Part shown: positions 1-64,000 of the stretch, in pieces
How the letters are laid out: each line of letters begins with the position of its first letter
How positions within the stretch are numbered: the stretch's first letter is position 1
Assembly (NCBI RefSeq): GCF_003334765.1
Contig: NZ_QOWT01000005.1
Direction: 5' to 3' (one strand)
Source of the DNA: Escherichia coli
GTDB taxonomy: Bacteria; Pseudomonadota; Gammaproteobacteria; Enterobacterales; Enterobacteriaceae
Length of the DNA stretch: 64,000 nt
The notes under the pieces: model-generated
Databases searched by the model: none
Seen by the model: only the letters and a program-made list of their open reading frames with translations
What the model was told of the DNA's origin: nothing
Translations under genes and position numbers: made by a program

Positions 1-48
1 GGCTTTCTCACGCCAGTCCGGGCGCTCGGTAATACTGACTCTTTCCAT
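1..48 (-). CDS. ygiC: N-terminal fragment (16 codons) of YgiC, glutathionylspermidine-synthase-like protein; gene continues beyond window edge
   Basis: Reverse complement of 1-48 reads ATG GAA AGA GTC AGT ATT ACC GAG CGC CCG GAC TGG (MERVSITERPDW), immediately downstream of ygiB on the minus strand; matches remembered tolC-ygiBC operon order. Confidence 0.5.
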   Translation of the reverse strand, partial: MERVSITERPDWREKA

Positions 49-53
49 CGGTA

Positions 54-725
54 TCAGCCACCCATTGAACGAGAAGAGGTACCGGTTGCACTACGCTGCA
101 TAGTGCTTTGTTTGGCAACAGATTCACCAAAACCGCCACGGGTAACGGTAGTGGTGGTCGCCGGTTTTGGTGCCATTGCCGTCTTCGGTACGGTCATGGT
201 GCGGCCTGGCTGGGCTGCGCCATAGTTTTTACCCGTCGCGTCGGTATATTTACCGTAAGCCGGACTGGCTGGGTTTTTCGAGGAGAACAGCGGCTGCTGT
301 GCAAATCCCGCGCCGCCGCCCATCAGACGCCCCATCATGTAACCGGCCATCAGCGGCATCCAGAAACTCCCGCTGGATTGCTGGGCCTGCGCCTGGTTTT
401 CTGGTGCCATGCCAGCCTGGGCTGGTGCCTGCTGGCACTGACCTTCACCAAATTCAGCAACACAGTCTTCACGGGTGGCGTATTTCGGCGCAGTACGTTC
501 GGCTTCTTTCAGCGCATTGTTGTACGCGGTGGTACATTCGGCGCTTTTGCCTGGGTTTGCAGCTGAACAGTCGTCAGCATTTTGATAGAGAGACACTGTT
601 TCATCACTCTTTTCACAGCCAGCCAGCATAAAAACAGTGGCAACCGCGAGAGCGACTGGTGTCAGATGGCGTGCGCTCCAGTTTTTGCGGAACGATGCGT
701 GGCGTATGGATTTTGTCCGTTTCAT
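54..725 (-). CDS. ygiB: YgiB, DUF1190 lipoprotein-like protein (223 aa)
   Basis: ORF 54-758 minus; internal Met giving [12 protein letters not shown]... with hydrophobic segment and Cys (lipobox-like LAGC); position downstream of tolC. Confidence 0.8.
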
Positions 726-846
726 TTTTGTCTTCCGGGACCAGTGGTAAATACCCATCAGAATAGAGGATGGCTGGTCGAAATTGAAGCGAGAAGGGGG
801 AAGAATGCGGCAGATAACCCGTATCTTTACGTTGCCTTACGTTCAG

Positions 847-864
847 ACGGGGCCGAAGCCCCGT
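847..864 (-). terminator. GC hairpin (ACGGGGC-cgaa-GCCCCGT) immediately after tolC stop; possible intra-operon attenuator
   Basis: Perfect 7-bp inverted repeat read directly; no strong U-tract so not a classic intrinsic terminator. Confidence 0.35.
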
Positions 865-872
865 CGTCGTCA

Positions 873-2354
873 TCAGTTACGGAAAGGGTTATGACCGTTA
901 CTGGTGGTAGTGCGTGCGGATGTTTGCTGAACGACGGGGGCCGGGCTATCAGGCGCATAACCATCAGCAATAGCATTCTGTTCCGGCGTTTGCGGGGCAA
1001 CGTTTTCCGGATTAGTGGAAACCGGTTTGCTCAGCGCATTGTTCAGTGCCAGCAGATCCTGCTCGTTCAACGTACCCAGGGCTGACTTAATATTCAGCTG
1101 ATTAATCAGGTAGTTATAACGCGCATTCGCCAGCTCTTGCTTGGCGTTGTACAACGTGGTGGTCGCATCCAACACATCAACAATGGTACGCGTACCGACC
1201 GAGTAGCCCGCTTCCATCGCGTCTAATGAGCTTTGAGCGGAAACTACGGCTTGTTTGTAGGCGTTAATGCTACTGATAGATGCATTAATGTTGTTGAAGG
1301 AGGAACGCACGGTCTGCACGACGCTACGATGGGCACTTTCCAGTTGCTCGCTGGCACCGACAAAGTTGTACTGTGCCTGTTTCACCTGCGAGTTAACCAT
1401 TCCGCCCTGATAAATCGGCAGCGAGAAGCTCAGGCCAACTTTGTTCTGGCCCATATTGCTATCGTCATACTGGGTACCAGCGGCACCACGGGTTTTCGAA
1501 CCGCTATAAGAGGTGTCAGAAATCCCGGTAGAAGCCGTTAAATCCAGAGTCGGTAAGTGACCATCCTGCGCCTGGCGAATTTGCTCGCGCGCCAGGTCCT
1601 GGCTCAAGCGTGCCTGTAACAGCGACAGGTTGCGTTTTTCGGCTTCTTTCAGCAGCGCGTTAACCGGCTGTGGTTTGTCGGTTTTAAAGTTTTCGACATT
1701 CAGCGCAGCCAGTTCCGGATAGTAGTTACCGGTGATCTGGCGCAGCTGCTCTACCGCGTTATCAAGGTTATTACGTGCGGTCACTTCGTTCGCCAGCACG
1801 GTATCGTACTGTGCGCGGGCGTTCTGCACGTCGGTGATCGCTACCAGGCCCACGTTAAAACGTTGGGTGGTTTGATCTAATTGACGGTAGATCGCTTCTT
1901 TTTGTGCCTGTGTATAGGAAAGAACGTCAATAGCATTCAACACGTTGAAATAAGCGGTCGCGGTGTTGAGGATCAAGGTTTGCTGATCGGTCTGATACGT
2001 GACGTCCTGAATCCCTGCTGCTTTTTCCTGCAGCGTTAACGCACGCCATTTCGACATATCAAAAATGGATTGAGTTAACTGCAAGGACGCACTGGTCGCG
2101 TTAGAGTTGATGCCGTTCGCGTCGCGGTAGCCGTTGCTATAGGTGTAATCTGCACCTAAACCTAGCTGTGGCAGTAATGGACTGCGCGCTTCATTAATTT
2201 TTTCAAAGGCAGCATCACGATCGGCGGCAGACTTACGCAATTCCGGGTTACTAAGGCGTGCTTGCTGATAAACTTGCATCAGGTTCTCGGCCTGGCTCAA
2301 CGAACTGAACCCAGAAAGGCTCAGGCCGATAAGAATGGGGAGCAATTTCTTCAT
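873..2354 (-). CDS. tolC: Outer membrane efflux channel TolC (493 aa)
   Basis: ORF 873-2393 minus; translation MKKLLPILIGLSLSGFSSLSQAENLMQVYQQARLSNPELRKS... is recognisably TolC; start chosen at MKKLL (ATG at 2354). Confidence 0.95.
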   Translation of the reverse strand: MKKLLPILIGLSLSGFSSLSQAENLMQVYQQARLSNPELRKSAADRDAAFEKINEARSPLLPQLGLGADYTYSNGYRDANGINSNATSASLQLTQSIFDMSKWRALTLQEKAAGIQDVTYQTDQQTLILNTATAYFNVLNAIDVLSYTQAQKEAIYRQLDQTTQRFNVGLVAITDVQNARAQYDTVLANEVTARNNLDNAVEQLRQITGNYYPELAALNVENFKTDKPQPVNALLKEAEKRNLSLLQARLSQDLAREQIRQAQDGHLPTLDLTASTGISDTSYSGSKTRGAAGTQYDDSNMGQNKVGLSFSLPIYQGGMVNSQVKQAQYNFVGASEQLESAHRSVVQTVRSSFNNINASISSINAYKQAVVSAQSSLDAMEAGYSVGTRTIVDVLDATTTLYNAKQELANARYNYLINQLNIKSALGTLNEQDLLALNNALSKPVSTNPENVAPQTPEQNAIADGYAPDSPAPVVQQTSARTTTSNGHNPFRN

Positions 2355-2558
2355 TTGCATTCCTTGTGGTGAAGCAGTATTTAGCGCGATCAAACTGTAA
2401 AATTATTGCGGATTCTAGCAGAAGCCGCTACCGCAAAAGGTTGGCGTTACGTGCCATAGGGCGTTAATGTGCCTCAATTTAACACATGACTGCTCAAACG
2501 GCAGTCAAACGTCGCTGAAATTCACATTTAATTCACTATTAGTGCCAGGACATTAACA

Positions 2559-3188
2559 ATGCTTAAGCCAGACAGCCTGCCCGTTACATTTGGCAAAAAC
2601 GATGTAGAAATTATTGCACGAGAAACACTTTATCGCGGCTTTTTTTCATTAGATCTTTATAGATTTCGTCATCGTTTATTCAACGGGCAAATGAGTCATG
2701 AGGTACGGCGGGAAATTTTTGAGCGCGGTCACGCCGCAGTCTTGCTACCCTTTGACCCAGTGCGTGATGAAGTTGTGCTGATTGAGCAGATTCGGATTGC
2801 CGCATACGACACCAGTGAAACCCCCTGGCTACTGGAGATGGTTGCCGGGATGATTGAAGAGGGTGAAAGTGTGGAAGATGTTGCCCGTCGCGAAGCGATT
2901 GAAGAGGCGGGACTGATAGTCAAACGGACCAAACCGGTGTTAAGTTTCCTGGCAAGCCCGGGAGGCACCAGTGAGCGTTCGTCAATTATGGTGGGCGAAG
3001 TGGACGCCACGACCGCAAGCGGTATTCATGGTCTGGCTGATGAAAACGAAGATATTCGCGTTCATGTGGTAAGCCGGGAACAGGCATACCAGTGGGTAGA
3101 AGAGGGGAAAATCGACAACGCAGCGTCGGTCATCGCTTTGCAATGGCTGCAGCTGCATCATCAAGCGTTAAAAAATGAGTGGGCATAA
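2559..3188 (+). CDS. nudF: ADP-ribose pyrophosphatase (Nudix hydrolase)
   Basis: 209 aa ORF divergent from tolC; Nudix-box-like [23 protein letters not shown]; conserved neighbourhood nudF-yqiB-cpdA-yqiA-parE. Confidence 0.9.
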
Positions 3189-3611
3189 ATGAAGCGTTAC
3201 ACACCTGACTTTCCTGAAATGATGCGCCTGTGCGAGATGAACTTTTCACAATTGCGCCGTTTGTTACCGCGCAATGACGCACCCGGCGAAACTGTAAGCT
3301 ATCAGGTGGCAAACGCACAATATCGGCTGACGATTGTGGAATCGACCCGATACACTACCCTGGTGACAATAGAACAGACTGCGCCCGCGATCAGTTACTG
3401 GAGCCTTCCGTCAATGACGGTGCGTCTGTATCATGACGCGATGGTGGCTGAAGTGTGTTCAAGCCAGCAGATTTTTCGCTTCAAAGCGCGGTATGATTAT
3501 CCTAATAAAAAGTTGCATCAACGCGACGAAAAGCATCAAATTAACCAGTTTTTAGCGGACTGGTTGCGATACTGTTTAGCACATGGAGCGATGGCGATTC
3601 CGGTTTACTAG
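3189..3611 (+). CDS. yqiB: DUF1249 protein YqiB
   Basis: 140 aa ORF starting at the base after the nudF stop; conserved position. Confidence 0.8.
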
Positions 3612-3635
3612 CGTCGTGAAACCTAAGGACACCAT

Positions 3636-4463
3636 TTGGAAAGCCTGTTAACCCTTCCTCTGGCTGGTGAGGCCAGAGTCAGGATTTTACAAATTACCGA
3701 TACTCACCTGTTTGCACAAAAGCACGAAGCCCTGTTAGGGGTAAACACCTGGGAAAGCTACCAGGCGGTGCTGGAGGCGATTCGTCCACACCAGCACGAA
3801 TTCGACCTGATTGTCGCGACAGGTGATTTAGCGCAGGATCAATCCTCTGCGGCCTATCAGCATTTCGCTGAAGGCATCGCAAGTTTTCGTGCGCCCTGCG
3901 TCTGGCTGCCTGGCAACCACGATTTCCAGCCCGCGATGTACAGCGCGTTACAGGATGCGGGTATCTCCCCGGCGAAGCGCGTGTTTATTGGTGAGCAATG
4001 GCAAATCCTGTTGCTGGATAGCCAGGTGTTTGGCGTGCCGCACGGTGAGCTGAGCGAGTTTCAGCTTGAGTGGCTGGAACGTAAACTGGCCGATGCGCCA
4101 GAACGCCATACGTTGCTGCTGCTGCATCATCATCCGCTACCTGCGGGTTGTAGTTGGCTCGATCAACACAGTCTGCGTAACGCGGGCGAACTGGATACCG
4201 TGCTGGCGAAGTTTCCGCACGTCAAATACTTGCTGTGCGGTCATATTCATCAGGAGCTGGATCTCGACTGGAACGGTCGCCGCCTGCTGGCAACGCCGTC
4301 GACCTGTGTGCAGTTTAAGCCGCACTGTTCCAACTTTACGCTGGACACCATCGCGCCCGGCTGGCGTACTCTCGAGTTACATGCTGATGGCACGCTGACC
4401 ACCGAGGTGCATCGCCTGGCGGACACACGTTTCCAACCTGATACCGCTTCAGAAGGCTACTGA
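3636..4463 (+). CDS. cpdA: 3',5'-cAMP phosphodiesterase CpdA (metallophosphoesterase)
   Basis: 275 aa ORF, TTG start with AAGGA Shine-Dalgarno upstream; metallophosphoesterase motifs (GDL, GNHD, GHIH). Confidence 0.9.
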
Positions 4464-5044
4464 TGTCTACGCTTCTTTATTTACACGGTTTCAACAGCTC
4501 GCCGCGCTCTGCAAAAGCGAGCTTGTTAAAAAACTGGCTGGCGGAACATCACCCTGACGTTGAGATGATCATTCCGCAGTTGCCGCCGTATCCTTCCGAC
4601 GCGGCAGAGCTGCTGGAATCCATTGTCCTGGAACATGGCGGCGATTCGCTGGGTATTGTCGGTTCGTCACTGGGGGGATATTACGCCACCTGGTTGTCAC
4701 AATGTTTTATGCTGCCCGCAGTGGTGGTAAACCCGGCGGTGCGCCCGTTTGAACTGCTGACGGACTATCTCGGTCAGAACGAGAACCCCTACACCGGGCA
4801 GCAATATGTGCTAGAGTCACGCCATATTTACGATCTCAAAGTCATGCAGATTGACCCGCTGGAAGCGCCGGATTTGATCTGGCTGCTGCAACAGACGGGA
4901 GATGAAGTGCTGGATTACCGCCAGGCGGTGGCGTACTACGCTTCCTGCCGCCAGACTGTCATAGAAGGCGGCAACCACGCATTCACGGGCTTCGAAGATT
5001 ATTTCAACCCGATCGTCGATTTTCTTGGTCTGCACCATCTCTGA
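4463..5044 (+). CDS. yqiA: Esterase YqiA (alpha/beta hydrolase)
   Basis: 193 aa ORF overlapping the cpdA stop; GSSLGG nucleophile-elbow motif. Confidence 0.85.
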
Positions 5045-5069
5045 CGATCAACTCGAATTGCTAACTTAA

Positions 5070-6965
<1,896 letters not shown>

Positions 6966-6976
6966 AGGAAAGAACA

Positions 6977-7001
6977 TTGCCCGGTCAGGATGGCCGGGCA
7001 A
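6977..7001. terminator. Bidirectional hairpin between convergent parE and ygiN (TTGCCCGG-9 nt-CCGGGCAA)
   Basis: 8-bp perfect inverted repeat read directly between two convergent stops. Confidence 0.5.
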
Positions 7002-7012
7002 ACAAGGCAGGA

Positions 7013-7327
7013 TTAAATCCCTGGCTGCAGAATACGGATATTCATCTCCAGCACGTCGCCTTTTACGGCTTCGCTGTACGCCTTCATGTGCGGGGTTTGC
7101 AGATGCGCTTCAAGGTGCGCGATGCTTTCCCACTGCTCAATCATCACGATAGAATCCGGTGCCATAGACTGGAAACTCACGCCAGCAGCGCAATCCACCA
7201 TTGGCGCATAGCCGTGGCAACCTTCTTCTTTCAGTACGGTTGGAACGATTTTAGCAAACTGATCCAATACCGCCTGACGGTGATGTTGACCAGGACGAGT
7301 ACGGATTTCTGCGATTACGGTAAGCAT
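7013..7327 (-). CDS. ygiN: Quinol monooxygenase YgiN (ABM domain)
   Basis: 104 aa ORF; recognisable YgiN sequence; adjacent to mdaB. Confidence 0.9.
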   Translation of the reverse strand: MLTVIAEIRTRPGQHHRQAVLDQFAKIVPTVLKEEGCHGYAPMVDCAAGVSFQSMAPDSIVMIEQWESIAHLEAHLQTPHMKAYSEAVKGDVLEMNIRILQPGI

Positions 7328-7357
7328 GGTTAACTCCTTCTAAAGCCTGAGCTCTAG

Positions 7358-7939
7358 TTAACCAAAAATTTCCACAAGATGCTTGCGATATTCTTCAGTA
7401 TAGCGGGGAACATCAGGCATTTTTATCACGTCATTAGCGATAAATGTCGGCAGCGGTTCCATACCGAGGAATTGGTTTGCTTTATGGAACGGCAGATACA
7501 CACCGTCAACGCCAACGCCGTGGAAGAACTGATCTTTTTCGGTGAAGGCTTCCATTGGTGCGTTCCAGGTCAGAGAAAGCATATATTTTTTGCCCTGTAC
7601 CAGGCCGCCGGAACCGTATTTTTTTGACGGATCTTTGCGGGTACGACCATCGCTGGCATACAGCGTCCCGTGACCTTCGGTGAATACATCATCAATGTAT
7701 TTTTTCACTGTCCACGGCGCGCCCATCCACCAGCCTGGCATCTGCCAGATCACCACATCAGCCCAGAGAAAGTTTTGTACTTCCGCTTTGACATCGTAGT
7801 CGCTGTCGGCGCGAACGATGCGAACATCATGCCCGAGGTCGCGCAGTGTGCCATCCGCGACTTCGGTCAGGGTGTCGTTCAGTTGACCATTGGAGTGGGC
7901 GAATTTTTTCGCGCCGTTGATAATCAGGATGTTGCTCAT
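7358..7939 (-). CDS. mdaB: NADPH:quinone oxidoreductase MdaB (flavodoxin-like)
   Basis: 193 aa ORF; recognisable MdaB sequence. Confidence 0.9.
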   Translation of the reverse strand: MSNILIINGAKKFAHSNGQLNDTLTEVADGTLRDLGHDVRIVRADSDYDVKAEVQNFLWADVVIWQMPGWWMGAPWTVKKYIDDVFTEGHGTLYASDGRTRKDPSKKYGSGGLVQGKKYMLSLTWNAPMEAFTEKDQFFHGVGVDGVYLPFHKANQFLGMEPLPTFIANDVIKMPDVPRYTEEYRKHLVEIFG

Positions 7940-8257
7940 TTTTTAACCTCAAAGTGAGACGTTTGCCGACTATAGTACGTCACAGAGCGGTACGGTGAAA
8001 TTAGCAAAATGTGCAAAGTCTTTTGCGAATTTAGCAAAAGTCTGATCTAGCTCTGACTCACCGATGCAGGATAAATATTTTCTGAAAATGACAATACTGA
8101 TAGCCATTCCTCATAATTCTTACTCGCACCGGAATAATTTACACGTTTGGTTCGGTTTTTTTGGGGATTGAAAATATGGCTTTGAATAAGTAAAAGATGA
8201 AAGTATCAACGTGTCATGTTGATAATTATAAATGGATTTTTATGAGCGTACTGATAT

Positions 8258-8590
8258 ATGTTAAAGCAGAAAATTAAAACAATATTTGAAGCATTGCTAT
8301 ATATAATGCTTACTTATTGGTTAATAGATTCTTTTTTTGCTTTCAATAAGTATGACTGGATGCTTGAGTCGGGAGGAAATATTTGCAGTATACCTTCCGT
8401 TTCAGGCGAAGATCGTATATTGCAAGCAATGATTGCAGCATTTTTTCTTCTTACGCCACTTATTATTCTTATCTTAAGAAAACTCTTTATGCGGGAAATG
8501 TTCGAGTTTTGGGTATATGTATTCTCGCTCGGTATTTGTCTGGTTTGTGGTTGGTGGCTTTTTTGGGGACGGTTTATATTTTGCTATTAG
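8258..8590 (+). CDS. ygiZ: Small inner-membrane protein YgiZ
   Basis: 110 aa hydrophobic ORF in a strongly AT-rich stretch between mdaB and qseC; conserved position. Confidence 0.7.
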   Translation: MLKQKIKTIFEALLYIMLTYWLIDSFFAFNKYDWMLESGGNICSIPSVSGEDRILQAMIAAFFLLTPLIILILRKLFMREMFEFWVYVFSLGICLVCGWWLFWGRFIFCY

Positions 8591-8635
8591 TAAAATCTAT
8601 GAGAGTCGTTTTAACGGCTCTCATAGACAGAGAAG

Positions 8636-9985
8636 TTACCAGCTTACCTTCGCCTCAAATCCACCTTGTTCCGCATTCCCAAATTCAACATTCATGCCAT
8701 GCAATTTGGCGATTCGCTGGACAATCGATAGCCCAAGCCCGCTGCCGGTAGCGGTTTGTCCGGGGGGGCGATAGAAGCGTTCGCCAATTCGCGCCAGTGC
8801 CTCTGGCGTCACACCGGGGCCGTTATCCCTCACGATGAAATTATCAGCATTCAGCGTGACGTCTACCACGCTGCCCTGTGGACTGTAGCGCACGGCGTTA
8901 TCCAGCAAATTTCGCACCAACAAACTTAGCAATAGCGGTTGCCCGGTGCGTTTGATGCTGTGGGCATTGAGTGTCAGTCGCACGTCAATTTTCGCCTGCT
9001 GCGCCGTGTGGTAAATATCCATCACCGACGATTGCAGGAGATCTTCAAGCGGGATCTCCGCGACGTCCTGAAGGTTATCCAGTGAGTCCAGCCGCGATAG
9101 CGTGAGCAGTTGATCAACCAGACGAGTAGCGCGATCGATCCCGGAATGTAATTGGAGCAGTGCTTTTTTCCGCGCCTGCGGATCATCGTCAGAGAGCTGC
9201 GCAACTTCGGTTTGCACTTTCAGCGCCGTTAACGGGCTACGAAGTTCGTGAGCTGCGTCGGAGGTAAAGCGTCGTTCACGAACCATCATCGCATGTGTGC
9301 GGGCGAACAGTTGATTTAGCGACTCAACCAGTGGCCGCACTTCGCTGGGTACGCCAGTCGCGTTTAGTGGTTTTTCCGAGTCAGGGTCACGCATACGTAG
9401 TGCCAGCGCCAGTTTGTTCAGCGGCGCGAGTTCACGACCCAGTAGTACCATCATGATGATTAACATAATCGGCAGTGCGACCAGCCACGGGATCAATTGC
9501 CCGGCAACAATCGCCAGCGCCATGTCTTCACGGTATTCCCATTCCTGGCCAACAACGATGCGATATTTGCCATCAGGTGAGGTCATCCAGACAAAACGCC
9601 AAGGATCGTCTTCACCGACCAGTTGCCCGTCAGCAAAACCTTCCCGTTGATAGCTATAGGGAATATCTTCTCCGTTATCGCCATCATTAAGGACCATTCT
9701 GCCGTCGTGGGTAAAGATGGCAAAGGTCAGCGCATCGTCATCAACATGACCGTGTTTTAATCTATTTGGCGTCTGTGCCATGCGATCCGCCGCGTTGATT
9801 TCGTTGAGATCGAGCGTACTTAACCGCTTGGCAAACAGCATCAGTTGGGTGTCGAACAATTCATCGACGTTATCCGTTGTTTGTTTCCAGGCGACAAAGC
9901 TGGAAAGCAGCCAGGTCACCGAGGCCAGAATTAAAAAGATTAGCGTCAGCCTGACGCGCAGACTAAGACGTTGGGTAAATTTCAT
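8636..9985 (-). CDS. qseC: Sensor histidine kinase QseC
   Basis: 449 aa; two N-terminal TM segments, H-box ([14 protein letters not shown]), HATPase motifs; 4-nt overlap with qseB. Confidence 0.9.
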
Positions 9986-10641
9986 TTCTCACCTAATGTG
10001 TAGCCAATACCATGCACGGTACGAATAAAATCACTACCGAGTTTGCGTCGCAGATGATGCACATGCACTTCAACGGCATTACTGGTGACCTCTTCGTCCC
10101 AGGTATACAGTTTCTCTTCAATCAGTTTGCGCGGCAGTACTCGACCAGCGTTACGCATCAGTAATTCCAGCAGGGCAAATTCTTTTGGTTTCAGTGTTAA
10201 GGGTTCGCCAGCCAGCGTGGCGATACGTTTGCCGGGGTCGAGCATGACGTTACCGTGGCGCAGCTCGTTGCTGGCCTGGCCGTTGGTTCGGCGCATCAGA
10301 GCTTCCAGCCTGGCGGCGACTTCTATCAACGCAAAAGGTTTACACAGATAATCGTCAGCTCCCAGACGCAGCCCTTCTACACGTTCCGCCAGCGCATCGC
10401 GCGCGGTCAGGATCAGTACCGGCTCACGCTGACCTTTTTCTCGCCATTCGCGCAAAATATCGCGACCATCCATGCCTGGTAAGGTTAAATCCAGGATCAC
10501 CGCATCATAAGGTGCGCTATAAAGCGCCTCTTTTCCCTGACGACCTTGTGTAAACCAGTCGACGCTAAAACCCATTTTACTAAGGCCCGTTTTGATGCCG
10601 TCGCCAATCAGCATGTCATCTTCTATCAGTAAAATTCGCAT
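9982..10641 (-). CDS. qseB: OmpR-family response regulator QseB
   Basis: 219 aa; receiver domain (MRILLIEDD...[10 protein letters not shown]) plus winged-helix output domain. Confidence 0.9.
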
Positions 10642-10792
10642 TTTTTCATCCCTGCGATAACCGTATTTGCTGCCAGTAAACCGTGTTGTAACGCGCTCTG
10701 TACAGCACTAAATTTTATTTTTTTCCCTTAAGAAGTTGTTAAGGACTATCTTGTTAAATGCTCGGAAACAGACATTAAAGGGAGTAATAAAC

Positions 10793-11185
10793 ATGAAAAA
10801 ATTCGCAGCAGTAATCGCAGTAATGGCCCTGTGCAGCGCACCGGTGATGGCAGCAGAGCAGGGCGGTTTTTCTGGCCCATCGGCAACGCAAAGTCAGGCC
10901 GGAGGATTCCAGGGGCCGAACGGCAGCGTAACGACTGTAGAAAGCGCAAAATCCCTGCGTGACGACAGCTGGGTAACCCTGCGCGGCAATATCGTTGAAC
11001 GCATCTCTGACGATCTCTACGTGTTCAAAGATGCCAGCGGTACTATCAATGTTGATATCGACCACAAACGCTGGAACGGCGTGACGGTGACGCCGAAAGA
11101 TACGGTTGAGATTCAGGGTGAAGTCGATAAAGACTGGAATTCTGTTGAAATTGACGTCAAACAGATCCGCAAAGTAAATCCGTAA
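10793..11185 (+). CDS. ygiW: Periplasmic OB-fold (BOF family) stress protein YgiW/VisP
   Basis: 130 aa from ATG at 10793 with AAAGGGAG Shine-Dalgarno; signal peptide MKKFAAVIAVMALCSAPVMA; divergent from qseBC. Confidence 0.85.
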   Translation: MKKFAAVIAVMALCSAPVMAAEQGGFSGPSATQSQAGGFQGPNGSVTTVESAKSLRDDSWVTLRGNIVERISDDLYVFKDASGTINVDIDHKRWNGVTVTPKDTVEIQGEVDKDWNSVEIDVKQIRKVNP

Positions 11186-11195
11186 TTGTTACCGC

Positions 11196-11222
11196 TCCCG
11201 GGACGCGTTCCCGGGAATAATT
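11196..11222 (+). terminator. Hairpin after ygiW (TCCCGGGA-cgcgt-TCCCGGGA)
   Basis: Inverted repeat read directly; weak downstream T-tract. Confidence 0.4.
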
Positions 11223-11237
11223 TCGCAGAGAGGCAAA

Positions 11238-11720
11238 ATGACAAACCTGACACTGGATGTAAACATTATCGATTTCCCATCAATACCTGTGGCGATGTTG
11301 CCGCACCGCTGTAGCCCTGAATTGCTCAACTACAGCGTGGCGAAATTTATCATGTGGCGTAAAGAAACGGGGCTTTCTCCTGTTAACCAAAGCCAGACTT
11401 TTGGCGTCGCCTGGGACGACCCTGCCACCACCGCACCGGAAGCGTTTCGCTTTGATATCTGCGGCAGCGTTAGCGAACCGATTCCCGATAATCGTTATGG
11501 TGTGAGCAATGGTGAACTTACCGGTGGACGTTATGCCGTGGCCCGCCACGTTGGCGAGCTGGACGATATTTCACACACGGTATGGGGCATCATTCGCCAC
11601 TGGCTGCCTGCAAGCGGCGAGAAAATGCGTAAAGCACCGATTCTGTTTCACTACACCAATCTTGCCGAAGGGGTGACAGAGCAGCGACTGGAAACGGATG
11701 TTTATGTGCCGTTGGCGTGA
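11238..11720 (+). CDS. ygiV: GyrI-like (AraC effector-binding-domain-like) protein YgiV
   Basis: 160 aa ORF; conserved position between ygiW and mqsR. Confidence 0.8.
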   Translation: MTNLTLDVNIIDFPSIPVAMLPHRCSPELLNYSVAKFIMWRKETGLSPVNQSQTFGVAWDDPATTAPEAFRFDICGSVSEPIPDNRYGVSNGELTGGRYAVARHVGELDDISHTVWGIIRHWLPASGEKMRKAPILFHYTNLAEGVTEQRLETDVYVPLA

Positions 11721-11849
11721 TGCCTGACTCCAGCTTCCCTTATAAATTCCTGCTTCAAACTGGCGCTACTAATGCGCCACTTTCTTATATGGTCAATCAC
11801 TTTCCTTAAAGAATACGTTTTGTGTGGTCACTATCTCCGTACATCTAAC

Positions 11850-11863
11850 TAACCTTTTAGGTG
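11850..11863 (+). promoter_or_regulatory. MqsA operator palindrome 1 (ACCT-TTT-AGGT core)
   Basis: Palindrome read directly about 65 bp upstream of the mqsR ATG; matches the remembered MqsA recognition palindrome. Confidence 0.6.
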
Positions 11864-11881
11864 CTTTTTCATTGCTGTAAT

Positions 11882-11896
11882 TAACCTTTTAGGTTA
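11882..11896 (+). promoter_or_regulatory. MqsA operator palindrome 2 (TAACCTTTTAGGTTA)
   Basis: Perfect palindrome read directly about 30 bp upstream of the mqsR ATG. Confidence 0.65.
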
Positions 11897-11924
11897 TAAC
11901 TAAAGTAACAGGGAGGCGGGGGTT

Positions 11925-12221
11925 ATGGAAAAACGCACACCACATACACGTTTGAGTCAGGTTAAAAAACTTGTCAATGCCGGGCAAGTTCGTACAACAC
12001 GTAGTGCACTGTTAAATGCAGATGAGTTAGGTTTGGATTTTGATGGTATGTGTAATGTTATCATTGGATTATCAGAGAGCGACTTTTATAAAAGCATGAC
12101 CACCTACTCTGATCATACTATCTGGCAGGATGTTTACAGACCCAGGCTTGTTACAGGCCAGGTTTATCTTAAAATTACGGTAATTCATGACGTACTGATC
12201 GTCTCGTTTAAGGAGAAGTAA
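11925..12221 (+). CDS. mqsR: Type II toxin MqsR (mRNA interferase)
   Basis: 98 aa; recognisable MqsR sequence; immediately followed by mqsA. Confidence 0.9.
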   Translation: MEKRTPHTRLSQVKKLVNAGQVRTTRSALLNADELGLDFDGMCNVIIGLSESDFYKSMTTYSDHTIWQDVYRPRLVTGQVYLKITVIHDVLIVSFKEK

Positions 12222-12222
12222 T

Positions 12223-12618
12223 ATGAAATGTCCGGTTTGCCACCAGGGAGAAATGGTTTCTGGCATTAAAGATATTCCATACACCTTCCGTGGACGAAAA
12301 ACAGTATTGAAAGGTATCCACGGTTTATATTGTGTCCATTGCGAAGAGAGCATCATGAATAAAGAAGAGTCAGATGCTTTCATGGCGCAAGTAAAGGCAT
12401 TTCGGGCTTCGGTGAATGCCGAAACAGTGGCACCTGAATTTATAGTGAAGGTTCGAAAAAAGCTCTCTCTTACCCAAAAAGAGGCAAGCGAAATTTTTGG
12501 GGGAGGTGTAAATGCGTTTTCGCGTTACGAAAAAGGCAATGCCCAACCTCATCCTTCCACAATCAAACTTTTACGTGTTCTGGATAAGCATCCAGAACTA
12601 TTGAATGAAATCCGTTAA
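12223..12618 (+). CDS. mqsA: Antitoxin and transcriptional regulator MqsA (zinc-ribbon plus HTH)
   Basis: 131 aa; N-terminal CxxC...CxxC zinc ribbon (CPVCHQ...CVHCEE) and C-terminal HTH; starts 1 nt after the mqsR stop. Confidence 0.9.
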   Translation: MKCPVCHQGEMVSGIKDIPYTFRGRKTVLKGIHGLYCVHCEESIMNKEESDAFMAQVKAFRASVNAETVAPEFIVKVRKKLSLTQKEASEIFGGGVNAFSRYEKGNAQPHPSTIKLLRVLDKHPELLNEIR

Positions 12619-12750
12619 TTAATGGAAAAGCGGGGGCAACTCGCTTTTTTCTTTACCGGAGTGTGAGCCAAATCACTCGCGATAAGTTTGAGCGAACAAT
12701 GCCACAGGCGTATTGTTGTTGGGCTTATAATTTCTCCGGTAAGGAATACC

Positions 12751-14358
12751 ATGTATACGCGAAATTTATTATGGCTGGTCAGCCTGGTAAGTGCGGCTCC
12801 TCTCTACGCTGCTGACGTTCCCGCCAACACACCGCTCGCCCCGCAACAAGTCTTTCGTTACAACAATCATAGCGACCCAGGTACGCTCGACCCGCAAAAG
12901 GTGGAGGAGAATACTGCCGCGCAGATTGTGCTGGATCTGTTTGAAGGTCTGGTATGGATGGACGGTGAAGGCCAGGTGCAGCCCGCTCAGGCTGAACGCT
13001 GGGAGATACTGGACGGCGGCAAGCGCTATATTTTCCATCTGCGTAGCGGTTTGCAGTGGTCCGACGGTCAGCCTCTGACGGCAGAGGATTTTGTCCTCGG
13101 CTGGCAGCGCGCGGTTGACCCGAAAACGGCAAGCCCTTTTGCTGGCTATCTGGCACAGGCGCACATTAACAATGCCGCAGCTATTGTTGCGGGTAAAGCA
13201 GATGTTACATCGCTGGGTGTCAAAGCGACGGATGATCGTACTCTTGAAGTTACGCTTGAGCAGCCGGTTCCTTGGTTCACGACGATGCTCGCCTGGCCGA
13301 CGCTGTTCCCGGTTCCTCATCATGTCATCGCTAAACATGGCGATAGCTGGAGTAAGCCAGAGAACATGGTTTACAACGGTGCCTTTGTGCTTGATCAGTG
13401 GGTAGTTAACGAAAAGATTACTGCACGCAAAAATCCAAAGTACCGCGATGCGCAACATACAGTATTGCAACAGGTTGAGTATCTGGCGCTAGATAATTCG
13501 GTCACCGGCTATAACCGCTATCGCGCGGGAGAGGTCGATCTCACCTGGGTTCCGGCGCAGCAAATTCCCGCCATTGAAAAATCACTGCCTGGCGAGCTAC
13601 GAATTATTCCGCGTCTGAACAGCGAATATTACAACTTCAACCTTGAGAAACCGCCATTTAACGATGTGCGAGTGCGTCGGGCGCTATATCTTACGGTTGA
13701 TCGACAGCTTATTGCGCAAAAGGTACTGGGGTTGAGAACGCCCGCAACCACGCTGACGCCGCCAGAGGTAAAAGGCTTTAGCGCGACGACGTTCGATGAA
13801 CTGCAAAAGCCAATGAGTGAGCGCGTCGCGATGGCAAAAGCCTTGCTGAAACAGGCGGGATACGACGCCTCTCATCCGCTACGCTTTGAGCTGTTCTACA
13901 ACAAGTACGATCTGCATGAAAAGACCGCGATAGCGTTGTCTTCCGAATGGAAAAAATGGCTGGGTGCACAGGTGACGCTGCGCACAATGGAGTGGAAAAC
14001 CTATCTTGATGCCCGACGAGCCGGTGATTTCATGCTGTCTCGGCAGTCGTGGGATGCGACGTACAATGATGCTTCCAGCTTCCTGAACACGCTCAAAAGC
14101 GATAGTGAAGAAAACGTCGGTCACTGGAAAAATGCGCAGTATGACGCCTTACTAAACCAGGCCACGCAGATCACTGATGCGACAAAGCGTAATGCGTTAT
14201 ATCAGCAGGCAGAAGTGATCATCAACCAACAGGCACCGCTGATTCCTATCTACTATCAGCCGTTAATCAAACTGCTTAAACCCTACGTTGGCGGTTTTCC
14301 GCTGCATAATCCCCAGGATTATGTCTACAGCAAAGAGTTGTATATCAAGGCACATTGA
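12751..14358 (+). CDS. ygiS: Periplasmic solute-binding protein YgiS (family 5, oligopeptide/dipeptide type)
   Basis: ORF 12688-14358; start chosen at ATG 12751 preceded by AAGGA; signal peptide MYTRNLLWLVSLVSAAPLYA. Confidence 0.85.
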   Translation: MYTRNLLWLVSLVSAAPLYAADVPANTPLAPQQVFRYNNHSDPGTLDPQKVEENTAAQIVLDLFEGLVWMDGEGQVQPAQAERWEILDGGKRYIFHLRSGLQWSDGQPLTAEDFVLGWQRAVDPKTASPFAGYLAQAHINNAAAIVAGKADVTSLGVKATDDRTLEVTLEQPVPWFTTMLAWPTLFPVPHHVIAKHGDSWSKPENMVYNGAFVLDQWVVNEKITARKNPKYRDAQHTVLQQVEYLALDNSVTGYNRYRAGEVDLTWVPAQQIPAIEKSLPGELRIIPRLNSEYYNFNLEKPPFNDVRVRRALYLTVDRQLIAQKVLGLRTPATTLTPPEVKGFSATTFDELQKPMSERVAMAKALLKQAGYDASHPLRFELFYNKYDLHEKTAIALSSEWKKWLGAQVTLRTMEWKTYLDARRAGDFMLSRQSWDATYNDASSFLNTLKSDSEENVGHWKNAQYDALLNQATQITDATKRNALYQQAEVIINQQAPLIPIYYQPLIKLLKPYVGGFPLHNPQDYVYSKELYIKAH

Positions 14359-14495
14359 TGCCTTTATCGCCGTCGGAGCACGTCCGGCGGCGCTATTCAC
14401 GCTGATCTCCTGTGACTCGACGCGGCAGATAATGTAGTATCTCCGGCAATATTGCCCCTTTGAAGGCTGGCGAATAAGTTGAGGAATCAGAATTA

Positions 14496-16754
14496 ATGAG
14501 CGATATGGCAGAGCGCCTTGCGCTACATGAATTTACGGAAAACGCCTACTTAAACTACTCCATGTACGTGATCATGGACCGTGCGTTGCCGTTTATTGGT
14601 GATGGTCTGAAACCTGTTCAGCGCCGCATTGTGTATGCGATGTCTGAACTGGGCCTGAATGCCAGCGCCAAATTTAAAAAATCGGCCCGTACCGTCGGTG
14701 ACGTACTGGGTAAATACCATCCGCACGGCGATAGCGCCTGTTATGAAGCGATGGTCCTGATGGCGCAACCGTTCTCTTACCGTTATCCGCTGGTTGATGG
14801 TCAGGGGAACTGGGGCGCGCCGGACGATCCGAAATCGTTCGCGGCAATGCGTTACACCGAATCCCGGTTGTCGAAATATTCCGAGCTGCTATTGAGCGAG
14901 CTGGGGCAGGGGACGGCTGACTGGGTGCCAAACTTCGACGGCACTTTGCAGGAGCCGAAAATGCTGCCTGCCCGTCTGCCAAACATTTTGCTTAACGGCA
15001 CCACCGGTATTGCCGTCGGCATGGCGACCGATATTCCACCGCATAACCTGCGTGAAGTAGCTCAGGCGGCAATCGCATTAATCGACCAGCCGAAAACCAC
15101 GCTCGATCAGCTGCTGGATATCGTGCAGGGGCCGGATTATCCGACTGAAGCGGAAATTATCACTTCGCGCGCCGAGATCCGTAAAATCTACGAGAACGGA
15201 CGTGGTTCAGTGCGTATGCGCGCGGTGTGGAAGAAAGAAGATGGCGCGGTGGTTATCAGCGCATTGCCGCATCAGGTTTCAGGTGCGCGCGTACTGGAGC
15301 AAATTGCTGCGCAAATGCGCAACAAAAAGCTGCCGATGGTTGACGATCTGCGCGATGAATCTGACCACGAGAACCCGACCCGCCTGGTGATTGTGCCGCG
15401 TTCCAACCGCGTGGATATGGATCAGGTGATGAACCACCTCTTCGCTACCACCGATCTGGAAAAGAGCTATCGTATTAACCTTAATATGATCGGTCTGGAT
15501 GGTCGTCCGGCGGTGAAAAACCTGCTGGAAATCCTCTCCGAATGGCTGGTGTTCCGCCGCGATACCGTGCGCCGCCGACTGAACTATCGTCTGGAGAAAG
15601 TCCTCAAGCGCCTGCATATCCTCGAAGGTTTGCTGGTGGCGTTTCTCAATATCGACGAAGTGATTGAGATCATTCGTAATGAAGATGAACCGAAACCGGC
15701 GCTGATGTCGCGGTTTGGCCTTACGGAAACCCAGGCGGAAGCGATCCTCGAACTGAAACTGCGTCATCTTGCCAAACTGGAAGAGATGAAGATTCGCGGT
15801 GAGCAGAGTGAACTGGAAAAAGAGCGCGACCAGTTGCAGGGCATTTTGGCTTCCGAGCGTAAAATGAATAACCTGCTGAAGAAAGAACTGCAGGCAGACG
15901 CGCAAGCCTACGGTGACGATCGTCGTTCGCCGTTGCAGGAACGCGAAGAAGCGAAAGCGATGAGCGAGCACGACATGCTGCCGTCTGAACCTGTCACCAT
16001 TGTGCTGTCGCAGATGGGCTGGGTACGCAGCGCTAAAGGCCATGATATCGACGCGCCGGGCCTGAATTATAAAGCGGGTGATAGCTTCAAAGCGGCGGTG
16101 AAAGGTAAGAGCAACCAACCGGTAGTGTTTGTTGATTCCACCGGTCGTAGCTATGCCATTGACCCGATTACGCTGCCGTCGGCGCGTGGTCAGGGCGAGC
16201 CGCTCACCGGCAAATTAACGTTGCCGCCTGGGGCGACCGTTGACCATATGCTGATGGAAAGCGACGATCAGAAACTGCTGATGGCTTCCGATGCGGGTTA
16301 CGGTTTCGTCTGCACCTTTAACGATCTGGTGGCGCGTAACCGTGCAGGTAAGGCTTTGATCACTTTACCGGAAAATGCCCATGTTATGCCGCCGGTGGTG
16401 ATTGAAGATGCTTCCGATATGCTGCTGGCAATCACTCAGGCAGGCCGTATGTTGATGTTCCCGGTAAGCGATCTGCCGCAGCTGTCGAAGGGCAAAGGCA
16501 ACAAGATTATCAACATTCCATCGGCAGAAGCCGCACGTGGAGAAGATGGTCTGGCGCAACTGTACGTTCTGCCGCCGCAAAGCACGCTGACCATTCATGT
16601 TGGGAAACGCAAAATTAAACTGCGTCCGGAAGAGCTACAGAAAGTCACTGGCGAACGTGGACGCCGCGGTACGTTGATGCGCGGTTTGCAGCGTATCGAT
16701 CGTGTTGAGATCGACTCTCCTCGCCGTGCCAGCAGCGGTGATAGCGAAGAGTAA
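14496..16754 (+). CDS. parC: DNA topoisomerase IV subunit A
   Basis: 752 aa; GyrA/ParC family with catalytic Tyr region (AAMRYTE). Confidence 0.95.
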
Positions 16755-16795
16755 TATGCCGGGGAGGGCGCTGTTTCCTCCCGCTTGCAAGGAAC

Positions 16796-16825
16796 GCCGG
16801 ATGAAACGTTAAGTCGTCATCCGGC
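16796..16825. repeat. REP-like palindromic hairpin (GCCGGATGA-12 nt-TCATCCGGC) downstream of parC
   Basis: 9-bp perfect inverted repeat with the GCCGGATG core typical of REP/PU elements. Confidence 0.5.
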
Positions 16826-16987
16826 AGCGTATTCAACCCCCGGAAACGATAAAAATTCCCTTGAAACCGTTGTTTATTCATGCGTTGCGATTAACAATAC
16901 GCTTTTCCAGAGAGCGGCTTTTAACAATGCCCTAACCTGATTTCAGGTGACGTACAATGCCAGTCTCTCAGACCTTCAGAGGGTGTT

Positions 16988-17725
16988 ATGCTATATATCT
17001 TTCGTCTTATTATTACCGTGATTTACAGCATCTTAGTCTGTGTATTCGGCTCCATTTACTGCCTTTTCAGCCCGCGTAACCCGAAACATGTGGCCACCTT
17101 TGGGCATATGTTTGGCCGTCTTGCGCCGCTGTTTGGCCTGAAAGTTGAGTGCCGTAAACCTACAGACGCTGAAAGCTACGGCAATGCTATCTATATCGCT
17201 AACCACCAGAACAACTATGACATGGTGACAGCATCGAACATCGTGCAACCGCCGACGGTGACGGTAGGTAAAAAGAGCTTGCTGTGGATCCCCTTCTTCG
17301 GGCAGTTGTACTGGTTAACCGGCAACTTATTGATCGACAGAAACAATCGCACTAAAGCTCACGGCACCATTGCGGAAGTAGTGAATCACTTCAAAAAACG
17401 CCGTATTTCCATCTGGATGTTCCCGGAAGGAACCCGCAGCCGTGGTCGCGGCCTGCTACCGTTCAAGACTGGAGCATTTCACGCGGCAATTGCGGCGGGC
17501 GTCCCGATTATTCCCGTGTGCGTCTCTACAACTTCGAATAAGATTAATCTTAATCGACTGCACAACGGTCTGGTGATTGTCGAAATGCTGCCGCCAATTG
17601 ACGTCAGTCAGTATGGCAAAGATCAGGTTCGTGAGCTGGCTGCCCATTGTCGTTCGATAATGGAACAAAAAATCGCCGAGCTCGATAAAGAAGTCGCAGA
17701 ACGCGAAGCCGCCGGAAAAGTTTAA
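16988..17725 (+). CDS. plsC: 1-acyl-sn-glycerol-3-phosphate acyltransferase
   Basis: 245 aa; HxxxxD acyltransferase motif (ANHQNNYD) and FPEGTRS motif. Confidence 0.9.
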   Translation: MLYIFRLIITVIYSILVCVFGSIYCLFSPRNPKHVATFGHMFGRLAPLFGLKVECRKPTDAESYGNAIYIANHQNNYDMVTASNIVQPPTVTVGKKSLLWIPFFGQLYWLTGNLLIDRNNRTKAHGTIAEVVNHFKKRRISIWMFPEGTRSRGRGLLPFKTGAFHAAIAAGVPIIPVCVSTTSNKINLNRLHNGLVIVEMLPPIDVSQYGKDQVRELAAHCRSIMEQKIAELDKEVAEREAAGKV

Positions 17726-17799
17726 GTCGGCAATCTGTATTTTTGCGGGGAACACTTTCCTGCACGGTATTACTTTAGCCAGTTTTACATGGAGCAAAT

Positions 17800-19212
17800 A
17801 TGTCACTCAGTCGGCGTCAGTTCATTCAGGCATCGGGGATTGCACTTTGTGCAGGCGCTGTTCCCCTGAAGGCCAGCGCAGCCGGGCAACAGCAACCGCT
17901 ACCCGTTCCGCCGCTACTTGAATCTCGCCGTGGGCAACCGCTGTTTATGACTGTACAACGTGCGCACTGGTCATTTACGCCAGGGACACGCGCGTCGGTC
18001 TGGGGAATCAATGGTCGTTACCTGGGGCCGACTATCCGCGTCTGGAAGGGCGACGATGTTAAGCTTATTTACAGCAACCGCCTGACAGAAAATGTCTCAA
18101 TGACGGTGGCCGGGCTACAGGTACCAGGCCCGCTGATGGGCGGTCCGGCACGGATGATGTCGCCAAACGCTGACTGGGCACCCGTACTGCCCATTCGCCA
18201 GAACGCAGCTACTCTGTGGTATCACGCCAATACTCCCAACCGCACGGCTCAGCAGGTCTATAACGGCCTTGCCGGAATGTGGCTGGTGGAAGATGAAGTC
18301 AGCAAGTCGCTGCCTATCCCCAACCATTATGGTGTGGATGATTTTCCGGTCATTATCCAGGATAAACGGCTGGATAACTTTGGTACGCCAGAATACAACG
18401 AACCGGGAAGCGGCGGCTTTGTTGGTGATACGCTGCTGGTTAACGGTGTACAAAGCCCGTACGTTGAAGTCTCGCGTGGCTGGGTGCGCTTGCGACTGCT
18501 GAACGCGTCGAACTCTCGTCGCTATCAACTACAGATGAGCGATGGTCGCCCGTTACATGTGATTTCTGGCGATCAGGGATTCCTGCCTGCTCCTGTATCG
18601 GTGAAGCAACTTTCGCTGGCACCGGGCGAGCGCCGCGAGATTCTGGTGGATATGAGCAACGGCGATGAAGTGTCGATCACCTGTGGCGAAGCGGCGAGCA
18701 TTGTTGATCGTATTCGTGGCTTCTTTGAGCCATCCAGTATTCTGGTTTCTACCCTGGTGCTAACGCTGCGCCCAACCGGCCTTCTGCCGCTGGTCACAGA
18801 CAGTCTTCCGATGCGCTTGCTGCCAACTGAAATCATGGCTGGTTCGCCAATTCGCAGTCGCGATATCAGTCTGGGTGATGACCCGGGTATTAATGGACAG
18901 CTGTGGGACGTCAACCGTATTGATGTCACCGCGCAGCAAGGAACGTGGGAACGCTGGACGGTACGCGCGGACGAGCCGCAAGCGTTCCATATTGAAGGCG
19001 TAATGTTCCAGATCCGTAACGTGAATGGCGCGATGCCGTTCCCGGAAGACAGAGGCTGGAAAGATACCGTTTGGGTTGACGGACAAGTGGAGCTGCTTGT
19101 TTATTTCGGTCAGCCTTCCTGGGCGCACTTCCCGTTCTACTTCAACAGTCAGACGCTGGAAATGGCGGACCGTGGCTCGATTGGGCAACTGTTAGTCAAT
19201 CCGGTACCGTAA
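17800..19212 (+). CDS. ftsP: Cell-division multicopper-oxidase-like protein FtsP (SufI), Tat-exported
   Basis: 470 aa; twin-arginine signal MSLSRRQFIQASGIALCAGA. Confidence 0.9.
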   Translation: MSLSRRQFIQASGIALCAGAVPLKASAAGQQQPLPVPPLLESRRGQPLFMTVQRAHWSFTPGTRASVWGINGRYLGPTIRVWKGDDVKLIYSNRLTENVSMTVAGLQVPGPLMGGPARMMSPNADWAPVLPIRQNAATLWYHANTPNRTAQQVYNGLAGMWLVEDEVSKSLPIPNHYGVDDFPVIIQDKRLDNFGTPEYNEPGSGGFVGDTLLVNGVQSPYVEVSRGWVRLRLLNASNSRRYQLQMSDGRPLHVISGDQGFLPAPVSVKQLSLAPGERREILVDMSNGDEVSITCGEAASIVDRIRGFFEPSSILVSTLVLTLRPTGLLPLVTDSLPMRLLPTEIMAGSPIRSRDISLGDDPGINGQLWDVNRIDVTAQQGTWERWTVRADEPQAFHIEGVMFQIRNVNGAMPFPEDRGWKDTVWVDGQVELLVYFGQPSWAHFPFYFNSQTLEMADRGSIGQLLVNPVP

Positions 19213-19322
19213 TCTTCATACTCGCCCGAGGAGGGCGAGTATGGAATACTTTTCGATTTCTCTTTCGTTCCGGCTTATAATCCCCGGCCTTTGATTATTT
19301 TTTTATCATTTCTGGAAGCAAA

Positions 19323-21542
19323 ATGAGCTCTATCTCCCTGATCCAACCGGATCGCGACCTGTTCTCCTGGCCGCAGTACTGGGCCGCCTGTTTTGGACCG
19401 GCACCGTTTTTGCCGATGTCTCGTGAAGAGATGGATCAACTTGGCTGGGATAGCTGCGACATCATTTTGGTTACTGGCGACGCGTATGTCGATCACCCAA
19501 GCTTCGGGATGGCGATTTGCGGTCGTATGCTGGAAGCACAGGGCTTTCGCGTCGGGATCATCGCCCAGCCAGACTGGAGCAGCAAAGACGATTTCATGCG
19601 TCTGGGTAAACCGAATCTGTTTTTCGGTGTTACTGCTGGCAACATGGATTCGATGATCAACCGTTATACCGCCGATCGCCGTTTACGTCATGACGATGCC
19701 TACACGCCGGATAACGTCGCGGGTAAGCGCCCGGATCGCGCCACACTGGTTTATACCCAGCGTTGTAAAGAGGCGTGGAAAGATGTACCGGTGATCCTCG
19801 GCGGTATTGAGGCTAGTCTGCGCCGTACCGCACATTATGATTACTGGTCCGATACCGTGCGCCGTTCCGTGCTGGTGGATTCGAAAGCCGACATGCTGAT
19901 GTTTGGTAACGGTGAGCGTCCGCTGGTGGAGGTGGCGCACCGTCTGGCGATGGGCGAGCCGATTAGTGAAATCCGCGATGTGCGTAATACCGCGATTATC
20001 GTGAAAGAGGCGCTGCCTGGCTGGAGCGGCGTGGATTCCACCCGTCTTGATACCCCTGGAAAAATCGACCCAATCCCGCATCCGTATGGTGAAGATTTGC
20101 CGTGCGCGGATAACAAACCGGTGGCACCGAAAAAGCAGGAAGCCAAAGCCGTAACCGTGCAGCCACCGCGCCCGAAACCGTGGGAAAAAACCTACGTGTT
20201 GCTGCCTTCTTTCGAGAAAGTGAAGGGCGATAAAGTGCTGTACGCCCATGCTTCGCGTATTCTGCACCACGAAACCAACCCAGGCTGTGCCCGCGCATTG
20301 ATGCAAAAACACGGCGACCGCTATGTGTGGATCAACCCGCCTGCTATTCCGCTTTCTACCGAAGAGATGGACAGCGTTTTTGCGCTGCCATACAAGCGCG
20401 TGCCACATCCGGCCTATGGCAATGCCCGTATTCCGGCTTACGAAATGATCCGTTTTTCGGTCAACATTATGCGTGGCTGCTTTGGCGGCTGCTCTTTCTG
20501 TTCTATCACCGAGCACGAAGGGCGCATTATTCAGAGCCGTTCCGAAGATTCGATCATTAATGAGATCGAAGCGATCCGCGACACCGTTCCAGGTTTTACG
20601 GGCGTGATTTCCGATCTTGGTGGGCCAACTGCCAACATGTATATGTTGCGCTGCAAATCGCCACGCGCTGAACAAACTTGTCGCCGTTTGTCGTGCGTTT
20701 ATCCGGATATTTGTCCGCACATGGACACGAACCACGAACCAACGATCAACCTCTATCGCCGTGCGCGTGATCTGAAAGGCATTAAAAAGATCCTGATTGC
20801 CTCTGGTGTGCGTTATGACATAGCCGTAGAAGATCCGCGCTATATCAAAGAACTGGCGACCCATCACGTCGGCGGTTATCTGAAGATTGCCCCGGAACAT
20901 ACCGAAGAAGGGCCGTTATCGAAGATGATGAAGCCGGGCATGGGCAGCTATGACCGCTTTAAAGAGCTGTTCGATACTTACTCAAAACAGGCAGGTAAAG
21001 AGCAGTATCTGATCCCCTATTTCATCTCCGCGCACCCCGGTACGCGTGATGAAGATATGGTGAATCTGGCGCTGTGGCTGAAAAAGCACCGCTTCCGCCT
21101 CGACCAGGTGCAGAACTTCTATCCGTCGCCGCTGGCGAACTCAACCACCATGTATTACACCGGGAAAAACCCGCTGGCGAAGATTGGTTATAAGAGCGAA
21201 GACGTCTTCGTACCGAAGGGCGACAAACAGCGTCGTTTGCATAAAGCGTTGTTGCGTTACCACGATCCGGCAAACTGGCCGTTAATCCGCCAGGCGCTGG
21301 AAGCGATGGGCAAAAAGCATCTGATTGGCAGCCGTCGCGATTGCTTAGTGCCTGCGCCAACCATTGAAGAGATGCGTGAAGCTCGTCGCCAGAACCGCAA
21401 TACCCGTCCGGCGTTGACGAAACATACGCCGATGGCGACCCAGCGTCAGACGCCTGCTACGGCAAAAAAAGCGTCGTCTACGCAATCTCGTCCGGTGAAT
21501 GCTGGTGCGAAGAAACGGCCTAAAGCGGCGGTTGGACGTTAA
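19323..21542 (+). CDS. ygiQ: Radical SAM protein YgiQ (UPF0313)
   Basis: 739 aa; CxxxCxxC cluster motif (CFGGCSFCS); basic C-terminal tail. Confidence 0.85.
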
Positions 21543-21547
21543 AAAAT

Positions 21548-21583
21548 ATCCCCGGCAACTGACACGCTACCGGGGATTTTTTT
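21548..21583. terminator. Bidirectional intrinsic terminator between ygiQ and yqhH (ATCCCCGG-loop-CCGGGGAT, flanked by A6 and T7)
   Basis: 8-bp stem with T-run on the plus strand and A-run upstream, read directly. Confidence 0.75.
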
Positions 21584-21584
21584 A

Positions 21585-21842
21585 TCATTCTGCGTACATA
21601 CGCAAGCAGCGCAGGCAATCAAAATAGTCCTGAGCATCAAGACGCGTATTGGCTCTGTTAGCTTCGGATTTGGCAGCATAGATTTGTGGGCGTAGTGCTT
21701 TCATATCCTGCTCAAGCCGGGCGATTTTGGCATTTAATGTTTGCACATTGCTCGCCAGCTGATTGACCTTTTGCTCATTGACGCAGCCACTGAGCAAGCA
21801 GGTTGCCAGAACAACAGCTCCCACGGTGAAAATCGTTTTCAT
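21585..21842 (-). CDS. yqhH: Lpp-like small lipoprotein YqhH
   Basis: 85 aa; lipobox LLSGC; coiled-coil-like body. Confidence 0.8.
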
Positions 21843-21892
21843 ATAGTGTTCCCTTTTATTTATTGTTCCGGCTAATTGTTATTTAATTCAGC

Positions 21893-22819
21893 TCATTGCT
21901 TTAATCTGGCGGCAGTTTTTGCCTCAATCTGCTTAAGTAGGCTGCCGCTGTTCGGGCGGATAAAATCAGCGATTTCCCACTTGCCTTCGCGCCGCTGTAA
22001 AACCAGTTCTTGCTCTTCGTTGTTGCCATTGGTCAGCGTAAAACGAACATGAATGCGGGCGGAATCGGCGGTTTTCTCCAGGACTCGAATTTCATCAACG
22101 CGTGAAAATAGCGACTCTTCGCCAAAACAGATCGGATTGTCGTAAATAAATTGCCGTTCTATTTGCATATCTTCATCGGGATTATTGGCCGTCTTGAAGG
22201 TGGTTTTATAGAAGGCATTAACCGCCTGGCGGTAAGAGTCGGAAACCACCCACGTCCACGGCCAGCTATAATCAGCAATATGTTCAAAGAGTTCGGCAAC
22301 AAAGGCTTCCGGCTGTTCTTTTTGCAACGAAGCTAAAGCGGCCAGCGTTTTTTCATTCTCGCTATTAACTGCTTGTAAGACGCTGCCATGATTGCTGACA
22401 ATATCGTCAATGACCCAACGACCATTTTCCGCCACCATTTTCAGTGTCTGCGTGGTCTTTTCTTTATCATCTTTAAAGATACGAAAGCGCACAACGGCAT
22501 CGGCATGATCGGCGTCAGTTTGGGTTATCGCAACGCTTTCTAGCACCAGATCGCCAAAATCCTGACAATCACAAACCGGATCATAATCCAGCCAGCCAAT
22601 ATTGCCCGGCAGCGTAAGATTGTCGTTCAGGGTAAGCGCCTGTTGAATACGCGCAGAAGTTATCGCCCGCTCTCCGGTTTCACCAAAATAAGGGGCAGTG
22701 GCATCTGATTTATAGTTCTGATAAATATGCCGGACTGTTTGTTCTACGGTCTGTGAGGGGGGCTGTGCGTGTACGGTAAAACTTGCCAGGGCTGCTAAAA
22801 ACAGAAGTATTATTTTCAT
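21893..22819 (-). CDS. yqhG: Periplasmic protein YqhG (DUF3828-like)
   Basis: 308 aa with signal peptide MKIILLFLAALASFTVHA. Confidence 0.8.
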   Translation of the reverse strand: MKIILLFLAALASFTVHAQPPSQTVEQTVRHIYQNYKSDATAPYFGETGERAITSARIQQALTLNDNLTLPGNIGWLDYDPVCDCQDFGDLVLESVAITQTDADHADAVVRFRIFKDDKEKTTQTLKMVAENGRWVIDDIVSNHGSVLQAVNSENEKTLAALASLQKEQPEAFVAELFEHIADYSWPWTWVVSDSYRQAVNAFYKTTFKTANNPDEDMQIERQFIYDNPICFGEESLFSRVDEIRVLEKTADSARIHVRFTLTNGNNEEQELVLQRREGKWEIADFIRPNSGSLLKQIEAKTAARLKQ

Positions 22820-23018
22820 CTGTTTTTCACCTCTCCGTTGCGTTTATCCCGGATATAGATGAGTTGTTCTTTTAAGAGCTTCCGGCTCTGCATGATGATG
22901 TCCTTATATTTGGCATTCCTGAACAAGGAAGAGTAACAACGGGCGGGACGCGAGGGGAATAAATGATTTCTGAAAAGTCCGGTAGCGGAACATTACCGCC
23001 ACCGGGAGAATTTGCATG

Positions 23019-23846
23019 TTAGCCGCCGAACTGGTCAGGATCGGGACCGAGACGCTTGCCCTGATCGAGTTTTGCAATTTCGCCGAGTTCGTCTTTGTCG
23101 AGACGGAAATCCCAGACATCAAAGTTTTCGGCAATACGTGAAGGTGTGACCGATTTCGGGATCACCACCAGGCCGCTATCCAGATGCCAGCGGATAACAA
23201 TCTGCGCCGGGGTTTTGCCGTATTTATCTGCCAGATCGCGAATGACTTTCTGATCGAAAACGCCTTTCCCTCCTTGCGCTAATGGGCTCCAGGATTCGGT
23301 CTGGATTTTGTGTGTCGCGTTCCAGGCGTGTAGCTGGCGTTGTTGCATCAGCGGATGAAGTTCGATCTGGTTTATCACAGGCGTCACGCCAGTTTCATCA
23401 ATCAGGCGTTGCAGGTGATGGATCTGGAAGTTGCACACGCCGATGCTTTTGATTAATCCCTCTTTTTGCAATTCGATCATGCCTTTCCATGCTTCGACAT
23501 AATGGTCGATAGCGGGAACGGGCCAGTGCATTAAGTAGAGGTCGATATAATCAAGCTGGAGTTTTTTCAGGCTGTCGAGCAGGGCTTCGCGGGGGCGCTT
23601 GTGGTCGTCGTTCCACAGCTTAGTGGTGATGAACAGTTCTTCTCTGTTGACTGAGGCATTTTTCAGGGCTTTGCCGACACCTTCTTCGTTCTTGTAGGCC
23701 GCGGCGGTATCAATCGAGCGATAACCCACTTCTAACGCTTTTTGAATGGCGGTGATTACTTCCTCATTACTTGCTTGCCAGACGCCCAGTCCCAGCTGGG
23801 GCATGACATTGCCATCCTGTAGCTTAATAACGGTTGGATTAGCCAT
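23019..23846 (-). CDS. dkgA: Aldo-keto reductase DkgA (2,5-diketo-D-gluconate reductase A)
   Basis: 275 aa; AKR family; downstream of yqhD. Confidence 0.9.
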   Translation of the reverse strand: MANPTVIKLQDGNVMPQLGLGVWQASNEEVITAIQKALEVGYRSIDTAAAYKNEEGVGKALKNASVNREELFITTKLWNDDHKRPREALLDSLKKLQLDYIDLYLMHWPVPAIDHYVEAWKGMIELQKEGLIKSIGVCNFQIHHLQRLIDETGVTPVINQIELHPLMQQRQLHAWNATHKIQTESWSPLAQGGKGVFDQKVIRDLADKYGKTPAQIVIRWHLDSGLVVIPKSVTPSRIAENFDVWDFRLDKDELGEIAKLDQGKRLGPDPDQFGG

Positions 23847-23950
23847 ACGTTCCTCCTTTATATGAACTCACCGGAGCAGGCTCCGGTGAGGTGTTGTGAA
23901 CTTAAGTCTGGACGAAATGCCCGAAAACGAAAGTTTGAGGCGTAAAAAGC

Positions 23951-25114
23951 TTAGCGGGCGGCTTCGTATATACGGCGGCTGACATCCAACGTAATGTCAT
24001 GATTTTCGCCCAGTTGGGTCATGCCGTGCTCTTCCAGTTTTTTCAGCAAAGCCGGGATGGAGCTGCCGTCCAGACCGTAGTCGGAGAGGTGGGTCGGCAC
24101 GCCTAATTGCTCAAAGAAATTGCGGGTTGCGGCAATCGCGGCGTCAATACGCTCATCATCGGAACCTTCAGTGATGTTCCAGACGCGTTCAGCATATTGC
24201 AGCAGCTTAGCGCGCTTGGTATCGCGTTTTTCATTCCACAGTGCAGGCAGGACGATAGCCAGTGTTTGCGCGTGATCCAGACCGTGCATCGCAGTCAGTT
24301 CGTGGCCCAGCATATGCGTTGCCCAGTCCTGCGGTACGCCAGCGCCAATCAAACCGTTCAGCGCCTGAGTCGCCGCCCACATGACGTTGGCGCGCACATC
24401 GTAGTTTTCTGGCTCTTTCAGGGCTTTCGGACCATCTTCGATTAGCGTCAGCAAAATGCCTTCTGCGAAACGGTCCTGAATTTTGGCATCAACCGGTTTG
24501 GTAACATACTGTTCCACGGTGTGTACAAAGGCGTCCACTACGCCGTTAGCCACCTGACGCGGCGGCAGGGTGTAGGTATAAACCGGATCGAGCACGGCAA
24601 ATACCGGCTGAACATGGGCAGAATGGAACGCCTGCTTGTCGCCTGTGGTTTTACGGGAGATCACCGCGCCTGCGTTGGATTCTGAACCGGTTGCTGGCAG
24701 CGTCAGCACACAGCCCATCGGGATGGCGCTTTTAATCTCTTTACCGCCCGTTTGCAGAATGTGCCACGGATCGATATTTTCCGGATAGTTAGCCGCTGCG
24801 GCGATAAATTTGGTGCCGTCCAGTACAGAACCGCCGCCAACCGCCAGCAGGAAAGTCACTTTCTGTTCGCGAACCAGTTTCACGGCGTTCATCAGCGTTT
24901 CATAAGCCGGGTTTGGCTCAATACCGCCAAATTCCAGCACGTCCATGCCTTTCAGGGCATCCAGAACTTGATCGAGAACGCCGGTTTTTTTCACGCTGCC
25001 GCCGCCGTAGGTAATCAATACGCGAGCATCGTGAGGAATTTGTTCGCGTAAACCAGCGATTGCGCCTTTACCAAACAGAATGCGGGTTGGGGTGTGCAGA
25101 TTAAAGTTGTTCAT
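23951..25114 (-). CDS. yqhD: NADPH-dependent aldehyde reductase YqhD (iron-containing alcohol dehydrogenase family)
   Basis: ORF 23951-25138; start chosen at [17 protein letters not shown]... (387 aa). Confidence 0.9.
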
Positions 25115-25250
25115 TACTTGCTCCCTTTGCTGGGCCAATATGAGGGCAGAGAACGATCTGCCTGATGTTTTTCATTGTGATCGCCAGCGCCCTGGCTCTC
25201 AATGCTCATTTCTGCCAATGTCTTGCCTATTTCTCCAGAGTGCTGGAGAA

Positions 25251-26207
25251 ATGCTACAAAATTGCGCACAATCAAATTGCCGCATTATTCCTAAGAAATT
25301 ACGCGATATGAAACGTGAAGAGATTTGCCGCTTGCTGGCGGATAAAGTTAATAAACTGAAAAATAAAGAAAATAGTTTGTCAGAACTGTTGCCCGATGTG
25401 CGTTTGTTGTATGGCGAGACACCTTTCGCACGTACACCGGTGATGTACGAGCCTGGCATCATAATTCTCTTTTCCGGGCATAAAATCGGTTATATCAATG
25501 AACGCGTGTTTCGTTATGATGCCAATGAATACCTGCTGCTGACGGTGCCGTTGCCGTTTGAGTGCGAAACCTATGCCACGTCAGAGGTGCCGCTGGCAGG
25601 GTTGCGTCTCAATGTCGATATTTTGCAGTTACAGGAACTGTTGATGGACATTGGCGAAGATGAGCATTTCCAGCCGTCGATGGCAGCCAGCGGGATTAAC
25701 TCCGCCACGTTATCAGAAGAGATTTTATGCGCGGCGGAGCGGTTACTCGACGTGATGGAGCGACCACTGGATGCGCGTATTCTCGGCAAACAGATCATCC
25801 GCGAAATTCTGTACTACGTGCTGACCGGACCTTGCGGCGGCGCGTTACTGGCGCTGGTCAGTCGCCAGACTCACTTCAGTCTGATTAGCCGCGTGCTGAA
25901 ACGGATTGAGAATAAATACACCGAAAACCTGAGCGTCGAGCAACTGGCGGCAGAAGCCAACATGAGCGTATCGGCGTTCCACCATAATTTTAAGTCTGTC
26001 ACCAGCACCTCGCCGTTGCAGTATTTGAAGAATTACCGTCTGCATAAGGCGCGGATGATGATCATCCATGACGGCATGAAGGCCAGCGCAGCAGCGATGC
26101 GCGTCGGCTATGAAAGCGCATCGCAATTTAGCCGTGAGTTTAAACGTTACTTCGGTGTGACGCCGGGGGAAGATGCGGCAAGAATGCGGGCGATGCAGGG
26201 GAATTAA
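25251..26207 (+). CDS. yqhC: AraC-family transcriptional activator YqhC
   Basis: ORF 25080-26207; start chosen at ATG 25251 (MLQNCAQ..., 318 aa); C-terminal AraC HTH; divergent from yqhD. Confidence 0.85.
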
Positions 26208-26246
26208 ATACGTTCCCGGTACAGCAGCCGGGAACGGGGAAAATCG

Positions 26247-26906
26247 TCAGGCGTTACAGTATTTTTTTTTAATCACCACAAACAGCGTGCCTAACAAGCC
26301 AGCGGTTAACAAGGCAATTGGCAGGATCATCAGGAACGTCATTACCTGATCTTCATGGCGTTTAACGAACGGAATCATACTTAAGGCATAGCCAAAACTG
26401 GTTACCACGCTGACCCACAGCAATCCACTTAACCAGTTGAAAAACTGGAAGCGGCGGTTTGGCAGACCGGAAATTCCCGCCATGGTTGGCAGCAGCGTAC
26501 GGACAAATGCAAGAAAACGTCCAGCCAGCAGCGCCAGCAGACCGTGGCGGTCAAACATGCAGGTGGCGCGCTGGTGATATTTAGCAGGAAGCTGTGCCAG
26601 CCAGCCTTTCACCGTTTTGGTATTCCCTAACCAGCGCCCCTGAATATAACTTAGCCAGCAGCCCAGACTTGCTGCGGCGGTCAGAATCGCAATCGTAGGC
26701 AGAAAATCCATAACCCCCTGGGCAATCAATGCGCCTGCCAGTATCAACAAGCTGTCGCCTGGCAAAAATGAGGCGGGCAGCAGGCCGTTTTCTAAAAACA
26801 GCGTGGCAAACATGACAAAGTAAACAACGCTAACAATATGAGGATCCGCCAGCGCGGCAAAGTCGTGTTGCCAGAGCGCAGCGATGATATCTTGAATAAC
26901 AGCCAT
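26247..26906 (-). CDS. yghB: DedA-family inner membrane protein YghB
   Basis: 219 aa polytopic membrane ORF. Confidence 0.85.
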
Positions 26907-27045
26907 GGACTTTCCTGTGGAACAGCGTTTAAGCCTTTATCTGCCTATTGTACTCCTGATTCGTCCGGGACGCCTTGATCCCGGACGCAACAATTTAAGA
27001 CTTTTCACAATTAAATGTCTGCAAAATTGTCCAAAAGTGGCAATG

Positions 27046-28233
27046 TTATACAATTCGCGCAAAACCGGCGTCCAGATCGGCAATCAGATCGTCGACATCT
27101 TCCAGACCAATATGCAGGCGAATCAAGGTCCCGCTAAAATCGATCTCGCCTTGTGGGCGAATGGCGGCGATATGTTCTGGTTGATTCGCCAGGATCAACG
27201 ATTCATACCCGCCCCACGAGTAGGCCATGCTGAATAAACTGAAGTTATCCAGATAGTTCGCCAGCTCTTCATTACTGAGTTTTTTCTTAAGCACAAAGGA
27301 AAATAGCCCGCTGCTACCTGTAAAGTCTCGTTTCCAGAATTCGTGGCCTTTACTGCCAGGCAGAGCAGGGTGGTTAACTCGCGCTACTTGCGGATGTTCT
27401 GCCAGCCATTCAGCCACTTTCAGACTGCTTTCATGATGTTGACGCAGGCGAACACCCAAAGTGCGCAGGCCACGGCTGGTTATATAGGCGGTATCGGCAT
27501 CGACCATCTGGCCCATCAGATAGGCATTCTCCCGCAGCTGCTCCCAGCAACGGGCATTGCACACGGCAGTGCCAATCATCGCATCTGAATGCCCAACCAG
27601 ATATTTGGTAGCGGCCTGAATGGAAACATCAATGCCAAAATCCAGCGCCTTAAACAGCACACCGGCTGCCCAGGTGTTGTCGATCATAATGATGGCATCC
27701 GGCACCACACTGCGTACGGCGGCAACAATCGCCGGAACGTCGTGGACTTCCATGGTGATGGAGCCTGGCGATTCCAGAAACACGATTTTAGTGTTTGGCT
27801 GCAGATGCTTAACGATATCGGCACCAATCAGTGGATCAAACCACGATGTCGTTACGCCCAGTTTGCTGAGGATTTTGCTACAGAAATCCTGACTCGGTTC
27901 ATAGGCGGTGTTGGTCATCAACACATGATCGCCCTGTTCGACAAAAGCAAGAATCGAATTAGCAACCGCCGCCGCCCCGCAGGGAAATAGCGCGCAGCCT
28001 GCGCCACCTTCCAGTTCACACATCGCTTGTTGTAAGGAAAAATGGGTTAACGTTCCGCGCCGCCCATAGAACAACTCGCCATTGGCGCGATTGCGTGTCG
28101 CGTGCTTTTTGGCTTCCACACTGTCAAAGACCAGCGAAGAAGCGCGCTGAATCACGCTATTTACCGCGCCGAGAGTGTATTTTTTGCTGCGTCCTGCATT
28201 CACCAGTTGAGTATCAAGCTTTTTGTCCGCCAT
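27046..28233 (-). CDS. metC: Cystathionine beta-lyase MetC (PLP-dependent)
   Basis: ORF 27046-28368; start chosen at [15 protein letters not shown] (395 aa). Confidence 0.9.
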
Positions 28234-28251
28234 GTCGGGATTCCTGTTTTT

Positions 28252-28267
28252 ATACGTCTGGATGTCT
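28252..28267 (-). promoter_or_regulatory. Two tandem metbox-like octamers (AGACATCC AGACGTAT on the minus strand) just upstream of metC; candidate MetJ operator
   Basis: Read directly; each octamer resembles the AGACGTCT metbox consensus; located 19-34 nt upstream of the metC start. Confidence 0.4.
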
Positions 28268-28395
28268 AAACTAGCATGAATATTCGCGGGCGCATCCTGA
28301 AGAATTGGCATAAAGCAGAAAATTTTCGCAAATGGCGTGCTGGTGACTTTTTTACTGCGTAAACGCAAGGAAAAGAAAGCAAAGGTACGGCAGTA

Positions 28396-28425
28396 TGCAA
28401 ATAGTAATGAGAACGACTATCAATT
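28396..28425 (+). promoter_or_regulatory. Fur-box-like AT-rich element upstream of exbB
   Basis: TGCAAATAGTAATGAGAACGACTATCAATT loosely resembles GATAATGATAATCATTATC; exbBD is Fur-regulated in E. coli. Confidence 0.3.
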
Positions 28426-28484
28426 CGACGTCGTTTTGATATTATTATGCGCAGATTTTGTGACTTGCGTCCTGGAGATACACA

Positions 28485-29219
28485 GTGGGTAATAATTTAA
28501 TGCAGACGGACCTTTCCGTCTGGGGTATGTATCAGCACGCCGATATTGTCGTTAAGTGCGTGATGATTGGGCTTATTTTGGCCTCCGTAGTCACCTGGGC
28601 AATCTTCTTCAGTAAGAGCGTAGAGTTCTTCAATCAGAAGCGTCGCCTTAAGCGCGAGCAGCAACTGCTGGCTGAAGCGCGTTCCTTAAACCAGGCCAAC
28701 GATATCGCCGCTGATTTTGGTAGCAAAAGCTTAAGCCTGCATTTGCTCAATGAAGCGCAGAATGAGCTGGAACTGTCAGAAGGCAGCGACGATAACGAAG
28801 GTATTAAAGAACGTACCAGCTTCCGTCTGGAGCGTCGGGTCGCCGCAGTAGGTCGTCAAATGGGCCGCGGTAACGGCTATCTGGCAACCATCGGCGCGAT
28901 TTCGCCGTTCGTTGGTCTGTTTGGTACGGTCTGGGGCATCATGAACAGCTTTATTGGTATCGCGCAAACGCAGACCACTAACCTGGCAGTCGTTGCGCCG
29001 GGTATCGCAGAAGCTCTGTTAGCAACGGCAATCGGCCTCGTGGCAGCGATTCCTGCGGTCGTTATCTATAACGTATTTGCACGCCAGATTGGCGGCTTTA
29101 AAGCGATGCTGGGTGATGTTGCAGCGCAGGTATTGTTGCTGCAAAGCCGTGACCTGGATCTGGAAGCCAGCGCCGCTGCGCATCCGGTTCGTGTCGCACA
29201 AAAATTACGCGCAGGATAA
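28485..29219 (+). CDS. exbB: TonB-system proton channel ExbB
   Basis: 244 aa; MotA/TolQ/ExbB family. Confidence 0.95.
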   Translation: MGNNLMQTDLSVWGMYQHADIVVKCVMIGLILASVVTWAIFFSKSVEFFNQKRRLKREQQLLAEARSLNQANDIAADFGSKSLSLHLLNEAQNELELSEGSDDNEGIKERTSFRLERRVAAVGRQMGRGNGYLATIGAISPFVGLFGTVWGIMNSFIGIAQTQTTNLAVVAPGIAEALLATAIGLVAAIPAVVIYNVFARQIGGFKAMLGDVAAQVLLLQSRDLDLEASAAAHPVRVAQKLRAG

Positions 29220-29225
29220 TATCCG

Positions 29226-29651
29226 ATGGCAAAGCATCTTAACGAAAACCTCGACGATAACGGCGAAATGCATGATATCAACGTGACGCCGTTTATCGAC
29301 GTGATGTTGGTTCTGCTGATTATCTTTATGGTGGCGGCACCGTTAGCGACGGTAGATGTGAAGGTGAACTTGCCTGCTTCTACCAGCACGCCGCAGCCGC
29401 GCCCGGAAAAACCGGTTTATCTGTCGGTGAAGGCAGACAACTCGATGTTTATCGGTAACGATCCGGTCACCGATGAAACAATGATTACGGCGTTGAATGC
29501 GTTAACCGAAGGCAAGAAAGATACCACCATCTTCTTCCGAGCGGACAAAACCGTCGATTACGAGACGTTGATGAAGGTAATGGATACGCTGCATCAGGCG
29601 GGTTACCTGAAGATAGGTCTGGTTGGCGAAGAAACTGCCAAAGCGAAATAA
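29226..29651 (+). CDS. exbD: TonB-system component ExbD
   Basis: 141 aa; single N-terminal TM segment. Confidence 0.95.
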   Translation: MAKHLNENLDDNGEMHDINVTPFIDVMLVLLIIFMVAAPLATVDVKVNLPASTSTPQPRPEKPVYLSVKADNSMFIGNDPVTDETMITALNALTEGKKDTTIFFRADKTVDYETLMKVMDTLHQAGYLKIGLVGEETAKAK

Positions 29652-29656
29652 AAATG

Positions 29657-29691
29657 ATGCCCGGTTGCTTTTCACAACCGGGCATTTTTTT
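29657..29691. terminator. Bidirectional intrinsic terminator between exbD and yghA (ATGCCCGGTTG-7 nt-CAACCGGGCAT plus T7)
   Basis: 11-bp perfect stem followed by a T-run, read directly. Confidence 0.8.
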
Positions 29692-30574
29692 AACCTAAAT
29701 GCTCGCCGCCGCACACGCCGTGCACTTCTGCGGTGACGTAGCTCGATTCCTGACTTGCCAGATAAACATATACAGGGGCCAGTTCCGCCGGTTGTCCCGC
29801 ACGTTTCATCGGCGTTTGCTGACCAAACTGCGGGATCTTATCCTGCGTTTGCCCGCCGGAAATTTGCAGTGCTGTCCAGATCGGGCCAGGTGCAACAATA
29901 TTCACACGAATACCTTTCTCCGCGACCTGTTTTGCCAGGCCACGGCTGTAGTTCAGAATCGCCGCCTTCGTAGCCGCATAGTCCAGTAAATGCGGGCTTG
30001 GCTGGTATGCCTGGATTGACGAAGTGGTGATAATACTTGCACCTTTCGGTAGCAGGGGGATCGCTTCCTGGGTTAGCCAGAACAGCGCGAAAACGTTAAT
30101 GGCAAAGGTCTTTTGAAACTGTTCGCTGGTGAGGTCTGCAATATCAGGAATGGCAACCTGTTTCCCGGCGACCAGCGCCATAATATCCAGCCCGCCTAAG
30201 GCCTTATGCGCTTCGTGAACCAGCGAACGGGCAAATTTCTCATCGCTTAAATCGCCTGGCAGCAGAACGGCTTTGCGTCCGCATTCTTCAATGATCTTTT
30301 TCACATCCTGAGCGTCTTCTTCTTCCACGGGAAGATAACTGATCGCCACGTCAGCCCCTTCACGCGCGTAAGCGATGGCGGCAGCGCGACCGATTCCGGA
30401 ATCGCCCCCTGTCACCAGTGCTTTACGATCCTTCAGGCGACCGCTACCAACATAGGTTTTCTCGCCGCAATCCGGTACCGGTGTCATCTTCGCCTGGATG
30501 CCTGGCGTCGGTTGTTTCTGTTTGGGATATTCACCAGTGTAATACTGCGTGGTCGGGTCTTTTAAATGAGACAT
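29690..30574 (-). CDS. yghA: Short-chain dehydrogenase/reductase YghA
   Basis: 294 aa; [12 protein letters not shown] Rossmann motif. Confidence 0.85.
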
Positions 30575-30695
30575 TGTTTTTCTCCCTTCAGGTTCAACGT
30601 CCTTTAAGGGTAGACGCTCTCGATGCGTTGATAAGGGAACCAGGAAGATCCCTAAACCTCGGATTTATGCGACAAAGGTTTAACGGATATGTTGA

Positions 30696-31259
<564 letters not shown>

Positions 31260-31266
31260 TCTGATT

Positions 31267-31293
31267 CGGGCGCGGTTCTCGCGCCCGTTATTA
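31267..31293. terminator. Hairpin between yqhA and yghZ (CGGGCGCG-5 nt-CGCGCCCG)
   Basis: 8-bp GC stem read directly, followed by TTATT. Confidence 0.55.
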
Positions 31294-31298
31294 ACAGG

Positions 31299-32339
31299 TC
31301 ATTTATCGGAAGACGCCTGCCACAGATTCAGCTCGCCATCGGCGATATGCTGATCAATCTGCGCCAGCTCCTCGGTGCTAAATGTCAGATTATTCAGCGC
31401 CTGCACGTTCTCCTCAAGTTGCTCCGCGCGGCTGGCACCAATCAATACCGACGTCACTCGCTCATCTTTCAGCAACCAGCTTAACGCCATTTGCGCCATT
31501 GATTGTCCACGCTGCTGTGCCATTTCATGCAATAAGCGCAGGCTGTTGAGGTTGGCTTCGGTGAGCATTTTCGGCGTCAGACCACGAACTTTATTCCCTT
31601 CACGATGCATCCGTGAATCTTGCGGAATACCGTTGAGATATTTTCCGGTCAGCAATCCCTGAGCCAGAGGAGTAAAGGCAATGCAGCCCACGCCGTTATT
31701 TTGCAGGGTATCCAGCAGGCCGCTTTTATCCACCCAGCGGTTCAGTAAATTGTACGAAGGTTGATGAATTAACAGCGGAATTTTCCACTCGCGCAGTAAC
31801 TCGACCATTTTTTGCGTCCGCTCTGGCGAGTAAGAGGAGATCCCGACATACAGCGCCTTACCGCTTTGTACTGCATGAGCCAGCGCAGAGGCGGTTTCTT
31901 CCATCGGCGTATTTTCATCGACGCGATGAGAGTAAAAGATATCGACATACTCAAGCCCCATACGCTTCAGGCTTTGGTCGAGGCTGGCGAGCAGGTATTT
32001 ACGTGAACCGCCAGAGCCGTAAGGGCCGGGCCACATATCGTATCCGGCTTTGGTAGAGATAATCAGTTCATCGCGATAAGCGGCAAAATCCTCGCGCAGC
32101 AGGCGACCAAAGTTCTCTTCTGCGCTTCCTGGAGGCGGCCCGTAATTGTTGGCTAAATCAAAGTGCGTAATGCCTAAATCAAACGCTTTACGCAGGATCG
32201 CACGCTGTGATTCCAGCGCGTTAACGTGACCGAAATTGTGCCATAAACCGAGCGATAACGCGGGCAGGCGTAAACCACTTTTTCCGCAATAGCGGTACTG
32301 CATCTGCCCGTAACGTTCGGGATTCGCTAACCAGACCAT
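31299..32339 (-). CDS. yghZ: Aldo-keto reductase YghZ
   Basis: 346 aa; AKR family. Confidence 0.85.
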   Translation of the reverse strand: MVWLANPERYGQMQYRYCGKSGLRLPALSLGLWHNFGHVNALESQRAILRKAFDLGITHFDLANNYGPPPGSAEENFGRLLREDFAAYRDELIISTKAGYDMWPGPYGSGGSRKYLLASLDQSLKRMGLEYVDIFYSHRVDENTPMEETASALAHAVQSGKALYVGISSYSPERTQKMVELLREWKIPLLIHQPSYNLLNRWVDKSGLLDTLQNNGVGCIAFTPLAQGLLTGKYLNGIPQDSRMHREGNKVRGLTPKMLTEANLNSLRLLHEMAQQRGQSMAQMALSWLLKDERVTSVLIGASRAEQLEENVQALNNLTFSTEELAQIDQHIADGELNLWQASSDK

Positions 32340-32491
32340 GACCTCTCCTTTCCACCGTTCAATTTCGAAACAATGTTTTTAGTTTAGCGATTCGCCTGCG
32401 CGTATCCCGTAGTCTGGCTCACAGAGTGACGAAAAACTGGGCAAAAACACGTGCTTATGCTTTGCTTAAAAAACACCAACTGAGGAGTGCA

Positions 32492-33382
32492 ATGATGCCG
32501 CGTTTAACCGCCAAAGATTTCCCACAAGAGTTGCTGGATTACTACGACTATTACGCTCACGGGAAAATCTCGAAACGTGAGTTCCTCAACCTTGCGGCGA
32601 AGTATGCGGTGGGCGGGATGACGGCATTAGCGTTGTTTGATTTGCTCAAGCCAAATTATGCGCTGGCGACTCAGGTAGAGTTTACCGACCCGGAGATTGT
32701 TGCTGAGTACATCACGTATCCTTCACCAAATGGTCACGGCGAGGTACGGGGTTATCTGGTGAAACCCGCAAAAATGAGCGGCAAAACGCCAGCCGTGGTG
32801 GTGGTGCATGAGAATCGTGGACTGAATCCGTATATCGAAGATGTGGCACGGCGAGTAGCGAAGGCGGGGTATATCGCCCTGGCACCTGACGGCTTAAGTT
32901 CCGTTGGAGGTTATCCGGGTAATGACGATAAAGGTCGTGAGCTGCAACAGCAGATTGATCCAACCAAACTGATGAATGATTTCTTTGCCGCAATTGAGTT
33001 TATGCAACGCTATCCGCAAGCGACAGGCAAAGCGGGTATTACCGGATTTTGCTATGGCGGTGGTGTATCGAACGCGGCGGCTGTCGCGTATCCGGAACTG
33101 GCCTGCGCGGTGCCGTTTTATGGTCGACAGGCACCCACCGCCGATGTGGCGAAGATTGAAGCGCCTTTACTACTCCACTACGCGGAACTGGACACCCGAA
33201 TCAACGAGGGCTGGCCTGCTTACGAGGCGGCGTTGAAAGCCAATAATAAGGTCTATGAGGCGTATATCTATCCGGGGGTTAATCACGGATTCCATAATGA
33301 TTCCACGCCCCGTTATGACAAATCTGCCGCCGATCTTGCCTGGCAAAGGACGCTGAAATGGTTCGATAAATATCTCTCCTGA
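32492..33382 (+). CDS. yghX: Dienelactone-hydrolase-family protein YghX, apparently intact here
   Basis: Continuous ORF 32426-33382 (318 aa from first Met; start uncertain, MMPRLTAK at 32492 chosen); GFCYGG nucleophile motif. Confidence 0.7.
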   Translation: MMPRLTAKDFPQELLDYYDYYAHGKISKREFLNLAAKYAVGGMTALALFDLLKPNYALATQVEFTDPEIVAEYITYPSPNGHGEVRGYLVKPAKMSGKTPAVVVVHENRGLNPYIEDVARRVAKAGYIALAPDGLSSVGGYPGNDDKGRELQQQIDPTKLMNDFFAAIEFMQRYPQATGKAGITGFCYGGGVSNAAAVAYPELACAVPFYGRQAPTADVAKIEAPLLLHYAELDTRINEGWPAYEAALKANNKVYEAYIYPGVNHGFHNDSTPRYDKSAADLAWQRTLKWFDKYLS

Positions 33383-33500
33383 TAGGTTTATCTCTTACGG
33401 GATTACGTCTTAAACAAGCATGAAAAAATAGCGTGCGCAAAAGTCGTTCTTTGCCTAAAATATCGCTATATATGACAATATATAGCGAATGAGGTGAACG

Positions 33501-33788
33501 ATGAATAACCATTTTGGTAAAGGCTTAATGGCGGGATTAAAAGCAACGCATGCCGACAGTGCGGTTAATGTGACAAAATTCTGTGCCGATTATAAACGCG
33601 GTTTTGTATTAGGCTACTCACACCGGATGTACGAAAAGACCGGAGATCGCCAGCTTAGCGCCTGGGAAGCGGGTATTCTGACGCGCCGTTATGGACTGGA
33701 TAAAGAGATGGTAATGGATTTCTTTCGTGAGAATAATTCCTGTTCTACGTTGCGCTTTTTTATGGCCGGTTATCGCCTAGAAAATTGA
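33501..33788 (+). CDS. yghW: Small protein YghW (DUF2623)
   Basis: 95 aa ORF; conserved position upstream of hyb operon. Confidence 0.7.
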
Positions 33789-33976
33789 TCAAACATACGT
33801 ATTATCTTGCTTTAATTAATTACACTAATGCTTCTTCCCTTCGTTTTAGTGCCCCGCCGCAGTATCATGATATCGATAACCATAATAAATGTGTGGTAAA
33901 TGGCGCATCGATCGCATTATTGATTTTGCGATTGAGGCAAAATATATGCCAGGTCTTCGCAACGGAATAACTATAA

Positions 33977-35095
33977 ATGACTGGAGATAACACCCTCATC
34001 CATTCTCACGGCATTAACCGTCGTGATTTCATGAAGCTTTGTGCAGCATTAGCCGCCACCATGGGGTTAAGTAGCAAAGCCGCTGCAGAGATGGCCGAAT
34101 CGGTTACTAACCCGCAGCGTCCGCCAGTTATCTGGATTGGCGCGCAGGAGTGCACCGGTTGTACGGAATCTCTGCTTCGTGCAACGCATCCAACGGTAGA
34201 AAACCTCGTGCTGGAGACTATCTCTCTGGAGTATCACGAAGTGCTTTCCGCCGCCTTCGGTCATCAGGTCGAAGAGAACAAACATAACGCTCTCGAGAAG
34301 TACAAAGGGCAGTATGTGTTAGTGGTGGATGGTTCCATCCCATTAAAAGATAATGGTATTTATTGCATGGTTGCCGGTGAGCCGATTGTGGATCACATCC
34401 GCAAAGCGGCGGAAGGCGCAGCAGCCATTATCGCTATCGGTTCCTGCTCTGCGTGGGGCGGTGTTGCCGCAGCTGGAGTTAACCCAACCGGCGCAGTCAG
34501 CCTGCAAGAAGTTCTGCCGGGCAAAACTGTAATCAACATTCCTGGCTGCCCGCCGAACCCGCACAACTTCCTCGCGACCGTTGCGCACATCATCACTTAC
34601 GGCAAGCCGCCGAAACTGGATGACAAAAACCGTCCGACCTTCGCCTATGGCCGTCTGATTCACGAACACTGCGAACGTCGCCCGCACTTCGATGCTGGTC
34701 GTTTTGCCAAAGAGTTCGGTGATGAAGGCCACCGCGAAGGCTGGTGCCTGTACCACCTCGGCTGTAAAGGGCCAGAAACTTACGGCAACTGCTCAACGCT
34801 GCAATTCTGCGATGTTGGCGGTGTGTGGCCGGTGGCGATTGGTCACCCGTGCTATGGCTGTAACGAAGAAGGTATCGGCTTCCATAAAGGCATCCATCAG
34901 CTTGCCAACGTCGAAAACCAGACTCCGCGTTCACAGAAACCGGATGTTAACGCTAAAGAAGGCGGCAACGTCTCGGCAGGCGCTATTGGTTTGCTCGGCG
35001 GTGTGGTTGGGCTGGTTGCCGGTGTCAGCGTGATGGCGGTGCGTGAACTGGGTCGTCAGCAAAAGAAAGATAACGCTGACTCACGGGGAGAATAA
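33977..35095 (+). CDS. hybO: Hydrogenase 2 small subunit HybO (Tat signal)
   Basis: 372 aa; twin-arginine signal NRRDFMK; NiFe-hydrogenase small-subunit Cys motifs. Confidence 0.95.
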
Positions 35096-35097
35096 CC

Positions 35098-36084
35098 GTG
35101 AACAGACGTAATTTTATTAAAGCAGCCTCCTGCGGGGCATTGCTGACGGGCGCGCTGCCGTCTGTCAGTCATGCGGCTGCTGAAAACCGCCCGCCAATTC
35201 CGGGATCGCTGGGGATGTTGTACGACTCGACCTTGTGCGTTGGCTGCCAGGCGTGCGTCACCAAGTGTCAGGATATCAATTTCCCTGAACGTAACCCGCA
35301 AGGGGAACAGACCTGGTCGAACAACGACAAACTGTCGCCGTACACCAATAACATCATTCAGGTGTGGACCAGCGGCACAGGGGTCAACAAAGACCAGGAG
35401 GAGAACGGCTACGCGTACATTAAGAAACAGTGTATGCACTGCGTCGATCCGAACTGTGTCTCTGTGTGCCCGGTCTCTGCACTGAAAAAAGATCCGAAAA
35501 CCGGCATTGTCCATTACGACAAAGACGTGTGCACCGGTTGCCGTTACTGCATGGTTGCCTGTCCGTACAACGTGCCGAAGTACGACTACAACAACCCGTT
35601 TGGTGCGCTGCATAAGTGCGAGCTGTGCAACCAGAAAGGTGTGGAACGTCTCGATAAAGGCGGTCTGCCTGGCTGCGTAGAAGTGTGCCCGGCGGGCGCG
35701 GTGATTTTTGGTACGCGTGAAGAGCTGATGGCGGAGGCGAAAAAACGTCTGGCGCTGAAGCCGGGCAGCGAATACCACTATCCGCGTCAGACGCTGAAAT
35801 CTGGCGACACTTACCTGCATACGGTGCCGAAATATTATCCGCATCTGTACGGCGAGAAAGAGGGCGGCGGTACTCAGGTTCTGGTACTGACGGGTGTGCC
35901 TTATGAAAATCTCGACCTGCCGAAACTGGACGATCTTTCTACTGGTGCGCGTTCCGAAAATATTCAACACACCTTGTATAAAGGCATGATGCTACCACTG
36001 GCTGTGCTGGCGGGCTTAACCGTGCTGGTTCGTCGCAACACTAAAAACGACCATCACGACGGAGGAGACGATCATGAGTCATGA
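35098..36084 (+). CDS. hybA: Hydrogenase 2 ferredoxin-type subunit HybA (Tat signal, 4Fe-4S)
   Basis: 328 aa; MNRRNFIK Tat motif; multiple CxxCxxCxxxCP clusters. Confidence 0.95.
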
Positions 36085-37252
36085 TCCACAACCGCTGGGC
36101 GGCAAAATCATCAGTAAACCGGTCATGATTTTTGGACCGTTAATCGTCATCTGTATGCTCCTGATTGTGAAGCGTCTGGTGTTCGGTCTGGGCTCTGTCT
36201 CCGACCTGAACGGCGGCTTCCCGTGGGGCGTGTGGATCGCGTTTGACCTGCTGATCGGTACCGGCTTTGCCTGTGGCGGCTGGGCGCTGGCGTGGGCAGT
36301 ATACGTCTTTAACCGTGGGCAATACCATCCGCTGGTGCGTCCGGCGCTGTTGGCGAGTCTGTTCGGTTACTCCTTGGGTGGCTTGTCGATCACCATCGAC
36401 GTGGGTCGCTACTGGAACCTGCCGTACTTCTACATTCCGGGTCACTTCAACGTGAACTCGGTACTGTTCGAGACGGCGGTCTGTATGACCATCTATATCG
36501 GCGTGATGGCACTGGAGTTTGCTCCGGCACTGTTTGAACGTCTGGGCTGGAAGGTGTCGCTACAGCGTCTGAACAAGGTGATGTTCTTCATCATTGCACT
36601 TGGCGCGCTGCTGCCGACCATGCACCAGTCTTCAATGGGGTCGCTGATGATCTCGGCGGGCTACAAGGTGCATCCGCTGTGGCAAAGCTATGAAATGTTG
36701 CCGCTGTTCTCGCTGCTGACGGCGTTCATCATGGGCTTCTCAATTGTCATCTTTGAAGGTTCGCTGGTGCAGGCGGGTCTGCGTGGCAACGGTCCGGATG
36801 AAAAGAGTCTGTTCGTTAAGCTGACCAACACCATCAGTGTGTTGCTGGCGATTTTCATCGTGCTGCGCTTTGGCGAGCTTATCTATCGCGACAAGCTGTC
36901 GTTAGCGTTTGCCGGTGACTTCTACTCCGTGATGTTCTGGATTGAAGTCCTGCTGATGCTCTTCCCGCTGGTCGTTCTGCGTGTGGCGAAGTTGCGTAAT
37001 GATTCCCGCATGCTGTTCCTGTCAGCACTGAGCGCGCTGTTAGGTTGTGCAACCTGGCGTCTGACCTATTCGCTGGTGGCATTCAACCCGGGCGGCGGTT
37101 ACGCCTACTTCCCGACCTGGGAAGAACTGTTGATTTCTATTGGTTTTGTGGCTATTGAGATTTGCGCTTACATCGTACTCATTCGTCTACTGCCGATACT
37201 TCCTCCTTTAAAACAAAACGATCATAATCGTCATGAGGCGAGCAAAGCATGA
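36074..37252 (+). CDS. hybB: Hydrogenase 2 integral membrane subunit HybB
   Basis: 392 aa polytopic membrane protein (NrfD/PsrC-like). Confidence 0.9.
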
Positions 37253-38952
37253 GCCAGAGAATTACTATTGATCCGGTAACCCGTATTGAGGGGCATTTAC
37301 GCATCGATTGCGAAATCGAAAATGGCGTCGTTTCGAAAGCATGGGCTTCCGGTACCATGTGGCGCGGCATGGAAGAGATCGTGAAAAACCGCGATCCGCG
37401 CGATGCATGGATGATTGTGCAACGTATCTGTGGCGTATGTACGACTACTCACGCGCTGTCTTCCGTTCGTGCGGCAGAAAGTGCACTGAATATCGACGTT
37501 CCGGTTAACGCGCAATACATCCGTAACATCATTCTGGCTGCGCACACCACGCATGACCATATCGTTCATTTCTATCAGCTCTCGGCGCTGGACTGGGTGG
37601 ACATCACTTCTGCACTGCAAGCTGACCCAACCAAAGCCTCCGAAATGCTGAAAGGTGTTTCGACCTGGCACCTGAACAGCCCGGAAGAGTTCACCAAAGT
37701 TCAGAACAAGATCAAAGATCTGGTTGCCAGCGGTCAGTTGGGTATTTTCGCCAATGGCTACTGGGGTCACCCGGCGATGAAACTGCCGCCGGAAGTGAAC
37801 CTGATTGCGGTAGCGCACTACCTGCAGGCGCTGGAGTGCCAGCGTGACGCTAACCGCGTCGTGGCGCTGCTGGGCGGTAAAACGCCGCACATTCAGAACC
37901 TGGCGGTAGGTGGGGTCGCTAACCCAATCAACCTCGACGGTCTGGGCGTGCTGAACCTTGAGCGCCTGATGTACATCAAGTCTTTCATCGATAAACTGAG
38001 CGACTTTGTTGAGCAGGTTTACAAGGTTGATACCGCGGTTATCGCCGCGTTCTACCCGGAATGGCTGACGCGTGGTAAAGGTGCGGTGAACTACCTGAGC
38101 GTGCCGGAATTCCCGACCGACAGCAAAAACGGCAGCTTCCTGTTCCCGGGCGGCTACATTGAGAATGCGGATCTGTCCTCGTATCGCCCGATCACTTCCC
38201 ACTCCGATGAATACCTGATTAAAGGCATTCAGGAGAGCGCGAAGCACTCCTGGTATAAAGACGAAGCGCCGCAGGCACCGTGGGAAGGTACCACCATTCC
38301 GGCTTATGATGGTTGGTCTGACGACGGTAAATACTCCTGGGTGAAATCACCGACTTTCTACGGCAAAACGGTAGAAGTGGGTCCGCTGGCTAACATGCTG
38401 GTGAAACTGGCGGCAGGACGCGAGTCTACCCAGAACAAACTGAATGAAATCGTTGCGATTTATCAGAAACTGACTGGCAACACGCTGGAAGTGGCGCAGC
38501 TGCACTCCACGCTGGGCCGTATTATTGGTCGTACCGTTCACTGCTGTGAATTGCAGGATATCCTGCAAAATCAATACAGTGCACTGATCACCAATATCGG
38601 CAAAGGCGATCACACCACCTTTGTGAAGCCGAACATTCCGGCAACGGGTGAGTTCAAAGGCGTAGGTTTCCTCGAAGCACCGCGCGGTATGCTCTCTCAC
38701 TGGATGGTTATTAAAGACGGTATCATCAGCAACTACCAGGCGGTTGTTCCATCAACCTGGAACTCTGGTCCGCGTAACTTCAATGATGACGTCGGTCCTT
38801 ACGAGCAGTCGCTGGTGGGTACACCGGTTGCCGATCCGAATAAACCGCTGGAAGTGGTGCGTACCATTCACTCCTTCGACCCGTGCATGGCCTGTGCGGT
38901 ACACGTAGTGGATGCCGACGGCAACGAAGTGGTTTCAGTGAAGGTTCTGTAA
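37249..38952 (+). CDS. hybC: Hydrogenase 2 large subunit HybC ([NiFe])
   Basis: 567 aa; N-terminal RICGVCTTTH and C-terminal DPCMACAVH nickel-binding motifs. Confidence 0.95.
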   Translation: MSQRITIDPVTRIEGHLRIDCEIENGVVSKAWASGTMWRGMEEIVKNRDPRDAWMIVQRICGVCTTTHALSSVRAAESALNIDVPVNAQYIRNIILAAHTTHDHIVHFYQLSALDWVDITSALQADPTKASEMLKGVSTWHLNSPEEFTKVQNKIKDLVASGQLGIFANGYWGHPAMKLPPEVNLIAVAHYLQALECQRDANRVVALLGGKTPHIQNLAVGGVANPINLDGLGVLNLERLMYIKSFIDKLSDFVEQVYKVDTAVIAAFYPEWLTRGKGAVNYLSVPEFPTDSKNGSFLFPGGYIENADLSSYRPITSHSDEYLIKGIQESAKHSWYKDEAPQAPWEGTTIPAYDGWSDDGKYSWVKSPTFYGKTVEVGPLANMLVKLAAGRESTQNKLNEIVAIYQKLTGNTLEVAQLHSTLGRIIGRTVHCCELQDILQNQYSALITNIGKGDHTTFVKPNIPATGEFKGVGFLEAPRGMLSHWMVIKDGIISNYQAVVPSTWNSGPRNFNDDVGPYEQSLVGTPVADPNKPLEVVRTIHSFDPCMACAVHVVDADGNEVVSVKVL

Positions 38953-39446
38953 TGCGTATTTTAGTCTTAGGGGTCGGCAATATTTTGCTGACCGATGAAG
39001 CCATCGGTGTGCGGATTGTTGAAGCGTTAGAGCAACGATACATTCTGCCGGATTATGTTGAGATCCTCGATGGCGGCACGGCGGGAATGGAGCTGCTTGG
39101 CGACATGGCAAATCGCGATCATCTGATTATTGCGGATGCCATTGTGTCGAAAAAGAACGCGCCGGGAACGATGATGATCCTGCGGGATGAAGAAGTTCCG
39201 GCGTTGTTTACCAACAAAATCTCTCCGCATCAGCTTGGCCTGGCCGACGTATTGTCGGCCCTGCGCTTCACCGGCGAGTTTCCGAAAAAGCTGACCCTGG
39301 TCGGCGTGATCCCGGAATCGCTGGAGCCGCACATCGGCTTAACGCCGACGGTCGAAGCGATGATTGAACCTGCGCTTGAGCAGGTTCTGGCTGCGCTGCG
39401 CGAATCTGGCGTGGAAGCCATCCCACGGGAGGCGATTCATGACTGA
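38952..39446 (+). CDS. hybD: Hydrogenase 2 maturation endopeptidase HybD
   Basis: Start at ATG 38952 overlapping the hybC stop (TAATG); MRILVLGVGNILLTDEAIGV (164 aa). Confidence 0.9.
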   Translation: MRILVLGVGNILLTDEAIGVRIVEALEQRYILPDYVEILDGGTAGMELLGDMANRDHLIIADAIVSKKNAPGTMMILRDEEVPALFTNKISPHQLGLADVLSALRFTGEFPKKLTLVGVIPESLEPHIGLTPTVEAMIEPALEQVLAALRESGVEAIPREAIHD

Positions 39447-39927
39447 AGAGATAACAGGTTTCCAGACCTCCCCGAAGGCGCAAGTACAGGCAGCGTTTGA
39501 AGAAATTGCCCGGCGTTCGATGCACGATCTCTCTTTTCTGCATCCTTCAATGCCGGTGTATGTTTCTGACTTTACGCTGTTCGAAGGTCAGTGGACGGGG
39601 TGTGTGATCACCCCGTGGATGCTGAGTGCAGTTATCTTCCCCGGCCCGGATCAACTCTGGCCGCTGCGCAAAGTGAGTGAAAAAATTGGTCTGCAACTGC
39701 CGTATGGCACTATGACCTTTACTGTTGGTGAACTGGACGGTGTTTCGCAATACCTCTCCTGCTCGCTGATGTCGCCGCTTTCGCACAGCATGTCGATTGA
39801 AGAGGGCCAACGGCTGACGGATGACTGCGCCCGAATGATCCTTTCGCTGCCAGTCAGCAATCCGGATGTACCACACGCAGGGCGTCGTGCCCTGCTATTT
39901 GGCCGCAGGAGTGGCGAAAATGCATGA
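39439..39927 (+). CDS. hybE: Hydrogenase 2 chaperone HybE
   Basis: Start at ATG 39439 overlapping the end of hybD; 162 aa. Confidence 0.85.
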   Translation: MTEEITGFQTSPKAQVQAAFEEIARRSMHDLSFLHPSMPVYVSDFTLFEGQWTGCVITPWMLSAVIFPGPDQLWPLRKVSEKIGLQLPYGTMTFTVGELDGVSQYLSCSLMSPLSHSMSIEEGQRLTDDCARMILSLPVSNPDVPHAGRRALLFGRRSGENA

Positions 39928-40261
39928 GTTGTCGCTTTGCCAGAGCGCCGTTGAAATTATCCAACGGCAGGCGGAGCAGCACGATGTTAAGCGCGTCACC
40001 GCCGTGTGGCTGGAAATTGGTGCACTCTCCTGCGTTGAGGAGAGCGCCGTCCGTTTTAGTTTTGAAATTGTCTGCCACGGAACGGTGGCGCAAGGGTGCG
40101 ATTTACATATCGTCTATAAACCCGCCCAGGCCTGGTGCTGGGATTGCAGCCAGGTGGTGGAGATTCATCAGCACGATGCGCAGTGTCCGCTCTGTCATGG
40201 CGAGCGGTTGCGTGTCGATACCGGCGATTCGCTGATCGTCAAAAGTATTGAAGTTGAATAA
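39920..40261 (+). CDS. hybF: Hydrogenase nickel-insertion protein HybF (HypA paralogue)
   Basis: Start at ATG 39920 overlapping the end of hybE; 113 aa with CxxC...CxxC zinc motif. Confidence 0.85.
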   Translation: MHELSLCQSAVEIIQRQAEQHDVKRVTAVWLEIGALSCVEESAVRFSFEIVCHGTVAQGCDLHIVYKPAQAWCWDCSQVVEIHQHDAQCPLCHGERLRVDTGDSLIVKSIEVE

Positions 40262-40273
40262 CTGGAGTTAACA

Positions 40274-40522
40274 ATGTGTATTGGCGTTCCAGGCCAGGTG
40301 CTGGCTGTCGGTGAAGATATTCACCAGCTTGCGCAGGTTGAAGTATGTGGTATCAAGCGCGACGTGAATATCGCCCTGATTTGTGAAGGTAACCCTGCCG
40401 ATCTGCTGGGCCAGTGGGTACTGGTACACGTCGGATTTGCCATGAGCATTATCGATGAAGACGAAGCCAAAGCCACATTAGACGCACTGCGCCAAATGGA
40501 TTACGACATTACCAGCGGGTGA
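40274..40522 (+). CDS. hybG: Hydrogenase maturation factor HybG (HypC family)
   Basis: 82 aa; N-terminal MCIGVP motif typical of HypC. Confidence 0.9.
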
Positions 40523-40530
40523 TGATTAAA

Positions 40531-40564
40531 GCCGGATGCGGCGTAAATGCTTTATCCGGCTACA
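40531..40564. repeat. REP (repetitive extragenic palindrome) element
   Basis: GCCGGATGCGGCGTAAATGCTTTATCCGGCTACA closely matches the classic E. coli REP consensus; lies between convergent hybG and yghU. Confidence 0.8.
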
Positions 40565-40591
40565 TAGCGATAAGCCTGCCAATGTTGCGAC

Positions 40592-41458
40592 TTACCCCTG
40601 ACGCTTATCTTCCGTATTCGTCTCGAAATCACTGGCGTCATGGCGCTCATGCAACTGCTCGTTCAGCGGCCCGTTGGTGCGGTTAACAATACGCCCACGC
40701 TTCACCGCCGGACGTTCGCCCACTTCTTTCGCCCAGCGTTGTACGTGTTTATAACTTTCCGCATCAAGAAACTCTGCGGCATCATACACGCCGCCTAACA
40801 CCACGTTGCCAAACCACGGCCAGATCGCCATATCCGCAATGGTGTACTCATCGCCCGCAACAAACTTGTGCTGCGCCAGTTGCTTATCCAGCACGTCGAG
40901 CAGGCGCTTGGCTTCCATGGTAAAGCGGTTGATGGCGTACTCAATTTTCACCGGCGCGTAATGGTAAAAGTGACCAAAACCACCGCCGAGGAACGGTGCC
41001 GCGCCCTGTAACCAGAACAGCCAGTTCAGCGTTTCAGTCCGTTTTGCCAGATCCTGCGGCAGGAAGTAGCCAAATTTCTCCGCCAGATAAAGCAGAATCG
41101 ATCCAGACTCAAACACGCGGATCGGTGGATTATGGGTATGGTCGCGCAATGCCGGGATCTTCGAGTTTGGGTTCACTTCGACAAAGCCGCTGGAGAATTG
41201 ATCGCCATCGCCAATACGAATCAGCCAGGCGTCATACTCTGCACCAGTAACACCCAGCGCCAGCAGCTCCTCAAGCATAATCGTTACTTTCTGTCCGTTT
41301 GGCGTTCCCAGCGAATAGAGTTGCAGCGGATGTTTGCCCACCGGCAGCGTTTTTTCATGCGTCGGACCAGAAACCGGGCGATTGATATTGGCGAACGCGC
41401 CGCCAGCGGATTTATCCCACGTCCAGACTTTCGCGGGCTGATAAGTATTGTCTGTCAT
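40592..41458 (-). CDS. yghU: Glutathione-S-transferase-family protein YghU
   Basis: ORF 40592-41506; start chosen at MTDNTYQPAKVWTWDK (288 aa). Confidence 0.85.
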   Translation of the reverse strand: MTDNTYQPAKVWTWDKSAGGAFANINRPVSGPTHEKTLPVGKHPLQLYSLGTPNGQKVTIMLEELLALGVTGAEYDAWLIRIGDGDQFSSGFVEVNPNSKIPALRDHTHNPPIRVFESGSILLYLAEKFGYFLPQDLAKRTETLNWLFWLQGAAPFLGGGFGHFYHYAPVKIEYAINRFTMEAKRLLDVLDKQLAQHKFVAGDEYTIADMAIWPWFGNVVLGGVYDAAEFLDAESYKHVQRWAKEVGERPAVKRGRIVNRTNGPLNEQLHERHDASDFETNTEDKRQG

Positions 41459-41662
41459 AGTGAGTTGCCTTCTGAGTGGTAGTGTTGAAGCAGTGTAGCA
41501 GGTCACTTGCTGTACAGAATGTGAATTTTTTAACCCTTTGCGCCAGCCGCTGCGTTGAGGTGTATGATAAGTCAGACCTCTGTCCGGTTAATGTCGCTGA
41601 GCAGGTAATCAGAGCACAACAATTACGCCAACTGCTTAGGTTGTATTGTTAAAGGTAAAGTG

Positions 41663-43522
41663 ATGAGCAAAGGAACGACCAGCCAGGATGCCCCGTTCGG
41701 GACATTATTGGGCTACGCCCCAGGTGGGGTAGCAATCTACTCTTCAGATTACAGTTCTCTCGATCCGCAGGAATACGAAGATGACGCCGTATTCCGTAGC
41801 TATATCGACGATGAATATATGGGCCACAAATGGCAATGCGTTGAATTTGCTCGCCGTTTTCTCTTTCTGAATTACGGTGTGGTCTTCACTGACGTGGGTA
41901 TGGCGTGGGAGATTTTCTCGCTGCGCTTCCTGCGTGAAGTGGTTAATGACAACATCCTGCCATTGCAGGCATTTCCTAATGGCTCGCCGCGTGCACCGGT
42001 CGCGGGCGCGCTTCTTATCTGGGATAAAGGCGGTGAATTTAAAGACACTGGCCATGTCGCCATCATTACTCAATTGCATGGCAACAAAGTCCGTATTGCG
42101 GAACAGAACGTGATTCATTCCCCGTTGCCGCAAGGGCAACAGTGGACACGCGAGCTGGAGATGGTGGTCGAAAACGGCTGCTATACCCTTAAAGACACGT
42201 TTGATGACACCACCATTCTGGGCTGGATGATCCAGACGGAAGATACCGACTACAGCTTACCGCAGCCGGAAATTGCAGGCGAGCTGCTGAAAATCAGCGG
42301 AGCGCGTCTGGAAAACAAAGGTCAGTTTGACGGTAAATGGCTGGATGAAAAAGATCCGCTACAAAATGCCTACGTGCAGGCCAACGGTCAGGTGATCAAT
42401 CAGGATCCGTATCATTACTACACCATTACCGAGAGCGCAGAGCAGGAGCTGATTAAAGCCACCAACGAGCTGCACCTGATGTATCTTCACGCCACCGACA
42501 AGGTGCTAAAAGATGACAACCTGCTGGCGCTGTTCGACATTCCGAAAATCCTCTGGCCACGTTTGCGTCTCTCCTGGCAGCGTCGCCGTCACCATATGAT
42601 CACCGGTCGTATGGATTTCTGCATGGACGAACGTGGCCTGAAGGTCTACGAATACAACGCCGATTCCGCCTCCTGTCATACCGAAGCGGGCTTGATCCTC
42701 GAACGTTGGGCGGAGCAGGGCTATAAAGGCAACGGCTTCAATCCTGCGGAAGGGCTGATTAACGAACTGGCTGGTGCCTGGAAACACAGTCGTGCACGTC
42801 CGTTTGTCCATATCATGCAGGACAAAGATATCGAGGAAAACTATCACGCGCAGTTTATGGAGCAGGCGCTGCACCAGGCGGGCTTTGAAACGCGTATCTT
42901 GCGTGGGTTGGATGAACTGGGCTGGGATGCTGCCGGGCAACTGATTGATGGGGAAGGGCGACTGGTTAACTGCGTGTGGAAAACCTGGGCGTGGGAAACC
43001 GCGTTTGATCAGATTCGTGAAGTCAGCGACCGTGAGTTTGCTGCGGTGCCGATCCGTACCGGTCATCCGCAAAATGAAGTGCGTCTTATCGACGTATTGC
43101 TGCGCCCGGAAGTGCTGGTCTTTGAACCTCTGTGGACTGTGATCCCCGGCAACAAAGCGATTCTGCCGATCCTCTGGTCGCTGTTCCCGCACCATCGTTA
43201 CCTGCTGGATACCGATTTCACTGTTAATGATGAACTGGTAAAAACAGGTTACGCAGTGAAACCGATCGCCGGTCGCTGTGGCAGTAACATCGACCTCGTC
43301 AGCCATCATGAAGAGGTGCTGGACAAAACCAGCGGTAAATTTGCCGAGCAGAAAAACATCTATCAGCAACTGTGGTGTTTGCCGAAAGTGGACGGTAAAT
43401 ACATTCAGGTATGTACCTTCACCGTTGGCGGCAACTACGGTGGGACGTGTTTGCGCGGTGATGAATCACTGGTCATCAAAAAAGAGAGTGATATTGAACC
43501 GTTAATTGTGGTGAAAAAGTAA
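41663..43522 (+). CDS. gss: Bifunctional glutathionylspermidine synthetase/amidase
   Basis: 619 aa from MSKGTTSQDAPFG; N-terminal CHAP amidase (Cys in HKWQCVEFARR) and C-terminal ATP-grasp synthetase. Confidence 0.95.
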   Translation: MSKGTTSQDAPFGTLLGYAPGGVAIYSSDYSSLDPQEYEDDAVFRSYIDDEYMGHKWQCVEFARRFLFLNYGVVFTDVGMAWEIFSLRFLREVVNDNILPLQAFPNGSPRAPVAGALLIWDKGGEFKDTGHVAIITQLHGNKVRIAEQNVIHSPLPQGQQWTRELEMVVENGCYTLKDTFDDTTILGWMIQTEDTDYSLPQPEIAGELLKISGARLENKGQFDGKWLDEKDPLQNAYVQANGQVINQDPYHYYTITESAEQELIKATNELHLMYLHATDKVLKDDNLLALFDIPKILWPRLRLSWQRRRHHMITGRMDFCMDERGLKVYEYNADSASCHTEAGLILERWAEQGYKGNGFNPAEGLINELAGAWKHSRARPFVHIMQDKDIEENYHAQFMEQALHQAGFETRILRGLDELGWDAAGQLIDGEGRLVNCVWKTWAWETAFDQIREVSDREFAAVPIRTGHPQNEVRLIDVLLRPEVLVFEPLWTVIPGNKAILPILWSLFPHHRYLLDTDFTVNDELVKTGYAVKPIAGRCGSNIDLVSHHEEVLDKTSGKFAEQKNIYQQLWCLPKVDGKYIQVCTFTVGGNYGGTCLRGDESLVIKKESDIEPLIVVKK

Positions 43523-43537
43523 TACATGTTGTAGCAA

Positions 43538-43572
43538 CCCCGTACTGATTATGAAGAATAATCAGCACGGGG
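43538..43572 (+). terminator. Hairpin after gss (15-bp stem with one mismatch, 5-nt loop)
   Basis: CCCCGTACTGATTAT-gaaga-ATAATCAGCACGGGG read directly; no strong T-tract. Confidence 0.45.
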
Positions 43573-43809
43573 ATTAATCAAAACATTCAACATTTATATA
43601 TTCCAATATTTATTTAATATATGAATATATTAACCAGTGGAATACCTGTGTTTTGATTATTTCTAAAGATTTTGAATGAATGCTTATTGTCTGATACACA
43701 AGAAATAACACGCTTTTTATCGTTAAAAAATGATATTTCACTTTGCCCATGCCGTTAAAGTCACTGATAATGCGTCCGTTCGTAAATTCAAAATGGCGTA
43801 ATCTAATAT

Positions 43810-45309
43810 ATGCTAAATTTATTTGTTGGCCTTGATATATACACAGGGCTTTTGTTATTACTTGCTCTGGCATTTGTGTTGTTCTACGAAGCAATCAATG
43901 GTTTTCATGACACGGCGAATGCGGTGGCAACCGTTATTTATACTCGTGCCATGCAACCACAACTTGCTGTGGTGATGGCGGCATTTTTTAATTTTTTTGG
44001 CGTGTTATTGGGCGGACTTAGCGTTGCCTATGCCATTGTCCATATGTTGCCAACCGATTTGTTGCTGAATATGGGGTCAACCCACGGTCTGGCGATGGTC
44101 TTTTCCATGCTGCTGGCGGCGATTATCTGGAACCTGGGAACGTGGTTCTTTGGTTTACCGGCCTCCAGTTCGCACACCTTGATTGGTGCGATTATCGGCA
44201 TCGGTTTAACCAACGCGCTGTTAACCGGCTCATCGGTGATGGATGCGTTAAACCTGCGTGAAGTGACCAAAATTTTCTCCTCGCTGATTGTTTCCCCTAT
44301 CGTCGGCCTGGTCATTGCGGGTGGTCTGATTTTCCTGCTGCGCCGTTTCTGGAGCGGGACGAAAAAGCGTGACCGTATTCACCGCATTCCGGAAGATCGC
44401 AAAAAGAAAAAAGGCAAACGTAAGCCGCCATTCTGGACGCGTATTGCGCTGATTGTTTCCGCTGCGGGCGTGGCGTTTTCGCACGGCGCTAACGACGGGC
44501 AGAAAGGGATCGGCCTGGTGATGCTGGTACTGGTGGGGATTGCCCCTGCTGGCTTCGTCGTCAATATGAACGCGTCCGGCTATGAAATTACCCGTACCCG
44601 CGATGCCGTCACCAACTTCGAACACTACCTGCAACAGCATCCTGAACTGCCGCAGAAGTTGATTACGATGGAACCTCCATTGCCTGCGACATCGACTGAT
44701 GGCACGCAAGTAACAGAGTTTCACTGTCATCCGGCAAATACCTTTGATGCGATTGCGCGCGTTAAAACGATGCTGCCAGGCAATATGGAAAGTTACGAGC
44801 CGTTAAGCGTGAGTCAGCGCAGCCAGCTGCGCCGCATTATGCTGTGCATCTCTGATACCTCCGCGAAGCTGGCGAAACTGCCAGGCGTCAGTAAAGAAGA
44901 CCAGAACCTGCTGAAAAAACTGCGCAGCGATATGTTAAGCACCATTGAGTACGCACCGGTGTGGATCATCATGGCGGTAGCACTGGCGCTCGGCATCGGC
45001 ACCATGATTGGCTGGTGTCGTGTAGCGATGACCATCGGTGAGAAGATTGGTAAGCGCGGCATGACGTATGCGCAAGGCATGGCGGCACAAATGACGGCGG
45101 CAGTGTCTATCGGCCTTGCCAGTTATATTGGGATGCCCGTCTCCACAACACACGTCCTCTCGTCTGCAGTAGCAGGGACGATGGTGGTGGACGGCGGTGG
45201 GTTACAGCGTAAAACGGTAACCAGCATCCTGATGGCGTGGGTGTTTACTTTACCGGCGGCGATTTTTCTTTCTGGTGGGTTGTACTGGATAGCATTGCAG
45301 TTGATTTAA
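43810..45309 (+). CDS. pitB: Low-affinity inorganic phosphate transporter PitB
   Basis: 499 aa polytopic membrane protein; PiT family; AT-rich leader upstream. Confidence 0.9.
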
Positions 45310-45317
45310 CCTTCCTG

Positions 45318-45356
45318 AAAATGCCCGGTCCTGGCGATCGGGCATTTCCATTTTTG
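45318..45356. terminator. Bidirectional terminator between pitB and yghT (AAATGCCCG-11 nt-CGGGCATTT plus T-rich tail)
   Basis: 9-bp stem read directly followed by TTCCATTTTT. Confidence 0.65.
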
Positions 45357-45357
45357 A

Positions 45358-46050
45358 CTAGTGATAACCACGCGCGGTCATAAAATCCGTAATCGCTTTT
45401 TCTGCATCAATCAGCACCTTTTCCAGTGGCTGATTAGCATCGATATCAACCAGTTGTGCACCACCAAAGGTTAACTGTGGCGTTATGGCTATCTTTCTTG
45501 CCAGCGATTCCCTTTTGTGGTCAGGCTTACGCGCGCAGGCCACGTCTAGATCGACATTGAGTTTGATGACCAGATCAGGTTTATGGCTCGCCATCCAGTG
45601 AAACGCTTTACGTTCCTGGCTTGCCAGCCATGAGACAAAACGACCACCTTCAATGTTAGGTGGGAACACTGTACCATCGTAAGCGCCAGGAATTTGGTCC
45701 TGAGGATAACGGTCGGTTAGAACAATTAACCCGCGACGACGACAGGCAAGCATATGACGAAAGCGCAGTAAGCGACGGGCGACAAACGCTGTAATTACCA
45801 GCGCCGGAACAGGGCCAGGCAATTTTTTTGCTGTTTTCACCTGATTTCGTTCAATTGTTTTATGTAAGGATTTTCCCATGAACGGTAATTTTGTCACTGC
45901 ACGACCGACATTTCCGGCCTGTTTTCCTAAATGAACTCTTTCGGCAGCACCATATTTTTCGACAACGGTAATGAGATGTTCACACACCGTTGACTTGCCT
46001 GAACCATCGCTACCAATAACGGCAATTAATGGAGGTGTTATTGACTGCAT
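45358..46050 (-). CDS. yghT: P-loop kinase-like protein YghT (Walker [10 protein letters not shown]; TDRYPQ motif)
   Basis: 230 aa; paralogous to the two following ORFs; divergently transcribed from them. Confidence 0.8.
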
Positions 46051-46130
46051 GAATATATCCTTTAATTTAAATATCCATTAAAAATATTTATTTGGTTAAT
46101 ATGTTTTTATGAAAGCGTAATTCAGGTCAA

Positions 46131-46155
46131 TGTCACAATTAACCATTGTCACAAT
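46131..46155 (+). promoter_or_regulatory. Direct repeat TGTCACAAT-N7-TGTCACAAT in the yghT/yghS divergent intergenic region; candidate regulator binding site
   Basis: Two identical 9-mers (46131-46139 and 46147-46155) read directly in an AT-rich promoter region. Confidence 0.35.
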
Positions 46156-46223
46156 AAGGTTGAACGGATATTCTGAGCACGGACCACGTAATATTCAATA
46201 CATTATTTGCTGCCGGGTTTTTC

Positions 46224-46937
46224 GTGAATCAACGTAATATGTCAATAATTAATTCCACGCCAGTGCGTGTTATTGCCATTGTAGGATGTGATGGTTCAGG
46301 TAAATCGACCCTCACGGCAAGCCTGGTAAATGAACTGGCAGCAACAATGCCAACAGAACACATTTATCTCGGGCAATCGTCCGGGCGAATTGGCGAATGG
46401 ATTTCACAGCTCCCTGTTATTGGCGCACCTTTTGGGCGTTATCTGCGAAGTAAAGCGGCACATGTGCACGAAAAGCCCTCCACACCGCCTGGCAATATGA
46501 CTGCGCTGGTTATCTATCTGCTTTCCTGCTGGCGGGCGTACAAGTTTCACAAAATGTTGTGTAAAAACCAGCAAGGCTATCTGCTCATCACCGACCGCTA
46601 CCCGCAGGTTGAAGTGCCGGGTTTCCGCTTTGATGGCCCGCAATTGGCAAAAACCACGGGCGGTAACGGTTGGATAAAAATGTTAAGGCAGCGCGAGCTG
46701 AAGCTGTACCAATGGATGGCGTCTTATTTGCCCGTATTGTTGATTCGTCTTGGCATTGATGAACAAACCGCGTTTGCGCGTAAACCTGACCACCAACTGG
46801 CAGCGTTACAGGAAAAAATCGCCGTTACGCCGCAACTGACATTCAATGGCGCAAAGATCCTTGAACTGGATGGTCGGCAACCAGCCGATGAAATTCTGCA
46901 AGCGTCACTACGCGCAATTCACGCTGCGCTTTCCTGA
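46224..46937 (+). CDS. yghS: P-loop kinase-like protein YghS (Walker A GCDGSGKST; TDRYPQ motif)
   Basis: 237 aa; first gene of a plus-strand gene series running to 52695. Confidence 0.8.
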   Translation: MNQRNMSIINSTPVRVIAIVGCDGSGKSTLTASLVNELAATMPTEHIYLGQSSGRIGEWISQLPVIGAPFGRYLRSKAAHVHEKPSTPPGNMTALVIYLLSCWRAYKFHKMLCKNQQGYLLITDRYPQVEVPGFRFDGPQLAKTTGGNGWIKMLRQRELKLYQWMASYLPVLLIRLGIDEQTAFARKPDHQLAALQEKIAVTPQLTFNGAKILELDGRQPADEILQASLRAIHAALS

Positions 46938-46968
46938 TCACCAAAATGGATAGGGGATGATTTAACGA

Positions 46969-64000: not shown

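What the first reader, a model, noticed from the sequence alone, without database searches (positions are those of the whole stretch)
7960..8600. Strongly AT-rich islet containing ygiZ
Composition drops sharply between mdaB and qseC, and the only ORF is a small hydrophobic protein. The pattern suggests an old horizontally acquired or H-NS-bound insert within core genes.
Basis: seen in the sequence. Interest (0 to 1): 0.2.

Follow-up and report, generated by a model that had tools for sequence, protein, structure and literature searches.

The report
Leftover immunity gene of bacterial weapon
The AT-rich patch between mdaB and qseC is real, and it is what remains of a three-gene type VI secretion cassette (tube protein, cell-wall-cutting toxin, small membrane protein); this strain keeps only the last gene, ygiZ, most likely as a stand-alone antidote against E. 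coli strains that still carry the toxin.

Summary
Window 7940-8635 has GC 0.35 against 0.52 for the window, the lowest 640-bp stretch in the 64 kb. ygiZ has GC3 0.33 against 0.58 ± 0.05.

The locus has three forms in 5,426 complete E. coli genomes:
- ygiZ alone, as in this window: about 61%.
- hcp, a 236-aa gene ("X") and ygiZ: 23%, including ST131, Nissle and APEC strains.
- empty, as in O157:H7: about 15%.

All 1,261 genomes with full-length X have ygiZ directly downstream.

The Hcp–X–DUF2645 triplet recurs in Citrobacter and Pseudocitrobacter at the same mdaB/qseC site. It also occurs at other chromosomal sites or on plasmids in Pectobacterium, Erwinia, Serratia, Chania and Rahnella. Decayed copies in Citrobacter and Serratia lose hcp and X but keep the DUF2645 gene.

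Best reading: YgiZ, a three-helix inner-membrane protein, is the cognate immunity protein, kept here as an orphan. This is inferred and was not tested by experiment. I found no paper linking ygiZ or DUF2645 to T6SS. H-NS binding was not tested.

The parts
7940..8043 (.). mdaB-proximal intergenic DNA. It is AT-rich but core, so it is not part of the accessory islet.
   Evidence: Query positions 1-104 match in all 5,426 E. coli genomes, including the O157:H7-type empty allele.
8044..8635 (.). The accessory islet proper: the stretch missing from the empty (O157:H7-type) allele, where mdaB and qseC are 109 bp apart.
   Evidence: Local blastn: window 7358-8043 and 8636-8700 align to L001, and nothing between does. 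L001 annotation is. ygiZ is absent from 826 of 5,426 genomes.
8044..8116 (+). Segment shared with cassette-bearing strains, where it lies upstream of hcp. It is probably the cassette's promoter region; a sigma-70-like site lies at 8088-8117.
   Evidence: Window 7358-8116 aligns to L002 973-1731 at 96.8%, and hcp starts at L002 1804. Promoter-like ATGACA-18-CATAAT, 10/12 matches. The promoter role is inferred. BglJ-RcsB activation of the mdaB-ygiZ intergenic fragment is published (PMC3950696).
8117..8247 (.). 131-bp K-12-type 'filler' standing where cassette strains have hcp plus X (1,261 bp). Its origin is unknown.
   Evidence: No significant similarity to the cassette in DNA (score 25 against shuffles 21.4 ± 2.7) or protein (best tblastn E 0.12). 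Single copy, found in 3,030 genomes.
8258..8590 (+). ygiZ: a 110-aa DUF2645 inner-membrane protein with three predicted helices. Proposed to be an orphan T6SS immunity gene.
   Evidence: Pfam DUF2645. Helices 1-27, 50-77 and 81-109 in the model and in the hydropathy profile. Invariant C43 and C109. Sits directly downstream of X in 1,261 of 1,261 E. coli genomes with full-length X and in every complete cassette from other genera.
8596..8628 (.). Strong hairpin between the convergent ygiZ and qseC genes: a candidate transcription stop. There is no clear U-run on the + strand.
   Evidence: 14-bp stem, dG -21.3 kcal/mol, z -6.4, and none of 200 shuffles folds as well. Conserved in cassette alleles (self-inverted blast match). 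The terminator scan did not call it.

Best explanation
The islet is the decayed remnant of a small mobile type VI secretion (T6SS) cassette with three genes: hcp, X and ygiZ. Hcp is an orphan tube protein. X is a soluble 236-aa protein without a signal peptide, with a lytic-transglycosylase/lysozyme-like fold, most likely carried out of the attacker with the Hcp tube and active on peptidoglycan in the target's periplasm. YgiZ is a three-helix inner-membrane protein whose conserved loop (about residues 29-55, motif N-K-Y-D-W-M...C) and C-terminal Cys are predicted to face the periplasm; it would neutralise X there. The cassette entered the qseC-mdaB spacer, in the opposite orientation, in an ancestor shared with Citrobacter and Pseudocitrobacter. 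In the lineage of this window hcp and X were lost, and ygiZ was kept behind what was probably the cassette's promoter, as an orphan immunity gene that protects against E. coli strains still armed with X. What is shown: the composition, the three allele classes, the conserved triplet, the decay series, the fold of X and the domain fusions of X. What is inferred: secretion of X, the enzymatic target of X, the topology of YgiZ, and neutralisation of X by YgiZ.
For: 1. Allele classes in 5,426 complete E. coli genomes. ygiZ is in 4,600. hcp+X is in 1,262, including ST131, Nissle/EcN, APEC IMT5155 and O18:H1. The K-12-type region at full length is in 3,330. The rest are empty.
2. Toxin/antidote asymmetry. 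A probe spanning the X 3' end and ygiZ is fully covered in 1,261 genomes, the same number that carry full-length hcp+X. X therefore never occurs without ygiZ, while ygiZ without X is common.
3. The Hcp-X-DUF2645 triplet, with X-to-DUF2645 spacing of -14 to +6 nt, occurs in unrelated neighbourhoods: Chania, Pectobacterium (pagP/eamA site), Erwinia sorbitola, Candidatus Erwinia impunctatus (two tandem DUF2645 genes), Serratia sp. H1w, Serratia plasmids and a Rahnella megaplasmid (X only 40% identical). Citrobacter werkmanii and Pseudocitrobacter carry it at mdaB/qseC.
4. Independent decay keeps the DUF2645 gene. A Citrobacter freundii-like allele has a stop at hcp codon 31 and an hcp'-'X deletion fusion, but an intact 110-aa DUF2645 gene. 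Serratia fonticola keeps only the last 118 residues of X plus DUF2645. Serratia oryzae keeps only the last 12-14 codons of X plus DUF2645, next to conjugation genes.
6. The upstream gene in cassette strains is a true TssD/Hcp (TIGR03344, 197.6 bits against a cut-off of 58.9).
7. ygiZ is still under purifying selection as an orphan. dN/dS is 0.2-0.4, and the gene is intact in 4,582 of 4,600 carriers. Its protein diverges faster than Hcp and X (33-62% against 55-77% identity), as immunity genes usually do.
Against: - No experiment shows that X is secreted or toxic, or that YgiZ binds or neutralises it.
- Known immunity proteins against peptidoglycan-degrading T6SS effectors are soluble periplasmic proteins or lipoproteins (my knowledge). 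A polytopic membrane immunity protein is more typical of pore-forming toxins.
- X gives no Pfam SLT hit even at E ≤ 10. Foldseek E-values are weak (0.15). The model has low-confidence stretches at residues 1-35 and 85-114, next to the proposed catalytic Glu.
- A fused X-linker-YgiZ AlphaFold model gave no confident interface (pLDDT 46, pTM 0.34).
- The 131-bp filler shows no trace of hcp or X, so the loss event in this lineage cannot be reconstructed.
- Published phenotypes of ygiZ (BglJ-RcsB activation; overexpression improves sabinene tolerance) point to envelope stress, not T6SS (PMC3950696, PMC7181518).
Confidence: 0.72

Rival explanations
1. ygiZ is a stand-alone envelope-stress membrane protein of the Rcs/BglJ regulon. 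Its position next to hcp-X in some genomes is hitch-hiking, not a toxin-antidote relationship.
For: BglJ-RcsB activates the ygiZ promoter, and mutating its binding site abolishes activation (PMC3950696). ygiZ is up-regulated in a sabinene-tolerant strain, and its overexpression improves growth and cell shape under sabinene (PMC7181518). Most E. coli carry it without X.
Against: DUF2645 genes lie immediately downstream of X, overlapping it or within 6 nt, in every complete cassette across at least eight genera and in unrelated neighbourhoods, even where X is only 40% identical. Orphan copies in Serratia still carry X 3' fragments. The family is confined to a few Enterobacterales, which does not fit a general stress function.
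Confidence: 0.12
2. The islet is a functionless relic. ygiZ is a decaying leftover ORF kept only by drift, and the AT-rich DNA is silenced and irrelevant.
For: hcp and X have been lost. Selection on ygiZ is more relaxed than on its neighbours (dN/dS 0.2-0.4 against 0-0.06 for mdaB). About 15% of E. coli lack the islet without obvious cost. IS1 insertion occurs in one strain.
Against: The ORF is full-length in 4,582 of 4,600 carriers. dN/dS is well below 1 in orphan-orphan comparisons. The same gene is the one retained in independent decays in Citrobacter and Serratia. It has a regulated promoter and an overexpression phenotype (PMC3950696, PMC7181518).
Confidence: 0.08
3. YgiZ belongs to the cassette but is not the antidote. 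It is a membrane accessory factor for X or Hcp (loading or export), or X is a housekeeping cell-wall remodelling enzyme for T6SS assembly rather than a toxin.
For: Lytic transglycosylases are recruited for T6SS assembly in some bacteria (MltE in enteroaggregative E. coli; my knowledge). MltE is among the top structural matches of X. A polytopic protein is unusual as immunity to a wall-degrading effector.
Against: X has no signal peptide and no hydrophobic segment (maximum 19-residue Kyte-Doolittle score 0.87), so it cannot reach its own periplasm through Sec. Its domain is fused to PAAR, Rhs-core and eCIS-core delivery modules, which is typical of toxins. An accessory factor would have no reason to be kept after hcp and X are lost, yet it is, repeatedly.
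Confidence: 0.06

Closest known systems
T6SS Hcp-linked cargo effector/immunity pairs that degrade peptidoglycan glycan strands (Tse3/Tsi3 = Tge1/Tgi1 of P. aeruginosa; Tge2/Tgi2 of P. protegens)
   Different: X has no detectable sequence similarity to them (no PDB sequence hit; no Pfam hit). Its closest folds are family-1 lytic transglycosylases. Tsi3 and Tgi2 are soluble periplasmic proteins or lipoproteins (my knowledge), whereas YgiZ is a three-helix integral membrane protein.
Orphan immunity genes of T6SS and other contact-dependent weapons (hcp-island orphan immunity arrays in Pantoea, PMC9796082; orphan immunity in Vibrio cholerae; acquired interbacterial defence clusters in Bacteroides, my knowledge)
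   Same: An immunity gene is retained without its toxin and is more widespread than the toxin itself. In Serratia oryzae an orphan copy sits next to conjugation genes.
   Different: Here it is a single gene at a fixed chromosomal site in about 61% of complete E. coli genomes, including K-12 and BL21-type strains. It has its own regulated promoter and is not part of an array.
Hcp-ET 'specialised' effectors of E. coli (Hcp fused to C-terminal toxin domains; Ma et al. 2017, cited in PMC11148199)
   Same: Toxin delivery is linked to Hcp in Enterobacteriaceae, with small auxiliary hcp modules outside the main T6SS clusters.
   Different: In intact cassettes Hcp and X are separate genes. The fusions seen (P0002, P0010/L020) are deletion products, and the L020 one also has a premature stop in hcp. 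They look like decay, not design.
Integral-membrane immunity proteins of pore-forming colicins and of membrane-targeting T6SS effectors (for example Cai/Cei, Tsi5; my knowledge)
   Same: Small size and 3-4 transmembrane helices in the inner membrane.
   Different: Their toxins are helical pore formers with a hydrophobic hairpin. X has no hydrophobic segment and has a glycosidase-type fold with an invariant Glu.

Membership tests
Pfam DUF2645 (PF10840) | Significant match to the family HMM over most of its length | tested here: met
   E 1.3e-9, residues 13-109 against model positions 5-98 of 98. RefSeq annotates the gene as 'DUF2645 family protein'.
T6SS immunity protein (functional class) | Encoded immediately next to its cognate effector gene, on the same strand | tested here: met
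   Met in relatives, not in this window. Spacing from X to DUF2645 is -14 to +6 nt in 13 cassettes, and 1,261 E. coli genomes have the two genes contiguous. In the window the effector is absent, so the gene is an orphan.
T6SS immunity protein (functional class) | The toxin is never found without the antidote, while the antidote may occur alone | tested here: met
   1,261 genomes carry full-length hcp+X and 1,261 carry X joined to ygiZ. About 3,330 carry ygiZ alone. Orphan copies occur in Serratia, Chania and Escherichia whittamii.
T6SS immunity protein (functional class) | Located in the compartment where the toxin acts (the periplasm for a wall-degrading effector) | tested here: inconclusive
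   There are three hydrophobic helices. Lys/Arg clusters at the N-terminus and at residues 74-79 suggest an N-in topology, with loop 29-55 and the C-terminus outside. This is a prediction only.
T6SS immunity protein (functional class) | Binds the effector and neutralises its toxicity | not testable with these tools
   The fused X-linker-YgiZ AlphaFold2 model was uninformative (pLDDT 46, pTM 0.34). No multimer tool or experiment was available.
TssD/Hcp (for the gene lost from this window) | Match above the curated cut-off to the TssD model | tested here: met
   TIGR03344, 197.6 bits against a cut-off of 58.9. Pfam T6SS_HCP E 8e-20.
Lytic transglycosylase / lysozyme-like superfamily (for X, lost from this window) | Lysozyme-like all-helical fold | tested here: met
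Lytic transglycosylase / lysozyme-like superfamily (for X, lost from this window) | Conserved catalytic Glu and family motifs | tested here: met
   E82 is invariant in 18 close relatives and in 38 distant fusion proteins. The S..G....Q and Y-N-x-G motifs are conserved. Their equivalence to SLT motifs I-III is my reading of the alignment.
Pfam SLT (PF01464), sequence-level membership of X | Significant HMM match | tested here: not met
   E. coli X has no Pfam hit even at E ≤ 10. Only 2 of 38 distant relatives reach E < 0.1. X should not be filed as an SLT-family member by sequence.
Lytic transglycosylase / lysozyme-like superfamily (for X, lost from this window) | Cleaves peptidoglycan glycan strands | not testable with these tools
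   Needs purified protein and muropeptide analysis.
Polymorphic toxin domain | The same domain is found at the C-terminus of different delivery modules | tested here: met
   eCIS_core (11 of 38), PAAR (2), RHS repeats (1) and Mu-F (1). An Rhs-associated core at residues 214-294 precedes the X domain at 366-524 in P0254.
Horizontally acquired genomic islet | Atypical composition and codon usage | tested here: met
   GC 0.35 against 0.52, and GC3 0.33 against 0.58 ± 0.05.
Horizontally acquired genomic islet | Presence/absence polymorphism and patchy distribution across taxa | tested here: met
   Three alleles in E. coli. A scan of 100,044 species representatives found 7 loci. Different insertion sites and plasmid copies exist.
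Horizontally acquired genomic islet | Mobility genes, a tRNA target or flanking repeats | tested here: not met
   No integrase or transposase ORF lies between mdaB and qseC. The empty-site junction shows a 5-bp filler and no evident direct repeat by eye. I did not run the repeat or tRNA tools on the islet.
H-NS-bound (xenogeneically silenced) region | H-NS occupancy, or derepression in an hns mutant | not testable with these tools
   The consensus motif TCGATAAATT is not enriched: one 2-mismatch site in the islet. The BglJ-RcsB paper did not test H-NS at ygiZ.

The most novel reading that the evidence does not exclude
DUF2645 (YgiZ, and perhaps its distant K-12 paralogue YjeO) defines a new class of polytopic inner-membrane immunity proteins. 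They would act against a previously undescribed lytic-transglycosylase-fold toxin domain that is delivered by T6SS (through Hcp, PAAR or Rhs) and by extracellular contractile injection systems. On this reading most E. coli, including laboratory K-12 and B strains that have no T6SS of their own, keep ygiZ as an orphan shield against cassette-carrying lineages such as ST131, Nissle and APEC. The locus would then be a marker of within-species warfare in the gut.
Probability: 0.6. Interest if true: 0.6.

Novelty: new member of a known kind. Interest (0 to 1): 0.45.

Why it matters
ygiZ is one of the remaining E. coli K-12 genes of unknown function, and DUF2645 has no literature at all (0 papers). 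Placing it in a T6SS effector-immunity cassette gives a simple hypothesis that can be tested with existing strains. The same analysis proposes a new effector family (X) in clinically and commercially important E. coli lineages: ST131, APEC and the probiotic Nissle 1917. The three alleles (armed, shielded, naked) could help explain strain-on-strain exclusion in the gut. A polytopic membrane protein acting as immunity to a wall-degrading enzyme would also be mechanistically unusual. The AT-rich islet as such is an ordinary sign of horizontally acquired DNA.

Tried and rejected
- Rfam scan of 7000-10800 at E ≤ 1: no RNA family.
- Terminator scan: none called. Promoter-like sites are no more frequent than in shuffles.
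- NCBIfam, PADLOC and PHROGs for YgiZ: no hits.
- Sequence searches of X against PDB, alone and as a profile: nothing significant.
- Search for hcp or X remnants in the K-12-type spacer, by DNA and by tblastn with six divergent queries: nothing above chance. The filler has no second copy in E. coli, so its origin stays unexplained.
- The hcp2B 'orphan hcp' of APEC was considered and rejected as the same locus. It belongs to the T6SS2 region with vgrG2 and xmtU/xmtV (PMC5874247).
- AlphaFold2 on a fused X-(GGGGS)6-YgiZ paired alignment of 13 cassettes, to look for a confident interface: failed (pLDDT 46, pTM 0.34), so uninformative.
- Genes downstream of the distant Rhs-X fusions (L027, L028): contigs too short or neighbours unrelated, so uninformative.
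- H-NS consensus motif scan: no enrichment.
- Literature searches for DUF2645, for the RefSeq accessions of Hcp, X and YgiZ, for Hcp with mdaB/qseC, for orphan immunity in E. coli, and for lytic-transglycosylase T6SS effectors: nothing links this locus to T6SS.
- yjeN, upstream of the paralogue yjeO, is unrelated to X.

Full report
**Where we are.** The window is Escherichia coli. The order on the + strand is parE (5073-6965, +), ygiN (7013-7327, -), mdaB (7358-7939, -), ygiZ (8258-8590, +), qseC (8636-9985, -) and qseB (9982-10641, -). The finding covers the spacer between mdaB and qseC.

- GC is 0.346 for 7960-8600 and 0.351 for the whole spacer (7940-8635). The window average is 0.517, mdaB is 0.503 and qseC is 0.532.
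- ygiZ has GC3 0.327, against 0.579 ± 0.052 for 49 long ORFs of the window, and uses six ATA codons in 110.
- YgiZ matches Pfam DUF2645. It has three hydrophobic helices.
- No Rfam family, PADLOC, PHROG or NCBIfam model matches it or the region.

**The locus is polymorphic within E. coli.** I searched the 696-bp spacer against 5,426 complete genomes. Every genome has the first 104 bases, which are the mdaB upstream region. Only 3,330 have the whole spacer. Three forms exist.
- Form (a) is the form in this window, also found in K-12 W3110 and BL21: mdaB, 318 bp, ygiZ, qseC.
- Form (b) is mdaB, an Hcp gene (159 aa), an unannotated 236-aa gene that I call X, ygiZ, qseC (L002 and L003). It is in 1,262 genomes, including ST131, Nissle 1917 (EcN), APEC IMT5155 and an O18:H1 strain.
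- Form (c) is an empty site with 109 bp between mdaB and qseC, as in O157:H7 (L001).

ygiZ itself is in 4,600 genomes, so about 826 lack it. A probe that spans the end of X and ygiZ is fully covered in 1,261 genomes, exactly as many as carry full-length hcp+X. X therefore never occurs without ygiZ, whereas ygiZ without X is the majority state. That asymmetry is what a toxin and its antidote produce.

**How the window relates to the full cassette.** Window 7358-8116 aligns with L002 973-1731 (97%), and window 8248-8700 with L002 2993-3445 (94%). The 131 bases 8117-8247 stand where L002 has 1,261 bases containing hcp and X. This filler has no detectable similarity to hcp or X in DNA or in translation, and no second copy in E. 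coli. The loss event cannot be reconstructed, and this remains unexplained. In L002 the whole cassette is as AT-rich as ygiZ (GC 0.34).

**The triplet is a conserved, mobile unit.**
- Homologues of X exist only in a few Enterobacterales, and all are annotated 'hypothetical'.
- Wherever I looked at their context, the order is Hcp, X, DUF2645, with X and the DUF2645 gene overlapping or at most 6 nt apart.
- The sites differ. The triplet is in Chania multitudinisentens. In three Pectobacterium species it lies between pagP and eamA in those whose flanks were checked. In Erwinia sorbitola it lies between a HAD-hydrolase gene and a yfbR-like gene. In Candidatus Erwinia impunctatus it lies after orn and has two DUF2645 genes in tandem. 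It is also in Serratia sp. H1w, on Serratia plasmids and on a Rahnella megaplasmid, where X is only 40% identical.
- A Cronobacter plasmid has an X relative (36% identity) followed by a 98-aa protein of the same three-helix build but barely detectable similarity.
- A pattern scan of one genome for each of 100,044 species found DUF2645 in only seven, so the family is rare and patchy.

**The insertion at this site is old.** Citrobacter werkmanii and two Pseudocitrobacter genomes carry the triplet at the same place, between mdaB and qseC. Protein identity of the cassette falls in step with the flanking genes. Against C. werkmanii, X is 74% and QseC 77% identical. Against Pseudocitrobacter, X is 66% and QseC 68%. 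Synonymous divergence of ygiZ between E. coli and C. werkmanii (about 1.0-1.3) is of the order of that of mdaB (0.8-0.9). This fits an ancient insertion followed by many losses. Exchange through the conserved flanks cannot be excluded.

**Decay keeps the last gene.**
- A Citrobacter freundii-like allele (L020, L022) has a stop at codon 31 of hcp and a deletion that fuses the end of hcp to residue 22 of X. The 110-aa DUF2645 gene behind it is intact.
- Serratia fonticola keeps only the last 118 residues of X in front of its DUF2645 gene (tblastn E 3e-48).
- Serratia oryzae keeps the last 12-14 codons, on what looks like a conjugative element beside a toxin-antitoxin pair.
- Chania has a second, solitary copy, and Escherichia whittamii has the K-12-type arrangement.
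- In E. coli the orphan ORF is full-length in 4,582 of 4,600 carriers. Its dN/dS is 0.2-0.4 whether or not X is present, against 0.05-0.14 for X and Hcp and 0-0.06 for mdaB. Selection on ygiZ is relaxed but still purifying.
- Across genera YgiZ diverges faster (33-62% identity) than X (55-74%) or Hcp (56-77%).

**What X is.**
- X has no Pfam, NCBIfam or PDB sequence match. It has no signal peptide and no hydrophobic segment.
- An AlphaFold2 model from 18 homologues (pLDDT 71.7, pTM 0.72; residues 1-35 and 85-114 uncertain) is all-helical.
- E82 (W-I-E-S/A/V-G-G), S115..Q119 and Y188-N189-R190-G191 are invariant, and E, S..G..Q and Y-N-x-G stay conserved in distant relatives. I read these as the counterparts of motifs I-III of family-1 lytic transglycosylases. 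That reading is mine, not a tool result.
- An exhaustive profile search of 1.84 billion representatives finds 373 relatives, many of them long proteins with the X domain at the C-terminus. Among 38 of these, 11 begin with the eCIS core domain, 2 with PAAR, 1 has RHS repeats, 4 have OmpA-type domains and up to 3 have PG_binding_1 peptidoglycan-binding domains. One has an Rhs-associated core directly before the X domain.
- This pattern is the signature of a polymorphic toxin domain used by contractile injection systems. The gene upstream of X is a true TssD/Hcp.

**Proposed mechanism.** In armed strains the Hcp tube carries X, a 27-kDa protein within the size range reported for Hcp cargo (PMC8262886). 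X reaches the periplasm of a neighbouring cell and cuts glycan strands. The producer and its kin are protected by YgiZ.

The predicted topology of YgiZ is N-terminus in the cytoplasm. The conserved loop 29-55 (N-K-Y-D-W-M ... C43) and the C-terminal Cys109 would face the periplasm, where the two invariant cysteines could form a disulfide. In this window only the shield is left.

The segment 8044-8116 is shared with armed strains, where it lies upstream of hcp, and it contains a promoter-like site (8088-8117). So ygiZ probably now sits behind the old cassette promoter. Published work shows that the mdaB-ygiZ spacer holds a promoter activated by BglJ-RcsB through a mapped site (PMC3950696). Secretion, target, topology and neutralisation are all inferred.

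**Weak points.**
- There is no experimental link.
- Known immunity proteins to wall-degrading T6SS effectors are soluble or lipid-anchored, not polytopic (my knowledge). Either YgiZ works differently or X acts close to the membrane.
- A co-folding attempt with a fused, paired alignment failed.
- The only published phenotypes of ygiZ concern BglJ-RcsB control and tolerance to the monoterpene sabinene when overexpressed (PMC7181518). These would also fit a general envelope role.

I rate the immunity reading at about 0.7, an independent stress role at about 0.1, and a functionless relic or a cassette accessory factor below 0.1 each.

**Comparison with what is known.** The thing works like the Tse3/Tsi3 and Tge2/Tgi2 pairs and like orphan immunity genes described in Pantoea hcp islands (PMC9796082), Vibrio and Bacteroides. 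It is not a sequence member of any named effector or immunity family. It fails the Pfam SLT test by sequence while meeting the fold test.

The APEC 'orphan' hcp2B is a different locus. Searches for DUF2645, for the RefSeq accessions of the three proteins, and for related word combinations found no paper connecting ygiZ or this cassette with T6SS. The library searched is not the whole literature.

**Verdict.** H-NS binding remains untested. The islet as such is ordinary. The added value is a specific, testable function for a K-12 gene of unknown function and for DUF2645, and a candidate new T6SS effector family in ST131, APEC and Nissle-type E. coli. I class it as a new member of a known kind, with moderate interest.

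Noticed in passing
outside the window: E. coli K-12 W3110 4390073-4390698 (L032 7074-7699): yjeO (104 aa) is a distant DUF2645-like paralogue of YgiZ (hhalign probability 78%, E 1.8e-5), with the same W-M...C loop and C-terminal F-C. It overlaps the upstream small gene yjeN by 4 nt, and yjeN is unrelated to X. NCBI names some Pectobacterium DUF2645 proteins 'YjeO family'. This may be a second toxin/antidote-type remnant.
   Followed up: partly
window 8596-8628: A perfect 14-bp-stem hairpin (dG -21.3 kcal/mol, z -6.4) lies between the convergent ygiZ and qseC stop codons and is conserved in cassette alleles. It is a possible stop for qseBC and/or ygiZ transcripts. The terminator scan did not call it.
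   Followed up: partly
L020 2605-3711 and protein P0002: There are two independent in-frame hcp'-'X deletion fusions. One is in a Citrobacter freundii-like genome, which also has a stop at hcp codon 31. The other is in an E. coli metagenome contig (Hcp residues 1-100 joined to X residue 12). They mimic Hcp-ET effectors but look like decay products.
   Followed up: partly
L024 3501-4326 (Candidatus Erwinia impunctatus): This cassette has two tandem DUF2645 genes (117 and 114 aa) after Hcp and X, a small immunity array. It is inserted after orn.
   Followed up: no
protein family level (X, L002 2286-2996): X matches phage family phrog_11932 of unknown function (E 4e-28). Its domain also occurs with the eCIS core domain, a Mu-F-like domain and OmpA/PG_binding_1 domains, and in Streptomyces and Nostoc plasmids. 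The toxin domain therefore reaches well beyond T6SS and Enterobacterales.
   Followed up: partly
protein P0004 (ENA metagenome contig, 3,074 bp): A 314-aa protein has a signal-peptide-like N-terminal 120 residues joined to X residues 44-236 at 99% identity to E. coli X. It is either an assembly chimera or a secreted variant.
   Followed up: no
window about 43200-44200, 56500-57500 and 11700-12400: These are the other low-GC stretches of the window (minimum 640-bp GC 0.364, 0.345 and 0.394). The first covers the 3' end of gss and the gss-pitB spacer. The second lies upstream of yghO, where W3110 differs from the window (IS5 and a yghQ pseudogene).
   Followed up: no
strain MB53, NZ_CP073939.1 708931-710403 (hit H1): An IS1A copy lies within the matched mdaB-qseC spacer in one otherwise identical strain.
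   Followed up: no
L018 4285-4886 (Serratia oryzae): The orphan DUF2645 gene sits just downstream of a ParD/RelE-like antitoxin-toxin pair and beside TraD-like conjugation genes. In this genome, therefore, an orphan immunity gene travels on a mobile element.
   Followed up: no

Follow-up and report, generated by a model that had tools for sequence, protein, structure and literature searches.

Operators, promoters, and genomic setting of an mqsRA toxin–antitoxin module in Escherichia coli

Two adjacent open reading frames between ygiV and ygiS, preceded by a pair of palindromes, raise the question of whether this Escherichia coli locus holds an intact mqsRA toxin–antitoxin module whose antitoxin represses its own promoter, and whether the proximity of the signalling genes qseBC has any bearing on what the module does. 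We regard it as nearly certain that the locus is the chromosomal type II toxin–antitoxin module mqsRA of E. coli and that MqsA autoregulates the operon promoter, pRA, by way of the two palindromes; nothing contradicting the mqsRA identification was encountered. Our own evidence consists of sequence identity, the positions of the operators, the conservation of their motif and spacing, and the boundaries of the cassette in which the genes lie, while for the binding of MqsA to DNA, for repression, for the RNase chemistry, and for the internal promoters we draw on published work.

The module and its operators are already known, being among the best-characterised toxin–antitoxin systems, and they are unchanged here, as the original prediction allowed in calling them known biology. 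The value of the present analysis lies in the finding that gene and operator calls made from bare sequence were correct, in a correction of the significance attached to qseBC, and in a compact comparative result on the operators.

The toxin and antitoxin genes

The toxin gene mqsR (11925–12221, plus strand) encodes a ribosome-independent endoribonuclease of 98 amino acids, and mqsA (12223–12618, plus strand) encodes an antitoxin and repressor of 131 amino acids with an N-terminal zinc domain and a C-terminal HTH-Xre domain. Both reading frames are intact, with 1 nt between the mqsR stop codon and the mqsA ATG, and a Shine–Dalgarno sequence can be read on the same strand ahead of each: AGGGAGG at 11910–11916, 8 nt before the mqsR ATG, and AAGGAG at 12210–12215, within the 3' end of mqsR. 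The genes are adjacent and co-oriented, the toxin comes first, and the antitoxin is the larger of the two proteins, as in the type II mqsRA architecture. In RefSeq, E. coli genomes by the thousand match a 1-kb stretch of the locus at 99–100 per cent identity, with the annotation ygiV, mqsR, and mqsA.

MqsR is 100 per cent identical over its full length to chain B of PDB entry 3HI2, and MqsA is likewise identical over its full length to 2KZ8, 3GN5, and 3O9X, the last of which we take to be the entry of the MqsA–DNA complex; both proteins have an identical chain in 3HI2, the structure of the toxin–antitoxin complex. With full-length reading frames and products indistinguishable from proteins of solved structure, the intact pair described in the original prediction is confirmed. 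Profile searches assign MqsR to Pfam PF15723 (MqsR_toxin; E = 6.1e-35, residues 5–97 aligned to model positions 1–95 of 95) and MqsA to PF15731 (MqsA_antitoxin; E = 8e-56, residues 1–131 of 131), and among NCBIfam profiles MqsA scores 146.7 bits against TIGR03830 (cutoff 61.8) and 43.7 against the zinc-finger model TIGR03831 (cutoff 20.2). No NCBIfam profile matched MqsR, which is still named MqsR in RefSeq. PADLOC returned nothing for MqsR and weak, HTH-level matches to RmrA for MqsA, so no defence-system assignment follows from it.

The residues on which function has been reported to depend are in place. Alignment of each window protein with seven homologues (the window being the whole 64-kb stretch of DNA that was analysed) finds Lys56, Gln68, Tyr81, and Lys96 of MqsR invariant in all 8 sequences down to 41 per cent identity, and Cys3, Cys6, Cys37, and Cys40 of MqsA, which form two CxxC pairs, together with Asn97 and Arg101, unchanged across 8 sequences with identities as low as 38 per cent. 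Catalysis by MqsR has been ascribed to Lys56 and Tyr81, with roles also for Gln68 and Lys96 (PMC9636575, PMC5422877), and in MqsA the four cysteines hold a structural zinc while Asn97 and Arg101 contact DNA (PMC2791442, PMC5422877). Diverged catalytic residues in the toxin, or palindromes lost in an alignment, had been named in advance as observations that would speak against the module; the residues are invariant and the palindromes are kept. GCU, a motif that MqsR cleaves, is present once in mqsR, where 3.4 copies are expected, and three times in mqsA, where 4.4 are; these counts are too small for a claim of avoidance.

Among other toxin–antitoxin systems, HigB–HigA (e.g. HigBA2 of Vibrio cholerae) is alike in gene order (toxin before antitoxin), in the HTH-Xre domain of its antitoxin, and in the RelE-like RNase fold of its toxin, and HigA-2 was the only non-MqsA match in a PDB sequence search with MqsA (E = 4.6e-4, residues 63–130). 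HigA, however, has no counterpart of the four-cysteine zinc domain at the N terminus, HigB depends on the ribosome, and the operators are unrelated; the likeness is one of resemblance and not of membership.

Two palindromes in the mqsRA promoter

Direct reading of positions 11500–13000 places ACCTTTTAGGT at 11852–11862 and TAACCTTTTAGGTTA at 11882–11896, with 63 and 29 nt, respectively, between their ends and the mqsR ATG at 11925. The first, the distal operator, is a perfect 11-bp palindrome (ACCT-TTT-AGGT) with one mismatch to the 13-mer AACCT-N3-AGGTT, and the second, the proximal operator, is a perfect 15-bp palindrome (TAACCT-TTT-AGGTTA). The exact 11-mer is found twice in the 64-kb window, the two copies lying 32 bp apart, against an expectation of 0.00 (mean exact matches over 100 dinucleotide-preserving shuffles). 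A scan of the window that permitted one mismatch found no further copy of the 11-mer, and the looser pattern ACCT-N2-4-AGGT likewise had no match in the window beyond these two sites, the qseBC–ygiW intergenic region included.

Published work on K-12 defined the consensus AACCT-N3-AGGTT, reported two copies of it in PmqsRA, and detected MqsA binding to both by EMSA (PMC4894380). The K-12 operators were mapped in U00096.2 to 3166595–3166609 (the 15-mer) and 3166629–3166639 (the 11-mer) (PMC4894380), a geometry that equals that of the window exactly, on the opposite strand and with a 34-bp offset. Palindromes of the kind that marks an MqsA-autoregulated promoter, AACCT-N3-AGGTT in the promoter of the operon, are therefore present at two sites. 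More broadly, the K-12 module (mqsR–mqsA, or ygiU–ygiT, b3022–b3021) has identical proteins, operators, operator spacing, and distance to the start codon; ygiV lies upstream and ygiS downstream in both, the internal promoter sequences are identical, and the only difference in the whole cassette is a synonymous change in mqsR at 12008 (A here, C in K-12). A 91-nt operator region was found in 2296 E. coli genomes and is 100 per cent identical in 2127 of them.

A relaxed sigma-70 scan predicts a promoter at the palindromes on the plus strand, with a candidate −35 element TTGCTG (11872–11877), a 17-nt spacer, and a candidate −10 element TATAAC (11895–11900), for 8 of 12 consensus matches. A strict sigma-70 scan found no promoter over the palindromes, TATAAC failing at position 6, which is C. 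The proximal palindrome fills the predicted spacer and runs two bases into the −10 element, so that operator and candidate −10 overlap. If this prediction is right, transcription would start near 11907 and the operator centres would stand at about −18 and −50.

Reporter data on pRA have been published. The primers listed in Table S2 of PMC6918082 map exactly to the window and delimit the pRA reporter fragment as 11725–11924, with both palindromes inside. This fragment was nearly silent in the wild type, rose ∼3.3-fold in raw fluorescence upon deletion of mqsRA (from 111 to 369 AU, with a background of 104), and was re-repressed upon complementation (Fraikin et al. 2019, PMC6918082). The comparison with the characterised mqsRA promoter that accompanied the original prediction thus comes out in agreement for both the K-12 operator coordinates and the reporter fragment. 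The two palindromes upstream of mqsR were borne out by direct reading and by the shuffles, and the reading of MqsA autoregulation stands on operators that match the published sequence and spacing and that lie inside a fragment experimentally repressed by MqsA.

The antitoxin gene is also transcribed from two constitutive promoters within mqsR, pA1 and pA2 (PMC6918082). The strict promoter scan gave pA1 as its sole match (TTGTTA, 16 nt, TAAAAT; 12148–12175, plus strand), inside the tested fragment 12090–12222; pA1 drives mqsA alone, is active, and is not subject to autoregulation (PMC6918082). The start site of pA2 was placed 111 nt upstream of that of pA1, with the promoter 8 nt upstream of the start (PMC6918082), and from these offsets the candidate extended −10 element TGT-TATCAT would lie at approximately 12056–12064 on the plus strand (−10 near 12059–12064). 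By primer mapping this candidate falls inside the pA1+2 fragment (11932–12222) and outside the pA1 fragment (12090–12222). Because mqsA has two constitutive internal promoters, operator autoregulation governs the full-length mqsRA transcript only.

Hairpins resembling terminators bracket the operon on the plus strand. The upstream one, a GC-rich stem followed by a T-rich tract (11761–11779; RNA fold −10.9 kcal/mol, z = −2.8), was returned by a terminator scan 41 nt after the ygiV stop codon at the left end of the cassette and may function as a terminator. The downstream one (12624–12650; −12.8 kcal/mol, z = −2.9), formed by AAAAGCGGG and CUCGCUUUU, resembles an intrinsic terminator.

The mechanism that these observations and the published biochemistry suggest may be outlined as follows. 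MqsR, a small endoribonuclease acting on single-stranded RNA, is reported to cut at GC(U/A) through Lys56 and Tyr81, and MqsA to block access of RNA to the toxin and not its active site (PMC9636575). Both this activity and growth inhibition are known from published work on the identical protein (PMC9636575). In a zinc-bearing MqsA dimer the N-terminal domain would bind MqsR and impose this block sterically, while the C-terminal helix-turn-helix would read AACCT-N3-AGGTT through Asn97 and Arg101. A dimer on the proximal site may exclude RNA polymerase and so keep toxin transcription very low, and a second dimer, on the distal site about three helical turns away, would lie on the same side of the helix. 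Published biochemistry, known to us through secondary accounts, suggests that MqsR bound to MqsA would dislodge it from DNA and would not serve as a co-repressor; the MqsR–MqsA complex was reported not to bind the promoter, so that the toxin is no co-repressor (PMC5422877, citing E. coli work). Transcript added by the two constitutive promoters inside mqsR maintains an excess of antitoxin despite the toxin gene coming first (PMC6918082).

The operator motif in diverged modules

If autoregulation through these palindromes is a property of the family, the same motif might be expected upstream of distant relatives. The comparison set comprised ten true MqsR–MqsA pairs on plasmids, with MqsA 36–67 per cent identical to that of the window, from an Enterobacteriaceae isolate, Pectobacterium, Pseudomonas, Rhodanobacter, Diaphorobacter, Caballeronia, Legionella, Magnetospirillum, Sinorhizobium, and Piscirickettsia. 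In each of them the toxin gene comes first and the motif lies ahead of the operon, in nine as the strict core ACC-N5-GGT; with the window included the strict core is present in 10 of 11 modules, Caballeronia having a one-base variant (AGCCT), and in Piscirickettsia one of the sites has GAT as its end. The core occurs 15 times in the 1430 nt upstream of the 11 modules, against 25 copies in another 90 kb of these loci: a density of ∼10.5 per kb against a background of 0.28 per kb, or ∼37-fold enrichment. Two MqsA-like antitoxins with an unrelated protein upstream in place of MqsR, on a Thiodictyon plasmid and in Pseudomonas phage Hali, were without the motif; a search of the phage collection found a single, distant MqsA-like protein (32.6 per cent identity), with a non-MqsR partner and without the motif.

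The half-sites are fixed, while the three bases between them vary from module to module (TTT, CAA, TTG, ATT, AAT, TTA, TAG, and others), as one would expect where a protein reads the sequence, and not where RNA forms a stem. Paired sites 31–32 bp apart are found in 5 of the 11 modules (the window, the Enterobacteriaceae plasmid, Pectobacterium, Legionella, and Magnetospirillum), and in Pectobacterium the pair lies upstream of an extra small open reading frame that precedes mqsR. In most modules TA-N3-T or a close variant follows AGGT directly in the same register, as judged by eye and with no control. Operator motif, pair spacing, and overlap with the −10 element thus appear to be conserved in modules down to ∼36 per cent antitoxin identity. 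The result agrees with regulation of its own promoter as the conserved function of MqsA and, taken alone, gives no support to regulation of host genes.

The module of Pseudomonas putida KT2440 (PP_4205/PP_4204) has been studied in its own right and is alike in gene order, half-sites (TTAACCT-GGA-AGGTTAA), and key residues (PMC5422877); there too MqsA alone binds DNA, and the toxin–antitoxin complex does not (PMC5422877). It differs in having one operator, which overlaps the ribosome-binding site. A single site is also what the plasmid modules from Pseudomonas and betaproteobacteria (L005–L008) have, whereas E. coli has two sites at a distance of 32 bp.

These results bear on the ways in which the palindromes, or the module as a whole, might have been misread. 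Each palindrome could in principle form a hairpin of 4–6 bp, and in an AT-rich region such repeats might either act in RNA, as leader hairpins, a terminator, or an attenuator, or have arisen by chance. An older description placed the palindromes in the 5' untranslated region, a placement that we count in favour of an RNA-level role. We nevertheless consider both possibilities exceedingly improbable. Chance is opposed by the two exact copies of an 11-mer for which the shuffles yielded none. The RNA fold of 11845–11900 (−9.8 kcal/mol, z = −1.7) is indistinguishable from that of shuffles, and in its best form one site pairs with the other, so that no two hairpins arise; across modules the arms never covary, ACC and GGT remaining constant while the loop changes, and if the promoter is as predicted, transcription starts downstream of both sites and would leave them out of the RNA. 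Moreover, MqsA binding has been demonstrated by EMSA with native and mutated palindromes (PMC4894380, PMC5422877). A loss of toxin activity or of regulation in this particular strain deserves equally little credence: some E. coli strains do carry IS1 after mqsR codon 26 with mqsA intact, but here both reading frames are full length, their products match those of K-12, the sole nucleotide difference is silent, and the operators, ribosome-binding sites, pA1, and terminator are all intact. Operators bound by MqsA, in a module that is whole, remain our reading of the locus.

The cassette, its insertion site, and qseBC

The window is collinear with E. coli strain C at 97.5–99.4 per cent identity (BLAST), and the 9 kb surrounding the module are 99.73 per cent identical to K-12, so that the window comes from an E. 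coli strain other than K-12. Alignment with O157:H7 defines mqsRA as a cassette, present or absent between ygiV and ygiS: homology ends after 11722 and resumes at 12649, with ∼6 bp (GGGAAT) in place of the ∼926 bp at 11723–12648, and the ygiV–ygiS gap of O157:H7 is 108 bp long, without mqsRA. On the left the cassette begins 2 bp beyond the stop codon of ygiV, and on the right it ends within 1–2 nt of the 3' end of the terminator hairpin; GC content is 40–42 per cent within the cassette and 50–57 per cent in the flanks. Inspection of the alignment revealed no direct repeats at the edges. The cassette may be self-contained, in that promoter, operators, genes, and terminator all lie within it, and it would have neither flanking repeats nor a recombinase.

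Among 5426 complete E. coli genomes, 2296 (∼42 per cent) carry the cassette, which is absent from ∼58 per cent; a reciprocal search found the empty junction in 3113, CFT073 among them, and the two groups together account for 5409 of the 5426. A 1-kb query gave a similar picture, matching over most of its length in 2283 of the 5426 and over its last 50 bases only in the others. The empty-junction genomes, including O157:H7 and CFT073, keep qseC–qseB–ygiW–ygiV–ygiS intact. One sequence labelled as a plasmid (NZ_MG591698.1) matched at 100 per cent, the only such match; it has parC, plsC, and ftsP aboard and is thus mislabelled chromosomal DNA, which gives no evidence for a plasmid-borne E. coli cassette.

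The order of genes in the window is qseC (8636–9985, minus strand), qseB (9982–10641, minus strand), ygiW, ygiV (11238–11720), mqsR, mqsA, ygiS (12751–14358), and parC. The original prediction put the module next to qseBC, which holds in the sense of a shared neighbourhood and is otherwise loose, the start of qseB at 10641 being on the opposite strand, 1.3 kb off, with ygiW and ygiV between. The significance that this adjacency seemed to imply finds no support: the cassette is missing from the majority of genomes, which retain qseBC, and no MqsA-type palindrome lies near qseBC. Its position there is explained by the insertion site of the cassette and is no evidence of a functional link.

There was some reason to think otherwise. 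Early work described mqsR as controlling motility and quorum sensing by way of qseBC (PMC4894380; reviewed in PMC4803016), and MqsA has been reported to bind similar palindromes of rpoS, csgD, and cspD (PMC4894380; PMC4803016), so that MqsA might be a global regulator and the adjacency a sign of coupling to quorum-sensing and motility signalling. We think this unlikely given that 3113 genomes hold the whole qseC-to-ygiS segment without the cassette and that the 64-kb window has an MqsA-type palindrome nowhere else. At near-native levels of MqsA, moreover, no effect was seen on the promoters of rpoS, csgD, and cspD, and for the phenotypes of the original mqsR::Tn5 mutant the strain background or polar effects have been held responsible (PMC6918082). 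What the module does for the cell in stress, biofilm formation, persistence, and global regulation is disputed between PMC4894380 (Wood laboratory) and PMC6918082. That dispute is about physiology and concerns neither the identity of the module nor its autoregulation.

What the operator comparison and the edges of the cassette have shown is neat and, we think, unsurprising. A conjecture on the history of the module is one that we advance tentatively and rate at somewhat below even chances as a whole: that the paired operator layout, with sites 31–32 bp apart on one face of the DNA and the proximal site overlapping the −10 element, is ancestral and has been under selection in alpha- and gammaproteobacteria, and that the ∼926-bp cassette entered the ygiV–ygiS gap once, from a plasmid-type source, and is now segregating at ∼42 per cent. 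Were the former true, two MqsA dimers would be anticipated to bind cooperatively or in a higher-order assembly. The nearest relatives of the cassette that we found outside E. coli are on Rahnella and Enterobacteriaceae plasmids, at ∼68–69 per cent nucleotide identity over the coding part.

The mqsRA cassette and its variable surroundings

The mqsRA toxin-antitoxin genes are carried on a discrete, AT-rich cassette of about 926 bp (window 11723-12648) that lies between ygiV and ygiS. This cassette is present in 2296 of 5426 complete Escherichia coli genomes, while an empty ygiV-ygiS junction is found in 3113, among them O157:H7 and CFT073. On the right, the cassette ends within 1-2 nt of where the module's terminator hairpin has its 3' end; no direct repeats were seen flanking the cassette, and no recombinase gene was seen with it.

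The toxin gene is also subject to interruption, as several E. coli strains have mqsR split by IS1 after codon 26. In strain 10034940-2 the interruption is at positions 526-1599 of the locus compared (L013), which corresponds to approximately window position 12003. The insertion spares mqsA as well as the region of the internal promoters, and the resulting allele is toxin-dead and antitoxin-alive.

A second presence/absence spot near mqsRA is ygiZ (window 8258-8590, between mdaB and qseC): the gene is found in the window and in K-12 and is missing in O157:H7 (L001). In strain PN43, ygiZ is preceded by an Hcp-family gene and a hypothetical gene. The 353 kb PN43 record in question (L010; NZ_MG591698.1) is entered in PLSDB as a plasmid and holds the core chromosomal genes parC, plsC, ftsP and qseBC; it is probably a chromosomal contig misassigned as a plasmid.

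The product of ygiV (window 11238-11720), a 160-aa protein, bears two names in RefSeq, 'AraC family transcriptional regulator' versus 'GyrI-like domain-containing protein'. It matches the SbmC/GyrI model only below threshold, scoring 39.8 bits where the cutoff is 179. At this length YgiV is too short to hold an AraC DNA-binding domain as well.

Operator layouts and antitoxin partners in other bacteria

In the module on a Pectobacterium odoriferum plasmid (L004), an additional 75-aa ORF (671-898) separates the paired operators from mqsR, an arrangement that suggests a three-gene operon controlled by MqsA. The plasmid modules of Pseudomonas, Rhodanobacter, Diaphorobacter and Caballeronia (L005-L008) have one full operator only. 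Upstream, a TTGCCA -35-like hexamer directly adjoins a left half-site, TTAACC, and the operator is followed, within positions -23 to -1 before mqsR, by a -10-like hexamer ending only approximately 6-7 nt before the ATG. This spacing leaves no room for a Shine-Dalgarno sequence between hexamer and start codon, and thus the mRNA from which mqsR is translated in these four modules may be leaderless.

MqsA-like antitoxins are also found with unrelated upstream proteins, on a Thiodictyon plasmid (L016, 852-2329) and in Pseudomonas phage Hali (L018, 1160-2100), and the AACCT-N3-AGGTT operator motif is absent from both loci. The Thiodictyon genes form a trio with a SecB-like chaperone after it, which gives a toxin-antitoxin-chaperone layout, and are adjoined by the DISARM gene drmA; the phage pair is adjoined by an integrase.

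Other features of the window

The only Rfam match within the 64-kb window is the ES173 sRNA (23885-23948, minus strand), which lies between dkgA and yqhD and scores 99 bits against a gathering score of 90; tRNA genes are absent from the window. Relative to the window, E. coli strain C carries 233 additional bases after exbD (29652/29653), and approximately 60-115 bp after hybG (40528-40591) are rearranged between the two. Our guess is that both indels are repetitive extragenic elements.

The minus strand (52730-56844, with neighbours at 47773-52695) carries a gene cluster for lipid biosynthesis that would not be expected in E. coli. It encodes a serine palmitoyltransferase, an acyl carrier protein, an SDR/epimerase and a fatty acyl-AMP ligase. 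The serine palmitoyltransferase matches the NCBIfam equivalog NF047599 at 597 bits (cutoff 500). Beside the cluster, lptF and lptG each occur a second time, together with a flippase-like ORF. The four-gene core of the cluster is found in 4068 of the 5426 complete E. coli genomes.

Follow-up and report, generated by a model that had tools for sequence, protein, structure and literature searches.

The two-box MetJ operator at the metC promoter of Escherichia coli

MetJ binds DNA as a ribbon-helix-helix dimer, one dimer to each metbox, with S-adenosylmethionine (SAM) as its corepressor, and, as neighbouring dimers touch, a minimum of two boxes is required. In the 1992 co-crystal of Somers and Phillips, two tandem consensus metboxes reportedly hold one MetJ dimer each, with the beta-ribbon in the major groove and a dimer-dimer contact across the box junction, and this complex is said to be the structural model for two-box sites such as the one at metC.

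Augustus and Spicer (2011; PMC3228920) state that MetJ needs two or more adjacent sites, and their Table S1 lists for metC of K-12 (Ecol_K12_MG1655, b3008) an operator of 18.92 bits with 2 metboxes, a mean of 9.46, a distance of 18 and the sequence 'agacatccagacgtat'. Per box, this mean is second only to that of ybdH/mtnE among the 12 K-12 operator rows of the table. The known E. coli operators, metC included, were studied there as 400 bp upstream of the coding sequence in lacZ fusions, in wild type versus a metJ deletion, together with gel shifts, and metC is treated as a regulated gene. A 2010 review (PMC3274233) and Leyn 2014 (PMC4239095) contain general statements only. With its sequence, score and position catalogued, the metC metbox pair is already known and is a textbook element of the methionine regulon.

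Our re-analysis concerns this site in another E. coli strain, within a stretch of 64 kb that was analysed as a whole (the window). It adds an independent confirmation of the score, a transcription start site (TSS) that lies exactly at the box junction after a conserved, putative extended -10 element, and a wider sample of orthologues across Enterobacterales.

The metC box pair and its chance expectation

Upstream of metC, the minus strand of the window reads catgctagttt AGACATCC AGACGTAT aaaaacaggaatcccgac ATG GCG GAC, and contains the following elements.

28260..28267, minus strand: metbox 1, AGACATCC, identical to the consensus AGACGTCT at 6/8 positions; 8.96 bits (PMC3228920, Table S1)
28252..28259, minus strand: metbox 2, AGACGTAT, identical to the consensus at 7/8 positions; 9.96 bits (PMC3228920, Table S1)
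27046..28233, minus strand: metC, the regulated gene, coding for cystathionine beta-lyase (395 aa plus stop); from the open reading frame and its translation

The original prediction had placed two adjacent octamers resembling MetJ metboxes on the minus strand at 28252-28267, 19-34 nt upstream of the metC ATG, and this proved exact when re-read from the sequence. The ATG occupies 28233..28231, the box pair spans -34..-19 relative to it, and 18 nt lie between box 2 and the start codon. Compared with the double consensus AGACGTCTAGACGTCT, the pair matches at 13/16 positions and has 3 mismatches; at the box junction it has C followed by A, where the consensus has T followed by A.

We scored the site with the MetJ information weight matrix of Augustus and Spicer (2011; PMC3228920, Table 3 and Methods) and applied their thresholds. 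A metbox array is defined as at least two directly adjoining 8-bp repeats resembling AGACGTCT, with at least 3.15 bits for each box (one quarter of the consensus bits) and at least 12.58 bits for the whole site (the consensus bits). As a positive control, our own weight matrix code assigned the K-12 metB/metJ operator 4 boxes and 31.18 bits at 63 bp from the metB ATG, compared to published values of 31.2 bits, 4 boxes and 63 bp (PMC3228920). The metC pair received 8.96 + 9.96 = 18.92 bits, which exceeds both thresholds and is the highest score of any tandem site within the 64-kb window, so that the proposed resemblance holds under the MetJ matrix as well. The in-register octamers that flank the pair score -9.43 and -8.70 bits. 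A third metbox on either side was rejected on these scores, and the metC operator therefore has exactly two boxes and is minimal.

We considered whether the octamers could resemble metboxes by accident, with no regulatory role. The pair is the sole site in the window with at most 3 mismatches to AGACGTCTAGACGTCT, but 16/100 dinucleotide shuffles of the window also contained at least one 16-mer within that distance; the mismatch search is therefore weak, and the published weight matrix was used instead. Under the matrix, the probability of reaching 18.92 bits or more is 1.6e-7 per position (exact convolution with the base composition of the window), so that 64 kb should contain 0.01 such sites by chance, and a 100-nt upstream region 1.6e-5. 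A weaker tandem match does occur inside a coding region, namely AGACGGCCAAACATAT at 17106..17121 (13.97 bits), which is the only other threshold-passing tandem site in the window. We dismissed it as a MetJ operator and attribute it to chance; it lies inside a PlsC-like open reading frame (16988..17725), and about one tandem site per 64 kb is expected by chance at 12.58 bits or more. The metC pair, in contrast, is found at the promoter of a methionine biosynthesis gene and is catalogued with experimental support (PMC3228920). Together with its retention in orthologues, which is described below, these data make an accidental resemblance exceedingly improbable.

A lone perfect consensus metbox, AGACGTCT, is also present at 21200..21207 without an adjacent partner, and about 0.97 such boxes are expected by chance per 64 kb.

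We found that the metC-exbB intergenic region is identical to that of K-12 MG1655 at 251/251 positions, and K-12 data therefore transfer directly to the window. The K-12 metC (b3008) operator at NC_000913.3:3152202-3152217 has the same 16-mer, the same 18-bp distance, the same 18.92 bits and the same 251-bp intergenic region, with no difference, and the 16-mer of Table S1 in PMC3228920, 18 bp from the start, is identical to the predicted pair. The window site is the K-12 metC operator itself, with the same sequence in another E. coli strain. MetJ binding, and the regulation of metC but not exbB, are taken from the literature on this identical K-12 sequence (PMC3228920), in which MetJ bound the metC/exbB intergenic fragment of K-12 in gel shifts.

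A 2.3-kb stretch around the site, annotated with metC, exbB and exbD, matches 5,425/5,426 complete E. coli genomes. The metJ gene is not encoded within the 64-kb window, and the K-12 metJ gene was found in all 5,426 of 5,426 complete E. coli genomes, so the operator is served in trans.

Two further observations concern the region within the species. Identity of at least 99% was found in 5,389/5,423 E. coli genomes over 331 bp (28170..28500), versus 346/5,425 over 2.3 kb (27000..29300); the intergenic region varies less among E. coli genomes than the coding DNA around it. One E. coli record has a copy of the metC-exbB region on a plasmid.

The operator within the metC promoter

A single metC TSS was mapped in K-12 by SMRT-Cappable-seq, at NC_000913.3:3,152,209 on the forward strand, with 121 reads in M9 (Yan et al. 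2018; PMC6131387, Supplementary Data 1 and 2), and the 3' end of the metC transcript is at 3,153,511 (PMC6131387). The position 3152209 occurs once in the supplementary file, on the M9 sheet and not on the Rich sheet (PMC6131387), which fits repression by methionine but is not proof of it. Transferred to the window, the promoter elements are as follows.

28260, minus strand: metC TSS, K-12 3152209 mapped through the identical intergenic region; 27 nt before the ATG (K-12 3,152,236)
28268..28276, minus strand: inferred extended -10 element TGcTAGTTT, with TG at 28276..28275 and the hexamer TAGTTT at 28273..28268; it abuts metbox 1
28242..28245, minus strand: probable Shine-Dalgarno core AGGA, 8 nt before the metC ATG, assigned from ACAGG being kept across orthologues

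The start site is the last base of box 1 and lies at the junction of both metboxes. In promoter coordinates, the operator covers -7..+9, with box 1 at -7..+1 and box 2 at +2..+9. MetJ operators are found in the promoter regions of genes for methionine biosynthesis or transport, where they typically overlap the core promoter and lie no more than about 75 bp from the start codon; the metC pair has this location, 18 nt before the ATG and with the TSS inside the boxes.

An extended -10 element has TG one base before a hexamer with T1, A2 and T6, and a TSS 6-9 nt downstream. The sequence TGcTAGTTT has this form, with a hexamer that ends 8 nt before the TSS, and TGnTAnnnT adjoins or overlaps the first box in 36/36 array-bearing sequences among the matches listed. 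Judged by this sequence pattern, TGcTAGTTT is the likely extended -10 element of the metC promoter. A scan of 28150..28560 for sigma-70 promoters (simple -35/-10) and terminators found nothing, and the -35 region of metC is not conserved in the orthologue alignment. A simple -35/-10 scanner could not see a promoter that apparently lacks a -35 hexamer, and both the absent -35/-10 pair and the unconserved -35 region are consistent with what is expected of an extended -10 promoter.

We evaluated TATAAA at -21..-16 from the ATG as a -10 hexamer but rejected it: it lies downstream of the mapped TSS at -27, the Shine-Dalgarno sequence would drop out of the mRNA, and TATAAA is kept in only 25/36 orthologues, versus 36/36 for TGnTAnnnT (among the matches listed).

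The box pair is almost certainly the MetJ operator at the metC promoter of E. coli, where two SAM-loaded dimers would bind cooperatively and repress metC at its start site. In the proposed mechanism, the two dimers would sit side by side on both adjoining 8-bp metboxes, occupying -7..+9 and straddling the TSS right after the extended -10 element. With the operator covering the start site and adjoining the -10 element, the bound repressor would be expected to sterically block RNA polymerase from forming or using the open complex, and we infer steric occlusion as the mode of action. When methionine and SAM are plentiful, metC transcription would then fall.

Downstream of metC, 49/121 of its transcripts run past the metC 3' end into b3009, which is the 219-aa open reading frame at 26247..26906 on the minus strand (PMC6131387). 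Consequently, b3009 is partly co-transcribed from the MetJ-controlled promoter.

The operator could also act in both directions, being common to metC and the divergent exbBD operon. The two genes have a single 251-bp intergenic region in common, and MetJ bound the exbB fragment (PMC3228920). In Figure 4 of that study, however, where black bars mark the operators bound by MetJ in the gel shift, the Ec.exbB bar is black only through the intergenic region that it has in common with Ec.metC, and exbB is not regulated in vivo (PMC3228920). The two exbB TSSs, K-12 3152066 and 3152016 (PMC6131387), correspond to 28403 and 28453 in the window; they are 143 and 193 bp from the metC TSS and well outside the operator. 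A bidirectional role is therefore highly implausible, and we retain the pair as the operator of metC alone.

Several other features were observed on the exbB side. A Fur-box-like 19-mer, AGTAATGAGAACGACTATC, at 28403..28421 on the plus strand, matches GATAATGATAATCATTATC at 13/19 positions within the highly conserved exbB upstream region; it begins at the distal exbB TSS and spans -50..-32 of the proximal one. Between the divergent promoters, a partly conserved block at 28350..28371 (minus strand TTCCTTGCGTTTACGCAGTAAAA) occupies -53..-32 of the distal exbB TSS, and from this position it is probably the -35/UP region of the distal exbB promoter. For exbB (28485..29219), all RefSeq E. coli records other than K-12 among the matches listed give the product as 'tol-pal system-associated acyl-CoA thioesterase', while K-12 gives 'Ton complex subunit ExbB'; the former looks like a naming error that has been propagated. 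An Rfam scan found nothing near the metC operator, and the sole Rfam family in the window was the ES173 sRNA (RF02753) at 23885..23948 on the minus strand, at full length and with 99 bits versus a gathering score of 90.

Conservation and lineage variants

We scanned species-representative genomes with a degenerate MetC motif pattern, which yielded at least 120 loci in a sample without Salmonella and Klebsiella. All 120 loci among the matches listed encode MetC orthologues, with 64-98% identity. The start codon was located at each locus, and the 200 nt upstream were scored using the MetJ matrix.

Where MetC is at least 77% identical, 35/38 upstream regions have a passing array, always 13-22 nt before the ATG (among the matches listed). 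These 38 loci are mostly Enterobacteriaceae, including Citrobacter, Enterobacter, Kluyvera, Lelliottia, Pluralibacter, Pseudescherichia, Kosakonia, Phytobacter, Cedecea, Siccibacter, Shimwellia, Mangrovibacter and others. By comparison, shuffled upstream controls pass in 32/7,600 cases (0.4%), a difference that further argues against accidental resemblance. An array is found in only 4/80 of the more distant loci among the matches listed, all of them Serratia. No passing array was found in the sampled Erwiniaceae, Pectobacteriaceae, Pasteurellaceae, Vibrionaceae or Orbaceae among the matches listed, even with the ~250-bp metC-exbB arrangement. In agreement with this pattern of absence, Augustus and Spicer state that only about half of the Enterobacteriales have metboxes at metC (PMC3228920).

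We aligned the whole intergenic regions of 32 non-E. coli loci from the group with at least 77% identity. A conserved island at 28279..28240, CATGnTAGTyTAGACATCCAGACGTATAAAAACAGG, is separated from the conserved exbB promoter region by a divergent stretch at 28349..28283. Within the 16-mer, positions 2, 3, 4, 6, 7, 8, 9, 10, 11 and 13 are invariant in 33 orthologues, which are positions 2, 3, 4, 6, 7 and 8 of box 1 and positions 1, 2, 3 and 5 of box 2. Variation is confined to positions 1 (A/G), 5 (A/G), 12 (C/T), 14, 15 and 16, where the substituted bases score from -1.31 to +1.46 bits; these are low-information positions, and no base is penalised by more than 1.31 bits. Invariance at the high-information positions is the pattern that would be expected if selection preserves MetJ binding.

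Alternatively, the block could be conserved as core promoter, start site and 5' leader, with MetJ binding being incidental or physiologically negligible. The TSS does lie inside the boxes, the flanking TGnTAnnnT and AAAA-ACAGG are equally conserved, and a two-box operator belongs to the weakest functional class. As the boxes take in the TSS and extend into the 5' UTR, part of their conservation could indeed stem from promoter or leader function. However, substitutions are seen only at low-information metbox positions, and G2, A3, C4, T6 and C7 never change, which is a signature of the MetJ matrix rather than of a sigma-70 initiation region. The high mean score per box, exceeded among the K-12 rows only by ybdH/mtnE, and the reported MetJ binding and treatment of metC as a regulated gene (PMC3228920) also weigh against it. 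We consider conservation as a promoter with negligible MetJ binding to be very unlikely, and continue to read the pair as a MetJ operator.

An A-tract at 28248..28251 (minus strand, transcript +10..+13) lies directly 3' of box 2 and has A in 33, 30, 33 and 23 of 33 orthologues at its four positions. Under the MetJ matrix the tract does not score as a box, and its conservation possibly reflects leader or translation effects, or a flank preference of MetJ.

Other lineages show different arrangements. At the four Serratia loci, the array aaacgtctggatggct (16.6 bits) is located 60-73 nt upstream of metC, and in one of them (L021) the array has 3 boxes and 19.9 bits. Its position is non-homologous to that in E. 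coli, and the Serratia operator therefore seems to have arisen independently or to have been relocated. At five loci from Cedecea, Entomohabitans and 'Enterobacter sp. R1', the metC operator has three boxes and up to 23.4 bits. Here, about six extra bases after TGnTAnnnT create an additional upstream box, for example TTATGTTT; one such operator reads ttatgttt agacatcc agacgttt and scores 22.9 bits.

The evidence is about evenly balanced on whether the metC operator is a lineage-specific acquisition that was remodelled more than once. This reading draws on the fixed position in Enterobacteriaceae-type loci, the absence in Erwiniaceae with the same ~250-bp spacer, the non-homologous Serratia array and the three-box group of Cedecea and Entomohabitans. 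If true, the acquisition would illustrate on a small scale how a regulon is rewired at a single promoter. In its coarse form, the lineage pattern, with metboxes at metC in about half of Enterobacteriales, is already published.

Two observations on locus organization were made in the same sample. At seven Pantoea and Mixta loci, 2.9-3.4 kb separate the start of exbB from that of metC, instead of ~250 bp, a spacing which indicates that something is inserted between the divergent genes. The genome of Yersinia nurmii has genes for two full-length MetC-like proteins on separate contigs; they share 73% and 71% identity with E. coli MetC, and no metbox array was found upstream of either gene.

Comparison with known MetJ operators

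What is mildly new here is the exact placement of the TSS at the box junction, the conservation of the putative extended -10 element, and the lineage pattern of two-box operators, three-box operators, a Serratia array and absence elsewhere. As a minimal two-box operator that was recognised from raw sequence, the metC site is also useful as a positive control.

Among the K-12 operators, that of ybdH/mtnE (agacgtttagatgtct, 21.93 bits) resembles the metC operator in having exactly two adjacent metboxes with a high score per box. The genes that diverge from it are both listed with this operator, whereas the metC operator serves metC only and not exbB. The metB/metJ, metA, metF and mmuP operators share with that of metC the tandem 8-bp repeat unit, with no spacers between copies, and a location in the promoter region of a met gene. 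They have 4 boxes each and 25-31 bits, which makes longer cooperative arrays of repressor dimers possible, while metC has the minimum of two. Compared to the boxes of the co-crystal, which are perfect consensus with T followed by A at their junction, the metC site departs from the consensus at 3 positions and has C followed by A at the junction.

Follow-up and report, generated by a model that had tools for sequence, protein, structure and literature searches.

The yghX locus and the limits of the gene

The window, by which we mean the whole stretch of Escherichia coli DNA analysed here (64,000 nucleotides), carries the gene yghX between the divergent gpr and the yghW-hybOABCDEFG genes. The window ORFs, the annotation of strain B771 and that of K-12 agree on this position; window and K-12 are colinear. 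Strain B771 originates from human faeces in the Czech Republic and was assembled independently; its sequence is 100% identical to that of the window. The features of the locus are listed in Table 1. A search of the whole window against Rfam revealed no RNA element at the yghX locus. The sole match reaching the Rfam gathering threshold anywhere in the window is the ES173 sRNA (RF02753, 99 bits) at 23885-23948 on the minus strand, between dkgA and yqhD.

Table 1. Features at and around yghX, with positions in the window
Feature	Position	Strand	Basis or remark
gpr (L-glyceraldehyde 3-phosphate reductase)	31299..32339	-	divergent neighbour; ORF and annotation in B771 and K-12
yghX leader, non-coding	32426..32494	+	frame open only in the window lineage; A6 tract, extra ATG 32492
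yghX CDS (YghX family hydrolase precursor)	32495..33382	+	295 codons and stop; PGAP in B771, NF041440, conserved Met
N-terminal 58 residues, Tat-like signal region	32495..32668	+	PF23678, KR at the twin-arginine place, A-L-A
KR in place of twin arginine	32573-32578	+	alignment with homologues
Site of K-12 2-bp deletion (TA, codon Tyr37)	32603..32604	+	alignment; intact in window
A-L-A (A56-L57-A58)	32660-32668	+	invariant in Enterobacteriaceae
Dienelactone hydrolase (alpha/beta hydrolase) catalytic domain	32744..33376	+	PF01738 1-217/217
Site of K-12 1-bp deletion (one C of CC, codon Thr157)	32964..32965	+	alignment; intact in window
Cys186	33050-33052	+	triad; ClcD variant 4U2C residue 123
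Asp233	33191-33193	+	triad; ClcD variant 4U2C residue 171
His264	33284-33286	+	triad; ClcD variant 4U2C residue 202
yghW (DUF2623)	33501..33788	+	downstream neighbour; ORF and annotation in B771 and K-12
hybO	from 33977		after yghW; ORF and annotation in B771 and K-12

On the plus strand of the window a frame without interruption extends over 32426..33382, or 318 codons when counted from a GTG. An earlier reading of the locus, made from the sequence alone, had described a continuous ORF of up to 318 amino acids. The frame is indeed open, but as a gene length 318 amino acids is an overestimate: the conserved coding sequence starts at ATG 32495 and encodes 295 amino acids. PGAP places the CDS of strain B771 at exactly these coordinates (295 aa, WP_002431086.1). 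The start methionine of the orthologues falls on the position of ATG 32495 in 11 of 11 Enterobacteriaceae aligned, and a Shine-Dalgarno sequence, GAGGAG (32482-32487), lies 7 nt 5' of it. The same ATG is also the start of YqhI, a small protein that is translated in K-12.

Two other starts were considered. The frame contains a second ATG at 32492, which like ATG 32495 is located 3' of the GAGGAG. It was rejected, being ACG in all four other strains compared (K-12, MS20658, FDAARGOS_1288 and UTAK-15) and only 4 nt from the Shine-Dalgarno sequence. The extension to the GTG exists because the window lineage lost a single A from the poly-A tract of the leader, which is A6 in the window (32468-32473) and A7, one A longer, in the same four strains. 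In all four of them the frame 5' of ATG 32495 meets a TGA. The GTG start of the 318-aa form, unconserved and out of frame in other strains, was rejected as well.

Family, catalytic triad and fold

The product of yghX matches the Pfam dienelactone hydrolase model DLH (PF01738) over its entire length (1-217/217, E 1.2e-46) and the NCBIfam model NF041440, 'YghX family hydrolase', likewise from end to end (1-292/292; 584.6 bits against a cutoff of 460). Both matches are far beyond chance, so a chance ORF is ruled out, and they bear out the dienelactone-hydrolase-like character that had been assigned to the ORF on first inspection. When YghX is aligned by phmmer to 4U2C, a variant of ClcD, its residues C186, D233 and H264 fall on ClcD residues 123, 171 and 202; Cys123, Asp171 and His202 form the well-established triad (Cys-Asp-His) of dienelactone hydrolase. 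Among 50 homologues, down to 35% identity, D233 is kept in all 50 and C186 and H264 in 45 each.

An AlphaFold2 model (AF2) built on the alignment of homologues reached a mean pLDDT of 96.3 and a pTM of 0.93. Foldseek superimposed it on PDB entry 4ZV9 with an rmsd of 1.0 A and a TM score of 0.99, and on ClcD structures with TM scores of 0.81-0.85. By analogy with the mechanism of ClcD, Cys186 in a G-F-C-Y-G-G elbow would act as the nucleophile, Asp233 and His264 would complete the triad, and an ester or lactone bond would be hydrolysed via a thioester acyl-enzyme intermediate. The orthologue of E. coli O157:H7 Sakai has been purified under the name EcoDLH; its phosphotriesterase activity was undetectable, with promiscuous substrates being the only ones assayed, and in the crystal the active-site cysteine was modified or oxidised (bioRxiv 10.1101/2025.10.30.685675). 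In the part of the yghX literature that was covered, mostly titles on metabolic engineering of K-12, a functional study of the intact gene was not found.

Lesions of the K-12 allele and the origin of YqhI

The sequence-only reading took yghX to be a pseudogene of K-12 and looked to a pairwise alignment for the lesion. On the pseudogene it was correct. In the annotation of MG1655 the orthologous locus is the pseudogene yghX (b4658), with the small gene yqhI (b4755) overlapping its 5' end, and in derivatives of K-12 PGAP labels yghX 'frameshifted'. A MAFFT alignment of the window with K-12 contains 21 substitutions and four indel columns. It locates two lesions inside the ORF, a 2-bp deletion at 32603-4 and a 1-bp deletion at 32964-5. 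K-12 accordingly has two deletions in place of an identical intact ORF. Restoration of function in K-12 by the net loss of 3 bp was considered and rejected, as the stretch between the lesions contains stops in the frame of the yghX start codon.

Read from the conserved ATG, the K-12 sequence encodes 36 native residues and then 11 frameshifted ones before it meets a stop. This product is exactly the published 47-aa protein YqhI (PMC6001520). YqhI was detected in K-12 by chromosomal epitope tagging (VanOrsdel et al., PMC6001520). It is induced under Mg2+ limitation independently of PhoQP, and it behaves as a soluble protein; in the same study of Mg2+ stress a yqhI deletion had a phenotype, which YqhI did not complement (PMC11429745). 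Since YqhI uses the same ATG, and is both detected and induced at low Mg2+, the start codon and the promoter of yghX are active, at least in K-12.

YqhI, and with it the Pfam family PF23678 ('YqhI-like'), is the N-terminal stump, i.e. the first 36 residues, of the probable export signal of YghX. That YqhI is a remnant of YghX is a point absent from both PMC6001520 and PMC11429745. YqhI has been studied as a stress-induced micro-protein, and functional readings of it should be tempered by its origin as a remnant.

Allele frequency and ancestral state

A 1.2-kb query matched the yghX locus in all 5,426 complete E. coli genomes. We counted the alleles at the two K-12 lesion sites in these genomes with allele-specific 40-mers, designed such that each 28-base megablast word spans the lesion. 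At the first site (2-bp deletion, codon 37) 3,493 genomes are intact, a second intact haplotype adds 98, 1,505 carry the deletion and 330 are unassigned; the intact total is therefore at least 3,591 of 5,426. At the second site (1-bp deletion, codon 157) 4,222 genomes are intact, 1,199 carry the deletion and 5 are unassigned. The intact state is thus found in 66-78% of complete E. coli genomes and the K-12 lesions in roughly 22-28%. Because FDAARGOS_1288 carries the 2-bp deletion without the 1-bp deletion, the data fit an order of events in which the 2-bp deletion would have come first and the 1-bp deletion later, within carriers of the former.

These counts also bear on whether the difference to K-12 could be a sequencing or assembly artefact, either as indels missed in the window or as false frameshifts in the K-12 reference. 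Both lesions do fall within short repeats (TATG, CC), and errors of the homopolymer type are frequent in some assemblies. Artefacts of this kind, however, would have to account for deleted alleles in 1,505 and 1,199 complete genomes next to intact alleles in at least 3,591 and 4,222, for the experimental finding of the 47-aa frameshift product with its predicted tail (PMC6001520), and for the complete identity of the window to the separately assembled B771. We regard the probability of an artefact as negligible; it is effectively refuted by the population counts already.

Orthologues of 294-299 aa from Citrobacter, Pseudescherichia, Enterobacter, Kosakonia, Leclercia and Silvania are gap-free across both sites. 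Since these outgroup genera possess full-length proteins, comparison places the intact yghX as the ancestral as well as the majority state in E. coli, and the K-12 allele as derived. Very probably, then, the window strain never suffered the two K-12 deletions and carries the intact, ancestral yghX allele of a Cys-dependent hydrolase. The earlier statement that this strain retains a gene lost in the reference holds in this sense; as a peculiarity of the strain it does not, given that 66-78% of complete genomes are intact at the two K-12 lesion sites.

Loss of yghX has also occurred in another way. Ten genomes match less than 80% of the 1.2-kb query. In one of them, strain IAL7255 (NZ_CM130730.1, 2248-3097), only the last ~96 bp of yghX are left, adjoining an IS1 transposase and at another place of the chromosome, close to mdtM/yjiA. 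Here the gene was lost by a separate route, mediated by an IS element.

Functional state of the window allele

The window allele differs from that of MS20658 (95% DNA identity) by 38 synonymous and 6 non-synonymous codons, and from that of UTAK-15 by 11 and 4, respectively. Because synonymous changes greatly outnumber non-synonymous ones, the codon comparison indicates that yghX is under purifying selection. With its full-length family match, its intact triad and this pattern of codon changes (38 versus 6), YghX of the window looks functional, which is in line with the part of the first reading that spoke of a functional gene.

The allele is slightly unusual, in neutral-looking details only. 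Just 3 of the 5,426 genomes are at least 99% identical to the 1.2-kb query, and the 40-mer that includes the codon of Ile154 has an exact match in only 7 of them. Such details could be read in another way, namely that the ORF is open but silent or decaying in the window lineage, the leader deletion, ATG 32492 and the residues Ile154 and Ala180 impairing expression or activity. The A6 tract and ATG 32492 are unique to the window among the five E. coli compared, the Ile154 codon is rare, as the 40-mer shows, and a consensus scan found no promoter-like site 5' of yghX. The replacements, however, are conservative, with Ile and Ala each standing for Val, and outside the triad, the score of 584.6 bits for NF041440 is well over the cutoff of 460, and neither the Shine-Dalgarno sequence nor ATG 32495, the conserved start, is altered. 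As to the consensus scan, which covered promoters and terminators in 32250-33560 and found none upstream of yghX, its counts equal those of shuffled sequence for the whole region, so that its silence is uninformative. A silent or decaying gene is accordingly an improbable explanation, and we keep to a gene that looks functional.

The N-terminal 58 residues

Residues 1-58 of YghX read MPRLTAKDFPQELLDYYDYYAHGKIS-KR-EFLNLAAKYAVGGMTALALFDLLKPNYALA. PF23678 matches residues 1-36 (window 32495-32602, E 8.9e-20). At the position of the KR pair 30 of 38 non-enterobacterial homologues have RR, in a motif (S/T/D)RRxFL that is followed by an Ala/Gly-rich stretch and AxA. The motif of YghX, S-K-R-E-F-L-N, is without consecutive arginines, and KR is present in the window protein and in all 11 Enterobacteriaceae orthologues. 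Between KR and A-L-A, the latter of the A-x-A form of signal peptidase sites, lies a weakly hydrophobic h-region (aa 32-52, Kyte-Doolittle peak 1.85). The model TIGR01409 gave no match to the N-terminus of YghX even at E <= 10; the homologue P0137 came near the threshold, with 15.8 bits against a cutoff of 16.7. Because YghX does not match TIGR01409, its N-terminus is not filed as a Tat signal by membership, and the term Tat-like refers to resemblance and homology only. In the part of the literature on dienelactone hydrolase and twin-arginine export that was covered, nothing specific on a Tat-exported member of the family was found.

The conservation of the region matches that of the mature domain, and the model shows it as ordered. 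In Enterobacteriaceae 45 of 58 positions of the N-terminus are invariant, and 164 of 237 in the mature domain. The AF2 model shows three short ordered helices in residues 1-58, with pLDDT values of 88-95 in a chain whose overall pTM is 0.93. Within the n-region (aa 1-26, window 32495-32572), 22 of the first 24 residues are invariant in the Enterobacteriaceae orthologues and form an ordered helix in the model, and a motif LYDxYxH recurs before the RR position in distant homologues. One would not expect such conservation and modelled order of aa 1-26 if they were simply the n-region of a signal peptide. The crystal construct 4ZV9 lacks residues 1-59.

Some Tat substrates, both natural and engineered, are exported by signals with KR in the place of RR. 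In favour of Tat export of YghX are the RRxFL motif with its Ala/Gly-rich stretch and AxA in 30 of 38 distant homologues, the near-threshold score of P0137, the weak hydrophobicity of the h-region and a crystal construct from which residues 1-59 are omitted. Speaking against a simple cleaved Tat signal are KR, the missing match to TIGR01409, the three helices, whose pLDDT of 88-95 would be unusual in a disposable signal peptide, the conservation of the N-terminus and the motif LYDxYxH. Whether YghX itself takes the Tat route is, in our judgement, evenly balanced. If it does, folded YghX would be exported via Tat to the periplasm and cleaved after Ala-Leu-Ala58. We tentatively propose the fuller picture of a Tat-exported periplasmic Cys hydrolase with a natural Lys-Arg variant of the signal, in which the n-region (aa 1-26) may have a role beyond targeting, e.g. 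in the docking of a chaperone or, as long as the enzyme is not yet exported, in autoinhibition of its active site.

Alternatively, and this we consider possible but somewhat doubtful, YghX is cytoplasmic or membrane-tethered, residues 1-58 forming a folded lid or anchor whose Tat resemblance is vestigial in Enterobacteriaceae. The uniform replacement of RR by KR in the window protein and its 11 orthologues would suit a vestige, and a lid or anchor would agree with the three confidently modelled helices, with an N-terminus conserved like the catalytic domain and with LYDxYxH being kept even in distant homologues. Against this, 30 of 38 distant homologues have a canonical RRxFL together with a hydrophobic stretch and AxA, and residues 1-59 are dispensable for folding and crystallisation of the catalytic domain. 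The solubility of the K-12 stump YqhI (PMC11429745) might seem to speak for a cytoplasmic protein too, but this carries little weight, since the greater part of the h-region is missing from YqhI.

Other differences between the window and K-12

At 29652/29653 the window is without ~233 bp that K-12 has between exbD and yghA (NC_000913 3150584-3150816). Identity to K-12 is 99.5% over window positions 1-29652 and then ~97.5-98.2% in the aligned segments beyond, which suggests a recombination boundary at 29652/29653. In the hybG-yghU intergenic region, window 40529-40590 is unalignable with the corresponding 115 bp of K-12 (3139595-3139709).

A further 8.4 kb of the window (48842-57227) is absent from K-12 MG1655, which at this place has IS5 (insH9) between yghQ and a truncated yghO. 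The B771 annotation of this segment comprises a hypothetical protein, a YtfJ-family protein, paralogues of lptF and lptG, a serine palmitoyltransferase (spt), an acyl carrier protein, an NAD-dependent epimerase/dehydratase, a fatty acyl-AMP ligase and a full-length yghO. The segment has the look of a cluster for making and exporting a lipid (sphingolipid-like?) that was lost from K-12.

Significance and comparison with known systems

Intact yghX as such is already known. There is a curated NCBI model (NF041440), a RefSeq protein and a structure (PDB 4ZV9), and the K-12 gene is annotated as a pseudogene. The reference annotation already gives the pseudogene status, RefSeq and PDB contain the intact protein, and our result adds nothing new in kind; its practical value is one of annotation and its discovery value is small. 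At this locus it is K-12 that is exceptional among E. coli; the species and its relatives normally have the gene intact. According to the part of the engineering literature that was covered, yghX of K-12 serves widely as a 'neutral' site for integration, an assumption that fails to transfer to strains with an intact gene.

The yghX pseudogene (b4658) and YqhI of K-12 represent the orthologous locus, with DNA ~98% identical to the window, and residues 1-36 of YqhI equal residues 1-36 of YghX. The K-12 locus differs by the two deletions, which leave the 47-aa stump as sole product, whereas the window encodes the whole enzyme.

With the YghX family (NF041440), to which the Sakai orthologue EcoDLH belongs, the window gene shares the locus between gpr and yghW-hybO and the length of the RefSeq proteins (295 aa). 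The 2.0-A structure 4ZV9 of EcoDLH, deposited under the title 'uncharacterized protein from E. coli O157:H7 str. Sakai', is 97% identical to YghX of the window over residues 59-294. The differences are conservative: the window protein has Val69, Ser135, Ile154, Ala180 and Tyr229 in place of Phe, Asn, Val, Val and Phe. Compared with the YghX family elsewhere, the A6 leader tract and the extra ATG 32492 are private to the window lineage.

With Tat signals of the TIGR01409 type the N-terminus shares a polar n-region, the (S/T)-R-R-x-F-L motif as seen in homologues, an h-region of weak hydrophobicity, A-x-A and, in the c-region, a basic residue (Lys52). It departs from them in having KR instead of RR, and in an n-region that is unusually long (26 residues), conserved and ordered in the AF2 model.

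ClcD of Pseudomonas knackmussii (1DIN, 4U2B/C) has the same alpha/beta hydrolase fold (TM ~0.84 on the target). Its Cys-Asp-His triad aligns with that of YghX, and so does the Glu that follows strand one (HE-N-R-G versus HE-I-L-G). Sequence identity to YghX, however, is only ~25%, and ClcD, an enzyme of 236 aa that acts in chlorocatechol degradation, is cytoplasmic and has no N-terminal extension, whereas YghX is surrounded by no gene cluster for aromatic degradation.

Follow-up and report, generated by a model that had tools for sequence, protein, structure and literature searches.

A slightly decayed Y-type REP after hybG and a non-canonical REP-like hairpin after parC in Escherichia coli

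Genes and convergent junctions of the window

The 64-kb stretch of DNA analysed here (hereafter, the window) is the reverse complement of positions 2525456–2589455 of Escherichia coli B771 (NZ_CP120557.1), from which it differs by a single mismatch, and the B771 annotation was mapped onto it (Table 1). The window extends from ygiC/tolC through parE, parC and plsC to the hyb operon and further to the glc operon. Two intergenic hairpins are considered in this study. The first, denoted site A, lies in the 69-bp spacer (40523–40591) that separates hybG from the convergently oriented yghU; it starts 8 nt past the hybG stop codon, and its last base is 27–28 nt away from the stop codon of yghU. The second, denoted site B, is located between parC and plsC, a tandem pair encoded on the plus strand; it starts 41 nt past the parC stop codon, and a further 162 nt separate its end from the start codon of plsC.

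Table 1 Coordinates of the genes, REP-related elements and other hairpins within the window
Feature	Position	Strand	Description
parE/ygiN hairpin	6966–7012		Non-REP hairpin at a convergent junction
ygiZ/qseC hairpin	8591–8635		Non-REP hairpin at a convergent junction
parC CDS	14496–16754	+	Stop codon 16752–16754
Hairpin beside the parC stop codon	16762–16782	+	GGGAGG-9 nt-CCTCCC; at the position of the C/G-rich terminator-like hairpin that most Enterobacteriaceae have downstream of parC
Site B hairpin	16796–16825	+	GCCGGATGAaacgttaagtcgTCATCCGGC; perfect 9-bp stem GCCGGATGA/TCATCCGGC, 12-nt loop
Equivalent of in vitro-mapped Rho-binding site	16847–16890	+	K-12 3163579–3163622, mapped via the identical K-12 sequence
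plsC CDS	16988–17725	+	Same direction as parC
ygiQ/yqhH hairpin	21543–21584		Non-REP hairpin at a convergent junction
yqhC/yghB hairpin	26208–26246		Non-REP hairpin at a convergent junction
exbD/yghA hairpin	29652–29689		Non-REP hairpin at a convergent junction
yqhA/gpr hairpin	31260–31298		Non-REP hairpin at a convergent junction
hybG CDS	40274–40522	+	Last gene of the hyb operon; from the ORF list and B771 annotation, 100% match; stop codon 40520–40522
Site A, single Y-type REP	40531–40563	CTAC at 3′ end on +, GTAG on −	Located by consensus and covariance model; sequence of 40531–40564, GCCGGATGCGGCGTAAATGCTTTATCCGGCTACA
Site A, lower stem	40531–40537/40554–40560		7-bp foot GCCGGAT/ATCCGGC
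Site A, GC/TT (AA-GC) bulge	40538–40539/40552–40553		Reads AA/GC on the GTAG strand
Site A, weakened upper stem and loop	40540–40551
Site A, CTAC	40560–40563		1-nt overlap with the stem
yghU CDS	40592–41458	−	Convergent with hybG; B771 annotation; stop codon 40592–40594
pitB/yghT hairpin	45310–45357		Non-REP hairpin at a convergent junction
lptG-like/spt hairpin	52696–52729		Non-REP hairpin at a convergent junction
yghO/glcC hairpin	58331–58405		Non-REP hairpin at a convergent junction

The preliminary description of this DNA had presented REP elements as marks of convergent gene ends. This is true of hybG/yghU, but parC and plsC are arranged in tandem, and hybG/yghU is the only one of the ten convergent junctions in the window to contain a REP. 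The other nine carry strong non-REP hairpins with GC-rich stems (−14 to −32 kcal/mol), mostly flanked by A/T runs and of the bidirectional-terminator type. In a published survey, approximately 60% of REPs were found between convergent genes and approximately 40% between tandem genes, with about 30% of the convergent spacers (207 of 704) containing a REP (bioRxiv 10.64898/2026.03.23.713779). Taken together, the published fraction and the count in the window show that, although enriched at convergent ends, REPs are not a reliable or general marker of such ends.

Elsewhere in the window, the segment from yghS to yghO (46969–56817) encodes, on the minus strand, proteins annotated as a fatty acyl-AMP ligase, an epimerase/dehydratase, an acyl carrier protein and a serine palmitoyltransferase (spt), and, on the plus strand, second copies annotated as LptF/LptG, a YtfJ-family protein and a lipopolysaccharide biosynthesis protein; this gene block looks like an envelope-lipid module. 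Searches against Rfam yielded no match at site A or site B, the only match in the window being to the ES173 sRNA at 23885–23948 on the minus strand, within the yqhD–dkgA spacer (99 bits; gathering threshold, 90). The matching segment is unrelated to REPs, folds no better than shuffled sequences (z −0.4) and is followed by an ordinary hairpin, CTCACCGGAGCctgCTCCGGTGAG.

The element after hybG is a diverged member of the Y-type REP family

The hallmarks of E. coli REPs are an imperfect palindrome, an AA-GC bulge that is conserved, and a flanking GTAG tetranucleotide on which TnpA-REP crucially depends (PMC8266576). Site A resembles the Y-type REPs of E. coli (group 2 REPtron; Stern/Higgins/Gilson; Ton-Hoang 2012; Corneloup 2021, PMC8266576) in its GCCGGAT/ATCCGGC foot, AA-GC bulge and CTAC/GTAG tag, in its length of about 34 nt, in its extragenic location within a 3′ UTR, and in having at least 40 detectable family copies per genome. 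It differs from the canonical Y REP in its upper stem and loop, which contain three substitutions, in the overlap of the tag with the stem, and in being a single unit rather than part of a bacterial interspersed mosaic element (BIME).

For comparison with the family, the Y and Z1 consensus sequences were confirmed against the textbook copies in the yaaX–yaaA spacer of K-12. In a gapped edit-distance scan, site A is separated from the Y consensus, GCCGGATGCGGCGTGAACGCCTTATCCGGCCTAC, by 4 edits over 34 positions, namely, the three substitutions and the loss of one C in GGCCTAC, whereas the best scores in 20 dinucleotide-shuffled windows were 8–11. An ungapped scan of the window with a Stern-type IUPAC consensus, allowing up to three mismatches, produced no match, since site A, with its 1-nt deletion, can be aligned only if a gap is permitted. 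We further searched the window, with filters off, using a covariance model (denoted R1). The model was trained on 11 independent REPs that came from other strains and loci, and both site A and site B were excluded from it. Site A scored 32.8 bits (E = 7.7e-6) and was the sole significant match in the 64 kb. A 39-nt query covering site A had at least 40 matching places in every genome of a set of 5,426 complete E. coli genomes. The short edit distance, the R1 score and the number of copies per genome collectively identify site A as a genuine, slightly decayed member of the dispersed Y-type REP family. Thus, the REP reported after hybG was correctly recognised, but the epithet “classic” has to be tempered, given the three substitutions, the 1-nt deletion in GGCCTAC, and the polymorphism of the locus described below. 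No second match to the REP model was found in the hybG–yghU spacer, where site A stands alone and does not form a BIME, an element in which two or more REPs alternate in orientation with a linker between them. Clusters of REP half-sites at approximately 55,560–55,710 and at 23,694–23,705 were rejected as REPs, being located in coding sequence.

REPs are non-autonomous palindromic repeats that are spread by the REP-associated transposase, TnpA-REP/RayT, acting on single-stranded DNA. In single-stranded form, the GTAG strand of site A folds with −8.0 kcal/mol compared to −12.2 kcal/mol for a canonical Y REP; the GTAG is shifted by one nucleotide, so that it overlaps the last stem pair, and its AG is paired in this fold. 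Both upper-stem substitutions are transitions, such that G-U pairs are kept in the RNA of the plus (hyb-sense) strand and pairing is broken on the other strand. The folds of the RNA have energies of −19.2 kcal/mol on the plus strand (z −3.5 compared to shuffled sequences) and −14.8 kcal/mol on the minus strand. With the tag drawn into the stem by the 1-nt deletion and the upper stem weakened on the GTAG strand, site A is probably no longer a good substrate for the transposase and, as a mobile element, is probably inactive, although the predicted folds suggest that it still forms a solid RNA hairpin. It seems unlikely that site A is, instead, a mobile, TnpA-REP-competent element that is not decaying: the GTAG tetranucleotide and the AA-GC bulge are literally present, and SELEX indicates that the upper stem and loop are partly tolerant to change (PMC8266576), but the pairing of the tag and the two mismatches in the upper stem of the GTAG strand speak against competence, as does the stability of the haplotype, which is near-identical in about 800 genomes.

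The rayT gene itself (K-12 247637–248134) lies outside the window and is detectable by megablast in 3,575 of the 5,426 complete E. coli genomes. All 5,426 nevertheless contain at least 40 REP-like copies; in many lineages, REPs seem to persist although a close homologue of rayT is lacking.

REP copy number is polymorphic in the hybG–yghU spacer

At least four alleles of the hybG–yghU spacer are found among E. coli strains. The single-REP allele of the window is present in approximately 803 of the 5,426 genomes, 801 of which are near-identical to the site A query. In K-12, the spacer contains a BIME, in which a linker separates an inverted Z1-type REP from a Y REP, with the first REP starting 15 nt past the stop codon. 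Strains O18:H1 and EC5654 share a hybrid allele that includes an additional partial arm, whereas FDAARGOS_448 carries two BIME units (four REPs), the first Y REP of which has an IS1397 copy in its loop, flanked by a duplication of GAAC. Junctions of the IS1397 type at the hybG BIME were counted in at most 439 genomes, an upper bound inflated by cross-matches to other Y-REP/IS1397 junctions.

Site A occupies the same locus and the same Y REP position as the BIMEs of K-12 and other strains. Unlike these BIMEs, the window allele lacks a 62-nt block and has a diverged right flank. In the alignment, the window allele corresponds to the hybrid allele minus this block, which comprises the partial arm, the Z1 REP and the linker and is flanked by 9-nt direct repeats, GCCGGATGC. 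Because the window allele has accumulated its own substitutions and its right flank has diverged from that of the hybrid allele, it is, judging from the alignment, an old haplotype and not a fresh deletion.

The parC–plsC hairpin falls outside the canonical REP family

The stem-loop at site B is stable, with an RNA folding energy of −17.2 kcal/mol (z −3.9 compared to shuffled sequences), and both its arms are identical to the 8-nt lower-stem sequence of REPs. Beyond these arms, the resemblance fades. The R1 model aligned with the lower stem alone, at scores no better than chance (minus strand, 12.7 bits, E = 0.6; plus strand, 9.8 bits, E = 3.1), and the edit distance to the Y consensus, 9–11, falls inside the range of the shuffles. 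There is no GTAG/CTAC tag, with no GTAG directly 5′ of the palindrome on either strand (the flanks read ggaac...agcgt), and, the stem being perfect, no AA-GC bulge. Finally, no dispersed copies were found, with site B occurring in exactly one place per genome (blastn, word size 11, E up to 10). Site B, therefore, is a real hairpin but not a canonical REP, and fails all four of the testable features that define the family. The preliminary description had called it REP-like, had suggested a search of the window and genome with a REP model, and had named a poor formal match as evidence to the contrary. In the search of the window, site A was significant and site B was at the level of chance; the hairpin and its likeness to REPs hold, whereas a formal assignment to the family does not.

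The list of K-12 REPs nevertheless includes this hairpin. REP223 is placed at 3163674..3163645 of K-12 MG1655, between parC and plsC, and assigned to the class “Tandem” (bioRxiv 10.64898/2026.03.23.713779, supplement). The K-12 sequence at these coordinates is that of site B to within one base, and REP223 and site B do not differ in sequence or place. REP223 is accordingly unlike the canonical REPs in its perfect stem, its lack of GTAG and bulge, its single copy and its chance-level model score. Neither element is new, as had been stated at the outset: site A belongs to the Y-type REP family and site B is the listed REP223. In the same supplement, the label REP222 is given to the bidirectional terminator hairpin at exbD/yghA (ATGCCCGGTTG...CAACCGGGCAT), at which R1 has no match at E up to 10. 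Since the REP222 hairpin is without a model match, the K-12 list appears to be liberal and to include non-consensus hairpins.

The nine GC-stem hairpins at the other convergent junctions of the window, most of them flanked by A/T runs, and the few REPs that coincide with intrinsic terminators (bioRxiv 10.64898/2026.03.23.713779) raise the question of whether one or both of the hairpins studied here are bidirectional or ordinary Rho-independent terminators rather than REPs. Intrinsic-terminator scans of both strands were negative at the two sites, whose stems lack a trailing T-run whichever strand is read, and the strong match of site A to the REP model also argues against terminators. We have rejected this identity for both sites and consider it very improbable.

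IS1397 inserts into the loop of the parC–plsC hairpin

IS1397, a member of the IS3 family, is described as specific for the loops of REP/PU sequences (Clement 1999, Wilde 2001/2003, as cited in PMC1525189). In strain BH100N, an IS1397 copy interrupts the site B hairpin precisely within its loop and is accompanied by a TAAG duplication. All eight of the other independent IS1397 insertions that we sampled are located in loops of GCC(G/T)GATG...ATC(C/A)GGC hairpins, with duplications of 3–4 bp. In this respect, the loci of both sites behave as IS1397 targets, each carrying the element in the hairpin loop in other strains with a 4-bp duplication, whereas the window itself, unlike the occupied targets, contains no IS1397. 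Disruption of the site B hairpin is rare, being observed in at most four of the 5,426 genomes. Compared to the usual targets, site B is accepted by the transposase despite having neither GTAG nor the bulge, which suggests that IS1397 recognises mainly the GCCGGATG foot and the geometry of the loop.

Origin and conservation of the parC–plsC hairpin

In other genera of the Enterobacteriaceae, the parC–plsC spacer mostly contains just a C/G-rich terminator-like hairpin after parC. The hairpin found at this place in E. coli, beside the parC stop codon (Table 1), does not pass a simple terminator (T-run) scan. Its sequence varies between species and its C/G-rich stem stays (GGGAGG/CCTCCC in E. coli and CCCCCTC/GAGGGGG in Enterobacter), a pattern that looks like compensatory evolution of a terminator-like structure.

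At the position of site B itself, a two-REP BIME is found in Citrobacter amalonaticus, a Citrobacter metagenome-assembled genome and Salmonella arizonae (R1 scores of 24–38 bits), and nothing in the other Citrobacter, Enterobacter, Kluyvera and Klebsiella loci that were compared. In a MAFFT alignment, site B is in register with the CTAC-oriented outgroup REP and identical to the C. amalonaticus copy at 25 of 36 positions, including the loop motif CGTTAA; its right flank is homologous as well. Site B also forms an island of conserved sequence. Within E. coli, 5,404 of the 5,426 genomes share the spacer at 99% identity or more, and site B is present in two further species-level representatives of Escherichia. 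In the more divergent of these two, one of 18 stem positions differs compared to 28 of 66 positions in the immediate flanks (Fisher p = 0.004).

We consider it likely that, alongside the genuine but decayed Y-type REP at site A, site B represents an old REP relic that has lost the tag and the bulge and become fixed in Escherichia. The relic would have arisen at a REP-prone site and, upon losing these features, turned into a perfect hairpin. For site B, this origin is read from the positional alignment with only three outgroup loci, the other loci compared having nothing at that position, and independent insertions at a hot spot are a possible explanation for the shared position.

Several of the observations would also fit with site B being an independent, non-REP hairpin that serves at the parC 3′ end or in attenuation and has no more than the GC-rich GCCGGATG foot in common with REPs. 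These include the chance-level covariance model score, with the lower stem alone aligning, the edit distance within the shuffles, the missing GTAG/CTAC and bulge, the strong conservation of what is a single-copy sequence in all genomes, and the lack of a REP at that position in most Enterobacteriaceae; the IS1397 insertion would then reflect a relaxed structural specificity of its transposase. Such an unrelated hairpin, however, has to account for the exact 8-nt REP foot in both arms and for true REPs at the same position of the spacer in Citrobacter and Salmonella, in register and with a common loop motif. Moreover, all eight of the other sampled independent IS1397 insertions are in recognisable or degenerate Y/Z REPs. 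An independent origin is, in our estimation, conceivable but doubtful. We also considered, and dropped, the derivation of site B from a collapsed BIME, which would fuse the 5′ arm of one REP with the 3′ arm of the REP inverted relative to it: the outgroup BIMEs are arranged head-to-head, an arrangement from which a simple deletion cannot produce such a product, and the in-register alignment with a single REP is a further argument against it.

Potential roles of the two hairpins in the 3′ UTRs

The hairpin of site A is the only stable structure between the stop codons of hybG and yghU and lies in the 3′ UTRs of both genes. REPs have been characterised as context-dependent 3′-UTR elements, acting as partial Rho-dependent terminators and as blocks to 3′ exonucleases; convergent gene pairs flanking a REP display elevated expression, and genes with terminal REPs show no general difference in half-life and a large dependence on context (bioRxiv 10.64898/2026.03.23.713779). 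Accordingly, mRNA stabilisation, the role tentatively offered in the preliminary description, is just one of several documented, context-dependent roles of REPs. By analogy with this literature, from which we derive all putative RNA-level functions of sites A and B, site A would become part of the 3′ UTRs of its neighbours upon transcription and would most likely form a 3′ stem-loop in the hyb mRNA, with a weaker counterpart in the yghU mRNA. The stem-loop would be expected to slow down 3′-to-5′ exonucleases and to favour partial, Rho-assisted termination. REPs located less than 16 nt from a stop codon can reduce translation of the upstream gene through ribosome stalling (Liang et al. 2015, as reported via PMC12306157). 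Because it starts only 8 nt past the hybG stop codon, site A is a candidate for such an effect and may lower the translation of HybG by stalling terminating ribosomes.

Site B is REP-like in being a target of IS1397 and, probably, as a 3′-UTR hairpin. In K-12, an in vitro-mapped Rho-binding site is located 23 nt downstream of REP223 (bioRxiv 10.64898/2026.03.23.713779, supplement). This arrangement fits attenuation of the read-through from parC to plsC: the presumed REP relic at site B is probably a structural element of the parC 3′ UTR, positioned just upstream of the Rho-binding site, which would modulate read-through into plsC. A more far-reaching possibility, which we put forward only tentatively, is that site B is an exapted relic, devoid of the features that mobility requires, which purifying selection maintains throughout Escherichia because the parC 3′ UTR depends on its structure. 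Together with the Rho-binding site, it would set the level of parC-to-plsC read-through, and the strain-specific REP/BIME alleles after hybG would similarly tune the output of HybG and YghU.

The 137 nt immediately upstream of plsC (16851–16987), which overlap the in vitro Rho-binding site, differ at only 2 of 137 positions among Escherichia representatives. The core of this segment, aaaatttcccgtaaaaccgttgtttattcgtgcgttgcgattaacaata, is conserved in Salmonella, Citrobacter, Enterobacter, Lelliottia and Kosakonia, far above the level of a typical spacer, and the segment may serve plsC as a promoter or a regulatory region.

Implications

Few bacterial repeats are as well known as REPs, and the two elements described here both correspond to entities already catalogued in K-12, so that the significance of our results lies mainly in corrections to annotation. 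In particular, the “REP” labels of reference lists include hairpins that fail every test defining the family. Beyond annotation, the hybG/yghU spacer is a clear case of polymorphism in REP/BIME copy number and IS1397 insertion, which could yield strain-specific 3′-UTR regulation of the hydrogenase-2 maturation genes.

Follow-up and report, generated by a model that had tools for sequence, protein, structure and literature searches.

The glutathionylspermidine synthetase/amidase gene gss and its distant paralogue ygiC in a conserved segment of the Escherichia coli chromosome

The stretch of Escherichia coli DNA analyzed here (64,000 nucleotides, referred to as the window) is very probably an ordinary piece of E. 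coli core chromosome, in which gss and the beginning of ygiC are found together by conserved gene order and not because they form a functional unit. Judged by their sequences, the products of the two genes are ancient, distant paralogues that share a synthetase domain, and the gss allele of the window almost certainly works like the assayed K-12 enzyme, because 618 of the 619 residues are identical and the codon differences between the two alleles are synonymous in 42 cases and nonsynonymous in one. The genes gss, yghU and ygiC and the tolC-ygiBC operon have already been annotated, crystallized and biochemically studied, and the findings on them are already known. The features on which the analysis rests are listed in Table 1.

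Table 1. Positions of the genes, domains and other elements around gss and at the ygiC end of the window
Feature	Position	Strand	Description	Basis
ygiC, first 16 codons	1..48	-	remainder beyond the window	translation MERVSITERPDWREKA
ygiB (DUF1190)	54..725	-	directly upstream of ygiC, 5-bp gap	annotation
tolC	873..2354	-	first gene of the tolC-ygiBC operon	annotation
yghU	40592..41458	-	nu-class glutathione transferase homologue, GSH-dependent disulfide-bond oxidoreductase	NF008731
yghU-gss divergent intergenic region	41459..41662	.	204 bp	sequence
gss	41663..43522	+	bifunctional glutathionylspermidine amidase/synthetase, 619 aa + stop	ORF, RefSeq annotation, NF007801
CHAP amidase domain of Gss, N-terminal	41816..42109	+	residues 52-149	Pfam PF05257, E 4e-10
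GSP_synth synthetase domain of Gss, C-terminal	42413..43507	+	residues 251-615	Pfam PF03738, E 3.7e-65
Stable hairpin	43538..43572	+	16 nt past the gss stop codon, no T-tract	
pitB	43810-45309		downstream of gss	ORF list, annotation

RESULTS

Gss of the window and the K-12 enzyme

The ORF listing for 40.5 to 45 kb contains a plus-strand open reading frame at 41660-43522 that opens with GTG, and the annotated ATG lies one codon further on, at 41663. This is the gene start that an earlier reading of the DNA, made from the sequence only, had given, and its description of a full-length Gss was borne out, since both the amidase and the synthetase domain were found. RefSeq annotates the identical span in the near-identical genomes F1022 and B771. 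Over residues 1-619 of 619, the protein matches the NCBIfam equivalog NF007801 with 1281 bits at a cut-off of 882, placing it in that family, and it aligns from end to end with E. coli Gss in PDB 2IO7 with E196D as the single difference. The K-12 protein, Gss/GspSA (b2988; PDB 2IO7, 3O98, 3A2Y), likewise has 619 residues and two domains, and its gene likewise lies between yghU and pitB; the one substitution that separates the window's protein from it is conservative and located in the linker region. At the DNA level, the two genes show 43 nucleotide differences, corresponding to the 42 synonymous codons and one nonsynonymous codon mentioned above, a ratio that indicates strong purifying selection on gss. 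The 3.5-kb DNA allele of the gss region is rare, being found at an identity of at least 99% in only 5 of 5418 genomes. We considered whether this rare gss/yghU allele reflects unusual divergence and rejected the idea, given that the difference from K-12 amounts to 0.6-4.4% per 500 bp and is almost all synonymous.

All catalytic and binding residues of the K-12 enzyme that were checked are also present in the window's Gss. Read from the sequence, the amidase domain carries C59, H131 and E147, so that a CHAP domain with the Cys59/His131 pair is in place; H131 and E147 presumably act in the amidase site. The synthetase domain carries R316, D318, E330, N332, S337, D387, D389, E391 and E392, among them the complete set of residues assigned to the spermidine/GSH site (Ser337, Asp387, Asp389, Glu391 and Glu392). 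The Pfam name of the family to which this domain belongs, PF03738, is "Glutathionylspermidine synthase preATP-grasp."

The synthetase domain of Gss uses ATP to convert the glycine carboxylate of glutathione (GSH) into an acyl phosphate, which then undergoes attack by N1 of spermidine; Glu391 and Ser337 position the amine, and roles have also been described for the acidic cluster 387-392 (PMC6272389). Cys59 is the nucleophile of the amidase, which hydrolyzes glutathionylspermidine (Gsp), and H2O2 turns this cysteine into a stabilized sulfenic acid, leaving the amidase inactive (PMC6272389). Once the amidase is off, the level of Gsp rises and the compound becomes attached to protein thiols in mixed disulfides; thiols then restore the amidase activity (PMC6272389). 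Applied to the protein of the window, the synthetase domain would join glutathione and spermidine to glutathionylspermidine and the amidase domain, via Cys59, would split this product; peroxide, by oxidizing Cys59, would switch the amidase off, upon which glutathionylspermidine would build up and could S-thiolate proteins. The same architecture of amidase and synthetase is found in the trypanothione synthetase-amidase of kinetoplastids (PDB 2VOB, 2VPM), with which Gss residues 10-609 align (E 5e-92). Unlike Gss, this enzyme adds a second glutathione to yield trypanothione, and its host is a eukaryote; its C-terminal tail blocks the amidase site (PMC6272389).

YgiC at the left edge of the window

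Read in reverse complement, bases 1-48 yield the peptide MERVSITERPDWREKA, in agreement with the earlier proposal that the window starts with the first 16 codons of ygiC. The fragment is on the minus strand, a detail that the proposal had not given. In B771 and F1022, this reading frame continues as an annotated ygiC of 386 aa, so that the outcome which would have spoken against the proposal, a frame not running on as ygiC, was not observed. Both genomes are close to the window: the alignment to E. coli B771 (NZ_CP120557.1) has no gaps and a single mismatch over 64,000 bases, and that to isolate F1022 has 3 mismatches across the first 47,408 bases. The full YgiC protein, taken from the source genome and not from the 48-nt fragment, contains a single full-length PF03738 domain at residues 12-384 (545 bits) and no amidase domain, in line with the YgiC/YjfC ligases, and its match to PDB 7UK8 ("putative acid-amine ligase YgiC") has an E value of 9e-273. 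The DUF1190 gene immediately upstream of ygiC corresponds to the two-gene arrangement of the YgiC/YjfC module. In the account of Dhamdhere and Zgurskaya (2010) that is cited in PMC11762307, tolC-ygiBC is an operon with ygiC as its last gene.

Relationship between Gss, YgiC and YjfC

The sequence-only reading had called Gss and YgiC a known paralogue pair. This description is correct: the two proteins have PF03738 in common, structures have been solved for both, and BLASTP aligns residues 241-618 of Gss with residues 22-386 of full-length YgiC at 27% identity (E 3e-38). YgiC is not a Gss equivalog, reaching 167.8 bits against NF007801, well under the cut-off of 882, and it scores higher with trypanothione synthetase (139.8 bits) than with E. 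coli Gss (121.2 bits). Its identity to YjfC, in contrast, is 50.6% (E 1e-142), and a DUF1190 gene precedes both ygiC (ygiB) and yjfC (yjfM), the products of these two upstream genes being related to each other (YgiB-YjfM, E 5e-13). By protein sequence, ygiBC and yjfMC are duplicated two-gene sister modules, because YgiC and YjfC share half of their residues and YgiB and YjfM are homologous, and Gss is a distant branch. The YgiC/YjfC peptide-spermidine ligases (PDB 7UK8, 7UK6) thus resemble Gss in the PF03738 synthetase fold of its C-terminal domain and differ from it in the missing amidase domain, in the Gsp synthetase activity that they are reported to lack, in the DUF1190 partner that each of them has, in sequence and, for ygiC, in the location within the tolC operon.

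A three-way alignment of Gss, YgiC and YjfC identified R316, D318, E330, N332, D334, E391, K533, R538 and N542 (Gss numbering) as invariant. From Gss to YgiC, the aligned residues change at S335 (to Thr), S337 (to Thr), C338 (to Ser), D389 (to Val) and E392 (to Asp). This residue pattern is as expected for enzymes that would share the ATP and polyamine half-reaction and differ in the acyl substrate. As relayed in PMC11762307 and PMC12506659, Sui (2012) reported that YgiC has no glutathionylspermidine synthetase activity, and Pederick (2023) described it as a peptide-spermidine ligase. RefSeq currently names the K-12 YjfC "peptide--spermidine ligase," and the assignment of EC 6.3.1.8 to YgiC is presented as a wrong machine prediction (PMC12506659). 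With its synthetase-only architecture, and with R316, D318, E330, N332 and the spermidine-binding glutamate retained, YgiC would ligate spermidine to peptides, not to glutathione. The earlier suggestion that thiol-polyamine chemistry flanks the region is therefore unsupported, since the chemistry reported for YgiC is that of polyamines and the label fits Gss only; the closer kinship of YgiC with YjfC and the gene order described below speak against it as well. Formally, the physiological substrate of YgiC could be a thiol-containing peptide.

Gene order between gss and ygiC

According to the sequence-only reading, the two paralogues occupy both ends of the window. For gss this is wrong, as the gene lies at 65-68% of the window's length, 20.5 kb short of the right edge. 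Between gss and ygiC there are 41.6 kb with 44 annotated, unrelated housekeeping genes, and the two genes are on opposite strands and in different transcription units; their flanking of the region carries no functional meaning. The genes of the interval include tolC, nudF, cpdA, parE, mdaB, qseBC, mqsRA, parC, plsC, ftsP, yqhD, dkgA, metC, exbBD and the hyb hydrogenase-2 operon. The window is even in GC content (47-58% per 2 kb), and searches of it for tRNA genes, tandem repeats and mobility genes found none. The sole Rfam match is the ES173 sRNA, far from both gss and ygiC. Of 5426 complete E. coli genomes, every one contains the ygiC end of the window, and 5418 contain the gss end. Relative to K-12, the window lies in reverse orientation, and its 32-49 kb part, which is the part that was compared, runs collinear with the K-12 chromosome, from which it diverges by about 2%.

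The neighborhood of gss in E. coli and other Enterobacterales

The sequence-only reading had also placed gss next to a glutathione-S-transferase-like yghU, and the two genes are indeed neighbors, with yghU lying 204 bp upstream in divergent orientation. The window's YghU scores 558.5 bits against the NF008731 equivalog (cut-off 325) and is two residues off the YghU of K-12, making it an equivalog within the nu-class glutathione transferases of the YghU/YfcG kind. YghU stands outside the Gss reaction, and any link between it and glutathionylspermidine is positional only. The intergenic region contains one weak promoter-like match, in a scan that performed at chance level; around gss, the promoter and terminator scans gave 4 matches versus 3.3 expected and 3 versus 3.1 expected, respectively, and are thus at the level of shuffled sequence. 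Downstream of gss, the RNA fold of 43523-43600, which contains the hairpin, has a free energy of -22.9 kcal/mol (z -5.55) and was matched in stability by 0 of 200 shuffles, while the terminator scan made no call at 43538-43572. The hairpin may serve as a terminator or as an mRNA stabilizer.

For a comparison across species, each species (GTDB) was represented by a single genome, and close relatives of Gss were sought in these genomes. The 80 loci retained show 79-98% identity and belong, by title, to Enterobacterales; upstream neighbors were counted at the 77 of them where the sequence extends 3 kb or more upstream. In 50 of the 77 species, yghU is found within 5 kb of gss, divergent every time, and in the other 27 it is missing from this distance. 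The gap between the two genes falls into three sizes, with direct adjacency (135-346 bp) in 23 species, 0.75-1.2 kb in 16 and 2.7-3.3 kb in 11. The product of the short insert has 186 aa, a thioredoxin fold (Pfam Thioredoxin_4, E 4e-4) and a CPYS motif; its gene occurs at 20 loci, of which 4 lack yghU, and the window does not have it. The long insert encodes, in Citrobacter, a molybdoenzyme of the YdeP/FdhF family. Counting yghU and the thioredoxin-fold gene together, 54 of the 77 enterobacterial species have a thiol oxidoreductase gene upstream of gss in divergent orientation. No constant alternative gene was found upstream of gss at the loci without yghU, where the neighbors vary and include peptide ABC ATPases, an acetoin reductase, sigma-54 and LacI-type regulators and a ModA-like protein. 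About nine of the loci in Enterobacter, Lelliottia and Leclercia have neither of the two genes and show co-directional genes for DppD/DppF-type peptide ABC ATPases. Downstream of gss, pitB is seen only in Escherichia among the 80 loci. None of the 80 species has a ygiC-like gene at a distance of up to 5 kb from gss, the sole match to YgiC at each locus being the cross-match of gss itself.

DISCUSSION

That gss and ygiC lie so close together is slightly unexpected, and the signal is weak, post hoc and compatible with chance: by our own arithmetic, the probability of a given pair falling within 41.6 kb on a 5.1-Mb circle is about 1.6%; gss, ygiC and yjfC form three pairs, and the probability that the closest one is this near is about 5%. 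One could take this spacing, together with the PF03738 domain that both proteins contain, as the trace of a local duplication, tandem or segmental, in the distant past, the copies of which were later separated by insertions and rearrangements. Such an origin is highly improbable, though, as the more diverged pair is the one that lies close together, which argues against local duplication; Gss and YgiC are only 27% identical, whereas YgiC and YjfC are 50.6% identical despite being more than 1 Mb apart in K-12. YgiC is also nearer to trypanothione synthetase than to Gss in bit score, the DUF1190 partner common to ygiC and yjfC is missing for gss, the strands of the two genes are opposite, 44 unrelated genes separate them, and a ygiC-like gene within 5 kb of gss was not found in any of the 80 species. 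Less credible still, and in our view close to negligible, is an island, either dedicated to thiol and polyamine metabolism or horizontally acquired, of which the two paralogues would mark the boundaries. The interval does contain genes for redox functions and aldehyde detoxification (mdaB, ygiN, yqhD, dkgA, yghA, gpr, metC and yghU), but it equally contains tolC, parE, parC, plsC, ftsP, qseBC, mqsRA, exbBD and the hyb hydrogenase-2 operon; its GC content is even, tRNA genes and tandem repeats are lacking in the window, the region is part of essentially every E. coli genome, and the compared 32-49 kb are collinear with K-12 at the low divergence given above. The idea that gss and ygiC delimit a gene cluster or an island was consequently rejected, the strands being opposite, the intervening genes unrelated, the composition even and the occurrence in E. 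coli nearly universal, with neither mobility genes nor boundary repeats found. We infer that gss and ygiC are without functional coupling, in keeping with conserved gene order on the core chromosome as the explanation that we favor.

Whether gss is coupled to its direct neighbor is a separate matter. The partly conserved placement of a thiol oxidoreductase gene beside gss is suggestive, and it is conceivable, if rather unlikely, that gss and the divergent yghU constitute a functional thiol-redox module, in which YghU, and in other genera the additional thioredoxin-fold protein, would reduce Gsp disulfides or mixed disulfides between Gsp and proteins after inactivation of the Gss amidase. That yghU keeps one and the same orientation wherever it occurs in the 5 kb upstream of gss (50 of 77 species, with direct adjacency in 23) would fit such a module, as would the CPYS protein encoded between gss and yghU, or in place of yghU, at 20 loci, and the classification of YghU as a GSH-dependent disulfide-bond oxidoreductase by the NCBIfam equivalog. 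Vanillin stress, moreover, raises the levels of both the Gss and the YghU protein, but it does so for many other glutathione enzymes as well (PMC6561319). The pair is also not found at 27 of the 77 loci, at least within 5 kb, and unrelated genes can split it, such as that for the YdeP-family molybdoenzyme in Citrobacter. The sampled species are all close relatives within Enterobacterales, so that shared gss-yghU synteny is expected from descent alone, and descent could explain the partly conserved placement too. A more specific version, to which we assign a somewhat lower probability again, would make YghU in E. coli, or in genera such as Klebsiella, Raoultella and Kluyvera the CPYS protein (alone or together with YghU), a dedicated partner reductase of Gss that closes the cycle of S-thiolation by Gsp. 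Such a reductase would take glutathionylspermidine off proteins or reduce Gsp-disulfide.

For the family, the evolutionarily informative pairing is that of ygiBC with yjfMC, and not that of ygiC with gss. YgiC should accordingly be read neither as a thiol enzyme nor as a second glutathionylspermidine synthetase, a correction that matters as automated predictors still err on this point (PMC12506659). The thiol oxidoreductase genes beside gss, for their part, offer a testable lead on what may reverse protein S-glutathionylspermidinylation.

A rare allele at gss and features elsewhere in the window

The hybG-yghU-gss-pitB stretch (40500-44000) turned out to be a rare DNA allele, matched at ≥99% identity in only 5 of 5,418 E. 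coli genomes, the next best match being at 98.9%; for comparison, positions 1-4000 of the window reach that identity in 3,821 genomes. Relative to K-12, 4.6% of the bases of yghU differ, but just two residues do, and the rest of the 32-49 kb region diverges from K-12 by 0.6-4% per 500 bp. Within this allele, a strong hairpin lies just past gss, and the RNA fold of the segment that includes it (43523-43600) has a minimum free energy of -22.9 kcal/mol (z = -5.55). No T-run follows this hairpin, and a simple terminator scan passed over it. Rfam gave a single match in the window, the ES173 sRNA, located between dkgA and yqhD, and yghX, a pseudogene in K-12, is annotated as intact in the window's lineage. 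A published statement on a neighbor of gss (PMC8472993) is unsupported by sequence or family models and looks like a mix-up with gss itself.

Features of the window and of gss loci from other species
Feature	Location	Strand	Remarks
ES173 sRNA	window 23885-23948	-	Rfam, 99 bits (gathering score 90)
yghX	window 32495-33382	+	295 aa, annotated as YghX family hydrolase
Hairpin	window 43538-43572	+	16 nt past the gss stop codon
8.4-kb segment	window 48842-57227 (plus yghO to about 58328)		K-12 lacks it
Genes on one strand of the segment	within 48842-57227		full-length yghQ-like flippase, hypothetical, YtfJ-family, lptF/lptG-like permeases
Genes on the opposite strand	within 48842-57227		spt (serine palmitoyltransferase), acyl carrier protein, epimerase-family reductase, fatty acyl-AMP ligase
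Repeat-like element (…GCCCCTCGGGGAAAGGGTTAGGGTGAGGGTGA…)	window 58329-58421		93 bp, between yghO and glcC
Thioredoxin-fold protein	L028 4224-4781	-	186 aa, CPYS motif; Klebsiella pneumoniae, also 19 other loci
Two DppD/DppF-type peptide ABC transporter ATPases	L040 2884-4835	+	

A sphingolipid-precursor segment and its border

At the site of the 8.4-kb segment, K-12 has an IS5 between truncated yghQ and yghO, while the segment is present at ≥80% coverage in 4,064 of 5,426 E. coli genomes. Together with yghO, it holds the set of E. coli genes for sphingolipid precursors described in PMC9386255, passages of which name the set aasR/epi/acpR/spt plus yghO as aca (ECD_02850-02854 in BL21) and leave the co-located Lpt-like and flippase genes unmentioned. 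Beyond yghO, the near-identical genome F1022 carries a different 18-bp segment in place of the 93-bp element. Since relatedness to F1022 changes at this element, from 99.98% identity before it to 98.3% beyond, its position suggests a recombination boundary. The element itself resembles a Box C repeat.

Genes accompanying gss in other Enterobacterales

Among the gss loci retrieved from one genome per species, those with the thioredoxin-fold gene, which stands between yghU and gss and is transcribed divergently from the latter, belong to Klebsiella, Raoultella, Kluyvera, Pluralibacter, and some Enterobacter; yghU was not found within the flank at four of these loci, and E. coli has no such gene. 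Its product matches Pfam Thioredoxin_4 (E = 4e-4) and returned no match in an NCBIfam search. In Lelliottia, Enterobacter, and Leclercia species without yghU beside gss, the DppD/DppF-type pair lies directly upstream of gss and is co-directional with it, with an arrangement like that of L040 in about eight more loci (L043, L045, L046, L047, L054, L055, L056, and L074). For these ATPases, the glutathione importer GsiA is a secondary match, and the two genes and gss could be an arrangement that joins peptide or glutathione uptake to gss.

Follow-up and report, generated by a model that had tools for sequence, protein, structure and literature searches.

The 173-bp spacer between the divergently transcribed genes yghT and yghS of Escherichia coli contains two exact copies of the 9-bp word TGTCACAAT. 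On balance, judging from the pattern of sequence conservation, we favor the view that the yghS operon has an ordinary sigma-70 promoter (herein P1) with copy 2 as its −35 box, that copy 1 is a weaker upstream element, and that the exact identity of the two copies is a recent coincidence. P1 would be a previously unannotated, ordinary element, with a −35 hexamer TTGTCA (46146 through 46151) and a −10 hexamer TATTCT (46169 through 46174).

The two copies of TGTCACAAT lie on the + strand at positions 46131 through 46139 (copy 1) and 46147 through 46155 (copy 2) of the window, the whole 64,000-nucleotide stretch of DNA that was analyzed. They are spaced by 16 bp from start to start, leaving a 7-bp gap, and can be extended to CAATGTCACAAT and CATTGTCACAAT, which are identical at 11 of 12 positions; one further copy of TGTCACAAT is present in the window, at 4695, within a coding ORF. 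The sequence therefore bears out the exact 9-bp repeat, 16 bp apart, described in the initial annotation, and the assignment of the spacer to yghT and yghS is also correct. The repeat starts 81 bp from the ATG of yghT and ends 69 bp before the GTG of yghS. yghS (46224 through 46937, + strand; 237 aa, GTG start) encodes a P-loop “dTMP kinase”-like protein and heads the operon that lies downstream of the repeats, with yghR next and then the gene for a 449-aa flippase; yghT (45358 through 46050, − strand) encodes a paralogous P-loop protein of 230 aa. The GC content of the spacer is 30%, compared with ∼50% in the flanking genes.

Short exact repeats are readily found in DNA of this kind. Nine direct repeats that are 9 bp or longer and lie within 30 bp of each other occur in the window, where first-order Markov surrogates give 5.3 ± 2.4, and a spacer of equal length and composition (30% GC) holds such a repeat in 6.3% of simulations. 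An exact 9-bp repeat at such close range is not unusual and is no more than chance gives; the case for function must therefore rest on conservation and position. Tandem Repeats Finder reports no tandem repeat at the repeat region, and Rfam gives no family at gathering score (best matches 19 to 22 bits; gathering scores 50 to 91). Searches of the 64-kb window for TGTCACAAT, for ATTGTCACAAT, a palindromic extension of the repeat word (up to one mismatch), and for two derived patterns, ACAATN5ATTGT (up to two mismatches) and CATTGTCAC (up to one mismatch), returned counts at or below chance. The other promoter region of the gene cluster to which yghS belongs, the spacer between aasR and yghO (56800 through 57190), shows no convincing shared motif; its similarities to the repeat are short ones, TCACAATAA on the − strand and TTGTCAC near 57154.

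Within E. coli the repeat region is almost invariant. The spacer sequence is present in 4,688 of 5,426 complete genomes, and the 189 bp from 46051 through 46239 are 100% identical to those of E. coli strain 4/1-1. A 48-bp segment (46118 through 46165) is identical in 4,506 of 4,682 E. coli genomes, and the repeats are unchanged in five E. coli representatives spanning the identity range as well as in three divergent (cryptic) Escherichia lineages. The variants that were sampled differ just outside the 9-mers: two genomes have T for C at 46128, and one carries an IS1 insertion. In this last genome (E. coli PCP06171, locus L039) IS1 lies directly to the left of copy 1 (∼46128), so that the yghT side of the spacer is cut off from the yghS promoter and the repeats. 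In another genome, XJ5.2 (H30), the match to the 189-bp segment is limited to its first 56 bases. The proposal that the repeat marks a regulator site stands in part: the spacer is a divergent yghT/yghS regulatory region and the repeat region is under purifying selection, but a direct-repeat site for a dimer does not hold up, as set out below.

YghS homologs are widespread in Enterobacterales. The kinase-flippase module and the divergent yghT/yghS arrangement recur across the order, and the latter is kept in every Enterobacterales locus retrieved. We aligned 115 bp upstream of yghS from seven lineages in which the spacer is of one and the same short type: E. coli, E. albertii, Hafnia paralvei, a Hafnia-like metagenome contig, Citrobacter amalonaticus, Pseudocitrobacter, and Shimwellia. 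TTGTCA and TATTCT are the best-conserved segments of the whole alignment. All six positions of TTGTCA are identical in 7/7 lineages (mean 7.00/7), and TATTCT has a mean of 6.83/7, while the 17 bp between them (46152 through 46168) average only 4.88/7. Copy 2 as a whole scores 6.22/7, a block further downstream (TAATATTCAAT, 46189 through 46199) 5.73/7, copy 1 5.11/7, and the upstream flank (46109 through 46130) 3.73/7.

The two copies of the repeat differ in how well they are kept. Copy 2 matches TGTCACAAT at eight or nine of nine positions in five of the six other lineages, and copy 1 decays with phylogenetic distance. In E. albertii copy 1 reads TGCCACAAT (8/9 to TGTCACAAT; copy 2, 9/9) and in H. 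paralvei AGCCACAAT (7/9; copy 2, 8/9). It is AGTCACAAA in Shimwellia (7/9; copy 2, 6/9), AGCCACATT in the Hafnia-like contig (6/9; copy 2, 8/9), and AACGACAAT in C. amalonaticus (5/9; copy 2, 8/9); in Pseudocitrobacter it is largely lost (4/9; copy 2, 8/9). Conservation of the exact repeat in orthologous promoters, the test on which the initial annotation had staked its regulator site, thus fails, with copy 1 down to between 4/9 and 8/9 in the six other lineages. Within copy 1 the loss is uneven: the TGT columns are shared by two, five, and three of the seven lineages and those of CACAAT (46134 through 46139) by five to seven. The TGT is Escherichia-specific, which makes the exact repeat recent, and CACAAT alone is conserved across genera. 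The exact 9-bp identity is confined to Escherichia, and the element is not conserved as a repeat. The orthologous sites can be written as the single pattern CACAATTAnnCATTGTCAC. The element is absent altogether from the corresponding spacers of Pluralibacter, Erwinia endophytica, Kosakonia, and Serratia proteamaculans, and the regions upstream of distant YghS homologs (Methylotenera, Sulfuritalea, and others; loci L010 through L016) are unrelated and uninformative.

The conserved hexamers have the form of a sigma-70 −35/−10 pair, and it is on this ground that copy 2 is taken to overlap a −35 box. TTGTCA (+ strand) matches the consensus TTGACA at five of six positions; TATTCT (+ strand), 17 bp after it, matches TATAAT at four of six and has the A at position 2 and the T at position 6. 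In a consensus scan of both strands from 45950 through 46350 this pair is the sole sigma-70-like site, and it points at yghS. Copy 2 covers five of the six bases of TTGTCA (46147 through 46151). Setting the −10 hexamer at −12 to −7, we infer a start near 46181, which corresponds to about 3,134,000 on the minus strand of K-12 (NC_000913.3); copy 1 would then occupy −50 to −42 and copy 2 −34 to −26.

The same arrangement recurs in the orthologs. When each was scanned separately, TTGTCA with TAT(T/C)CT at a 16- or 17-bp spacing was the top + strand pair in E. coli and Shimwellia, shared first place in E. albertii, Hafnia, and C. amalonaticus, and ranked second in Pseudocitrobacter. The hexamers are 17 bp apart in six lineages and 16 bp apart in Shimwellia, and the distance from the end of the −10 hexamer to the yghS start codon is constant at 47 to 51 nt. 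An Erwinia-like contig has a related pair, TTGTTA-17-TATCTT, at the equivalent place. Conserved hexamers at a conserved spacing, separated by sequence that drifts, are the footprint expected of a core promoter. Sigma-70 promoters in general (TTGACA, 17 bp, TATAAT) share these features; the site described here differs from a typical one in its weak −10 hexamer, in conservation that runs past the −35 hexamer, and in the extra conserved CACAAT at −47 to −42.

In the model that we propose, the TTGTCA of copy 2 would serve as the −35 element of P1 and drive the yghS-yghR-flippase operon, with sigma region 4 of RNA polymerase contacting copy 2. Copy 1 would be an upstream look-alike under weaker constraint, probably an upstream contact for the alpha C-terminal domain or one half of an operator; we do not take it for the other half of a direct-repeat site. 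The 9/9 identity of the copies would have arisen within Escherichia.

Several observations do not fit a plain P1. Its −10 hexamer is weak (4/6), and Pluralibacter and Erwinia endophytica keep the −10 block without TTGTCA. Conservation passes beyond the −35 hexamer, CATTGTCAC being identical in six lineages, and the CACAAT of copy 1 is conserved where sigma-70 does not read. The conservation of CATTGTCAC and CACAAT suggests an additional constraint, such as a bound protein.

A second conserved promoter candidate also overlaps P1. This alternative or tandem promoter, P2 (46171 through 46199, + strand), would consist of TTCTGA (46171 through 46176) and TTCAAT (46194 through 46199) separated by 17 bp and would start near 46206 (about 3,133,975 in NC_000913.3). 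Were it the operative one, the repeats would be not a −35 box but upstream elements forming an activator site, centered at about −55 and −71; the center of an inverted repeat that bridges the two copies (described below) would fall at −64, in the zone where class I activators bind and LysR-type recognition sites lie. The candidate draws on the conserved downstream block, TAATAT(A/T)CAAT (5.73/7 in the alignment), where most genera have TACAAT 16 to 18 bp after TT(C/G)NNA: Hafnia has TTCTGA-17-TACAAT, Erwinia endophytica TTGAAG-18-TACAAT, and a related contig (L035) TTGAAC-16-TACAAT. The block also persists in the Erwinia-type and Pluralibacter spacers that are without TTGTCA. In E. coli and E. 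albertii, however, the hexamer is TTCAAT, in which T replaces the critical A at position 2; the −35 hexamer matches at only three of six positions, and a scan by standard criteria does not report P2 in E. coli. P2 also gives no reason why TTGTCA and TATTCT should be perfectly conserved and kept at a fixed spacing. We infer that P1 is operative in preference to P2, and we regard the latter as improbable.

A promoter for yghT that uses the repeat was considered and rejected: the reverse complement of copy 2 supplies GTGACA, and E. coli is without a −10-like hexamer there. In H. paralvei and C. amalonaticus (loci L009 and L022), GTGACA agrees with the −35 consensus at five of six positions, and TATTTT or TAGTAT stands 17 bp beyond it, which suggests that in these two species yghS and yghT may have back-to-back promoters with a common palindromic −35 region.

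The spacing of the repeat is also at odds with the kind of site first proposed for it. A period of 16 bp, which had been called typical of dimeric regulator sites, amounts to ∼1.5 helical turns and puts the copies on opposite faces of the DNA. Direct-repeat dimer regulators of the OmpR/PhoB family use a 10- to 11-bp periodicity, and the Pho box consists of two CTGTCAT-type heptamers with 11-bp periodicity that replace the −35 element. A site of this type, at which a dimeric regulator such as an OmpR/PhoB-type response regulator would bind the two copies of TGTCACAAT, has some features in its favor. The repeat is exact in E. coli, and several genera retain a short direct repeat, CACAA...CACAA. 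Each copy is similar to one half of a Pho box (CTGTCAT/CTGTCAC), with the TGTCAC of the heptamer core in direct orientation; one of the copies falls where the −35 element would be, and pitB, which encodes a phosphate transporter, adjoins yghT. Against these stand the 16-bp period and the conservation of the TGT in copy 1 in only two, five, and three of seven lineages, a triplet that a Pho-box half requires; moreover, pitB and yghT are convergent, and pitB has an upstream region of its own. Among the papers searched that name yghS or yghT in the main text, none reports PhoB or another response regulator here. We consider a direct-repeat site very improbable, and a Pho box in particular was rejected on its period (16 versus 11 bp) and on the upstream TGT, which is not conserved outside Escherichia.

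Other known site types were compared with the repeat by reading the sequence against consensus sequences that, like that of the Pho box, were taken from established knowledge. The CRP consensus is TGTGA-N6-TCACA, and the reverse complement of each copy has a perfect TGTGA half-site. The partner half-sites (TTAAT and CCTGA) match at only two of five positions, however, and the two TGTGA copies are direct rather than inverted, so a CRP site was rejected; the main texts naming yghS or yghT report no CRP binding at the spacer. An ArcA site, which requires an 11-bp period, was likewise set aside, as was a sigma-E-type promoter (GGAACTT, 16 bp, TCTGA), for which there is no matching −35 element at the right distance.

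The main rival to a plain P1 takes the conserved unit to be a palindrome rather than a direct repeat. An inverted repeat, ACAAT-TAACC-ATTGT (46135 through 46149), bridges the two copies and is centered at 46142, which is −39 from the predicted P1 start. It could be the operator ACAAT-N5-ATTGT, or more broadly TGTCACAAT-N5-ATTGTCACA, of a dimeric helix-turn-helix regulator; at −39 it overlaps the −35 box, and a repressor or a class II activator bound there would control the yghS operon, possibly together with yghT. Such an operator is compatible with copy 2 also being the −35 box. The half-site centers are 10 bp apart, and both arms are conserved (left 6.2/7, right 7.0/7) around a center that varies among TAACC, TAGGC, TAGTC, and TACCC, that is, AAC, AGG, AGT, and ACC in the middle, as expected for the footprint of a dimeric helix-turn-helix protein. 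C. amalonaticus has perfect 6-bp arms (GACAAT...ATTGTC), conservation passes the −35 hexamer up to CATTGTCAC, and the site is the only perfect match to ACAATNNNNNATTGT in the 64-kb window.

The same features can be read with less weight. Inverted repeats with 5-bp arms are expected by chance in the AT-rich spacer, where two are observed and 2.6 ± 2.1 are expected from composition. The right arm belongs to the −35 region, and its conservation is already accounted for by the hexamer. The left arm is degraded in three of the seven lineages (ACATT in the Hafnia-like contig, ACAAA in Shimwellia, ATATT in Pseudocitrobacter), while the promoter hexamers persist. The window holds no second site, the aasR/yghO spacer of the same cluster included, and among the orthologs retrieved no transcription factor gene is consistently linked to the locus. 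A literature search linked no regulator to the repeat sequence; in the full texts searched, the motif strings occur in unrelated primers only. Weighing these points, we find a palindromic operator unlikely, if the best placed of the alternatives to P1 as a plain promoter.

The inverted repeat resembles the operators of known dimeric helix-turn-helix repressors. Phage 434 operators (ACAA-N6-TTGT) and GntR family sites (TNGT...ACNA) are palindromic operators that overlap the −35 box. Like them, the sequence found here has ACAA...TTGT-type arms about one helical turn apart, an overlap with the −35 hexamer, and a variable central spacer. It differs from the phage 434 operator in having N7 rather than N6 between ACAA and TTGT, and from helix-turn-helix repressor operators in that no cognate protein, no second operator in the window, and no linked regulator gene was found. 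A separate, perfect 8-bp inverted repeat is formed by TGGTTAAT (46093 through 46100) and ATTAACCA (46138 through 46145), the right arm of which falls in the linker between the copies of TGTCACAAT. It is probably due to chance, since it is not conserved in E. albertii (TGGTCAAT / ATTAGGCA).

Published data place the yghS promoter region in H-NS-bound DNA: one study includes yghS in the H-NS regulon and reports a 3.1-fold increase in its expression when SlyA is overproduced (PMC5797941). The AT-rich tract is observed here, and the H-NS binding is taken from that study. Unless H-NS is overcome, one would expect no activity from P1 in the laboratory. A silent, AT-rich promoter would account for the lack of start-site data for yghS: neither yghS nor yghT has an entry in the published supplements of a Cappable-seq study (PMC4782308), of Kim et al. 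2012 (PMC3415461), or of the Urtecho promoter screen (bioRxiv 2020.01.04.894907). The sequence TTATTTGGTTAA (46088 through 46099) fits the loose SlyA consensus TTAN6TAA quoted in PMC5797941 and may be relevant to the 3.1-fold induction. Two further regulators have been reported nearby: FlhDC has a weak genomic-SELEX peak in the spacer, with its proposed box inside yghT (PMC9962212), and a GalR site is predicted inside yghR (PMC5110547).

The interest of the site lies largely in its genomic context. The yghS operon comprises yghS, yghR, and genes for the 449-aa flippase, a 274-aa protein, a YtfJ-family protein, and LptF and LptG paralogs; its convergent neighbors are aasR (fatty acyl-AMP ligase), epi, acpR, and spt (serine palmitoyltransferase), then yghO, the whole spanning ∼46224 through 58330 with the facing genes included. 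aasR-epi-acpR-spt-yghO are the E. coli sphingolipid/dihydroceramide synthesis genes, with yghO as the N-acyltransferase (PMC9386255). Given this context, we consider the P-loop “kinases”, the flippase, and the LptFG paralogs candidate factors in the modification and export of sphingolipids. The immediate neighbors of yghT in Kosakonia and Serratia proteamaculans include ACP and Spt-like genes. K-12 lacks the middle of the cluster, and its yghQ and yghO are truncated by an IS5.

The repeat alone matters little, as the promoter predicted from it is an ordinary one and the eye-catching exact identity is largely coincidental; its modest value is as the promoter footprint of an operon in the E. coli sphingolipid gene cluster. 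That footprint names precise bases (TTGTCA, TATTCT, CACAAT, and the TAATATTCAAT block) and defines a 30-bp probe for any regulator. It is a rather doubtful proposition that ACAAT-N5-ATTGT, or CACAAT...CACAA, is a putative operator that switches the kinase-flippase-LptFG-like half of the cluster and possibly, in the divergent direction, yghT. If true, it would be the first handle on when enterobacteria make and export sphingolipids.

Two further features of the locus were observed. A second direct repeat, also with 16-bp spacing (ATATCCTTTAA at 46055 through 46065 and ATATCCATTAA at 46071 through 46081), lies close to the ATG of yghT on its upstream side; its proximal copy contains the Shine-Dalgarno sequence (AGGA, minus strand), and its distal copy is kept in E. 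albertii and not in Hafnia. In some E. coli genomes (GCA_043186385.1; locus L025, 2501 through 3238) a single chimeric gene of 245 aa replaces yghS and yghR, the upstream spacer and repeats being unchanged. The N-terminal half of its product matches YghS and the C-terminal half YghR, joined at a common DRYPQ motif, a structure that indicates a deletion by recombination between the yghS and yghR paralogs.
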